From a virus (taxonomy: Duplodnaviria > Caudoviricetes), in IMG/VR virus record IMGVR_UViG_3300030372_004873, positions 1-41,619 of that record: a stretch of 41,619 nucleotides of DNA. One strand, written 5' to 3'. Made by a program: the position numbers and the translations under genes. Shown piece after piece: positions 1 to 41,619 of the stretch. Numbering within the stretch: position 1 is the first letter of the stretch; each line of letters starts with the position of its first letter. Under the pieces are notes generated by a model. That model was given only the letters and a program-made list of their open reading frames with translations. It searched no databases and was not told the origin of the DNA.

Positions 1-21
1 TTTTGTTTTAATACCAAACAT
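1..21 (-). CDS. 5' fragment of a gene running off the left edge (MFGIKTK...), probably structural
   Basis: ATG at 21 on the minus strand with GAGG upstream, directly after the stop of 31..495. Confidence 0.55.
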
Positions 22-30
22 TATTAACCT

Positions 31-495
31 CTAGCTTAGATTTCTGTTTTGTAAATATAATACAGTAGCAGTAGCTGCACCTGCAGATGCTGCAGAACCT
101 GATTGGTTATAAGTAGCAACGACCTGAATGTCTGAAGTTCCTATATCAATTAAGTTTCCGATTTGTGATACATCTGAAGTAGCAAGAACTCTTGCTTGAG
201 AACCAGCGGCTAATGCATCTGCATATTTATCAGCAGTTGTTCCATCTCCAAAATCAATTGTATTAGTTGTTCCTGCATCAAAAGCAGTTGTTACATCCAA
301 AGTAATTTGAAAGATTTGACTGTTTGCTGGTAAAGTTGCAATAGTAGTTGTGGTACCATCTGCAGCATAAACAATATTTGCAGATTGTGCCATTAATACA
401 AATCCAGTATTAGCAACATCAGTACCTACTGTACTTCCTGTTGTGTCTTTTAGTGTTCCGGCTTTAATTGGACCGGAAAAAGTAGTTGTGCCCAT
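31..495 (-). CDS. virion structural protein (capsid-associated/decoration-like)
   Basis: 154 aa, Thr/Ala/Gly-rich with beta-type composition; SD AGGAGG; directly downstream of the major capsid gene. Confidence 0.6.
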   Translation of the reverse strand: MGTTTFSGPIKAGTLKDTTGSTVGTDVANTGFVLMAQSANIVYAADGTTTTIATLPANSQIFQITLDVTTAFDAGTTNTIDFGDGTTADKYADALAAGSQARVLATSDVSQIGNLIDIGTSDIQVVATYNQSGSAASAGAATATVLYLQNRNLS

Positions 496-539
496 GTCAA
501 CCTCCTTTTAGTTGTCTTGTTAAGTCTTGGGTAAATTCT

Positions 540-568
540 ATTGTAAAACAAAAAAGGCGGTCTTGCAA
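540..568 (-). promoter_or_regulatory. sigma70-like promoter overlapping the capsid-gene terminator
   Basis: TTGCAA (568-563), 17-bp spacer, TACAAT (545-540). Confidence 0.45.
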
Positions 569-576
569 CCGCCTTC
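550..576 (-). terminator. intrinsic terminator after the major capsid gene
   Basis: AAGGCGGT-tgcaag-ACCGCCTT hairpin followed by a U-run on the minus strand. Confidence 0.85.
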
Positions 577-608
577 TTCGTATCTGGGAGGATCCAGTAT
601 AAATTTAA

Positions 609-1511
609 TTAACTACCTTGTGATGCATAAACACAACGAGGATCAGAGTAACCAAAGCTGTATCTCTCTCTAGCTTTGTATCTCATATTTCCTGTGTCAA
701 AGTCACCTTCCATGCCTGTAGCAAGGGCAGCTCTAACAAAGTGTTTAAATCCATTAGGACAATCTGTTTTTACGAACCATGCATCAGTATCTGTTAGATA
801 ATGGTTAACTGTGTAACCACCTGGTAGCATGCCCATATTTTTCAGAGCGTTAATGTCGTTGTCAGCAGTACCAACTCTAAGAGTAGATTCTAAAATCCTA
901 TCAGCTACAAATTGTGAATTAACAGGAATTATTAATTTCTGTCCTTTCATTGCAATTTTAAGCCCTCTTTCGTCGATAAAACCAGCAATATCAATCATCG
1001 CTTGTTCTAATGAGGTTTCGTTAATGTCGGCGTCAGTTGCTGATCTGTTAGTGAAAGTTCCACCAAGAGCAGTTGGGTGAGCTGTGTTAGCTAAAGTAAC
1101 ACCATCTCCACCAGTCACTGAAAACGCATTATTTAATACGTTAGCGCCTCTAACTTGTTTAGTATAAGCCATAGATCTTGCTAGGGCTTTTGTGTAACGA
1201 GCTGATAAACTGTCATATAAGTTGTCTTCGACAGCTTCCTCAGTTAACGCAAATGCAAGTGCAATTGTGTCATGAGTGTATCTAGCAGTGAAAGATTCAG
1301 AAGCGGTATCAAAACCAACTGCTGCTCCCTCTGCTTTTACATTAGCTTGTCCAAAACCAACCAACATAACTTCTTCTTCAAAAGCTCTATCACTTGATTC
1401 TTGCTCAAAAATTTGAGCAGCTTCGTTTTCGTAGCGTGCGTACTCCAAACCGAACAGGGCATTTAAACCAGGTTCAAGTTCTTTGGCAAGCTGTGCTCTA
1501 TTAATAGCCAT
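609..1511 (-). CDS. major capsid protein
   Basis: 300 aa; N-terminus MAINRAQLAKELEPGLNALFG and C-terminus DFDTGNMRYKARERYSFGYSDPR match a widespread marine phage capsid family; followed by a terminator. Confidence 0.9.
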   Translation of the reverse strand: MAINRAQLAKELEPGLNALFGLEYARYENEAAQIFEQESSDRAFEEEVMLVGFGQANVKAEGAAVGFDTASESFTARYTHDTIALAFALTEEAVEDNLYDSLSARYTKALARSMAYTKQVRGANVLNNAFSVTGGDGVTLANTAHPTALGGTFTNRSATDADINETSLEQAMIDIAGFIDERGLKIAMKGQKLIIPVNSQFVADRILESTLRVGTADNDINALKNMGMLPGGYTVNHYLTDTDAWFVKTDCPNGFKHFVRAALATGMEGDFDTGNMRYKARERYSFGYSDPRCVYASQGS

Positions 1512-1521
1512 ATCCTATCTC

Positions 1522-2142
1522 CTATATCCCTGAGGTTGAGTCCATATAATGAACGTTAAGTTTTACGATCGCTAATCGACCTGCTGCAGTTTTATCAACT
1601 GTGCCTTCTGCTACTGAAGCTTCATCATCGAACCCTACAATTTTTAAATTAAGAGTTGCAGAACCTGTTGCAATAGTAGCTGTTGCTAATTCACCTTTTG
1701 AATAACCACTTGAATCAGTCCCTGTAATTGCTGTTGCAAAGTTAGCATTAGCAAAAAGAGCGTTATCAGGTAGTGCTCCATCCGCATTAATAACAAATAA
1801 TGCGTTAGGATCATCGGCAACATAAGCAGTAGCTTCAGTTGAAGCTTTAACCGCTGCGTAACCAGGCCAGTATGGTGCCCACGTTGGAGTTCCATCAGTT
1901 GCAATATACTTACAACCCATGAAAACGCCTAACAAGGGGACTGTACCGCCATTAGCATTTCCTGGTAAATCTATTAATCCGCCAGCTAGAGGTATTACTG
2001 GTGTTCCAGTATAAATTTTACTTGTTGAACCAGTAGTCAAGCCATCGAAGTTAAGAGGATACGCATTAATGCCTTGGTTATTATAGTTTGATCCGGTTTT
2101 TTCGTAAGGACGAAGACCGAATGCTGCATCTATATTAGCCAT
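1522..2142 (-). CDS. capsid-associated structural protein (cement/decoration-like)
   Basis: 206 aa starting MANIDAAFGLRP, in the typical position just upstream of the capsid gene; SD AAGGAG. Confidence 0.6.
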   Translation of the reverse strand: MANIDAAFGLRPYEKTGSNYNNQGINAYPLNFDGLTTGSTSKIYTGTPVIPLAGGLIDLPGNANGGTVPLLGVFMGCKYIATDGTPTWAPYWPGYAAVKASTEATAYVADDPNALFVINADGALPDNALFANANFATAITGTDSSGYSKGELATATIATGSATLNLKIVGFDDEASVAEGTVDKTAAGRLAIVKLNVHYMDSTSGI

Positions 2143-2188
2143 AATATGTCTCCTTTAGACAAAATAGTAGTAATATAGATCTTGCTCA

Positions 2189-2656
2189 TCAAGATTTTTT
2201 ATTACCACCAAATGTTACCCGAGACTGTCTCTCTTGAGAAATTGGCATGGAGGGGTGTTCCTCTTTCATCAAGTCATTATCGACTGATTTTTGTTGATCG
2301 TTTGTTAAATCAGCAAAGTATTTATCTCTATCTTCTTTAACTTCAATCGGACACCTCATTAACATTAATCCACCAACTGCGATAACACCCTTAAATTTAC
2401 CTTCTGTTAAATGTGGTAAATCTAATCTGTCGGGATACTCACTTGCTTTCACAGGTTCATATCCTGATCTAAGTCTAGCTGTTACATTCTTATCGTCTGC
2501 ATTACCTCTAAACTCAAATCTTACCCACCGATGGTGAAAACCTTCTGGTGGTTCTGGTGCATCTAAATTAGACGGTGGAACCCAACCTCTTTTACGAGCT
2601 TTTAACTCACGGGTCTCTTGTTTGCGTGAGGTTTTTTGTTTATCAATTTTATTCAT
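2189..2656 (-). CDS. conserved head-module protein of unknown function
   Basis: 155 aa with WVPPSNLDAPEPPEGFHHRWVR and GGLMLMR motifs; lies between the scaffold and capsid genes. Confidence 0.7.
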   Translation of the reverse strand: MNKIDKQKTSRKQETRELKARKRGWVPPSNLDAPEPPEGFHHRWVRFEFRGNADDKNVTARLRSGYEPVKASEYPDRLDLPHLTEGKFKGVIAVGGLMLMRCPIEVKEDRDKYFADLTNDQQKSVDNDLMKEEHPSMPISQERQSRVTFGGNKKS

Positions 2657-2658
2657 AA

Positions 2659-3630
2659 CTACGCCTCCTTCACGTGTTTTGCGTACTCTTCGAGTGGCAC
2701 ACCCAGTTTTTTTGCAATAGCTACCTGTGAAGGTGTGAGTCTCACAGTGCGGCGTCCTGAGGACGATTTTCTGACAACCGAAGCAACTTTTTGCTTAGGC
2801 TTGTTTACATCCCCGCCATCTGAAAATTTATGGGGAAACTGTTCACGGATCCTCGAATCAATTTTATTATAATACTCATCCGAGCGAGGGTCAACCCCTT
2901 CATCCATTAAATCTTTATGTATATCATAAGCTGTGTAAGTCATAGCATTATCATTACCAAACCAAGTATTTTTTTGAGCCCATTCTTCTGCTCGAGGATC
3001 TTTAACCCTTGTAGTTTGTGGTTCAACCTGATTTATTTGGTCTTCCACATTTTCTTTTGGTTGATTTTCTAATTCTGTTTTTCTTTGAACAGCTTTAGCT
3101 TTTGATACTTTTAATCTTTCATCTTCAATTGTAAGACGAGCAATTTCTTGTTGAGCAGCTACTTGTTTCTCTACATCTTGAGCATTAACAGCAGCTTCAT
3201 ATGCCCGTTTGGCAAATTCTTTTTGATTAACTAAAGCTTTTTCTCTATCTACCAACATTGTATCATTTTGTATTATGTTAGAAGATTTTAATTTATCTGA
3301 CTCTTCTTTTATTTTTTTTGCATAAGCAATAGCGGCTTCTTCACGTCTTTCTGCTTCACGCATTTTTTTAGTAAGTTTATCAATACGTTTTTTTACACCC
3401 GCACTATATTCTTCAAGTTCGTCTTCTTTAGTTTCTTGTTTAGTTTCTTGTTTAACTTCTTCCTTAACTTCTTCAACTTCCACCACAGGAGTATCAGTAG
3501 ATACTTCTTCTTTGACAGGAGTTGTTTTTGTATCTTCCTTTAACTCGACATCAACAGCTTCACCTGAGGTATCAATAGGAACACTTTTATCTTGTTCACT
3601 TAATGCTTGTGGTTGCATAGACTTCTCCAT
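2659..3630 (-). CDS. capsid scaffolding protein (putative)
   Basis: 323 aa, acidic coiled-coil, ending in the helix-turn-helix-like LTPSQVAIAKKLGVPLEEYAK typical of scaffolds. Confidence 0.75.
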   Translation of the reverse strand: MEKSMQPQALSEQDKSVPIDTSGEAVDVELKEDTKTTPVKEEVSTDTPVVEVEEVKEEVKQETKQETKEDELEEYSAGVKKRIDKLTKKMREAERREEAAIAYAKKIKEESDKLKSSNIIQNDTMLVDREKALVNQKEFAKRAYEAAVNAQDVEKQVAAQQEIARLTIEDERLKVSKAKAVQRKTELENQPKENVEDQINQVEPQTTRVKDPRAEEWAQKNTWFGNDNAMTYTAYDIHKDLMDEGVDPRSDEYYNKIDSRIREQFPHKFSDGGDVNKPKQKVASVVRKSSSGRRTVRLTPSQVAIAKKLGVPLEEYAKHVKEA

Positions 3631-3631
3631 G

Positions 3632-4048
3632 TTAAATTAAATTAGCTGGCAAAATATCACGAGGATCATCAACAACTGCCAGTACTTCATCGTCGTTAAT
3701 TATCCTTAACTCACCACCATCAATGCTTACTCTAGAGCCTGCATATCGAGTAATGATAATCCAATCATCTTTTTTACACCAAGGACCATGAGGAAATTTT
3801 TCTTTATCGGTATAAGCATCAGGTCCTACTTTCATTACTTTACAAATATTAGTTGCAACTGAAGCTTGTTCTATAGCTTGATCTGTTAAATGAATTCCTC
3901 CTGCTGTTTTCCCTTCTAATTTTAAAGGAAATAACACAAGATGATAGCCTGTAGGTTCTGGTACTTTTTCTAATTCTTTTTTCTGAGTTTCTTTTTTCTT
4001 ACCATCCCAAATATGTTTGGGCATAATTAGTTTAGCTTCTTTAGTCAT
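3632..4048 (-). CDS. groES: GroES-like co-chaperonin
   Basis: PTGYHLVL...KTAGGIHL (mobile loop)...VMKVGP...YAG...RIINDDEVLAVV follows the Cpn10 pattern. Confidence 0.85.
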   Translation of the reverse strand: MTKEAKLIMPKHIWDGKKKETQKKELEKVPEPTGYHLVLFPLKLEGKTAGGIHLTDQAIEQASVATNICKVMKVGPDAYTDKEKFPHGPWCKKDDWIIITRYAGSRVSIDGGELRIINDDEVLAVVDDPRDILPANLI

Positions 4049-4235
4049 CGTCTAGCTCCGTTTTCTTTAGCAGGTCCGTGAGTTCCTGTTCTTCTTGTTG
4101 TAAGGCATGTAACTTACCCGTCAAATACCTATATTCATCCCAGTCTTTTACACCTAGTAATATAGCTTCTTTTACTTGGTCTTGTCTAGCTTTTAATTCT
4201 TTTTTATAATATGTAAATAAATTTTCTAACTGCAT
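4041..4235 (-). CDS. conserved hypothetical protein
   Basis: 64 aa helical hairpin with GVKDWDEYRYLTG; overlaps both neighbours. Confidence 0.7.
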   Translation of the reverse strand: MQLENLFTYYKKELKARQDQVKEAILLGVKDWDEYRYLTGKLHALQQEEQELTDLLKKTELDDD

Positions 4236-4681
4236 GCTTTCATCTGATCAGCCATATCTTGAGCTCGATTAGGGGTTTGTTTTGCCCACCGTGAGTCAAG
4301 CATCTGGACTGCTGCTTCTTCATAATTAGGTGGATCTTGCTGAAGGGCTTTCCACATATTACGAAACTTTGAAACTCCAGATTTTCCCAGCTGAAATACC
4401 ATTTCTATAATTATTATTTCTGCATCACTACTGATGTTTGCTTTTCCTCCTGAAGGACAATTATTAATAAGATCATCAGCACTTTTTATAGCTGATTCTA
4501 GATCATGCTCTAGTATGGTCATTAAAAATTTTTCTTCGTACTCTTTGTCATCTTCCCAAAAGTCTTCTACGCACAAATGCCCAACGCCCACGGTCCTCTT
4601 GCCTAGGGTATCAAGGTATACCTTGTTTCTATAACCTTCATGCTTCTTTACTGAAGCTAAAAGTTTTTCCATATCTATCAT
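4226..4681 (-). CDS. lysozyme/endolysin (T4-type, GH24)
   Basis: Catalytic pattern HEG-x5-YLDTLGKRTVGVGH, then MVFQLG and C-terminal DSRWAKQTPNRA. Confidence 0.92.
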   Translation of the reverse strand: MIDMEKLLASVKKHEGYRNKVYLDTLGKRTVGVGHLCVEDFWEDDKEYEEKFLMTILEHDLESAIKSADDLINNCPSGGKANISSDAEIIIIEMVFQLGKSGVSKFRNMWKALQQDPPNYEEAAVQMLDSRWAKQTPNRAQDMADQMKACS

Positions 4682-4866
4682 GTGTAAATTTTTGTTGTAG
4701 GTCTTTTGTTAGGTAACATTCTTCCAAATCCTTTTGGTTGAATTTCTATATACCCTCCCGTGTTCTTTTTTACAATCTTATTTCCGTGTTCTGAAGCCCA
4801 TTTTTTTGCCATTTCTGGTTTATTAGCATAAAGATATGCTCTTTGTTTTTTAGATCTAAATGGCAT
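4678..4866 (-). CDS. small basic protein (probable virion/internal protein)
   Basis: 62 aa starting MPFRSKKQRAYLYANKPEMAKKW; carries an NTGG motif. Confidence 0.7.
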   Translation of the reverse strand: MPFRSKKQRAYLYANKPEMAKKWASEHGNKIVKKNTGGYIEIQPKGFGRMLPNKRPTTKIYT

Positions 4867-4893
4867 TATGATTTCCTACTGAAAGTTTTTCTT

Positions 4894-5079
4894 TTATTTT
4901 TTAACAAGTCCGCCAGATTTTTTACCAACAATTTTTTTACCCATAGCGAGCAGTTTATGAGGCTTAATAAAAAGATCAATAGTTTTAACCAAAGGGTTAC
5001 TTGTAAAACCTCTTCTTTTTAAAAATTCACTTTCGCCTCCTAATATTTTTGAAACTGTCTTTTTCGTTTTATCATTCAT
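4894..5079 (-). CDS. small basic protein
   Basis: 61 aa; SD AAGGA; ends KKSGGLVKK. Confidence 0.6.
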   Translation of the reverse strand: MNDKTKKTVSKILGGESEFLKRRGFTSNPLVKTIDLFIKPHKLLAMGKKIVGKKSGGLVKK

Positions 5080-5091
5080 TTTCTTATCCTT

Positions 5092-5679
5092 TTATTTAAA
5101 ACCTTTAAGAGTTTTCGCTAATCGAGCCCTCTGACCAAGTTTCCCTTTTTTCTTCATTGCAGCATCAAGTTTTTTTGCAGGAATATCTTTTCCTTTTTTG
5201 ACACCTAAAGAAGCACGAAGAGCTCCTGGTTTCTTAATTGCTTTTTGAATCCATTTACCATCTTTCGCTTTAATAACAGATCCTTCTCTAGAACCTTTTG
5301 CTCGAGGTCCTGGAATAGTTGATCCTTCTCTAGAACCTCCAACACTGGCTCCTTTAATAACAGAAGTTTGTGCTGAACTTTTAGCCATTCCACCATTTTT
5401 TCTATTTATTGTAGCTCCTCTCAAAGCTTGTCCTCTTAAACCCATTCCTGTTGGATCTCCTTTAGGCTTAGTTGCAATCTGTGCTCTCATTCCAGCGGCA
5501 TTAGCAGTTCTTAAAGGGACGGTTAAATTCTTTGCTGAATTCTTTGCCATTCCGCCACTAGCTTTTTTTTGCCATCCTTGTTGCATATCTTTATAAGCTT
5601 TAGAAGAAATAGTAGAATCTTTTTTAGATCTACTTTTTCCTGCTTTACGTCTTTTATTGATATTTTCTACTAAACTCAT
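5092..5679 (-). CDS. highly basic protein (probable internal/DNA-condensing protein)
   Basis: 195 aa Lys/Gly-rich; KWIQKAIKKPGALR...GQRARLAKTL C-terminal segment; two GGMAK motifs; 18-bp direct repeat at 5279 and 5321. Confidence 0.75.
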   Translation of the reverse strand: MSLVENINKRRKAGKSRSKKDSTISSKAYKDMQQGWQKKASGGMAKNSAKNLTVPLRTANAAGMRAQIATKPKGDPTGMGLRGQALRGATINRKNGGMAKSSAQTSVIKGASVGGSREGSTIPGPRAKGSREGSVIKAKDGKWIQKAIKKPGALRASLGVKKGKDIPAKKLDAAMKKKGKLGQRARLAKTLKGFK

Positions 5680-6071
5680 TTTTTCTTAATTAAACCCATT
5701 GCACCTTTTCCAGCCTTGATGCCGAAGCTGGCTGAGCAGGCGATGTATAATAGGTGTTTATAATAATCCGGAAGTTGTTGCAAGGCAATAAACCCAGCTT
5801 CTATATGTACAGTCATTCCTGGAAAAAATACGAGCGTCGCCGGAGCCAACAGACAAATTAAAATTAGTTCGTCTTTCCACGAGCCTTTCATTTGATCTAC
5901 GGCTGATGCTTCCCACTTCACTTTCCCAGAGATCTGGTCTTGTTTTAATTTAGTAGCGGCTTTAATTTCTTGAACTTTTAATTCTGCTTTTGCTTTTTTG
6001 GTCTCGACGAAGCCACGGACAGTGTCTGCGGCAACGCCGAGTAAGGGTTTTGCTAAAAGTTGCCAGACCAT
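5676..6071 (-). CDS. holin-like membrane protein
   Basis: 131 aa; SWKDE followed by hydrophobic segments and a basic tail; close to the lysozyme gene. Confidence 0.6.
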   Translation of the reverse strand: MVWQLLAKPLLGVAADTVRGFVETKKAKAELKVQEIKAATKLKQDQISGKVKWEASAVDQMKGSWKDELILICLLAPATLVFFPGMTVHIEAGFIALQQLPDYYKHLLYIACSASFGIKAGKGAMGLIKKK

Positions 6072-6074
6072 AGT

Positions 6075-6209
6075 CTAGGCAGCTCCGCCTGTCATCCAGC
6101 TAATAACCCAAAGAACTACAATAGCCACAATAGCGGCTTTTATCCAGTCCTTCATCTTCCATTGAGACCACTCTTTAACGTGTTCCCATAAATCTTTTAA
6201 TAGATTCAT
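6075..6209 (-). CDS. small membrane protein (44 aa, absent from the ORF track)
   Basis: MNLLKDLWEHVKEWSQWKMKDWIKAAIVAIVVLWVISWMTGGAA; perfect SD AAGGAGG; one hydrophobic helix. Confidence 0.75.
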   Translation of the reverse strand: MNLLKDLWEHVKEWSQWKMKDWIKAAIVAIVVLWVISWMTGGAA

Positions 6210-6241
6210 ATAACCTCCTTGGTTTAGAGAATAGTATTATA

Positions 6242-6481
6242 TCAGTATAAACCTTTAAAAGGAACTTTTTTAATTTGAACTTTACTTCTTTGTCCTTTAG
6301 GACCAGATCCTAAATTTTCTTTTACTTTAGGTCCATCCATAGAAGCAGTATAAACATCAGCTAAAGCTTCTTTATTTTTAAATTTTCCTGCATAAGGATT
6401 CATGTCTGTTGAAACAGTCATCTTTGCGTTTGGATATTTTGAACCGTTAATATATTTTGGTTTTGGATTGTTAAGTGCCAT
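6242..6481 (-). CDS. small basic protein
   Basis: 79 aa; SD AAGGAG. Confidence 0.7.
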   Translation of the reverse strand: MALNNPKPKYINGSKYPNAKMTVSTDMNPYAGKFKNKEALADVYTASMDGPKVKENLGSGPKGQRSKVQIKKVPFKGLY

Positions 6482-6490
6482 GAGTTCTCC

Positions 6491-6709
6491 TTATATGTAT
6501 AATTTAGTTGGTTTTCTTTTTGATTTTAAATCAACACCATAGCCTCGAGAATACATTTCAGTTGTAGCTCCCGCTAAACCTCCAGTATTAAAACCTCTTT
6601 TAAGTTCTCCAATAACTCTTTTTTTCTCAGCTCTTCTGTTTTTGTTGGGTTTTTCCGCATCAATACGCCCAACTTCTTCTAATAAATTCATTCTTCCAGT
6701 ATTAGCCAT
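6491..6709 (-). CDS. small basic protein
   Basis: 72 aa; SD AGGAG; FNTGGLAG motif. Confidence 0.7.
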   Translation of the reverse strand: MANTGRMNLLEEVGRIDAEKPNKNRRAEKKRVIGELKRGFNTGGLAGATTEMYSRGYGVDLKSKRKPTKLYI

Positions 6710-6718
6710 TTTAATCTC

Positions 6719-7015
6719 CTAATGTATAGTTGGTTTAATTAACGCAACCAAATCATGAGCGTGATGACGAAGTACATTATCTGCTTCCACAGGTGCTAAC
6801 TTGTCATACAACACCATTTGTGCTACACCCATCATAGCACCAGCTAAGAGTATACTATCTTCTTCACTTTTGGAAGTTTTTTCTACAAATTCTAATAAAG
6901 TAGTAAAAAGATCTTGAAGTCTTGCTTCAGTCTTTGTTAATTTTTCTAAATTAATTGTCAAATCTAATATCCTTCTTAACATCCACCTTTCTTGGATCTT
7001 TTTTACTTTTTTCAA
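6719..7015 (-). CDS. hypothetical protein (true start probably downstream, near the portal stop)
   Basis: Helical ORF ending PTIH; the first ~18 codons overlap the portal gene. Confidence 0.6.
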   Translation of the reverse strand: MKKVKKIQERWMLRRILDLTINLEKLTKTEARLQDLFTTLLEFVEKTSKSEEDSILLAGAMMGVAQMVLYDKLAPVEADNVLRHHAHDLVALIKPTIH

Positions 7016-9398
7016 TCTCTTTTTGTTTAATTAAATTAACATTTGCTCTTAATTGAGCAATATCTTCTTGAGAATCAATTTTATCTTGGGTTAATTCTGC
7101 TGTTTGATCTAATTTTGCTTTATCTAACCCTAATTTAGCTTGATCAGCTACTGTTTTACGCTCCAAATCACCTGCTTTAAGGTTAATTTCTTGTTGTTTT
7201 AATGCAATAAGAGGGTCTTGACCTTCAGCAGCTAATATTTCTTGTTCTTCTGCTACCATTTCTTCAGTCATTAAAGCTATTTTTTCAGCTATTTGTTCTT
7301 CGATTTGTTCTTGAAGTTGAGCTTGTAAGTCTGGTGGAATTTGACCACCATAATTTGCTATTTGTTCTTCTAATGCTGGTTTCATTTCCTCTTCTACCTC
7401 TTCTCTAGCCTGTAATCCTATATGTTCAACTATATGCCCTTGTAAAATTGCCATTGTAGGGGGATTATTTTTAACTAAATAGGAAGACATAAAAGCTCTA
7501 TGAGCATCTATGTGTGCCATTTGATTTTGATTTCTAAATGCAATTAACGGAACTCCTTTTAAAGAGTTAGCATTTTCCACAGAAGGATCTAAAGGTTGTG
7601 GTTGTTCAGGCGCAGGTAAAATAACATCAATATCTTTTACTCCCAGTGCTTGATACATTCTTCTGTAAGCTTCATACATATTATGAGATTGAGGATCAGC
7701 TTGTGCTAATTGTAATTGAGTTTGTGCTAGAGTCACACGTTGTGACATAGAGAATATATTTGGATCAGATACAGGAATAATATCTATATCATCACTAAAA
7801 TCTTCTGCTTTTAAACTTGGTACCGCATTATTTCCAACTTCATAAGGATAAAAAGGTGGAAGAGACTCGGCAAATATTTTAGCTAAAAGTTTAAATTCTA
7901 TTTTTTGTGCATAATGTAATCTTTTATGAATAGCGGACATGACTCTTGCGCCACGTTCCATTAGTGCCATCGTTGTTCCAACAGGTGCATTAGCCGCAAC
8001 ACTATCACCAATTTTTTGATCAGCTATTGCCGCAAAACGAGTACCCGCTTCAACACAAAAACCTAATAATTGAAATAAAGTAGCACTTGGTTCTTTGTAA
8101 GGTAAAGGTAATAATCCTTCACGTAAACTTCCTCCAGGTGCATCTACATCCCTGAATTCTCCCGGTTGGAGTGGGTTGTCATCGTCTTTAACTCGCAACC
8201 CTCTAGCTTTAAAACCTGCAGGGAGATTGGACAGTGTACCTGCATCGAGAAGTTGTCTAAGTGCTGCAGTGGCTGTTCTTGATAATCCCCCGAGCATGTG
8301 GATAAGACCAAAGCCATAAAAACTAAACCCAGGTAAAAACTTATAGTGTACAAAATACTGTGTTTTTTTCTTTTTAGGATCATCTTCTTTATAATTACGA
8401 TAAATAGATAAAATTTGTCCTGAACCTTCATCAATGGTAACAATATAAGGAACTTTAATTCCATCTTCACTATCTATTCCTTCTATATTCAAATCTACAT
8501 GCATTTCCAACAATGAATAATTATCTTGTTGGTAGGATTTTTTTATACCCGCAATTCTATCTTCTTTTTCTTGTAATCCTGTTTCAGTCGTAGAAGCTTG
8601 TAAATCTACATCTCGATATAAACCCGCTACCTGTAATTTGCGTATTTCATTTTCTGTACGTTTAATAACATGTGTAACTCTTTCACATGATGGAAAGTCT
8701 GTTGTTTGATAAGGAACGTATAAATCATCACTAGGAATAAATTTAGAAACCGCTCTTTCTAAAGCTTCATCATAATAAACTTTTTTAAAAGCTGAACCTG
8801 ATAAAGGTAAATAAAATAATAAAGAATCTAAATCAGGATCGTACTCTTCCATGTTGTACGTAATCTGATAATTCATAAAGTCTTTGACACGCTGTGCTTG
8901 TTCTTCTTTTTGAGTGGTAATTTGTCCTAAAATTTGTGTATTAACCGGTCCACCTGCTGGTAATAATTCTTTATATGCTTGCGCTTGAAATTGTGTAATA
9001 GCTTCGGATAACATTGGATGGGTCACGGAACTCGCACCAGCAAACGGCATCGTTCTTTCTTGGTATCTGAATCCTAAAAGATCTAATCCTTTTTTATAAG
9101 TATCTTCCCATTCTTTTCTTGAAGCTTTATCTTCTTCAAAAGATTCTTTTAAATCATTAGCAATAATACCAAGTTCAGAGTCTTTTAAGACTTCTGCTAA
9201 GTTCATATCAAAAGTTGTAGGAATTTCTTCCGTTTGATCTCCAATAATAGCAGAACCATCTTCCATTAATTCTACATTAGGATCTAATCCTTCTTGAACT
9301 TGAATGTCCAAGACATTTTGTGCCATCTCTTCTTGAGTGTCTGCAAATCCTGGTGGTGGATTTGGTGTTACACCTAATATTCTTTTATCTACTGCCAT
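6951..9398 (-). CDS. portal protein (P22-like)
   Basis: 815 aa; LFYLPLSGSAFKKVYYD, FYGFGLIH, RQLLDAGTLSNLP and APVGTTMALME motifs; long C-terminal coiled-coil. Confidence 0.9.
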   Translation of the reverse strand: MAVDKRILGVTPNPPPGFADTQEEMAQNVLDIQVQEGLDPNVELMEDGSAIIGDQTEEIPTTFDMNLAEVLKDSELGIIANDLKESFEEDKASRKEWEDTYKKGLDLLGFRYQERTMPFAGASSVTHPMLSEAITQFQAQAYKELLPAGGPVNTQILGQITTQKEEQAQRVKDFMNYQITYNMEEYDPDLDSLLFYLPLSGSAFKKVYYDEALERAVSKFIPSDDLYVPYQTTDFPSCERVTHVIKRTENEIRKLQVAGLYRDVDLQASTTETGLQEKEDRIAGIKKSYQQDNYSLLEMHVDLNIEGIDSEDGIKVPYIVTIDEGSGQILSIYRNYKEDDPKKKKTQYFVHYKFLPGFSFYGFGLIHMLGGLSRTATAALRQLLDAGTLSNLPAGFKARGLRVKDDDNPLQPGEFRDVDAPGGSLREGLLPLPYKEPSATLFQLLGFCVEAGTRFAAIADQKIGDSVAANAPVGTTMALMERGARVMSAIHKRLHYAQKIEFKLLAKIFAESLPPFYPYEVGNNAVPSLKAEDFSDDIDIIPVSDPNIFSMSQRVTLAQTQLQLAQADPQSHNMYEAYRRMYQALGVKDIDVILPAPEQPQPLDPSVENANSLKGVPLIAFRNQNQMAHIDAHRAFMSSYLVKNNPPTMAILQGHIVEHIGLQAREEVEEEMKPALEEQIANYGGQIPPDLQAQLQEQIEEQIAEKIALMTEEMVAEEQEILAAEGQDPLIALKQQEINLKAGDLERKTVADQAKLGLDKAKLDQTAELTQDKIDSQEDIAQLRANVNLIKQKEIEKSKKDPRKVDVKKDIRFDN

Positions 9399-12142
9399 TA
9401 TGCTGCCTCAAATATATCAATTATTTCTGGAGTATACACCATCCCTCCTTTTTTTCTATGAGTTTTATGTGGTAATAGCATTTCTGGTGTAATCTTAATA
9501 GCATAAACATCTCCCACACCCTCTACTTTAATAGTTTTAAATTCAGAATTATTTTCTTTAGCTGCTCTTCTTAATGCTTTTTCTATAACAGATGTATAAT
9601 GTTTTGGCTTGTTAAAATTAGGATTTGTAGCTGCTGTTCCTGATTTGTCTATTGTACTAGAAACAGAATCTGGTCCTCCATAAAACTCTTCGGTACCAAT
9701 TCCTTTCATATCTGTTGTACGTTCTTCAAAAGGAATATGAGTACCTCCTTTTTGATTGTATCTTTTTATAACCTTGTTGGCAGGAGTTACCGCATACCAT
9801 GTAGCAGCATCAGGAATTTTATCTTGATATAATAGTTTTGCCGCTTTTGCTAAATCTCTTTTAATTAAGGCTTCTCCCCATTCACTTCTATTTTTAAATG
9901 GCACATTGGGATATAATTTTTTCATTGCCCCTTCACTAATTGCTGTTTGTAATTCCATTAACATTTGTTTTTCTTTTGCTGCCGCTTCGTTAGCTTTTAT
10001 CATTAATTGTTTATTAGGTCTCGTTCCCGCCGCCGCCAATTCTTCAAATACTAGTTTATTTTTAACAAACTCATCCATAAATTGTTGCATCTCTGCTGCT
10101 GATTGAAATAAAGGTCTAAACACAGTTTCATTTTCTATATAATATTTTGCTACTTCAGGATTAACATCTCTTAAATTACTATCATATCCAGCTCGAGAGA
10201 TAGCTGCACGGCGTTCGGCTTCACTTAAATCCATTATCTCACTCAAATTTGTTCTTAATTTTTCTTCAAAACGTTTTGCTTGTTGTAAAATATCCGATTG
10301 TATTTCATCCGCAAAAGTTACTATTACTTCTTGACCTTTAGTTGTTGCTTCTATGTTCTGTAGTTTTAATGCATCTTCATCAAGCTTCATTCTAAATTGT
10401 AAGATTTGTTGTTCTAAAGCTGGATCAATACTATTAAGTCTTGCCATATTATCATCTTGATTCAACACGTTTCTAACTTCTGCCATTGTTAACTCATCTA
10501 TGTTATCAATATCTACCAGCCCTTCTCGCTCTAATTTTCTAAGAGCCGATGTTTCTAACCCTTTTAACTGGTTATTTAATTTTGTTTGATTACGTTTTAA
10601 TGTTCTTATCATGGCAGGATCTACTGCTTTTTCAATCCCCTCTGCTGTCTTCTCAACAGGTAAGGTTGCTTTACGGTCCGTGAGCCGCGACCACCCGATC
10701 ACGTATTTTTCAACAAAGTCATGAGTTGATCCTGGCAATTCATCTGGGTCTAGTGGAATATCTTTTGGAGAAACATACATTACTTCTTCTCGGTATGTTC
10801 CTGGAATATGTCCACTTTCCATATGTGCATTACCATAAAGAGCGTTTTTCTCTCCTCCGTATCGTGCCTCGCCGTAAGTAACATTGTCTATTTTACGAAG
10901 AGGAGCTGCTCGAATAATCTCTAGCATATCTTCTTTAACCAACGGTGTTTTATTTTTCTTTGCGGTCTCAATATAATTTAATAATGCATTATCTTCTATT
11001 TCTGCTTTAGATACACCTCTAGTATTTAAAAAATCATATAATTGTTCTGTAGTATTAAAAACTGGTGGTGTATTAGGATCCATAAGCCGTGCCTCCACGC
11101 CCGAGTAAAATACAGCTTCAGCATCTTCTGGTGAATCAATAATAGTTTTTTTATTTTTAACTGTTGCAACTTCTGTTCCCCCCGCAGGAGTATCAATAAT
11201 ATCAATATCTTCTATTTCTGCTTTAACCTCATCTTTCGTTCCAAGTTTCTTTTTAATATTATCCATGTTCTTTTTTTCGTTTTTGGTAAATATCTGCAAA
11301 AGCATTTTAGCTTTATCAACATTCGCCGCAGCCCACATAGGAACTTTACCAAATAAACCAGCCACTTGTACTTCTTCTAATCCTTGTTTTTTTGCTTCTT
11401 CAAAAATATCTAATTCATCCATGCCCATGAATCCTGGTTGATTAATTATTTCTTTTATATCTACATCATCACCTTTCATTCCCGTCATATCAATGGAATC
11501 ACTAAACTGTCCTTCCTCTCCTGGACTACCTCCAAAAGCTAGAGGCATAGCGTTTCTATCCGAAAATAATTCTAGATCTTCCATTGTTATTTTTTCTCTT
11601 TTAGGTTTCTCTATTTCTTTTCCTGTTATTTTTAAATAAATGTTTTGAAGAACAGGAAGAGCGCCAGGACCAAACTTTTCAAAAACTTTTTTAGGTACAC
11701 CTACACCGCCTATTTCTGCGGGACCTATTAAAGCATAAAAAGTATCTTCTAAACTTTCTTCAGCAATAATATCTTTCATATCCATTCCCGCCTCTAGTTT
11801 ATCCTGTCTATTTTTGTAAACTCTAGCAGCATCTTTAAATAACCAATTCATTGCTTCAATTCCAGCTCTAGGGATAGACTGAGCTTGAGCTTCAAGTTGT
11901 TCTAAAACAGTGCCATCTTTAAATTTTTCATCCAGTTCATCTATTGTTGGAAGGCTATCTTTAAATTTTTCCATAGATAAAAAATCAAATGTTTTAGCCA
12001 ATGCTGGATTCATAAAAGCTGCAGCTTTATCAGCAGCGGAACCAATAGTTGAATCAGAGTCAAGATAAGGAACCATTTTTTCCTTATACACATTTTGTAG
12101 ATCTTCTAATTCTACACCAAATATATCCATAGGTCCTGCCAT
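9398..12142 (-). CDS. large protein of unknown function, probable virion-carried effector
   Basis: 914 aa between terL and portal; conserved-looking FYSGVE, IGWSRLTDR, FADEIQSD and PFKNRSEW motifs; C-terminal KKGGMV. Confidence 0.65.
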   Translation of the reverse strand: MAGPMDIFGVELEDLQNVYKEKMVPYLDSDSTIGSAADKAAAFMNPALAKTFDFLSMEKFKDSLPTIDELDEKFKDGTVLEQLEAQAQSIPRAGIEAMNWLFKDAARVYKNRQDKLEAGMDMKDIIAEESLEDTFYALIGPAEIGGVGVPKKVFEKFGPGALPVLQNIYLKITGKEIEKPKREKITMEDLELFSDRNAMPLAFGGSPGEEGQFSDSIDMTGMKGDDVDIKEIINQPGFMGMDELDIFEEAKKQGLEEVQVAGLFGKVPMWAAANVDKAKMLLQIFTKNEKKNMDNIKKKLGTKDEVKAEIEDIDIIDTPAGGTEVATVKNKKTIIDSPEDAEAVFYSGVEARLMDPNTPPVFNTTEQLYDFLNTRGVSKAEIEDNALLNYIETAKKNKTPLVKEDMLEIIRAAPLRKIDNVTYGEARYGGEKNALYGNAHMESGHIPGTYREEVMYVSPKDIPLDPDELPGSTHDFVEKYVIGWSRLTDRKATLPVEKTAEGIEKAVDPAMIRTLKRNQTKLNNQLKGLETSALRKLEREGLVDIDNIDELTMAEVRNVLNQDDNMARLNSIDPALEQQILQFRMKLDEDALKLQNIEATTKGQEVIVTFADEIQSDILQQAKRFEEKLRTNLSEIMDLSEAERRAAISRAGYDSNLRDVNPEVAKYYIENETVFRPLFQSAAEMQQFMDEFVKNKLVFEELAAAGTRPNKQLMIKANEAAAKEKQMLMELQTAISEGAMKKLYPNVPFKNRSEWGEALIKRDLAKAAKLLYQDKIPDAATWYAVTPANKVIKRYNQKGGTHIPFEERTTDMKGIGTEEFYGGPDSVSSTIDKSGTAATNPNFNKPKHYTSVIEKALRRAAKENNSEFKTIKVEGVGDVYAIKITPEMLLPHKTHRKKGGMVYTPEIIDIFEAA

Positions 12143-12143
12143 A

Positions 12144-13856
12144 TTAGTATTCTAACACTTCTTCGAGAGAAGCGAAACCCCCATCTTTATATCCAGTATC
12201 TAAAAATACTTCACCTTTCTTTTCAAAAGTTCCTTCTCCAGAATAATTAAAAGGATCTTTATCTATTTCTGTATTTATATAATGTAATTTTTTATTCTTT
12301 TTTCTAATAGATTTATACAATTGCAAAGGATTTTCAAAAGCCTTACCATATAATCTAAACTTACCTGTTGCCTCATCAAATATTTTACTAGGTGTTCCTA
12401 ATGTTGTCATATCTAATTTTATAGCATTAATTCTTTTTTCAAGGTTCTTGACTGTAAGTCCATCAATGGTTTTGTAAGTTTTGGAACCTCTTATCATCGG
12501 GTTTTGTTTTATCTCTTTGTACTGTTTTAAATAATCTATAAGATGCTCCTCTAATTTTATATGCATTCTATTTCTTACAAAATTAGTAAAAAACGTCGGA
12601 TAAGCTACTTGATCTACATTTGCTCGATCACCAGATCTAAACAGCTCTTCTCTTCTTATCCTCATGAGCTCATGTCCTTTTTCTAAGGTGGGTATTATTG
12701 GCTTATATTTATCATATAAAGCATTGTTATAATTTTTTATAGCTTGACCGTATTCATTTTTCCAAGCTGCAAAATAATCTTTACTAGCAGCTTCGATTCC
12801 TTCTTCTTGCATCATTCTATATTTTTCTTTTAAATCTCTTATGTTTTGTTCCAATGATTTTATCATTTTATCTTTTTCAACTAACTTATTTAACTTATCT
12901 ACTTCGTAAGCATAAGCTCCTTCACCTTGACGGTAAAAATATTCATAAGGCGCAGTAACTTTTTGTTCTAACATGTTTGTTAGATATTCTCTTTCTCGAT
13001 TCATATTTGAAATTATGCTGCTTTCGTACTGTCGTTGAAAAAAATCATTACCTGGATGCCTTATTGGAATATTCATGTCTCCCGCAAATATAGCTAATTT
13101 TTGTGATATAGGCATCGTACTGTAATTTTGCGCCATATCATCATAACTAAAAGGATTTTTTCCTGTCACAAGAAGTTCTTTTTGAACAGCTTTAGGTAAA
13201 GATTTAAACTGTTCAAAAGCGGTTTGATAATTTTCTTCAACCAAATCTATATATCTGTCAAATTGTTTTTGATTAAATTTTAAACTAGATTTTTTAGCTT
13301 TTTCTAATTTTTCTTGATATGAATCTGCAAAATTTTCTCTAAAAAATTTATAATCTAGTGGCTTACCGTTATCAATATCGTTAAATAATTCTCCAAAAGC
13401 ATCTTGTAGATTCTTGGTATTTTTGTCTAATACTTTGCTAAAACCTTCGTTTCCAGAATCATACTTAACTCTATTTATTGTAGCTAAAACACTGTCTTTT
13501 CCTTTTTCAAAATCAAGAGACACTTGAACTGTGGGAGAGGTTGCATCAACTTGTGAGATGTCATCTGCAAAAATATCTACATCTTCTACCTCTGGTTGTT
13601 TTTTAGTTAATTGTATATTTAATGGTTTGTTTGTTTGTGTCTCCAACAGTATTCTATCTCGTTGAGCTTTAGCCGCCATCAGATCTTCTGGTGACATTTT
13701 TTCTAAGTCACTACCTTTAAAAATAATACCTTTGGATATTAAATCCTCTACGTAATCCTTTACATCACCAAGAGTTTTTACACCTTCGTCAAAATATTTA
13801 TTAATTATTTTTCCTGTTTCGACCGCTCCTGTAATTCCTTTTCCTATAAAACCCAT
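12144..13856 (-). CDS. hypothetical protein
   Basis: 570 aa, coupled to the terL stop; C-terminal YKDGGFASL. Confidence 0.7.
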   Translation of the reverse strand: MGFIGKGITGAVETGKIINKYFDEGVKTLGDVKDYVEDLISKGIIFKGSDLEKMSPEDLMAAKAQRDRILLETQTNKPLNIQLTKKQPEVEDVDIFADDISQVDATSPTVQVSLDFEKGKDSVLATINRVKYDSGNEGFSKVLDKNTKNLQDAFGELFNDIDNGKPLDYKFFRENFADSYQEKLEKAKKSSLKFNQKQFDRYIDLVEENYQTAFEQFKSLPKAVQKELLVTGKNPFSYDDMAQNYSTMPISQKLAIFAGDMNIPIRHPGNDFFQRQYESSIISNMNREREYLTNMLEQKVTAPYEYFYRQGEGAYAYEVDKLNKLVEKDKMIKSLEQNIRDLKEKYRMMQEEGIEAASKDYFAAWKNEYGQAIKNYNNALYDKYKPIIPTLEKGHELMRIRREELFRSGDRANVDQVAYPTFFTNFVRNRMHIKLEEHLIDYLKQYKEIKQNPMIRGSKTYKTIDGLTVKNLEKRINAIKLDMTTLGTPSKIFDEATGKFRLYGKAFENPLQLYKSIRKKNKKLHYINTEIDKDPFNYSGEGTFEKKGEVFLDTGYKDGGFASLEEVLEY

Positions 13857-15298
13857 TAGTAATATTCCCTTGGTTCAATAAACTTAGGCTCATCCTTATA
13901 GTCCGATTCTAATTGGATGAAGTTTCCTTGTCTAAAACGCAACAACGCCTGTGTTGTTGAATCCACTAAATCGTCATGTTCACCATAAGGGAAAGCCGCA
14001 CATTCTTCAATAACTTCTTCAGCCCACCTATCTTCTGTACACCACACTTGTCCTGCTTCAAATAAAGGAGCTACCGAGTTAACACGAACGTGCTTATCAT
14101 TGCCCTTACTAGGCGTATAAGTAACTACAGGAATCCCGAGTTGTCGTAGCTCCTGCGTTAAAGGCATACCAGAAGCTTTGGCCTCAATCAAGATTGTTTC
14201 GGGTTCCCAGTATTTATATTCATCAAGAGCTATCTCCTTTAATTCAGGAAAATCCCACCTTCCCTTTCTCATCGCTAAAAGTATAAGGTTTGGTGGTTCG
14301 TGTTCCACGGGCTTAAAAACACCCCACGTTGTTATGGCACTAAAATCCGCTGTTTCTTTTTTACTAAACGCTGTGTCATAACTTTGAATAACATGTACTA
14401 AATCAGGTATATCGACCTTCGGCCATACTTTCCACCATTCTCTTTTAATAATAGAGCCCTCTTCTGACGTTGGTGCTTGTTGCCACTGCGCTTGCCATTT
14501 TTGTTCAGATAATGAGGCTTTTACTCCTTCTAGTTCTCTTAGATTCCAGAACTCAGGCCACATTGGTTTATCATTCAAGACGGCTGGAAACTCAACCACG
14601 TCCCACTGATCAGCTTTAGACTCACTTTGAGCAGCTAATAATTTACCTGTAAGATCTTTCGTACTCCATCTTGTCATGACAATAACTATGGAACCACCTG
14701 GTTGAAGTCTTTGTCGAGGACCAGAAGTATACCACTCATAGGCATTATCCATAGCCGTCTGACTTAAAGCATCTTGCTCTGAATGAGGATCATCAATAAT
14801 GAGAAGATCGGCACCACGACCAGTAATAGCACCACCCACACCCGCAGCAAAATACTCTCCACCCTTGTTAGTTGTGAAACGCCCTGCTGCTTTGGAATCT
14901 TGAGAAAGATTAACGTTAGGAAAAACATCTTTAAACTCCTGTTGATCAAATAAGTTACGAACTTTTCTACCAAAGTTATAAGATAGTTCTGCTGTGTGTG
15001 TAGTTTGAATTATTTTTAATTTAGGATTCTTACCCATCATCCAAGAAGGAAATAAATTAGATGCAAACTCAGACTTTGTATGTCTTGGTGGCATATTAAC
15101 AATTAATCGTTTTGTCTTTCCACGTGAAACTTCTTCTAATTTTTTTGCAAAAATTTTATGGTGATTCCCAGCAATAAAGTCAGGCCATACTTTTTTTACA
15201 AAAGTTAAGAAGGAGGAACGGGACTCCTCTGCCACTTTTATTTGCATTTTCCTTAATTGATATTTTAGTAAATCCGTTGGAATTTCAGTTTTATTCAT
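13856..15298 (-). CDS. terL: terminase large subunit
   Basis: Walker A variant MPPRHTKS, Walker B LLIIDDP, MTRW, and nuclease residues SYDTA...IEAKASG...HDDLVDSTTQ. Confidence 0.95.
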   Translation of the reverse strand: MNKTEIPTDLLKYQLRKMQIKVAEESRSSFLTFVKKVWPDFIAGNHHKIFAKKLEEVSRGKTKRLIVNMPPRHTKSEFASNLFPSWMMGKNPKLKIIQTTHTAELSYNFGRKVRNLFDQQEFKDVFPNVNLSQDSKAAGRFTTNKGGEYFAAGVGGAITGRGADLLIIDDPHSEQDALSQTAMDNAYEWYTSGPRQRLQPGGSIVIVMTRWSTKDLTGKLLAAQSESKADQWDVVEFPAVLNDKPMWPEFWNLRELEGVKASLSEQKWQAQWQQAPTSEEGSIIKREWWKVWPKVDIPDLVHVIQSYDTAFSKKETADFSAITTWGVFKPVEHEPPNLILLAMRKGRWDFPELKEIALDEYKYWEPETILIEAKASGMPLTQELRQLGIPVVTYTPSKGNDKHVRVNSVAPLFEAGQVWCTEDRWAEEVIEECAAFPYGEHDDLVDSTTQALLRFRQGNFIQLESDYKDEPKFIEPREYY

Positions 15299-15304
15299 AA
15301 AAAA

Positions 15305-15332
15305 GTTATATCATAGTCTGTGTTTGTGTAAA
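15305..15332 (-). promoter_or_regulatory. putative terL promoter (leaderless transcript)
   Basis: TTTACA, 16-bp spacer, TGn-extended TATAAC; the ATG begins 7 nt downstream with no SD. Confidence 0.45.
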
Positions 15333-15392
15333 ACTCAACACTTCAGACGAGCCGGAGACGAGCCACCTAATTGGTGGTGGTGGGTGTGTAAA

Positions 15393-15441
15393 ATACTACA
15401 TATGGTGGTTAGGACTTGGACCAAGTACCTAGATGTTGATT
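15393..15441. promoter_or_regulatory. tandem NrdR-box-like palindromes
   Basis: ATACTACATATGGTGG (15393-15408) and reverse-strand AATCAACATCTAGGTA (15426-15441), centres 33 bp apart. Confidence 0.4.
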
Positions 15442-15516
15442 GGGTATATCTTCCTACCATCTCAGAATCTACCAACAGCTGTGCGGAAGCGTTAGGAGCT
15501 GCGTTCTGTTGGGCAT

Positions 15517-15543
15517 AAAAAAAGGGCGGATTAACCGCCCTTT
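15517..15543 (-). terminator. intrinsic terminator
   Basis: AAAGGGCGG-ttaat-CCGCCCTTT hairpin plus U-run, after 15565..15858. Confidence 0.85.
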
Positions 15544-15564
15544 CTACCAGCCCTCGAGGGTAAT

Positions 15565-15858
15565 CTACCTGCGGGGTAGATGTTCAGCTAGTCGTTGCAT
15601 AACTTTTCTTCCCCATTCACTCACATATCGTGGTGCGTTAGGATCAAGAACAACACTTTCTACTTCACTTTCTAAAACTTTGTACAAAGCTTTCCAATTA
15701 ATATTATCAGTATGTTGAGCTTGTATTGGTTGTTCATTAGGAACAGCAACATTCGTATTGTTGGCAGTTCTTAAACCAAAAGTTTGTTCAACTACTGCTA
15801 ATCTATTTTCTATTGAATTAGAGTTAGAGTTAGAGTTAGAGTTATTATTATCTGGCAT
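15565..15858 (-). CDS. hypothetical early protein
   Basis: 97 aa with its own promoter, SD AAGGAG and terminator. Confidence 0.8.
   Translation of the reverse strand: MPDNNNSNSNSNSNSIENRLAVVEQTFGLRTANNTNVAVPNEQPIQAQHTDNINWKALYKVLESEVESVVLDPNAPRYVSEWGRKVMQRLAEHLPRR
15818..15841 (+). repeat. (TTAGAG)4 microsatellite encoding an Asn-Ser repeat
   Basis: Four exact 6-bp units in frame within 15565..15858. Confidence 0.9.
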
Positions 15859-15882
15859 TTTAATTTCTCCTTTCTAATTAAC

Positions 15883-15911
15883 TTCTTACTCCCATTTCTT
15901 TTTATAGTCAA
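15883..15911 (-). promoter_or_regulatory. sigma70-like promoter with ATGGGA box
   Basis: TTGACT-ataaaaagaaATGGGAg-TAAGAA, 17-bp spacer. Confidence 0.65.
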
Positions 15912-15960
15912 ATTCTTTTTTAGTTTTTTTCTTTTTATTTTTACACTTGACAACCCAACT

Positions 15961-16189
15961 TCCCCCCCTGTGTCCATTCCCTATCATACAGGTAGGCAAG
16001 AACTTTCTTGATGTAATGGAAATGGAACGATCACTCTGGTCCTGGTTACCTGGTCCATCCTGGATTACACTATACTAGGCAAGGCGATTCTTTTTCAATG
16101 GAATGAAAATGCAGCTGAGGGACACTGTGGGTGTAGAACATAATAACTATACTAGGCAAGGCGATTTTCCTGCAATGCAATGCAATGCA
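15961..16189 (+). repeat. repeat block A: three ~80-bp degenerate units
   Basis: Exact 21-mer ACTATACTAGGCAAGGCGATT at 16069 and 16146; AATG(G/C) doublets at 16014, 16096 and 16173. Confidence 0.8.
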
Positions 16190-16217
16190 AAAAAAAAGGC
16201 GACCGAAGTCGCCTTTT
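16189..16217 (-). terminator. intrinsic terminator (possibly bidirectional)
   Basis: AAAAGGCGAC-ttcg-GTCGCC followed by a long U-run; UUCG loop. Confidence 0.9.
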
Positions 16218-16236
16218 AGTATTGATGTTTAATTAA

Positions 16237-16650
16237 TTAAGCAGTTAATCGGAAGTCGCTGACTTCTTCAACTGTGTGCTTTTTATCTTTGTTGACTTGT
16301 CCCTCATTGATCGCCATTGCTTGTATTTGTTTATATTGCGTTGGGACTTTGCATTGATGATACGCAAGTTCGCCAAGTTTTTCTTTAACGAGTTTCGTAT
16401 CAATCTTTGCAGATAGTTTTTGGGATACATGAAGTGAGTAATCCTTTCCATGTAATAGGTTTGCATTTTCGCTAACACCCATATCTAATACGAGTTCACG
16501 ATTCACTTTAATAAAGTCATCTATGACTTTCTTTAAAGTTAAGGCTCGACCATAACTATCTATGATTTGTTGCTTTGCCCTTTTACTCATTTGAGCTTTA
16601 CTCTGATGAGCTTTTTCAAGGACTTGTAATATATTAACAGTTTTTGACAT
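16237..16650 (-). CDS. hypothetical early protein
   Basis: 137 aa with its own promoter, SD AAGGAG and terminator. Confidence 0.8.
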   Translation of the reverse strand: MSKTVNILQVLEKAHQSKAQMSKRAKQQIIDSYGRALTLKKVIDDFIKVNRELVLDMGVSENANLLHGKDYSLHVSQKLSAKIDTKLVKEKLGELAYHQCKVPTQYKQIQAMAINEGQVNKDKKHTVEEVSDFRLTA

Positions 16651-16686
16651 TTTAGTTCTCCTTTCGTCTTTCTAGTTAATACTTCT

Positions 16687-16714
16687 TATATAGTCCCATT
16701 TTATTAGAAGTCAA
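16687..16714 (-). promoter_or_regulatory. sigma70-like promoter with ATGGGA box
   Basis: TTGACT-tctaataaaATGGGAc-TATATA. Confidence 0.65.
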
Positions 16715-16740
16715 TAATTTATTTTTATTTTTTTTCCACA

Positions 16741-16890
16741 ACCTTCGCAGCAGTTACTGGGGGAATCTCTATTACTATTAGAGAGGCACGGGCGACCACT
16801 CGCAATGCAATGGAGATGCAGCTGAGCCCGGTCACGGCGTCCAGGGAACTGTTGTCCAGTCTAAGGCTAACCATAGCGATGCAAATGCAA
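16741..16890 (+). repeat. repeat block B: one to two further degenerate units
   Basis: TATTACTAT, then a G-rich stretch, CAATGCAATGG (16803) and ATGCAGCTGAG (also at 16109). Confidence 0.55.
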
Positions 16891-16978
16891 GAACCGTCAA
16901 CCCTATCACCTGATGCGGGAACAGAACAACCAAGACGATGTACACCAGGACCGCGATGCCTAACAAATGTAGAATCAT
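16832..16978 (-). CDS. small two-helix membrane protein (48 aa)
   Basis: MILHLLGIAVLVYIVLVVLFPHQVIGLTVLAFASLWLAL...; ATGA overlap with the upstream stop. Confidence 0.6.
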   Translation of the reverse strand: MILHLLGIAVLVYIVLVVLFPHQVIGLTVLAFASLWLALDWTTVPWTP

Positions 16979-17322
16979 GCGTTTGCCACCATTCCTGGCG
17001 CAGTGATCATAATCATATCCTGCATCTTCTGCCACGCAGGATCCTCTGCAGCTACGTTCACCTTCGCACCGTCAAACCAATCTAGGTACCAGTACTCGAG
17101 CCGATGGATGGAGTCATCTCGGTTAACGAATGCCCTGAGCTCATCACCAGGTCCACCCCAACTAAACTGCCAACGCCAGTAGCCTTCCTTTTGCTCCTCA
17201 AATGTGTTAGCCTCTACGTAATCAAAGCAGAGCCCGTCGAAATCTTCTTTTTGCAAATCCTTTTGCCTGTCTTTCCATTCACCTGCTACCAGGTCCTTAC
17301 ACTTCTTTTGTCTATCAGTCAT
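16975..17322 (-). CDS. conserved hypothetical phage protein
   Basis: 115 aa; GYWRWQFSWGGPGDELR and YWYLDWFDGA motifs; SD AAGGA. Confidence 0.8.
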   Translation of the reverse strand: MTDRQKKCKDLVAGEWKDRQKDLQKEDFDGLCFDYVEANTFEEQKEGYWRWQFSWGGPGDELRAFVNRDDSIHRLEYWYLDWFDGAKVNVAAEDPAWQKMQDMIMITAPGMVANA

Positions 17323-17341
17323 CTCTGTTCCTTTCTATAAT

Positions 17342-17526
17342 GGGGCATGGAAACTTCGAACGGCGCTCTGATCAACCGGCGAAGGACGAAGCTTCATTGC
17401 CAGCCCCTAAAGGGGTATAGTTGACTTTTGTGCAAGCCAACCTCAGTGCCCCTAGAGAACAAATGAATATACAAGACTAAAAAGTGCGACCCAGTATATC
17501 CACAGTCGCCAGTGTTTAGATGTTCT
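17342..17526 (-). ncRNA. structured leader or small RNA (three stem-loops)
   Basis: No ORF; follows a promoter; stems 17486-90/17505-09, 17411-15/17449-53 enclosing 17420-27/17434-41, and 17342-46/17403-07 enclosing 17350-58/17387-95; mismatches read as G-U only on the minus strand. Confidence 0.5.
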
Positions 17527-17532
17527 ACCTTA

Positions 17533-17561
17533 TATATAGTCCCATCTTATTCGATAGTCAA
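17533..17561 (-). promoter_or_regulatory. sigma70-like promoter with ATGGGA box
   Basis: TTGACT-atcgaataagATGGGAc-TATATA, 17-bp spacer. Confidence 0.7.
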
Positions 17562-17584
17562 GAGGTAATGAAGATTCTTTTTCC

Positions 17585-18113
17585 AGTAGAACTTCCTGCA
17601 GCTGGCTGCGCTCAGTATCTTACTTACTATACCAGTCCCCACGGGGCTTGGGCAATGGGCAATGGAAACCAGGAACCAGGTTCCACCAGGGTCCGGATCT
17701 CCCTACTCTACTATCATACCTAGGAATCCCTGTGATTCTGCCAATGGAAATGGAGCCATCTCCCGCAGCAGGCAGCTGAGTCCGGTCAGGATCTTCTATA
17801 TACTCCCAATAGTGGCGGAAATCTGCCAATGGACAATGGAGAACGGAACTTCTACCGGCGTACCAGCTGCAGGTTCCGGCGTCACAGCTCCTTATTACTA
17901 CTGGTTTTCGGGGAAAACCTTTGGCAATGGGCAATGGAGACAGGGACGCAGCTCCTGGTGCGCTGAGTCCCAACTAAGATGGGACTATGCGGGGGAAGGT
18001 TTCGGCAATGGGCAATGGAGAAGAACTTCTCTGACGGCATCCCAGCCTTCCGGGGCCGGGCTCATACTTATTTGCCAATTGGGGGAAGGACAATGGGCAA
18101 TGGAGCCAATGGA
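17585..18113 (+). repeat. repeat block C: six ~85-bp GC-rich degenerate units ending in CAATGG doublets
   Basis: CAATGG-x(1-2)-AATGGA at 17653, 17742, 17827, 17925, 18006 and 18091 (spacings 89, 85, 98, 81, 85). Confidence 0.85.
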
Positions 18114-18401
18114 AAGAGCCACGATACCTGGAAAGATATACAGTAAGCTCCCTTCGAGGGTCGTGGCTATAATAAAGTTTCTTCCGCCTTTTAAACTATG
18201 AGTATAATTCCAAGATTTTTGGAACGGACTTAATTTTATTTTATTACTTGTAATTACTTTTAGTTCCACCCAAATTGATATTCCATCTTTTATTCCATAA
18301 CAATCAGGAACGCCTGGACTCGCCCAATTCTCAAACCGAGTCCAAGTTATGTCAGATAAATTTTCTTTCACCTGATTCCAAAATTTACTCTCAGGTTTCA
18401 C
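17985..18401 (-). CDS. PD-(D/E)xK nuclease (VRR-NUC/Holliday junction resolvase-like)
   Basis: ESKFW...RFENWASPGVPDC...WVELK...LSPFQKSW; likely GTG start at 18401 overlapping the upstream TGA. Confidence 0.85.
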   Translation of the reverse strand: MKPESKFWNQVKENLSDITWTRFENWASPGVPDCYGIKDGISIWVELKVITSNKIKLSPFQKSWNYTHSLKGGRNFIIATTLEGSLLYIFPGIVALSIGSIAHCPSPNWQISMSPAPEGWDAVREVLLHCPLPKPSPA

Positions 18402-18562
18402 CCAAAAAACCATTTTAAAATTACAAAAATGGCTAGTGCATAAAGAACAAACTTACTACCACCAAAACACAAAGCCATAATTAAAAAATATTTTAAACTA
18501 AACTTATCTTGAGTTTCTACTTCACCTGGCAGATCATCCATAGGAATAAATTTATTTTTCAT
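18398..18562 (-). CDS. small membrane protein (54 aa, absent from the ORF track)
   Basis: MKNKFIPMDDLPGEVETQDKFSLKYFLIMALCFGGSKFVLYALAIFVILKWFFG; start and stop overlap the neighbours. Confidence 0.6.
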   Translation of the reverse strand: MKNKFIPMDDLPGEVETQDKFSLKYFLIMALCFGGSKFVLYALAIFVILKWFFG

Positions 18563-18732
18563 GGTACATTCCTCATCATATCTTGCAGCTTATGAAAATA
18601 AATTAACCTAAACTCAAAATCTTCTGCCATCAACATGGCTCTTTGTAACCATCCTACTCTATTCCAAAACAATACATCTGTCATAGGTAAAGATTCATAT
18701 TTTCCTATTTTTACAATAACTGTGCTGGTCAT
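18559..18732 (-). CDS. hypothetical protein (57 aa, absent from the ORF track)
   Basis: MTSTVIVKIGKYESLPMTDVLFWNRVGWLQRAML...; ATGA coupling; SD GGAGG. Confidence 0.65.
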   Translation of the reverse strand: MTSTVIVKIGKYESLPMTDVLFWNRVGWLQRAMLMAEDFEFRLIYFHKLQDMMRNVP

Positions 18733-18893
18733 TCTTCCTCCTGCAGTTTTACTTCTGTTTCAGTATCTTCATTAATAGCTTTATCAACAGGTAGCCCACC
18801 TATCTTGAGTATAGCTTCTTCTTTAGATTCAGCTTCAACATTTTTATAAATGTCTTTAGCTGTATATGTTTGTATAACTGTATATTTTTTCAT
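18729..18893 (-). CDS. hypothetical protein (54 aa, absent from the ORF track)
   Basis: MKKYTVIQTY...VEAESKEEA...; SD AAGGAG. Confidence 0.7.
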   Translation of the reverse strand: MKKYTVIQTYTAKDIYKNVEAESKEEAILKIGGLPVDKAINEDTETEVKLQEEE

Positions 18894-18911
18894 GTCTTTC
18901 TCCTTTTGTTA

Positions 18912-19100
18912 TGAGTGATTTAGGAACTCTATGGATCAAAAGATCATCGCCTTTGGTATCACTCAAACCTCAAAGACTGGCATATTTTATACCCACAATG
19001 TTAATTCATTGGGACAGGTATGTTTTTACATCTGGTAGCCTGTAGCGTTGACTAATAGCACTGAGTGCATCGCAACTTTTCATTATCAGAAACCAGTCTT
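18912..19100 (-). ncRNA. structured leader or small RNA (multi-branch domain plus hairpin)
   Basis: AAGACUGG (19100-19093) pairs with CCAGUCUU (18980-18973) around three internal stems; second stem UGAGUGAU/AUCACUCA (18965-58/18919-12); begins at the predicted transcription start. Confidence 0.55.
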
Positions 19101-19106
19101 ATATAC

Positions 19107-19135
19107 CCTATAATCCCATTATATTTTATAGTCAA
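19107..19135 (-). promoter_or_regulatory. sigma70-like promoter with ATGGGA box
   Basis: TTGACT-ataaaatataATGGGAt-TATAGG, 17-bp spacer, overlapping the terS stop. Confidence 0.6.
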
Positions 19136-19674
19136 GCCTTGTTTTCTATTTTAGGCATTTCTTTTATTTCTTCAAAATCAGTAGTAATACTGTATTGTTC
19201 TTTTAAATCCTGCAACTTTTTCTCTACTTCTTCCCTAGACATTGAATCAATAGTTCCAGTCAAGATCTCTTTCTTATCCACATACAACCCAGCAATTTGT
19301 CCTCTACGAGTCTCTGCAGCTACGGCGGCATTCCAATTACCAGATTCACTAGCCTTATCTCTAATTCTAGCTAATGTAGATAAAGACCTTTCTTGTGTAC
19401 ATTTATATCTTTCAACTATAGCTCTTCTCTCTGCTTCAATTGCTTTTGCAACCAAAGGATACTTCTGCGGGTTCTGCAGTTCAGACGCACGAACAACAGC
19501 AGAATCTTTTGCGTAACCTGCTTGTAATGCACAATGCGTAGCGGTATGCAAACCTTCTGAATGAACCAAAAGAAGAATAAATTTTCTTTGTTTACCTGTA
19601 ATTTTTCGGTGAAATAGAGCATCTGACAATGCTTCGGGTATTATAACCTCTTGGTTTTCTTTGTTTTCTTCCAT
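19132..19674 (-). CDS. terS: terminase small subunit
   Basis: ITGKQRKF...ATHCALQAGY..SA...ASEL HTH pattern and AAVAAETRRGQIAGLYVDKKE; start moved to MEENKE. Confidence 0.85.
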   Translation of the reverse strand: MEENKENQEVIIPEALSDALFHRKITGKQRKFILLLVHSEGLHTATHCALQAGYAKDSAVVRASELQNPQKYPLVAKAIEAERRAIVERYKCTQERSLSTLARIRDKASESGNWNAAVAAETRRGQIAGLYVDKKEILTGTIDSMSREEVEKKLQDLKEQYSITTDFEEIKEMPKIENKA

Positions 19675-19687
19675 AATGCACCTGTTA

Positions 19688-19903
19688 TATAGATGTTTCT
19701 TCCCAGAAATTATACAATATCTAATCACACAATGCAATGCGAGTTATGTTTGTAAATATAAAAAGGTAACTTCTGGTAACTTGTAAATAACTCTCTAAGT
19801 TACCTAAAAAGGTAGGAAATACAAGGGATGTAACTCGGTAACTTGGTAACTTCTATTTTCACGTATAAGAGATAAAATATTTATCTGAGTAAAAACATCT
19901 ATA
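19688..19903. repeat. iteron-like cluster (candidate replication origin or terminase site)
   Basis: GGTAACTT at 19765, 19775, 19837 and 19845, inverted at 19797, partial at 19830; flanked by the 11-bp inverted pair TATAGATGTTT (19688)/AAACATCTATA (19893). Confidence 0.75.
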
Positions 19904-19914
19904 GAAAAGGGTGT

Positions 19915-20115
19915 TTATGCAAAAAACTTTGGATCTTCTCTAACTAGTTTTAATAAATCATATAAATGAGCTGCACCTTCAGTGACAATAACTTCCCACT
20001 CCGTTTTTGTATAGGAGCGGTCGTGTTTAGAATCAAAAAATTTTATAGATACGTTCCCACATTTAGGACAACTAGATATTTTTCTTACTGGGCTGTTTGG
20101 GAGGGATATGGACAT
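19915..20115 (-). CDS. hypothetical protein with a CPKCG knuckle
   Basis: 66 aa; SD GAGG. Confidence 0.65.
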   Translation of the reverse strand: MSISLPNSPVRKISSCPKCGNVSIKFFDSKHDRSYTKTEWEVIVTEGAAHLYDLLKLVREDPKFFA

Positions 20116-20293
20116 GTAACCTCTTTACTTTGTGTAATGGAAATGGAATGACATTTTTAGGCAGACCTTGCTTAAAATATACATCATCCATTAATTTGAG
20201 AGTTTCTTTTCGTTCGTGTTCCGTGGTCCGAGCTGCAAGCAACTGGTCTATCATATCTCGTTGAGCGAGTAATTCTTTATTTGATCTAGCCAC
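20072..20293 (-). CDS. hypothetical protein
   Basis: 73 aa; GTG start with SD AAGGAGG; NVIPFP motif. Confidence 0.7.
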   Translation of the reverse strand: MARSNKELLAQRDMIDQLLAARTTEHERKETLKLMDDVYFKQGLPKNVIPFPLHKVKRLHVHIPPKQPSKKNI

Positions 20294-20312
20294 GTTAACC
20301 TCCTTTAGATAA

Positions 20313-20392
20313 CCCCCGTATGAGCGTAACTCTTAACGGGGGATATCGAAGTGAACGGGCGAAATTATAGCCTATTTTTGTAAAAAATGCAA
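20313..20392 (-). promoter_or_regulatory. sigma70-like promoter plus leader hairpin
   Basis: TTGCAT-17-TATAAT (20392-20364); CCCCCGT/ACGGGGG stem at 20313-20342 just before the SD. Confidence 0.65.
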
Positions 20393-20623
20393 TTAATCGA
20401 TATATATTTTATATTTTGTCAATGAATCAGTCTCTAAATGAAGTGGTCCATAATACCAAACAGGATTTCCATGTTCATCAACCCATACTTGATTATAATG
20501 TTTATCTTCTAATTCTCCCTCACTTTTACATGTTTTACACTGAAGAATTGATTCATCAGCTTCCCAATTATGACGTGTATACCCATTGCCTTTACACATT
20601 GGACAAATAACTTTTTTAACCAC
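20393..20623 (-). CDS. DnaJ-type zinc-finger protein
   Basis: CPMCKGNG...CKTCKSEG (CxxCxGxG pattern). Confidence 0.75.
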   Translation of the reverse strand: MVKKVICPMCKGNGYTRHNWEADESILQCKTCKSEGELEDKHYNQVWVDEHGNPVWYYGPLHLETDSLTKYKIYID

Positions 20624-20774
20624 CGTATCTCCTCCAAATAATTCTATTCAATCTTTCCCAATGAGTCCTATCTTCTACTTCTTTCCAGGTCCGTGGGCTA
20701 CGAAGCGCAATTTTACCAACACGCTCCCTTTCTTGTCGTAATCTTTTCTCTAAAAGTGATTTCTTGCGATCCAT
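20616..20774 (-). CDS. small basic protein (52 aa, absent from the ORF track)
   Basis: MDRKKSLLEKRLRQERERVGKIALRSPRTWKEVEDRTHWERLNRIIWRRYGG; SD GAGGAG; fills the gap in the operon. Confidence 0.65.
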   Translation of the reverse strand: MDRKKSLLEKRLRQERERVGKIALRSPRTWKEVEDRTHWERLNRIIWRRYGG

Positions 20775-20932
20775 TCTCCTCTTCCTTCACTATCAGTTGA
20801 TTGTCGAATATAATAGTTACGTTGCTCTTCTAGTTCTATTTCATGGCGTCTGTTTTTTTTATAACGGCCATATACAAAACCTAAAATCAAACCAGATAAG
20901 AGTCCAATAATCATCATGCTGCTGTGTTCCAT
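20750..20932 (-). CDS. small single-pass membrane protein
   Basis: 60 aa; N-terminal hydrophobic helix followed by basic residues; SD AAGGAG. Confidence 0.65.
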   Translation of the reverse strand: MEHSSMMIIGLLSGLILGFVYGRYKKNRRHEIELEEQRNYYIRQSTDSEGRGEWIARNHF

Positions 20933-21072
20933 TCTTTTCTCCTTTCTTCCTCAAGATTAAAACATCGAATGCATAACCATGTAATAATGTTGCCACTATT
21001 TATTTGCATCATATTTTCTTTTAAATATTCTTTATGACAACAATGACAACTTTCTTTCTTACTCCACAACAT
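20914..21072 (-). CDS. small zinc-binding protein (52 aa, absent from the ORF track)
   Basis: MLWSKKESCHCCHKEY...WLCIRCF; TAATG coupling to the upstream gene. Confidence 0.6.
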   Translation of the reverse strand: MLWSKKESCHCCHKEYLKENMMQINSGNIITWLCIRCFNLEEERRKEWNTAA

Positions 21073-21224
21073 TACGCAATTTTTCTTTTTTGTCTTCTAG
21101 TTTCTTTTTCAACTAACTCAGTAATTTGCATACCCACAGACCTATTCTGTTTATCCGCTAATGTTTTTAATTTATCATAAGTATCTTTGCGCACGGCAAC
21201 AGATTTAAATTTCAAAATGTTCAT
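21072..21224 (-). CDS. ribbon-helix-helix (Arc/CopG-like) DNA-binding protein (50 aa, absent from the ORF track)
   Basis: MNILKFKSVAVRKDTYDKLKTLADKQNRSVGMQITELVEKE...: beta strand, helix, NRS turn, helix. Confidence 0.75.
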   Translation of the reverse strand: MNILKFKSVAVRKDTYDKLKTLADKQNRSVGMQITELVEKETRRQKRKIA

Positions 21225-21511
21225 CCTGTTTTCCTTTCAAAAGGTTCATTGTGTATTAATAATTCTTGATCACCAAAATCAAAAGTTGATTGTTTTGGGT
21301 CGTGAGCCACGGTCGGTGTAAATTTTCGTCCGCAATTTTTAGCCAGGTCCATCCATTGTTTCGCCGCATCTAAATAAAAAGTATACATTGTAGTATCACC
21401 TAATTGTTTAGCATCAGCAGCTCTTCTGTAACAATCCTTGGCACGTGTTAAACGCACACCAAGACGAAATCCCTCTTTGAATGTCGTCTCGTAATCTGTT
21501 TTTAAAATCAT
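21221..21511 (-). CDS. hypothetical protein (96 aa; start corrected from 21583)
   Basis: SD AAGGAG precedes MILKTDYE; the upstream extension overlaps a structured RNA. Confidence 0.7.
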   Translation of the reverse strand: MILKTDYETTFKEGFRLGVRLTRAKDCYRRAADAKQLGDTTMYTFYLDAAKQWMDLAKNCGRKFTPTVAHDPKQSTFDFGDQELLIHNEPFERKTG

Positions 21512-21530
21512 ATCTTTCTCCTTCTTGTTT

Positions 21531-21717
21531 GTGAGTAGGGGGATTCTTTGACTACCCCCAACCTTTTCCCGACAAATCAACATTTCCTAAATGTTAACAA
21601 GTACTTCAGTACCACCCTCTGACACTTCAAGGCATTCGCCTCATATCGATCATCAAGTGTGCCTTACTACTTTGTGACAGTTGTTCAGCCATACTCGGAG
21701 AATGTTGCACCATTCTC
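21531..21717 (-). ncRNA. highly structured RNA, manA-motif-like
   Basis: Terminal stem GAGUA/UACUC; internal stems ACACUU/AAGUGU, GAGGC/GCCUU, GUAC/GUAC, UUAACAUUU/AAAUGUUGA and GGGGG/CCCCC; 5' hairpin GAGAAUG/CAUUCUC; own promoter. Family assignment is from memory only. Confidence 0.65.
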
Positions 21718-21722
21718 ATTTA

Positions 21723-21756
21723 ATGGGATAATATAAGATTAGGCTTTAGTTGTCAA
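21723..21756 (-). promoter_or_regulatory. near-consensus sigma70 promoter with inverted ATGGGA box
   Basis: TTGACA-17-TATTAT with TCCCAT overlapping the end of the -10. Confidence 0.75.
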
Positions 21757-22287
21757 ATGAAAAATATTGGGATATTCCTTGAGTAATCCTCCCATAGTAT
21801 TAAGGATTTTATCCACATAATAAGGATCCAAAGCATAATCTTCCAACGTTTTCACAATAGCCACGGGATCTACTTCTCCACTAATCCACTGTTTAAGTAA
21901 AAGTTCTTGGTAATCTTTAAAATTAGAATGTGTATTTAACACTTTAATATAATCAGCAACCGATTCACATTTTCTTCCATATGTTCGAATCATAATGTCA
22001 GAATTACCTAATGCTTTTAAATGTGGTGAGGTCGGATCTGTTTCAATAATACCATAAAAATTATTTCCTTCTCTAGCAAAACGAGATTCACCCCAATCTG
22101 ATTCTAATACAGCTTGTGCTGCACTAATTAAAATAACAACACGTTCGGTTGGAGGAATAAATGTATTTGCTAATAAAGTACAGTCAACAATGCCTTGAAC
22201 AAATTCTTTTTTATTTGAATATTCAAAATCAAAATTATTAAATGTTGTTTGGCAAAACAAGAATAATGTTAAACATAAAGATTTCAT
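21739..22287 (-). CDS. glucosaminidase (GH73/Bax-like) with N-terminal signal-like segment
   Basis: AQAVLESDWGESRFAREGNNFYGI...SVADYIKVLNTH...YALDPYY. Confidence 0.85.
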   Translation of the reverse strand: MKSLCLTLFLFCQTTFNNFDFEYSNKKEFVQGIVDCTLLANTFIPPTERVVILISAAQAVLESDWGESRFAREGNNFYGIIETDPTSPHLKALGNSDIMIRTYGRKCESVADYIKVLNTHSNFKDYQELLLKQWISGEVDPVAIVKTLEDYALDPYYVDKILNTMGGLLKEYPNIFHLTTKA

Positions 22288-24164
22288 TATTCACCTGCAA
22301 CTCCCCAGTTCTTTCCACATTCAATATCAACTTTACTAGGGACCGATAATTCTACACAATTTTCCATAATGTCTTTTATTTTATTCTTATCTTTGTCGCT
22401 TGCAACAGAAAAATCTAATTCATCATGAACTTGTATGTGTGCTAAATATCCTTCTTTATATAATTCAAGCATAGCTTTTTTAGTTTGATCAGCAGCTGAT
22501 CCTTGTATTAATCTATTTAATGCTTTGTAAGTCCAGGCACGTTTAATAAAACTTTCACCATATTCTCTTTGAGCTTCTTTTAAAGGTAAAGCTTTAGAGC
22601 CCCATTCATTTGATGGTTCCCATAAATCAAAACGACAACGCCTACCTAATAATGTAGAGAGATAACCTTTTTTACTTGCTTTGTTCATTGTATCATTCAT
22701 TAATTGTTTAACAAAAGGTACTCGTTCATGGTATCCTGTTAAAAGATCTGTGGCTGTTTCTAGGTCTACACCTAGTTGAGACATCAATTTACCCTTTCCC
22801 ATACCATAAAATAAACCTAGATTTATGGTCTTTGCTTGTTTTCGGGGTATATCAGCCATCTCAGCGACTAATTGATGAAAGTCGGTACTTTCCTCCTCTT
22901 GGTACGCTTCAACGAATTTAGAAGCACCTGAGAAGGTTTTCATGGATGCATAATGAACCACGAGCCGTGGTTCTTGTTGCGAGTAATCAAAAATACCCCA
23001 CTCACAATCTTTTTCCGGAATAAATAAAGATCTAATTAATGGTCCCAGGATAGCGTTCCTTGCAGGAATTTGTTGTAAATTGGGATTAGAGTAACTAAAT
23101 CTACCTGTTACCGTTCCTCCCTGGTCCGATCGCATTTGGTGTATTTCAGCATGAATCCGTCCACGGTGCGAATGCTTGGTGATACTTTCAATAAAGGTGG
23201 TTCTCGCTTTATTAATTTCCCTGGCTTCAACAACCATCTTTGCCAAAGGAGAATCATGACTTGCCAAAAAGTTTTTATCAAATTTTGGTTGACCTGTTGG
23301 TGTGCGGTCATAAGAAATTTTAAGTGATTCAAATGCTTTCGCCACTGAAGCTGCTGCCCAGACTTCCACATCGCAATTTGTGAGTTTTTTAATTGAACGT
23401 AAGATTTTATTTTCTTGAGATTGTAAATCATTTTTAATTACCTCCGCTTTTTCTAAATCAACCCGTACCCCCTTTTGTTTCATTTTAAAGAGAACCGGAA
23501 AAAGATCTGTTTCTAGTTCAAAAATATTTATTAAATTTTGTGCGGTTATTTCCTTTTTTAAATGATGCCATAAGCGTAGCGTTACAGCTGCGTCTTGCTC
23601 TGCGTATTCTCCTACATGTGAGGCAGGAAGCTTCCATAATTCTCCTTTAGGATCTAATCCCCACATTTTAGCTGCCTCGTAGAGTTGGGTTTCCGACTTT
23701 GACTCTTGTAGATAATCCTTTCCTAATGAGTTTAGATCAAAACGAAACCTGTTCTCGTCTACCAGAGGAGCAGCAATTAGAGTGTCTATTATTTTTCCCT
23801 TAATGTCAATATCCATCGTCGTTAACCAACCCACATCATAAAAAGCGTTATGAAAAATATAGTTTATATTCTCATAAGAACATTGTTTTCTAAGCCACCT
23901 GGTAACTAATTCTTTATCCATATTGGGCGGTGTTTCGTGGGCAATGGGGTAATATCCTTGCCATCCGTCGACCGCAACAGCAATACCTACTACTTCGCCG
24001 TGCTTACGAATATATCCAGGACCAGTAGACTTAATTCCTGGGTCCTTAGTTTCTAAATCAATAGCTATTTCGTCATACTCAGATAAATCAGGAAAAGTGT
24101 CTGGTTGTACCCATTCACTAGGCATGCGGTGTACTTTAGGAAACCAATTAGGTTGGTCTTTCAT
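22287..24164 (-). CDS. polA: DNA polymerase family A with 3'-5' exonuclease
   Basis: Exo motifs DLET, HNAFYD and YAEQDA; motif A DYSQQEPR, motif B KTINLGLFYG, motif C VHDE. Confidence 0.95.
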   Translation of the reverse strand: MKDQPNWFPKVHRMPSEWVQPDTFPDLSEYDEIAIDLETKDPGIKSTGPGYIRKHGEVVGIAVAVDGWQGYYPIAHETPPNMDKELVTRWLRKQCSYENINYIFHNAFYDVGWLTTMDIDIKGKIIDTLIAAPLVDENRFRFDLNSLGKDYLQESKSETQLYEAAKMWGLDPKGELWKLPASHVGEYAEQDAAVTLRLWHHLKKEITAQNLINIFELETDLFPVLFKMKQKGVRVDLEKAEVIKNDLQSQENKILRSIKKLTNCDVEVWAAASVAKAFESLKISYDRTPTGQPKFDKNFLASHDSPLAKMVVEAREINKARTTFIESITKHSHRGRIHAEIHQMRSDQGGTVTGRFSYSNPNLQQIPARNAILGPLIRSLFIPEKDCEWGIFDYSQQEPRLVVHYASMKTFSGASKFVEAYQEEESTDFHQLVAEMADIPRKQAKTINLGLFYGMGKGKLMSQLGVDLETATDLLTGYHERVPFVKQLMNDTMNKASKKGYLSTLLGRRCRFDLWEPSNEWGSKALPLKEAQREYGESFIKRAWTYKALNRLIQGSAADQTKKAMLELYKEGYLAHIQVHDELDFSVASDKDKNKIKDIMENCVELSVPSKVDIECGKNWGVAGE

Positions 24165-24523
24165 TTTTTCTTCTCCTGTTTTTTATTTAATTCTTTAATT
24201 CTTTCAGAAGTCATTCTTCCTCTCCTTTCCCCTTCTGATTCAAAAGAAATATTTTTTTTATTTGTTCTTGCTTCTATTTCTCCAGCAATTGCTGCGTAAG
24301 CCGCCATATCAATATAACTATCTTTTTTATGTTGGTTCATGAGCCGTGCTACTTTAACCAATGCCATACATATCGCCACATCGTGCGCTGTAATTTTTTT
24401 TTCTAAAAAGACAGACCATAAGTCAGCAATGTTTTGATGATTTTTTAATTTATCACCGTACTCTTCTTGACGATCACCACTAATTAATTTTTTAGCTTCA
24501 TCAAGTAATTCTTTACAAATCAT
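24161..24523 (-). CDS. DUF6378-like protein
   Basis: GDRQEEYGD...NIADLWS...KVARL...DSYIDMAAYAA. Confidence 0.75.
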   Translation of the reverse strand: MICKELLDEAKKLISGDRQEEYGDKLKNHQNIADLWSVFLEKKITAHDVAICMALVKVARLMNQHKKDSYIDMAAYAAIAGEIEARTNKKNISFESEGERRGRMTSERIKELNKKQEKKK

Positions 24524-26151
24524 GCACAGTTCCTTTCATGAAAAAATATAGGTTCATATTCGTACTGTCCTTCTGTTCGATGAACAATATGTAATTCTTT
24601 CTTCGCTCTCGTAGCTCCTACATAAAAAACTCTTGCTTCATCATCCCGTCCTTGTTGATTAGCTGTAGAAGATTTGTAAGGACCAAAAGATAAATCAGTA
24701 ATTAACATTACATTATCTCTTTCCCCTCCTTTACTGGCATGAATAGTAGAAACTTCAATACGAGGAATAGCATCTAGTTTATTTCCTGAACGCATTATAG
24801 ATCTTAAATAATTTATTCTTCTTTTAAAACCTTTTGCGTTTAACATATCATACCAGGCTATCTCTTTCACACTTACTTCTTTATCTTGCGATAACTTAAT
24901 AGTTTCTCTTAACCCATATTCTTTAATAAGCAAATCTAAATTAAACATTTGTTCTGGTTGTCCTTTAAATACACCATAATTTCTTTTTATTCTGGTGCTA
25001 TCCATATAATTATAAAGAGTATCACAATGTACTCCTGAAATTTCTTTTCCATTTTGAAGAGATGTCCATGCTCTAATAGCTTCGATGTATTTAAAATTAA
25101 TTACAGACTGTCCATAACGTTTATATAACCATCCATATATTTCTAAAGATTCACATACTTGCTTTACAATTTCGTGCGTCCTACATAAAATTAACCAATT
25201 ACCTTCTTTAAGTCCTTTGTTTAAAGGTCTGATATTTAAGACTTTTCTTATCCCCTCTTCTTCTCTCGGATTATATTCTTTTGGGATACGCTGGGATATT
25301 GACTGTGCTAATTTTGTGGCAAGTGTGTGTACACTAATTGGAATACGATAAGATTGTGTTAAAGGAATAATAGTATTATTTGAATCATGAGCCATATCTA
25401 TAAAGTGCTCAATGTCAGCTCCTGCCCATCTAAAAATAGCCTGGTCATCATCTCCAGCTACATAAGTTTCTAATGCTCCAGATTCTTCCTGTAACATGTC
25501 TACAATTCTCCATTGTTGTTTGGATAGATCTTGAGCCTCATCTATAAATAAATATTTTAATCTAGGAGAATTTCTTTTTTTTAAAAATTGAATAAAGTAA
25601 TCAACGTATTCAAACTTATCTCTATCTTCTTTAAATTTACGAAGATCTAAATCCATTTGTTCAATCATGTTCCGTGCGCCGTAGTTATTGAGTGTGGTAT
25701 CACGAAAAACTTTTATTAAACGATCGTCATCATCAGGATACTTTGCGTAGGCTAAATTAATAAGATCCTGGTATTCACTTTTAGCTGTTGGCATAGATAT
25801 ATCTACACCATTTCCTTTTTTCATTTTATTAACATATTCATGTCCCGTGAGCCGTGATAAATCTTCATAATCATGATCATCCATAATTTGCGATTGTTTT
25901 AACTGAAGCTGTCTATAAGCTAATGAATGTAAAGTACAGAAGTAAGGATACTCTTGTTTCAATTCATCTTTCGTATAAGAACTATCATTAACTACACGGT
26001 CTCTAATTTCTTCTGCAGCTTTAACAGTAAAACTAAAATACCCAATCTCTCTAGGAGAACAAATGTTATTTTTTACTAACTCATTTACCTTGTTTTTTAA
26101 AAAAGTTGTTTTACCTGTACCTGGAGGACCTATAACAATATGTCTATGCAT
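24520..26151 (-). CDS. UvrD/Rep-like superfamily 1 helicase
   Basis: GPPGTGKT, TLHS, DEAQD, GDDDQAIF, QSYR, STIHASKGGE and YVGATRAK. Confidence 0.93.
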   Translation of the reverse strand: MHRHIVIGPPGTGKTTFLKNKVNELVKNNICSPREIGYFSFTVKAAEEIRDRVVNDSSYTKDELKQEYPYFCTLHSLAYRQLQLKQSQIMDDHDYEDLSRLTGHEYVNKMKKGNGVDISMPTAKSEYQDLINLAYAKYPDDDDRLIKVFRDTTLNNYGARNMIEQMDLDLRKFKEDRDKFEYVDYFIQFLKKRNSPRLKYLFIDEAQDLSKQQWRIVDMLQEESGALETYVAGDDDQAIFRWAGADIEHFIDMAHDSNNTIIPLTQSYRIPISVHTLATKLAQSISQRIPKEYNPREEEGIRKVLNIRPLNKGLKEGNWLILCRTHEIVKQVCESLEIYGWLYKRYGQSVINFKYIEAIRAWTSLQNGKEISGVHCDTLYNYMDSTRIKRNYGVFKGQPEQMFNLDLLIKEYGLRETIKLSQDKEVSVKEIAWYDMLNAKGFKRRINYLRSIMRSGNKLDAIPRIEVSTIHASKGGERDNVMLITDLSFGPYKSSTANQQGRDDEARVFYVGATRAKKELHIVHRTEGQYEYEPIFFHERNCA

Positions 26152-27265
26152 CCGTAACCTCCAATATAGTTGTTGCTATGTGATAAGGTATTTGTGGTAC
26201 GACAGCGTTACCTAAGGCTTTAAGTCGGTGTGTCCTGTCGGGTACCCCATCAGCCACTCTACCCACGTCGGGTTCAATGTCCCACCAGTTTCGGTTTGGC
26301 TCTTCATGGCAACTCTTTCCTCTAAATTCCCCTTGGCCCTTCCTCGACTTTTTATCGTCGATGTTTTCTCTGCCATTGCTTTTGATGCTCGAGGTGTTGG
26401 CCCTATCTGTTGTTTGCCTTCCACTAATTCTCTCAGTCCTCGACCATAACCTTTTGTTGTCCTCCCTGGTTCTTTTACTCTCGGTGTCGGCCACAGGCGT
26501 GGCTCCTTCACTTGGTCCTGGAGACGTATCTGTATTTGTTGACCACTCGGTCTTTTCAGATGTCCCTCGTCCAAGGCTTTCTTTATTCCTGGTAAATTGC
26601 TCCCCCCAGCTGCGGCGTCTGGCGTCCTCCACATTGGCATGTTCGTTACCGGTTTTCCATACTGTACTTGTTCCGCTAGATTGCCTGGTGGTACTGTTGT
26701 CCTTCCTATACTCTCTCGATATTTTTTTCTCTTCTCCATCGCCTCTTTGCTCCTTGTTGAAATCGCAGTTGCGCTGGGAGTAAGCCACTGTCCAGATTCT
26801 TTCCCTTTGGTGGTTGGCACCGATGCTCGCAGCTGAAATACTAAACGTTCTGAAGGTGTAACCTTCACTCTCCAAGTCCTGGTGTACGGTGTCGAGACCG
26901 AGTTTAATGTGTCCACTAACATTTTCTCCAATAACCCAAGTTGGTCTGCATTCTTTGATAAGTCTAAAATACTCTGGCCAGAGATGTCTTGGATCTTTTT
27001 CACCTTTTTTAAGTCCAGCGATACTGAACGGTTGGCATGGATAACCCCCTGTGATAATGTCGATAGATTCAATTCCATCTGCTTTGAGTTTTTCATATGT
27101 TAGCTCCTTTATATCATTATATACTGGTACAGTAGGCCAGTTTTTATTTAAAACTTTTGTACAGAAACTATCTATCTCACAAAAGGCTACTGTTTTAATT
27201 CTTTTTGTGGCTTCTAAACCTAAGGAAAATCCCCCTATGCCACTAAATAAATCTAAATGGTTCAT
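26144..27265 (-). CDS. DNA cytosine-C5 methyltransferase, alpha polypeptide
   Basis: Motif I DLFSGIGG, IV GGYPCQPFS, VI ENV, VIII QRER and X LGNAVVP; no motif IX in this frame. Confidence 0.92.
   Translation of the reverse strand: MNHLDLFSGIGGFSLGLEATKRIKTVAFCEIDSFCTKVLNKNWPTVPVYNDIKELTYEKLKADGIESIDIITGGYPCQPFSIAGLKKGEKDPRHLWPEYFRLIKECRPTWVIGENVSGHIKLGLDTVHQDLESEGYTFRTFSISAASIGANHQRERIWTVAYSQRNCDFNKEQRGDGEEKKISREYRKDNSTTRQSSGTSTVWKTGNEHANVEDARRRSWGEQFTRNKESLGRGTSEKTEWSTNTDTSPGPSEGATPVADTESKRTREDNKRLWSRTERISGRQTTDRANTSSIKSNGRENIDDKKSRKGQGEFRGKSCHEEPNRNWWDIEPDVGRVADGVPDRTHRLKALGNAVVPQIPYHIATTILEVTDA
26212..27096 (-). CDS. nested +1-frame gene: C5 methyltransferase beta polypeptide (TRD-like modules plus motif IX)
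   Basis: 294 aa wholly inside the alpha gene; SD AAGGAG 7 nt before the ATG; four [W/G]xTP...LxxxV modules; ends LNPTWVEWLMGYPTGHT. Confidence 0.8.
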   Translation of the reverse strand: MKNSKQMELNLSTLSQGVIHANRSVSLDLKKVKKIQDISGQSILDLSKNADQLGLLEKMLVDTLNSVSTPYTRTWRVKVTPSERLVFQLRASVPTTKGKESGQWLTPSATAISTRSKEAMEKRKKYRESIGRTTVPPGNLAEQVQYGKPVTNMPMWRTPDAAAGGSNLPGIKKALDEGHLKRPSGQQIQIRLQDQVKEPRLWPTPRVKEPGRTTKGYGRGLRELVEGKQQIGPTPRASKAMAEKTSTIKSRGRAKGNLEERVAMKSQTETGGTLNPTWVEWLMGYPTGHTDLKP

Positions 27266-28791
27266 TAATATGGATCCTCCTCACTAAAATCTTTTTCACT
27301 TAATTTATATTGAGTGTCTAAAACAGACACAGGTACTTTCCAACAATGCTCTGGTTTGTTATTTACTTTTAATTTAGCAGTGGCACCTTGAAACTCAGAA
27401 AATATTTTGTATTGATGTGAATCAGACATCTTAGTAAATCTTTTTGTTTTTAAAAAATCTCTAAAGGATTGTGGCTTAAAAAAGAAATAAGTTTCATGTT
27501 CATAAACCATTCCTTGCAACACATCTTGTCTATCTTTTGCTCCTCTATTGTTTTCTAAAAATATTTGTAATTGACTTAGGAATTGACCTTTAGCTGTTAC
27601 TTCTCCTGGTAATTGAATATAATCTCCCTCACCCATTCCTTTTAAAAGATTATCAACCATATCTGCCCAAATAGCAGGAGCCATGGGCCGTGGGCTTTCA
27701 TTCGCTTGCGCTATACACGCTTTTCTATATTCAGCATGACTAGCTAATTGATCAACTGTTAAGATAATAACTTTTCCATTATGAGTTAATTCATACATAG
27801 GATTATCTGACACCCATTTTTTTAAACTGGTAATATCATTCGACGCAGAATTACCCACACCAAATTTCTGTGATTGACATTTTATTTTTTCACACACCGA
27901 TTTAAAAGTAGGTTCTTCACAACGATAAAAATATTTTTTATCTTCAACCTGTTTAAATATAGTTAGTACTTCTCTACTTGGTAAAGGAGGATTAAAATAT
28001 TTGGTGTTATAATGATCTAATTTTTCTTCTAACTTTTCAGGAAATCTGTTGCGTAAATAAATGCCTAATTGAAATAAACACTGGTTCCGTGAGCCTTCAG
28101 CAAAACCTTGGGAAGCAAGTGTAATTAAACACGGAGGAGCTCCTTTAAAATCATCATTCTTTTTTTCAGTAACTGGTTTATCGATAACCACGTTGCTTAA
28201 TTGCGATACCACTTTCGTTTCATAATGCTTTATAAACATCTTTAATTCAATCAATGCATTACCTTCATCATCTAACGCATAACGTGTCGGAAACTCTGGA
28301 TGATTATATGGTAAATTTAAAAAGTTACCTGTCCCTTTTGAGTTCAATTCAATTTGTTTTGGAAATATCTCACTCTCACCGTAGCCTAACCATGCAGCTA
28401 TCTCTGTTAATTTTATTTGCATGTCTTTGGCAGTGGCTGGTTCTCTTACAAATAAAAATACATGAGCGCCCCCACTCTTTGACTTACATACAACTAACGG
28501 GAGTTTCTTTTCAACGATTTTGGTAATTAATTTTTTATGATCAAAACCATCATAAGTATCAATATCTATTGCACCCCAGGTACAAGTATTGTCATCACGA
28601 ATAGGAATAATACCAAGAGAAGGCTCCTTACCTTCTAAGTGATCATGCCATTTTTCTTTTGTTAAATTTTCTTTTTCAATCCAAGATTTAGCTTCGAGTT
28701 TACCTGACTCATTTTTTGAACGACTTTGCGTTTGGCCGTAGGCTCTATCTAAACCACTAAATATCTGTATAAATTTTTCTTTGTCGTCCAT
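27265..28791 (-). CDS. primase (AEP/primase-polymerase type with PriCT-like domain)
   Basis: GAIDID and KSKSGGAHVFLF catalytic motifs; PPCL...EGSRNQCLF...PPLPSREV. Confidence 0.85.
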   Translation of the reverse strand: MDDKEKFIQIFSGLDRAYGQTQSRSKNESGKLEAKSWIEKENLTKEKWHDHLEGKEPSLGIIPIRDDNTCTWGAIDIDTYDGFDHKKLITKIVEKKLPLVVCKSKSGGAHVFLFVREPATAKDMQIKLTEIAAWLGYGESEIFPKQIELNSKGTGNFLNLPYNHPEFPTRYALDDEGNALIELKMFIKHYETKVVSQLSNVVIDKPVTEKKNDDFKGAPPCLITLASQGFAEGSRNQCLFQLGIYLRNRFPEKLEEKLDHYNTKYFNPPLPSREVLTIFKQVEDKKYFYRCEEPTFKSVCEKIKCQSQKFGVGNSASNDITSLKKWVSDNPMYELTHNGKVIILTVDQLASHAEYRKACIAQANESPRPMAPAIWADMVDNLLKGMGEGDYIQLPGEVTAKGQFLSQLQIFLENNRGAKDRQDVLQGMVYEHETYFFFKPQSFRDFLKTKRFTKMSDSHQYKIFSEFQGATAKLKVNNKPEHCWKVPVSVLDTQYKLSEKDFSEEDPY

Positions 28792-28811
28792 AAATCTTTC
28801 TCATTCATATT

Positions 28812-28841
28812 TAAAGGGGCAACGGCGGTCGCCCCTTTTTT
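28812..28841. terminator. intrinsic terminator-like hairpin between the SSB and primase genes
   Basis: AAAGGGGC...GCCCCTTT stem with T-runs on both strands. Confidence 0.65.
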
Positions 28842-28851
28842 AAAAGTTTTT

Positions 28852-29634
28852 TTAATAGGGTGCTTTTTCACCGCTGTCAATGTTTTCATCTTCATGCTTA
28901 ACTTTTATTTCGCCTTTAGCAACGCTCTCGGCAAAAGCTTTAGCTGCATGATAGGTATCCACATCTTCAACAGGACCAACCCTGGTAATATCCCATCCAA
29001 ACCATTCACCTAAATTGTTAGACTCAGCTATCGTTTTAAGCAGGTAAACATGAGAATATGAAGGAGGGGTAAATAACCCATTAGCTCCTTTCATTTTAAG
29101 CCCCAACATAAGAGAATTCCATCTTTTAGATTTCTTACGTTGGGTGCTTTTCATAGCCACAAGAACCTGGGAGGAAGTTCCATCCTGGCTAATGACCAAA
29201 CAATAATGATTTGCAGTGTCTTCGATATAATTGCCATTAGCAAGTCTATCCTTCTTCTGATCATCACGAGTTGTTTTGGAAAGTATATCACTTTCAGCAG
29301 GGTAGATATTAACGGGAGCACCACTGCCCTCGCCTCTTTCTGCCCATTCAATATATTGACGTTGGTAGGCACAAGGAATTACTTTCACTCCTGCTTCTCC
29401 ATCATATATTTCTTTTGTAAGCGTGTTGTAGATCATTCCACTTTCCGCTCCCTCTATATATAGAGGATCTCTTTTCTTTATCTGTGGTGATGTATCACTC
29501 AGTATACGAAGAAAAGGAATTGCAAGATCGTCCATACCCAAATTACCTAATCCTTCATTTGCATCTTTTTCAAAAATGCTAGGATCAAAAGTAACTACGT
29601 TATTTTCGTCTTTTTTCTTTACAGCGTTTGCCAT
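28852..29634 (-). CDS. single-stranded DNA-binding protein (putative)
   Basis: 260 aa, aromatic-rich, MKSTQRKKSKRWNS motif, acidic tail ending PY; replication module. Confidence 0.65.
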   Translation of the reverse strand: MANAVKKKDENNVVTFDPSIFEKDANEGLGNLGMDDLAIPFLRILSDTSPQIKKRDPLYIEGAESGMIYNTLTKEIYDGEAGVKVIPCAYQRQYIEWAERGEGSGAPVNIYPAESDILSKTTRDDQKKDRLANGNYIEDTANHYCLVISQDGTSSQVLVAMKSTQRKKSKRWNSLMLGLKMKGANGLFTPPSYSHVYLLKTIAESNNLGEWFGWDITRVGPVEDVDTYHAAKAFAESVAKGEIKVKHEDENIDSGEKAPY

Positions 29635-29643
29635 ATTTACTCC

Positions 29644-30204
29644 TTATTTTTTCTTGGTTATTTTAGTCTTCTGTCCGATAAACAAACTAAACGTATTGTC
29701 TGGGACAGATAATTTTCCCTCTTCATGCAACTTTTTTATGGTTGCTTTCAGTGTCGAAGGATGCACTGAAACTTTTACTTCAGGAATGAGACCCATTTCT
29801 TTAATGGTTTCTTGCAATTGTGTTGCCATATTACCCTCACCCTTACCGAAACTTATACCAACACTATTTTTAATAATGTCTCCTAATCCGTTATCTTCTA
29901 ACCACTCATAGCACGCCGCTGATTTCTGCGGATCTTTAGGAATAGAAACATAAATATCTTCAACCACTTCTACTTTAGAACCGTCATACATAGTAGTAGA
30001 TGTCATTCCTAATTCTGCCATTTTTTCCGGAATAGTTTCTCCAGATAATTTTCTTAATTTTTCTTTATACTCTTTTAATAAACCTTCATAATCTTCAATA
30101 CTAGCCTCTAATGCTAATTGTTTTCTCAATAATTCTGCTACTGACTCTAAGCCAGTTTGTTCTACATTCGCTACTGCGTCGCCCTCAAAGTTTATCTTGC
30201 TCAT
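29644..30204 (-). CDS. conserved replication-module protein
   Basis: WLEDNGLGDIIKN and VHPSTLKA motifs; SD before MSKINF. Confidence 0.75.
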   Translation of the reverse strand: MSKINFEGDAVANVEQTGLESVAELLRKQLALEASIEDYEGLLKEYKEKLRKLSGETIPEKMAELGMTSTTMYDGSKVEVVEDIYVSIPKDPQKSAACYEWLEDNGLGDIIKNSVGISFGKGEGNMATQLQETIKEMGLIPEVKVSVHPSTLKATIKKLHEEGKLSVPDNTFSLFIGQKTKITKKK

Positions 30205-30556
30205 CAATTTCGCCTTTCTCGTTAATATTAACACTTACAGAATAATATCTTTTTTGAATTTTATCCCATTTAAGTATTTTAAATTTACCTCTATTCATAT
30301 CAGATGCTATACAGCATGCAATACCCATTGCAGCTGGATCACCCATCATTAAAAGATGGTCATTATCATCAAAATCTTTCAGTTTTCTGCGAAGTTTTTT
30401 TATCGCTGGCTGTGGACTAAACATAATTTGTTGACCACTTTCAAACAAAACAACAATATCCCCATACTCTTCTGCACTTAAAACATTAATATAAGGATTT
30501 TCTTGAATCAGAAAAACTGTAGGTTTTTTATCTTCTTTTTCTTTTTTAAATTCCAT
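30185..30556 (-). CDS. conserved hypothetical protein (alpha/beta)
   Basis: 123 aa; AEEYG, DHLLMMGDP and LKWDK motifs. Confidence 0.75.
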   Translation of the reverse strand: MEFKKEKEDKKPTVFLIQENPYINVLSAEEYGDIVVLFESGQQIMFSPQPAIKKLRRKLKDFDDNDHLLMMGDPAAMGIACCIASDMNRGKFKILKWDKIQKRYYSVSVNINEKGEIDEQDKL

Positions 30557-30579
30557 CTTTCTGTTTTTCCCTTTACCTC

Positions 30580-30608
30580 TTGTATTTTAGTTAATCAAGT
30601 ATTATATT
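30580..30608 (+). promoter_or_regulatory. promoter of the SNF2 helicase gene (divergent region)
   Basis: TTGTAT-17-TATATT. Confidence 0.5.
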
Positions 30609-30627
30609 GCATTTTTAGAAAGTTATT

Positions 30628-32067
30628 ATGAACTATAGATTTAAAACGAAACCTTTTCAACATCAATTAGAGGCGTTGGAAAAAAGCTGGAATAAGGAAG
30701 TTTGGGCTTTATTTATGGAGATGGGTACTGGTAAAACCAAAGTATGCATTGATAATATTGCTATTTTATATGATAAAGGCAAAATAAACTCTGCTATTAT
30801 TATTGTACCTAATGGTATTAAACGTAATTGGCGCAATGAATTAAAAATTCATCTCCCAGATCATATTAATTATCGGGTAGCAGTATGGTCGGCTTCTCCT
30901 AAAAAAGAAGAAAAAAAAGAACTTGATCAGTTGTCCGTGATTACTGATGACTTAACCATTTTTATTATAAATATTGAAGCTTTATCAACGACAAGAGGAT
31001 TTGAATTTGCTCGTAGTTTTTTATTGCGTAATGCTTCATTAGCCTGTGTAGATGAATCAACCACAATTAAAAATCATAATGCTAAAAGAACAAAAAATAT
31101 TTTAAAACTTAGGGATTTGGCAAAGTATAAAAGAATAATGACAGGATCCCCTGTTACTAAATCTCCTTTAGATTTATTTTCACAGATACAATTTCTTGAT
31201 CCTTATCTTATTGATCAACAAAGTTATTATAGTTTTCGTGCCAGGTACGCTGTTATTGTTCAGCGGTCCGTGGGTACTCATTCATTTCAACATATTATTA
31301 GGTATCAACGCTTAGACGAACTACAGGAAAAAATTCAACATTTTTCTACTCGAGTATTAAAAAGTGAATGTTTAGATTTACCACCAAAACTTTATACTAA
31401 ACGAGTGGTATCGATGACACCTGAACAATTAAAAGCGTATGTAGAGATGAAAAAATCTGCTTTAACTTTTTTAGAAGATAATAAAATGATGACAGCAGCT
31501 ACTGTGTTAACACAATTAATTAGATTACATCAAATAACATGTGGTCATGTTAAAACAGACGATGGTGAAATTAAAGCGATTAAAAACAATAGAATACAAG
31601 AATTATTAAATGTTTTAGAAGAAACTCGAGGTAAAGTAATTATCTGGGCAGTATATCGCCACGATATACAAGAAATAGAAAAAGTAATAGGAGAAATATA
31701 TGGTAAAGAATCTGTGGCTACATATTATGGTGATACGAAAGATTCTGATCGTCAGCATATTGTGGATCGTTTTCAAAGTTCTGGTGACAATCTCCGATTT
31801 TTTGTCGGAAATCCCAAAACAGGAGGATATGGTCTTACTCTTACTTCTAGTCACACTGTTGTTTATTTTTCAAATGACTACAGTTTAGAGGTAAGAATGC
31901 AATCAGAAGATAGAGCTCATCGCATAGGGCAGACAAGTAAGGTTACTTATGTGGATTTAATGGCTGAACATACAATTGATGAAAAAATTGTGAAAGCTTT
32001 AAATGCTAAGATAGATCTGGCTAGTCAAGTAATGGGAGAAGACCCTAAAAAAATATTATTCAGCTAA
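30628..32067 (+). CDS. SNF2-family (superfamily 2) helicase
   Basis: EMGTGKT, DEST, TGSP, GGYGLTLT and QSEDRAHRIGQ. Confidence 0.93.
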   Translation: MNYRFKTKPFQHQLEALEKSWNKEVWALFMEMGTGKTKVCIDNIAILYDKGKINSAIIIVPNGIKRNWRNELKIHLPDHINYRVAVWSASPKKEEKKELDQLSVITDDLTIFIINIEALSTTRGFEFARSFLLRNASLACVDESTTIKNHNAKRTKNILKLRDLAKYKRIMTGSPVTKSPLDLFSQIQFLDPYLIDQQSYYSFRARYAVIVQRSVGTHSFQHIIRYQRLDELQEKIQHFSTRVLKSECLDLPPKLYTKRVVSMTPEQLKAYVEMKKSALTFLEDNKMMTAATVLTQLIRLHQITCGHVKTDDGEIKAIKNNRIQELLNVLEETRGKVIIWAVYRHDIQEIEKVIGEIYGKESVATYYGDTKDSDRQHIVDRFQSSGDNLRFFVGNPKTGGYGLTLTSSHTVVYFSNDYSLEVRMQSEDRAHRIGQTSKVTYVDLMAEHTIDEKIVKALNAKIDLASQVMGEDPKKILFS

Positions 32068-32265
32068 TGCTTGTTCGAGAAGTACTTCGAGTCTTATCAC
32101 CCGTTCTTTTATTTCTGGTATATCTTGCAATATTATCATCTCTAGTTGCGATTGTTTTGTTTCAAGTGCTTTTACTTTTTGGGACAGCATGCCATACACG
32201 CTCCCAGCACTTACTAAAATCATTGCAAACCAAACTACGTTCCTTAAATTAAAATCTTTATCCAT
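32056..32265 (-). CDS. small membrane/coiled-coil protein
   Basis: 69 aa; hydrophobic helix followed by a coiled-coil. Confidence 0.65.
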   Translation of the reverse strand: MDKDFNLRNVVWFAMILVSAGSVYGMLSQKVKALETKQSQLEMIILQDIPEIKERVIRLEVLLEQALAE

Positions 32266-33499
32266 AATGCGAATCCGCTATAGCTTTTAATTTTTGATAA
32301 GTAGTCATGGGTTTTCCTCCTCCTGCATAACCCATCATTCCTGGTGCCATTTGTTCAAATTGAAGGTTTTTCATAATACGATCATCAATATTATCACTTG
32401 CTGATAATGATTGTGTATTTAAATTTTGATTAGGAAAACTTCTCATATAACCACCATTGGCTTGTTCTACAGGTAGATTTTCTATAATACCTGTTTCAAT
32501 CATATCTTGTGTTATAGGGTTTTCTGCTAAATAAGCTTCAGGGTTAAATACGTTAAAATTTTTTCCTGGAACAGCTCCAAACGTAGTGGTTCCTGGGTTG
32601 TTCATAATTTGATTTTTTAGCTCTGTAGTATTATAATCTGTTTCTGAAACATCTTCTATTTGAGAACCTAAAGTTTTACCTCCAATTAGGTCTGCATTAA
32701 TTAATGTGTCGTTTATTTGTTCTTCAGAGTTGGTTATTGGGTCTTCTATGTATCGGTTTGGGTTAGAAGCAAAACTTTCTCCAACCGCAATATTTGGATC
32801 AGATCCTTCACTTTCAAATAAATCTTCTACAGTAACCCTAGTAGGTTCTTGAAATCCAGACGCTAATTGATTTCTTAAATTTTTTTCTTGTAATAATCTA
32901 ATGTTATCTTTGTACCCCATAATTCCAGCTTGATTTTTTTTCCACCAATTCATCGCTTGTTCATTAGCTTTCTTCTGAGCTAATTCATTTAAATCTTCTC
33001 TTTCTCCTTTAATAATATCTAATAATTTATCTTGACCTGCTCCTAAAATCCCTTCTCCTTTTTCTTTTAAACCAGATAAAAGTCTTCCTAAGACTGTTCC
33101 TTTTTCAAAAAATTCTCCAATACCTTTAGCCATTTTAATAAAAGGATTTGGATATTTTTCTTTAAAAGCTGCAAGACCACCTGGGGTGCTTTTAATTTTT
33201 TCCATTTCTATTTGATACATGTTTCTGCCACTACCATCATTAGCAGGAATATTAACAAGTTTATCTTTATTATCTAATAAAGCTTCTAATCCATATTTAT
33301 CTGCGGGTACTACAACACGTCTATTTGCTTCATCATCTCTTGCTGCATCTCCAGACGCAGCACGATCTCTACCCGTTTTTTTTTCTTGATTAGTTCTTGT
33401 TGGTTTATTAGTGCGTGAATCAATACCTTTTGATCTAGCTTTCGCTACACTTTTTTTAAATTGTGTTTGTAAAGCGCTTGATCTATCTCCTTGAGCCAT
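32258..33499 (-). CDS. probable internal virion/ejection protein
   Basis: 413 aa in a coupled late operon; two C-terminal GG motifs. Confidence 0.55.
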   Translation of the reverse strand: MAQGDRSSALQTQFKKSVAKARSKGIDSRTNKPTRTNQEKKTGRDRAASGDAARDDEANRRVVVPADKYGLEALLDNKDKLVNIPANDGSGRNMYQIEMEKIKSTPGGLAAFKEKYPNPFIKMAKGIGEFFEKGTVLGRLLSGLKEKGEGILGAGQDKLLDIIKGEREDLNELAQKKANEQAMNWWKKNQAGIMGYKDNIRLLQEKNLRNQLASGFQEPTRVTVEDLFESEGSDPNIAVGESFASNPNRYIEDPITNSEEQINDTLINADLIGGKTLGSQIEDVSETDYNTTELKNQIMNNPGTTTFGAVPGKNFNVFNPEAYLAENPITQDMIETGIIENLPVEQANGGYMRSFPNQNLNTQSLSASDNIDDRIMKNLQFEQMAPGMMGYAGGGKPMTTYQKLKAIADSHYG

Positions 33500-36327
33500 T
33501 ATACTCTCCTATTTCCTAAAGCAATGGCTTCATCGAGATTATTACCCGCTAAGGCTATTCTTTGGGCTTCATTTAAATCAGAAGGAGCGTTTTCTCCCAT
33601 GCCTACTCCTGACGCTGCAATAGCTTGATTCATATTATCAAAATCAACATCTAAAAATGGATCTTGAGATGTAGTTGGTAAATCTCCAGTAGGAATATCT
33701 ACTTGAGTTGACGCTACCTCATTTATATTTTCAATAGCACCATCTGCTCCCATACTAAAAACATTTTTATCCGTAGCTTTACTAATTTCTACATCGGTAA
33801 TTTTTCCATCATCATTTACATCTAATATCATTTGTTCACTACCTGGATACCCAACATCATTATTACTTGCAAAAATCATTAACTTCATTACATCAACAGG
33901 ATTAGTTGGATCATAATTTTCAATTATTTCAGGTGGAACATTTTGATTGTTTTTTTCATTATCAAATAACATTGATCCTAATCTTAACATTGCATTATTT
34001 TTAGCTAAAGTGCTTAACTCAGGATTCATTACTGTTTGTAAACTTTTTAAAAATTTAGGATCTCCCATTTTACTCATACCATAACGAGTTAACATCATTA
34101 GTCCTACATTTTGAAAAGGATTAGCTGCAATCATTCCCCCTGTTGCAATATTAGCAACAGCATTAACACCACCTAAAAAACCACGACGTTTAACAAATTC
34201 CGAAACATTACCAAAATCTACTTGTTCTACTTGTTTAGCCAGCTCTAACGTTTCTTTTAAATCTTTGTAAGCTTGTTCACCAAAAATTTGTTTTAAACTT
34301 TCTACTCTATTAGGATTAGTAATACCAAAAACTTCTTCCATTTTTTTAACATCAATAATTGGCACATTAAAATCAACTTTTTTAACAGTTTGTTTGGCTG
34401 GATCACCAGTTATAAAAGAAGTTATTTTTCCTCTTAAAGAAGGATCTCCTTTAATAGGAATTTTTCCACTAACATAACTTATGGAAGATTGAACTTGATC
34501 GTTAAGATATGAACGAGCAAGTGCATTTACAGCATCTTTTCCTAAGACTTCTTGCATTTCTTTAATAGCCAAAGGAGCCATTACTGTATCATCATTCATT
34601 AAAATTTTAGTTAGCATGTCTGGAGTGTAAAAACCTGGTTCCACATCTCCTGTTGCTTTCGTAATATTTTTATCAGCCATTTTTAAAATTTGAGAAGTTC
34701 TTCCTTTTAATTTATCAAAGTTACCAAAAAAGAAATCATTAGCTAGCAGCATCCCTGCTCCATATTCTTTTTTTAATGCATCTTTTGCAGGATCATTTAA
34801 CACTTTATAAGCGTCTACATCGTTTAAAATTTCAATCATTGTTTTAGTCATGTCATCAACACCACCCATATCAACACCTAAAGATTTTTCTGCTGCAGCA
34901 AATTTCTTTAAATCATTTAGTTGACGTTGAAGTTTACTAAATTGACGAGCGGTTATATATTCGTCTTTTAATCCTGCAAGAGACATTATAGCAGTTCTAA
35001 ATTCTTCAGCATTCCCTGTAAATTTTCCTATAATTTCATCAAAATTTTGGTTTCCATACCCTCTTGGGTCGGAAATTAAAAGAGCTCCTTCATCCGCAGC
35101 TCCTGCAAGTCCTTTAGGTCCGTATACAAATTCTTGAATTGCCATTGCTTGATCTTTTAATCTTTTTGTAGGAATAAAAGGCTCATTAATTTTGTCTCCT
35201 ATTGCCATTGCACGTTGGTAAAGCAATGTTTTAGTGCCAGCAAACTTTGTCACCATTTTTTTAAATTCTTTATTGGCTAATAAACCTGATTCTGAAAATA
35301 ATGAAATAGGAGAAAGATCATTTAGTGTTTTATTAATATTTTCTGCTATGGCTACTCGTTGAATATTTTGTGCTTGTTTTGCTCCTGTAGCTACAAAAGG
35401 AAATAATCCTACAACTCTTCCTGTTCCTGTAACAAAACCCGATTTAGTTACAGAATATACATTCATTGGAATGTTTTGGTCTTCTCCCATTTTGGCTAAT
35501 TTTTTAGCTTCATCTCCTCCTACACCAAATACTCTTTTTCCTAAAAAAGGTTTTATATAAGGCCAAATATGTTGAAGTCCCATTGCTCCTCCAGAAAACA
35601 ATAGTTCATTTCGCATATCTAATAATTCTCTTAATTGTTGATCGTTTTCTACAGCAGCATCGGGATCAGGAAGACCTTGAAAAAAACGCATTGAATCATT
35701 AATTAATTCATACACTTCGTTTCCTGCCCCTTTACCTATTGCACCTGCTCCTAAAATTGCCAGTCCTGCTTTAGTTTTAGATTTTTTTAAGTTATTTAAA
35801 ATAGACTGAGTTAAACGTAAATTTCTATTTCCATTAGGAATTCCTGATTCATATAATAATCCTGCCGCAGCAACATCGGCACCCATAGCAGCAATGTCCG
35901 TGGTTCGTGATTTAGGATCATCGCCTGCAAACATTCTTATTCCATAATTTTTTAAACCTTCACCAATTTTACCTGGTTCAAAAGGTTCTCCTCCTGGAAG
36001 AATATCTCCAAATTCTCCAACTGCTGTCATTAGACCTGGAGCGTCTGGTTGCATTGCTTTTTCTTTAGCCTTTAGCATTGTATAACCAAGAGGATCATTT
36101 ATTTTATCTATTCTATCTTTAACAAGTTGTTCAACACCTGTAATTTGTTCGGATATTCCAGACCCTGCTAATTTTCCTACAATTCTTTCAATAGCTTCTA
36201 CTTCTTTAGTATTACGAGGAAACTCTTCTGGACCTTTCCCATTAATTAAAGGAGGTACATTTAATGTAACCGTTTGATCTATGCCATACGATTGTAAACT
36301 AAAAGGAATTGGAACTAAATCAGCCAT
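33499..36327 (-). CDS. large internal virion (ejection) protein
   Basis: 942 aa helical protein with Gly/Ala hydrophobic stretches; third in a small-medium-large series as in podovirus ejection genes. Confidence 0.6.
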   Translation of the reverse strand: MADLVPIPFSLQSYGIDQTVTLNVPPLINGKGPEEFPRNTKEVEAIERIVGKLAGSGISEQITGVEQLVKDRIDKINDPLGYTMLKAKEKAMQPDAPGLMTAVGEFGDILPGGEPFEPGKIGEGLKNYGIRMFAGDDPKSRTTDIAAMGADVAAAGLLYESGIPNGNRNLRLTQSILNNLKKSKTKAGLAILGAGAIGKGAGNEVYELINDSMRFFQGLPDPDAAVENDQQLRELLDMRNELLFSGGAMGLQHIWPYIKPFLGKRVFGVGGDEAKKLAKMGEDQNIPMNVYSVTKSGFVTGTGRVVGLFPFVATGAKQAQNIQRVAIAENINKTLNDLSPISLFSESGLLANKEFKKMVTKFAGTKTLLYQRAMAIGDKINEPFIPTKRLKDQAMAIQEFVYGPKGLAGAADEGALLISDPRGYGNQNFDEIIGKFTGNAEEFRTAIMSLAGLKDEYITARQFSKLQRQLNDLKKFAAAEKSLGVDMGGVDDMTKTMIEILNDVDAYKVLNDPAKDALKKEYGAGMLLANDFFFGNFDKLKGRTSQILKMADKNITKATGDVEPGFYTPDMLTKILMNDDTVMAPLAIKEMQEVLGKDAVNALARSYLNDQVQSSISYVSGKIPIKGDPSLRGKITSFITGDPAKQTVKKVDFNVPIIDVKKMEEVFGITNPNRVESLKQIFGEQAYKDLKETLELAKQVEQVDFGNVSEFVKRRGFLGGVNAVANIATGGMIAANPFQNVGLMMLTRYGMSKMGDPKFLKSLQTVMNPELSTLAKNNAMLRLGSMLFDNEKNNQNVPPEIIENYDPTNPVDVMKLMIFASNNDVGYPGSEQMILDVNDDGKITDVEISKATDKNVFSMGADGAIENINEVASTQVDIPTGDLPTTSQDPFLDVDFDNMNQAIAASGVGMGENAPSDLNEAQRIALAGNNLDEAIALGNRRV

Positions 36328-38075
36328 TAGTTTTGTTTTACACTCCCGTCTTCTAGAATATTAAAATTAAATTCTACTTTAGGAGTATCTACACTAGAAT
36401 TAACATCAATAATTAATTGATTAGTATTCTCTCTATTATAACTTCCATACCCACCTTCAATCATTCTTTCATAATATTTTGGAAAAACTAATTGAATTTG
36501 AGCTAAATCATCTGCTCTGCTTCCTAAAAGTTGTCTTCTTAATTCATTAATTTTTACTAAAACGTCTGTGGAAGAATCACCATAAATGTTAAGATCTTTT
36601 GCTGCACGTTCAATATCATCTAAGTTTAATCTTCCTGATGATTTACGTGCTCTGGCAATTGCATAAATAATGGCATTGGCTCTTACTTCATTGGCAGGAA
36701 GTTCAGTGTCAAAAAATCTAAGTTTATTATATATTTTTTGTTTTTCTTCTTCTGACTCAAATAATTCAATTCCATATTTGTCTTTTCCCCCTCTAGCGTG
36801 AGCTAATAACTCAGCTCTTCCTACAGTTCCTAATTGATCAAATGCTTTATTAGCTGTTTGTAATGCGTCTAAATCCGCTTGATCAATTACACCATTTTTT
36901 AGATCTTCTTGAATAGAAGGATCTTGAAGATAAAGTTCAATAGTACTAGATAAATTTTGAAATTTCTTTTTATTAGCTCCTGTGTATTCATCTTTATATT
37001 CATCTTCAAAAAAATTATTAAATTGATAATTATAAGAATCACTAAATATTTGTGCATATGTTTGAAATCGTTTTTGAATTCCAGCTAATAAACCAGCACG
37101 AGAAGGTTTATCAGAAAAAGATTCTCTCATTAAATCCAGTGTAATTAAAGCTCTGTCTTTTGTCTGTAAAGAACTTAACACGTCAAGATATTTAGTAACA
37201 CCACTTTTACTAGAAAAGTCATCAGGTGTTCCTGTAATAGTTGTTTTTACTTCAATAATACCTTCTGGATTTTTAATTAATTCCATTTGAGGAAGTCCAT
37301 CCGGACCTGGAACATTAGTAGGTCTATAGTATTGAGGTGCTGACAATGAGCCATCTTCTTGTATTGATTGTACAACAAACGCATCAAATGGGTCACTTAA
37401 GTTTCCCTCTACATCTTTTTGACGTACTTGTACTCTTTTAGGTTCAATTCCTTTTAATTGATAGTCACCAAACTTCGCTTGAGCGGATTTCATTTGGTCG
37501 GTATACAATTGCATTAAAGCTTTATCACTAGCAATAGCAGCATCATAATCTTTTCCAGCTATTGTAGTAAGTAAAGTACGGTTAGCATCAAAAATTCCTT
37601 TTCGTTCTAATATTTTTTGAGCATCTCTTTTAATTTTAGCATTTATTTTTCCAATTTGATTTGTTTTAGATTCTTTTATTTGTTCTTGTTTAATTTGCAT
37701 TAAGTCATTTGTTAACTGAGAACCTGCTTGACTTAAAGGACCTCCTATTTTTCCACCTAACGTTGGTTGCAATAAACCAAAACCAAATTTAGCAAGTGCT
37801 AAATTACGTTGAGATTTCCAATCACTAGGGGCGTAGGCTTTTTCAATTTGTTCGTCCGTCATTGTTGGACTAGCATATTTTTTTAAATAAGACTCTTCAT
37901 CTAATAAAAAAGGAAGAAAATACTCAGCTGCTTTAGGATTAGTTAAATCAGGTTTTTCGGGAAACATATCCCCAGGAAGCACAGTTGGAAAGCCAATTGT
38001 TTCTACATTTATATCTTCATCAAAAACATCATCGTTTCCTAATTCTATTTCATTAGATCCTGAATAATCAACCAT
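36327..38075 (-). CDS. internal virion (ejection) protein
   Basis: 582 aa; LALAKFGFGLL amphipathic segment and coiled-coil. Confidence 0.6.
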   Translation of the reverse strand: MVDYSGSNEIELGNDDVFDEDINVETIGFPTVLPGDMFPEKPDLTNPKAAEYFLPFLLDEESYLKKYASPTMTDEQIEKAYAPSDWKSQRNLALAKFGFGLLQPTLGGKIGGPLSQAGSQLTNDLMQIKQEQIKESKTNQIGKINAKIKRDAQKILERKGIFDANRTLLTTIAGKDYDAAIASDKALMQLYTDQMKSAQAKFGDYQLKGIEPKRVQVRQKDVEGNLSDPFDAFVVQSIQEDGSLSAPQYYRPTNVPGPDGLPQMELIKNPEGIIEVKTTITGTPDDFSSKSGVTKYLDVLSSLQTKDRALITLDLMRESFSDKPSRAGLLAGIQKRFQTYAQIFSDSYNYQFNNFFEDEYKDEYTGANKKKFQNLSSTIELYLQDPSIQEDLKNGVIDQADLDALQTANKAFDQLGTVGRAELLAHARGGKDKYGIELFESEEEKQKIYNKLRFFDTELPANEVRANAIIYAIARARKSSGRLNLDDIERAAKDLNIYGDSSTDVLVKINELRRQLLGSRADDLAQIQLVFPKYYERMIEGGYGSYNRENTNQLIIDVNSSVDTPKVEFNFNILEDGSVKQN

Positions 38076-38088
38076 TACTCTACTCCTT

Positions 38089-39000
38089 CTATGATCCTGG
38101 CATTACACCCGCTGGTACTTCGTTGCCTTGCATTAAACCGTAAGCACCTAAACCCATACCAATACCCCCTAAAATTGGGTTAGTATAAGGAAGTGGTTTT
38201 TGTGTAAGTGTTTGTGAAACTGAAGGAACACCTTGCATTACATCACTAAAATAACTTAATCGTTGATATGGTGACATACGATTAGCTTCCGCCATTCTAA
38301 ATTGTTCATTAAGAAGTTGTTGTTGAGTTTGTCTTCTAAAGTCTCCTAATTGAGATAAAGCTCCAATACCTGCTTGATTTAAACCAAATTGTTGTGCACC
38401 CATACCACCATACAACGGTGAAGCTTGTAGTTGTCTTCCTCGTCCTGATTCATAAGTACCTATGGCTTTTTGTTGAGCTTGTTCAAAGTTTTGTGCTAGA
38501 TCTTGAAATATACGTCGTGATTTAATATCTTGTAAATTACCAGCTAATTCAGCTTGCTGTATTCCGTATCGTGATCCTCCAAAAGTTCCACCTAGTGTAG
38601 CATCACCTGCTAATTGATTTTGAGCTTTTTGAGCCTCTACATCCATTTGTTTTAAAGCTTCGGCTGTTACATCGGCTTGATATTGATTTTGAAATTGTTG
38701 ATAATTACTTGTGCTTGGATCGTACTGTTGAGTTGCTGCATCTAAAGAAGCTAATCCTTTGGTAAAATAAGGATCAAACTGTGCTCCTGTACCTGTAGGT
38801 AAACCTGTTGTTGGGTCAACACCTAATAAAGTTCCATAACGTTGCATTGCTCCTGTTTGAAAAGGATCTAAAGCTGCAATTCCTCTTTGTGTAGTAGGAG
38901 CTCCTTGTTTTTGAGTTAAATCAAATGCTCCTTGTAATAATCGTCTTCTAAAATCTTCTAAGTAAGGAGCTTCTCGTGTAATTTGTGTGTAGTCAGCCAT
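38089..39000 (-). CDS. internal virion (ejection/DNA transfer) protein
   Basis: 303 aa Gln-rich; GTFGGSRYG motif; Gly-rich hydrophobic C-terminus. Confidence 0.65.
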   Translation of the reverse strand: MADYTQITREAPYLEDFRRRLLQGAFDLTQKQGAPTTQRGIAALDPFQTGAMQRYGTLLGVDPTTGLPTGTGAQFDPYFTKGLASLDAATQQYDPSTSNYQQFQNQYQADVTAEALKQMDVEAQKAQNQLAGDATLGGTFGGSRYGIQQAELAGNLQDIKSRRIFQDLAQNFEQAQQKAIGTYESGRGRQLQASPLYGGMGAQQFGLNQAGIGALSQLGDFRRQTQQQLLNEQFRMAEANRMSPYQRLSYFSDVMQGVPSVSQTLTQKPLPYTNPILGGIGMGLGAYGLMQGNEVPAGVMPGS

Positions 39001-39788
39001 TATGTTATTATTCCTTGTCCTTTAGATGATTCAGGATCTAAAGCATTCATTAATCCATACATTGCTTGTGGACCACCTGCATTATCAACTGCTTTAGCAG
39101 TCATTACAAATTCACCATCACTAAGCATAGCGGGAATCATATCGTCTTTTGGACCTCCTGGTCCACTTATTTGTCCGAACTGTCTTGGAAAGTATTGAGC
39201 TATACCAGGATTCTCTTCAATAGTTTCTGACATATCTTCAGCAGTCATATAATCACCTTGAGCTGCAAACTTAGGCATAATACCTTGTGTCATTAATGGT
39301 CCACTTATTTTCTCTCTTGCGTTAAAAGGATTTATTCCTGCAATACCTCCAGTATTAAAACCTGTTTTTATATTTATATCTTCAATAACTTTACCGTCAT
39401 CATCAGCTGTCCAATTTTTATAATCTCCTTGGTTATCTATATAATCATATCCACTTGCGGTAGAAGGATCATAATTTAGGTGTCTAAAACGTTCGTCAAG
39501 GTGAGGACTTCCTCCTGTTACCGAACCATATTTTTCATCAATAAGAGAACGATACTCATTTATAGCAGGATCTTCTTCTACATCTTTTTTTAATGCTCCA
39601 GATGTAATTAAACCTAGTAAAGCTGGAATACCATACTTTCCTAAAGCGCCTTTCATAGCTTCTGATCCAAAGAAGCCAGATAGAGAGCTTCCTAATCCCA
39701 GTGGACCTAGAGCCAGTGCTCCTATTCCTGCCATACCTATTGGACTTTTTGCAAAATCTCTAACTTTTCTAAATATTTTTTTAAACAT
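39000..39788 (-). CDS. virion protein with a C-terminal GPG...LSDGEFV domain
   Basis: Basic N-terminus and two hydrophobic Gly-rich helices; ISGPGGPKDDMIPAMLSDGEFVMTAKAV resembles a motif common in tape-measure C-termini. Confidence 0.7.
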   Translation of the reverse strand: MFKKIFRKVRDFAKSPIGMAGIGALALGPLGLGSSLSGFFGSEAMKGALGKYGIPALLGLITSGALKKDVEEDPAINEYRSLIDEKYGSVTGGSPHLDERFRHLNYDPSTASGYDYIDNQGDYKNWTADDDGKVIEDINIKTGFNTGGIAGINPFNAREKISGPLMTQGIMPKFAAQGDYMTAEDMSETIEENPGIAQYFPRQFGQISGPGGPKDDMIPAMLSDGEFVMTAKAVDNAGGPQAMYGLMNALDPESSKGQGIIT

Positions 39789-39850
39789 GTCTCCTTAGCA
39801 ATTCATGATATTGTCTTCTTTGAGCAAGGAGGTCGGCCTTGATATAAATA

Positions 39851-39879
39851 ACCTTATTTTATTATATATTTATAGTCAA
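39851..39879 (-). promoter_or_regulatory. sigma70-like promoter of the ejection-protein operon
   Basis: TTGACT-17-TAAGGT with no ATGGGA box; a divergent TATAAT lies at 39886-39891 on the plus strand. Confidence 0.5.
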
Positions 39880-39911
39880 ATTCTGTATAATGTGCAATGA
39901 GAAATTAAGAT

Positions 39912-40202
39912 ATGAGCGTAGATATACAGAAAGTTCCTATGGTCCGTGTAACGTGGTTAGATGCTCGTGATACAGAAACAGGTTGGTTAGATATAAAAGA
40001 AGTGATTAATGCGCCGTTAGCCGTGTGCCAAGAAGTAGGATGGATGATTACTAATACACCAGAAAAAGTAGTTATTATGCGGTCATATAGCAAAGATAAA
40101 GATGATATTAGTGGTGGTGGTGCCATTGCTATTCCTAAATGTTGGATAACAAAAACAGAATATTTGGAGGTAAGCTATGCAGAAACAAACCAGAATAAAT
40201 AG
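39912..40202 (+). CDS. conserved hypothetical phage protein
   Basis: 96 aa; VTWLDA...GW...VGW...IPKCWI pattern. Confidence 0.75.
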   Translation: MSVDIQKVPMVRVTWLDARDTETGWLDIKEVINAPLAVCQEVGWMITNTPEKVVIMRSYSKDKDDISGGGAIAIPKCWITKTEYLEVSYAETNQNK

Positions 40203-40869
40203 TTTATTTGGAGAAACTATTTATTGTACTAATATAGAAAATGACAATCAATCCCTAGCCACCCATATTGAATCTTTTGTAAAAGAAAAACCAGGAAGAA
40301 CAGCAGCAACTACAGACGTGAAAGGCAATACGCAGTTTACTGATTTAGAAGAAGCTAAAGATAATTTACATAAAGATAAGAAATATTTACCTTTATTTAT
40401 TAAATTAAAAAAATGTATTTTAGAATTTATGACGGCTAAAGGCTATAATCCTGATAAGTTTGATATTCACATAACTAAAGCATGGGCGACTTACACTGCA
40501 AAAGATCAACATATTGCTAGTCACAAACATACCGCTAGTCATTTTAGTTTTGTTTATTATGTGCGTAATAATGACATGGGCAATATACGATTTGAAAAAG
40601 AATTGGCTTCTCAAACAGGTTTATTTATTCCACCCACAGATCAATATATTGTTGATTGGAATCAATTTAATTTTTCGAGTTATATTATTCCTGTAACCAC
40701 TAATAATCTTATAGTGTTTCCGAGTGGTTTGTTACACTATACCGAGGTTAATACTCAAGAAGAAGCTCGTATCAGTATTAGTGGGGATATATTATTAACT
40801 ATGAAGAAAGGTATAAAGACAGAACACTGTATACCTCATCCAAGTGGCTGGGATACTATTTCAAATTAG
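40177..40869 (+). CDS. 2OG-Fe(II) oxygenase superfamily protein (TIGR02466-like)
   Basis: AW...HKH...SFVYYV...VFPSGLLH...RISIS. Confidence 0.85.
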   Translation: MQKQTRINSLFGETIYCTNIENDNQSLATHIESFVKEKPGRTAATTDVKGNTQFTDLEEAKDNLHKDKKYLPLFIKLKKCILEFMTAKGYNPDKFDIHITKAWATYTAKDQHIASHKHTASHFSFVYYVRNNDMGNIRFEKELASQTGLFIPPTDQYIVDWNQFNFSSYIIPVTTNNLIVFPSGLLHYTEVNTQEEARISISGDILLTMKKGIKTEHCIPHPSGWDTISN

Positions 40870-40963
40870 TTGTCAAGTAATCTTTTTGAAATTGTTTTCT
40901 TGATATATTTGATAGACATGTTTAAATTAGTTCTCACCCAAAATTACAATCAAGGAGAAAAAA

Positions 40964-41233
40964 ATGGAAAATCAGGAAATTTTAAAAGCTATTGCTTCCC
41001 TTGCTGATAAGGTGAGCAGATATCATGAACGCTTGTTAGCAACGGAAAGAGATAACAAAAGACTAGAAGAAACTTTATCAACTCATTTAAAAGGCTGTTC
41101 GTGTCATGATAAACCCAAAGAAATAGCTAAAGGTCCTGATTATCCTAGTGCAGGAAGAGCTTTAACAGAAGACGAAAGATTATTTGTTCACGAAAATATG
41201 GCTAAACATAAGGTAGCAGTTAATGGCTCCTAA
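40964..41233 (+). CDS. hypothetical coiled-coil protein
   Basis: 89 aa; SD AAGGAG. Confidence 0.75.
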   Translation: MENQEILKAIASLADKVSRYHERLLATERDNKRLEETLSTHLKGCSCHDKPKEIAKGPDYPSAGRALTEDERLFVHENMAKHKVAVNGS

Positions 41234-41303
41234 TTGTCCTACATGTGGTTGTGATGAAGATAAATGCGTCTGTGATTCTTTTTGTGAAAACTGCGGAGCT
41301 TAA
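41223..41303 (+). CDS. 26-aa Cys-rich peptide (absent from the ORF track)
   Basis: MAPNCPTCGCDEDKCVCDSFCENCGA, 7 Cys; overlaps the upstream stop. Confidence 0.55.
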   Translation: MAPNCPTCGCDEDKCVCDSFCENCGA

Positions 41304-41557
41304 TCGTCTTTAGTTTCACCAAATACATCTGGTAACTTTGTTACCTTTACTTGTATATTAGTTTCAATATCAGCAGCTGTTGTATCTGTTTCTGGATTAT
41401 CAACATCTGCTTTGGCTGCTTCTTCAGAATCATAATCAACACCAGTTTTTTTATTTTTAACTTCTCTATGCACTTCAGGTTGTAATATAGCCACTTCTTG
41501 ACCATTAACAATTTCAGTTCCAATTTCTTTTGATTCTTGTATTTTTTTAAACGTCAT
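41300..41557 (-). CDS. hypothetical protein (tail operon)
   Basis: 85 aa; NKKTGVDYDSEEAAKADV motif; ATGA coupling. Confidence 0.7.
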   Translation of the reverse strand: MTFKKIQESKEIGTEIVNGQEVAILQPEVHREVKNKKTGVDYDSEEAAKADVDNPETDTTAADIETNIQVKVTKLPDVFGETKDD

Positions 41558-41619
41558 TGTGTAATCTCCATATAATTAAGTAAAATTTTAACACCAGCAC
41601 CAGTTAATTTTATTTGATC
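41554..41619 (-). CDS. 3' end of a gene entering from the right edge (...DQIKLTGAGVKILLNYMEITQ), probably structural
   Basis: Open frame from the window edge to a TGA overlapping the next ATG. Confidence 0.55.
   Translation of the reverse strand, partial: DQIKLTGAGVKILLNYMEITQ

Follow-up and report, generated by a model that had tools for sequence, protein, structure and literature searches.

We find that a tailed phage carries a methyltransferase gene with two overlapping open frames, whose products together would probably be a multispecific C5 methyltransferase of two chains, into which recognition cassettes are plugged as exchangeable parts. The outer frame (alpha) holds the catalytic motifs, while a frame nested inside it (beta) holds four tandem cassettes that, judging from their sequence, are likely to be the parts of the enzyme that recognize DNA.

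The gene lies in a 41,619-nt stretch of DNA, here called the window. Among the 32 ORFs scanned, this tailed-phage stretch encodes capsid, terminase, DNA polymerase A, a UvrD-like helicase, an AEP primase and an SNF2 helicase. Its DNA polymerase shares 53–57% identity with the polymerases of HTVC023P-type pelagiphages and of two related phages, a group that may infect several taxa according to an excerpt of one preprint (bioRxiv 2019.12.14.876532). Marine sequencing runs contain DNA near-identical to the window, and in two RNA runs 0.10 and 0.06 of the words were present. The methylase gene sits within a replication operon, with the primase on one side and the helicase on the other (Table 1), and its region has a G+C content of 49% versus 35.5% for the whole window. 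No restriction-enzyme model of PADLOC matched in the 30 of 52 window ORFs of at least 80 aa that were scanned. Elsewhere in the window, the SNF2 helicase and a 2OG-Fe(II) oxygenase cluster (30628-32067 and 39912-41557) lie on the plus strand, the rest of the genome being on the minus strand, and few long ORFs are seen at 18500-21200.

Table 1. Features of the nested methyltransferase locus. Positions are those of the window, except in the last two rows, which give positions within locus L239.
Feature	Position	Strand	Remarks
AEP primase, upstream neighbor	27265..28791	minus	stop overlaps alpha start
alpha ORF, 373 aa	26144..27265	minus	C5 cytosine methyltransferase motifs I-VIII, unconstrained linker, motif X
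alpha motif sites	PCQ ~27043; ENV ~26926; motif VIII ~26812-26792; motif X LGN ~26215-26207	minus	
Shine-Dalgarno-like AAGGAG	27104..27109	minus	7 nt before beta ATG, inside alpha coding sequence
beta ORF, 294 aa	26212..27096	minus	+1 frame inside alpha; conserved N-part, four cassettes, motif IX
alpha linker over cassettes	26291..26790	minus	no amino-acid constraint detected; no stop codon
cassette 1, type T05, 52 aa	26632..26787	minus	first position in 16/20 cases; beta within-type dN/dS 0.13
cassette 2, type T02, 46 aa	26494..26631	minus	dN/dS 0.09; never last
cassette 3, type T17, 30 aa	26404..26493	minus	present or absent among near-identical phages
cassette 4, type T24, 42 aa	26278..26403	minus	terminal; GGG for TGG at 26403-26401
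motif IX equivalent, LNP..W.EWLMGYP, in beta	26212..26277	minus	invariant columns; overlaps alpha segment preceding motif X
UvrD-like helicase, downstream neighbor	24520..26151	minus	start overlaps alpha end
L239 alpha-type gene	3134-4156		
L239 +1 frame	3441-3977		

The best 80 IMG/VR matches to beta and the best 80 to the N-terminal part of alpha gave, together with the window, 161 sequences, of which 146 could be parsed into 113 distinct loci. The other 15 were dropped: seven without the N-terminal part of alpha, four ending too early, and four (L090, L095, L112, L119) without a motif IX match. Those last four and L252, L296, L299, L300 and L319 carry alpha-like genes without a recognized motif IX or cassette frame, some with a very short variable region, and are possibly beta-less or divergent forms.

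Alpha matches PF00145 (E 1.7e-45, above the cut-off) and phrog_363, and its residues 3–163 align to M.HhaI residues 14–172 (E 2e-14). The catalytic PC, the ENV and the motif VIII arginines of alpha are invariant in 63 homologues, and motif X is present in alpha in 111 of the 113 loci, the remaining two being cut by contig ends. Beta matches phrog_1008 (E 8.8e-23), and in 112 of the 113 loci an upstream Met is similarly positioned. A Shine-Dalgarno-like site stands ahead of 89 out of 112 beta starts, compared with 156 out of 886 internal ATGs, a difference partly confounded by conserved Lys-Glu codons of alpha. The third frame of the minus strand is closed, while the alpha and beta frames are both open.

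Selection switches frame along the gene, from alpha to both frames, then to beta and back to alpha. In ratios that are descriptive, the pairwise values not being independent, dN/dS at the gene start is 0.19 in alpha versus 1.58; through motifs IV-VIII it is 0.21–0.28 in alpha, 0.42–0.65 in beta and 1.3–3.3 in the third frame; over the cassettes it is 0.11 in beta and 1.8–2.2 in the alpha linker; in the motif IX segment it is 0.18 in beta versus 0.79 in alpha; and at motif X it is 0.18 in alpha versus 1.31. Positive selection on alpha was considered and rejected, as the third frame also shows values above 1.

Over the cassettes, alpha has no stop codon in any of the 113 loci, where 734 stops would be expected if beta were recoded synonymously, and the third frame of the same loci has 1275 stops in 16557 codons. 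When beta was recoded synonymously across the 510-nt cassette region of the window, alpha remained open in 1 of 2000 trials. These recoding results rule out a chance double ORF, and they bear out the original observation that both frames stay open throughout, which they do beyond what chance would give. Without stops and without constraint, alpha must read through to motif X while its sequence over the cassettes is irrelevant; the suggestion that the outer frame acts as a tolerant linker therefore stands, with the qualification that this linker is unconstrained yet obligatorily open. The layout is that of a two-chain enzyme, with beta under selection in the other frame, motif IX on beta, and motifs I-VIII and X on alpha. 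The N-terminal part of beta (window 27096-26790) is selected in both frames over alpha motifs IV-VIII and was modeled, at low confidence, as a helix plus a hairpin. In three annotated records, NC_019972.1 (L161), OQ984151.1 (L162) and NZ_CP040830.1 (L163), only the outer methyltransferase gene is annotated; one of the three is an archaeal plasmid, which likewise has the nested frame without annotation.

The array in the window reads T05-T02-T17-T24, followed by LNPTWVEWLMGYP from 26277. Minus-strand translation reproduces all four cassette starts first noted, WLTP at 26787, WRTP at 26631, WPTP at 26493 and GPTP at 26403 (codon GGG), as well as the four ends, NLAEQV, RLQDQV, GLRELV and NLEERV, at 26682, 26526, 26439 and 26328. 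The four cassettes are thus real, whereas the sizes and extent first given for them needed correction: they are 52, 46, 30 and 42 aa long, and the array spans 26787-26278. Cassette 3 belongs to a type that is found after motif IX, at 95% identity, in two database proteins, P0054 and P0109. It had also been proposed that the fourth module may be silenced, and this found no support. Among the 386 cassettes, position 1 is G only once, in this window; sequencing run X2 has this four-cassette allele with TGG instead, and cassette 4 is otherwise intact. At base 26403, run X1 has GGG and run X2 has TGG, while the contigs of run X3 break there. The GGG is a rare point variant and not a programmed silent copy, although a cassette 4 bearing it is possibly weakened. 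In the same cassette, all 8 seawater runs have T (plus strand) at position 26336, where the window has G, giving RDK in the runs versus RAK in the window in beta, and this difference is either a consensus error of the window or a rare variant.

Types were defined at 50% identity by average linkage, which replaced a single-linkage clustering that had chained unrelated types. The 386 cassettes fall into 57 types and form 86 distinct arrays in the 113 loci, with type frequencies that are biased, the loci being top matches to the window. Cassettes are 13–73 aa long (median 40), and arrays of one to six cassettes occur in 1, 18, 46, 33, 11 and 4 loci, respectively, L102 representing a one-cassette backbone. 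A T stands at position 3 in all 57 types, which the parsing pattern itself partly enforces, a P stands at position 4 in 55 of them, and 52 have an L/I-xxx-V-like end. Cassette middles are basic (K 12%, R 8%). Each of the 31 testable types has a dN/dS in beta between 0.00 and 0.25 (pooled 0.11), and terminal and non-terminal cassettes are equally constrained (0.11 and 0.11).

No array repeats a type (0 of 86, with 12–16 expected and 0 of 5000 shuffles). The two commonest types, T01 and T02 (91 copies), are the two WRTPD types; one of them is present in 91 of 113 loci, but they never occur together (0 versus 8.7 expected) and neither is ever last in an array. Their exclusion may mean that they have a target in common, or simply that they are alleles of a single slot. 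Together, the absence of repeats and the exclusion of T01 and T02 fit one function per type, with redundancy purged. Position is biased, many types being only ever last; nonetheless, 8 type pairs are found in both orders. Single-cassette (T12-like) nested methylases were seen in Bacteroidota MAGs (L211:1019-2865, L223:1043-1810), where they adjoin AbiEi/AbiEii-type genes and not phage genes.

Cassettes can also follow motif IX, as 41 of the 114 beta proteins that match motif IX and 9 of the 113 loci show. Of these post-IX cassettes, 21 of 84 are of types also found upstream of motif IX; within a single protein, no post-IX cassette shares its type with an upstream one. In L008, L009, L017, L045, L114, L151, L152, L154, L160, P0039 and relatives, beta extends past motif IX and past alpha's stop and carries 1–5 more cassettes; some of these extended forms end in a segment that looks helix-turn-helix-like by eye, and the end segment of P0039 had no Pfam match. 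Conversely, there is a subfamily related to L239 in which motifs VIII, IX and X lie in one frame with no in-frame WxTP (118 of 120 proteins, P0121-P0240), and the linkers of the motif-IX-in-alpha proteins inspected are 87, 107 or 136 aa long. In the two such loci that were read, L239 and L247, the +1 frame keeps the N-terminal part and the cassettes without motif IX. The post-IX cassettes and this subfamily indicate that cassettes are kept independently of motif IX and of position. In the L239-type alpha, motif IX comes immediately after an alpha-type W..EP..V.R segment, an arrangement that resembles a tandem duplication with both frames being read.

Of 79 loci parsed from bacteria, archaea, plasmids and phages, 59 showed the nested layout, with motif X again lying in alpha. 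In those loci, 44 of 181 cassettes match marine types at 50% or more, including T04 at 76% in a Paenibacillus plasmid, and some of the MAG contigs with marine-type cassettes may be binned phage DNA. With E up to 0.001, a profile of the cassettes plus motif IX matches 21,575 clusters of proteins grouped at 50% identity. Four proteins, P0013, P0048, P0063 and P0110, were tried as natural single-chain forms in which alpha and beta parts are joined; they are without motif X and were therefore treated as artefacts of frameshifts or of gene calling.

Array composition turns over more quickly than the core, with entire cassettes inserted, dropped or swapped at the WxTP codons. Arrays differ in 8 of 25 pairs whose cores are at least 99% identical and in 93 of 115 pairs at 95–99%. 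Homologues had been predicted to vary in cassette number and order and to share near-identical cassettes between distant genomes; both were seen, the former in the spread from one to six cassettes. At the finest scale, L001 and L081 correspond to the window minus exactly cassette 3 (90 nt), with the cut falling within the WPTP codons, in line with the idea that the conserved cassette start serves as an exchange point. Among the 8 seawater runs, this 90-nt joint was found in four (X4, X7, X10, X14), cassette 3 was covered in three, and neither was found in one, X16. The WPTP junction occurs in 25 synonymous forms among 171 copies, so that it is conserved as protein and leaves short DNA homology, and a strict DNA recombinase site at the junction was rejected on the same count. 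Pairs with cores less than 75% identical that share a cassette at 90% or higher nucleotide identity number only two, which counts against frequent long-range transfer.

Neither sequence nor structure searches linked the cassettes to a known target-recognition domain. The cassette-plus-IX profile, run against PDB sequences with E up to 10, had no match, all clusters that came back from the ESM Atlas were of hypothetical proteins, and hhalign against one conventional enzyme aligned 10 motif IX columns only (probability 6%). AlphaFold gave no packed fold for beta (pLDDT 50, pTM 0.25), with cassettes 1 and 2 forming local helices only. A model of the database chimera P0110 aligned to M.HhaI with Z 19.6 and rmsd 2.8 over 187 residues, the alignment ending at model residue 346 and M.HhaI chain residue 296, close to what we take to be the position of motif IX. 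In this model the end of the alignment is consistent with a motif IX equivalent in beta, and the core plus motif IX account for the ~187 aligned residues. The cassettes of the P0110 model were not placed on the M.HhaI recognition domain, and two of its three fall below pLDDT 50. The PTPTA of the cassettes resembles the PTITT of a conventional enzyme in an excerpt of PMC11954522, as a resemblance only.

Depletion of k-mers in 3.7-kb flanks, compared with cassette type, hinted at pairings of T02 with GCATGC, T03 with GAATTC and T09 with GAWTC, which we rejected as evidence because the flanks are homologous and not independent. Pfam searches found no cognate endonuclease among the neighbors of the 6 of 8 single-cassette-like or odd loci that were scanned, so that no type could be tied to a target.

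The beta cassettes are read as the recognition region because they are the only constrained sequence between motifs VIII and IX, the interval in which C5 methyltransferases recognize their targets according to an excerpt of PMC5944983. The same excerpt reports that C5 enzymes split between VIII and IX complement well. Against this reading, M.HhaI and M.HaeIII, as excerpted from PMC2790894, have a conserved TL dipeptide with two recognition loops, of which the N-terminal one is critical; all variable sequence here follows TP, a register that differs from the two-loop arrangement of M.HhaI.

In the mechanism that we propose, beta would be translated from its own ribosome-binding site and would dock on alpha through motif IX. 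The tethered cassettes would then take turns at the DNA-binding cleft, each serving one target: their common WxTP and LxxxV ends would dock on the core, and the variable middle would read the bases. Cassettes would be exchanged by recombination at the 9–12-bp junction, and the benefit would be that phage DNA escapes several host restriction enzymes. A wider version is plausible, but we lean slightly away from it: cassettes would be position-independent specificity peptides acting in trans on a separate catalytic chain, and phages of different phyla would draw on a common library of dozens to hundreds, recombined at a 12-bp junction concealed in the overprinted frame, to assemble multispecific methylases as needed.

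We infer the anti-restriction purpose from precedent, from fast turnover and from the depletion of CGCG, GGCC, CCGG and GCGC. The precedent is that Bacillus phages array target-recognition domains against restriction, as stated in the portion of PMC12707154 available. With palindromes counted on both strands, the words under-represented in the window are CG (0.65 of expected), CGCG, GGCC, CCGG, GCGC, CATG, GATATC and CTTA; CpG is counted 1704 times in the whole window versus 2619 expected, and GANTC shows no depletion there. Restriction systems are reported to be rare in SAR11 in an excerpt of PMC9516812, which weakens the anti-restriction purpose if the host is SAR11.

The cassettes might instead bind DNA jointly or without base specificity, adding affinity or processivity for one short or relaxed target, with their number and order tuning activity. 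Their basic middles and the lack of a recovered recognition-domain fold would suit this alternative, as would the genome-wide CpG depletion, which could also come from a relaxed CG-type enzyme. We nevertheless consider it unlikely: a generic module could duplicate, yet no array repeats a type; each type is under strong selection and keeps its own sequence across distant genomes; and single-cassette forms exist. It is distinctly improbable that the enzyme uses just the cassette adjoining motif IX and keeps the rest as a silent reserve, to be moved in by deletions from one WxTP box to another in the manner of phase variation. Deletion at the box does occur in nature and the types are position-biased, with many found only last, but non-terminal cassettes are as constrained as terminal ones, and T01 and T02, despite their abundance, never reach the last place. 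Deletion would also not bring post-IX cassettes in front of motif IX, and the junction is conserved as protein, not as a recombinase site.

That beta contributes motif IX only, with the cassettes as unrelated cargo such as peptides binding host defence or replication proteins, would explain why cassettes lie on either side of motif IX, why some arrays end helix-turn-helix-like and why no DNA-binding fold was recovered for them. It would, however, leave the enzyme without a constrained recognition region, and cassettes stay between motifs VIII and X even when motif IX has moved to alpha, so that we regard it as very improbable. Finally, the enzyme could be multispecific while its marks serve phage replication, packaging or control of host genes and not escape from restriction. 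The position of the gene between primase and helicase in a replication operon, the rarity of restriction systems reported for SAR11 (PMC9516812, in excerpt) and the existence of such roles for orphan phage methylases (PMC12707154, in the portion available) speak for it. Fast combinatorial turnover among near-identical phages better fits conflict with varied hosts, and the C-containing palindromes CGCG, GGCC, CCGG and GCGC are depleted in the window; we hold this to be the least probable of the alternatives.

The multispecific two-chain enzyme that we favor would probably work like a Bacillus multispecific enzyme; it is built like M.EcoHK31I and lacks one defining feature of each. SPR and phi3T are multispecific C5 methyltransferases of Bacillus temperate phages, with modules of 38–57 aa, a size similar to that of the cassettes. 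Enzymes of this kind share with ours the tandem short modules in the variable region, the status of phage orphan and a proposed anti-restriction role (PMC12707154, in the portion available), and independent exchange of modules is found here as it is there. In the Bacillus enzymes, however, recognition domains and catalytic motifs share one polypeptide, whereas here the cassettes are on a second chain in the +1 frame, are TP-first, are found after motif IX as well, and draw on a pool with no fewer than 57 types; in-frame cassettes were found in none of the 120 single-frame VIII-IX-X proteins.

M.EcoHK31I (E. coli, YGGCCR) resembles the phage enzyme in that beta lies wholly in the other frame of alpha, with motifs I-VIII and X on alpha and motif IX on beta, according to excerpts of PMC2836561 and PMC3404938. 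It differs in being described as monospecific, with a predicted recognition domain in alpha. In the phage enzyme, by contrast, the variable region of alpha is unconstrained and varies in length with the cassettes, and beta has one to six shuffled cassettes; unlike M.EcoHK31I, it is also an orphan. M.AquI is another natural split enzyme, whose small chain has part of the variable region and motif IX, but this chain also has motif X, and the excerpt of PMC3404938 describes no nested frame or array. In Helicobacter pylori, recognition-domain sequences of restriction-modification genes also move within and between genes and thereby change specificity, although in Type I and related genes and as large chromosomal domains (PMC3983042, in excerpt); the phage modules are 30–70 aa long, belong to a C5 enzyme, are overprinted on the catalytic gene and vary in copy number. 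No paper describing such shuffled cassettes on a nested chain of a methyltransferase was listed in our searches, which covered few subscription journals and not REBASE.

A nested chain and tandem recognition domains are each known from few enzymes, and their combination is large and unannotated. Were the wider version true, M.EcoHK31I-like enzymes would carry their recognition domain on the small chain, contrary to where it has been placed in print, and the cassettes would supply ready-made parts for programmable C5 methylation. Loop swapping in monospecific C5 enzymes has given mostly weak, relaxed products, as excerpted from PMC2790894. If every cassette confers one specificity, natural modules of 30–50 residues would directly test how C5 methyltransferases read DNA, the location of the recognition domain in two-chain C5 enzymes would have to be revised, and the counter-defence of marine phages would be readable from sequence.
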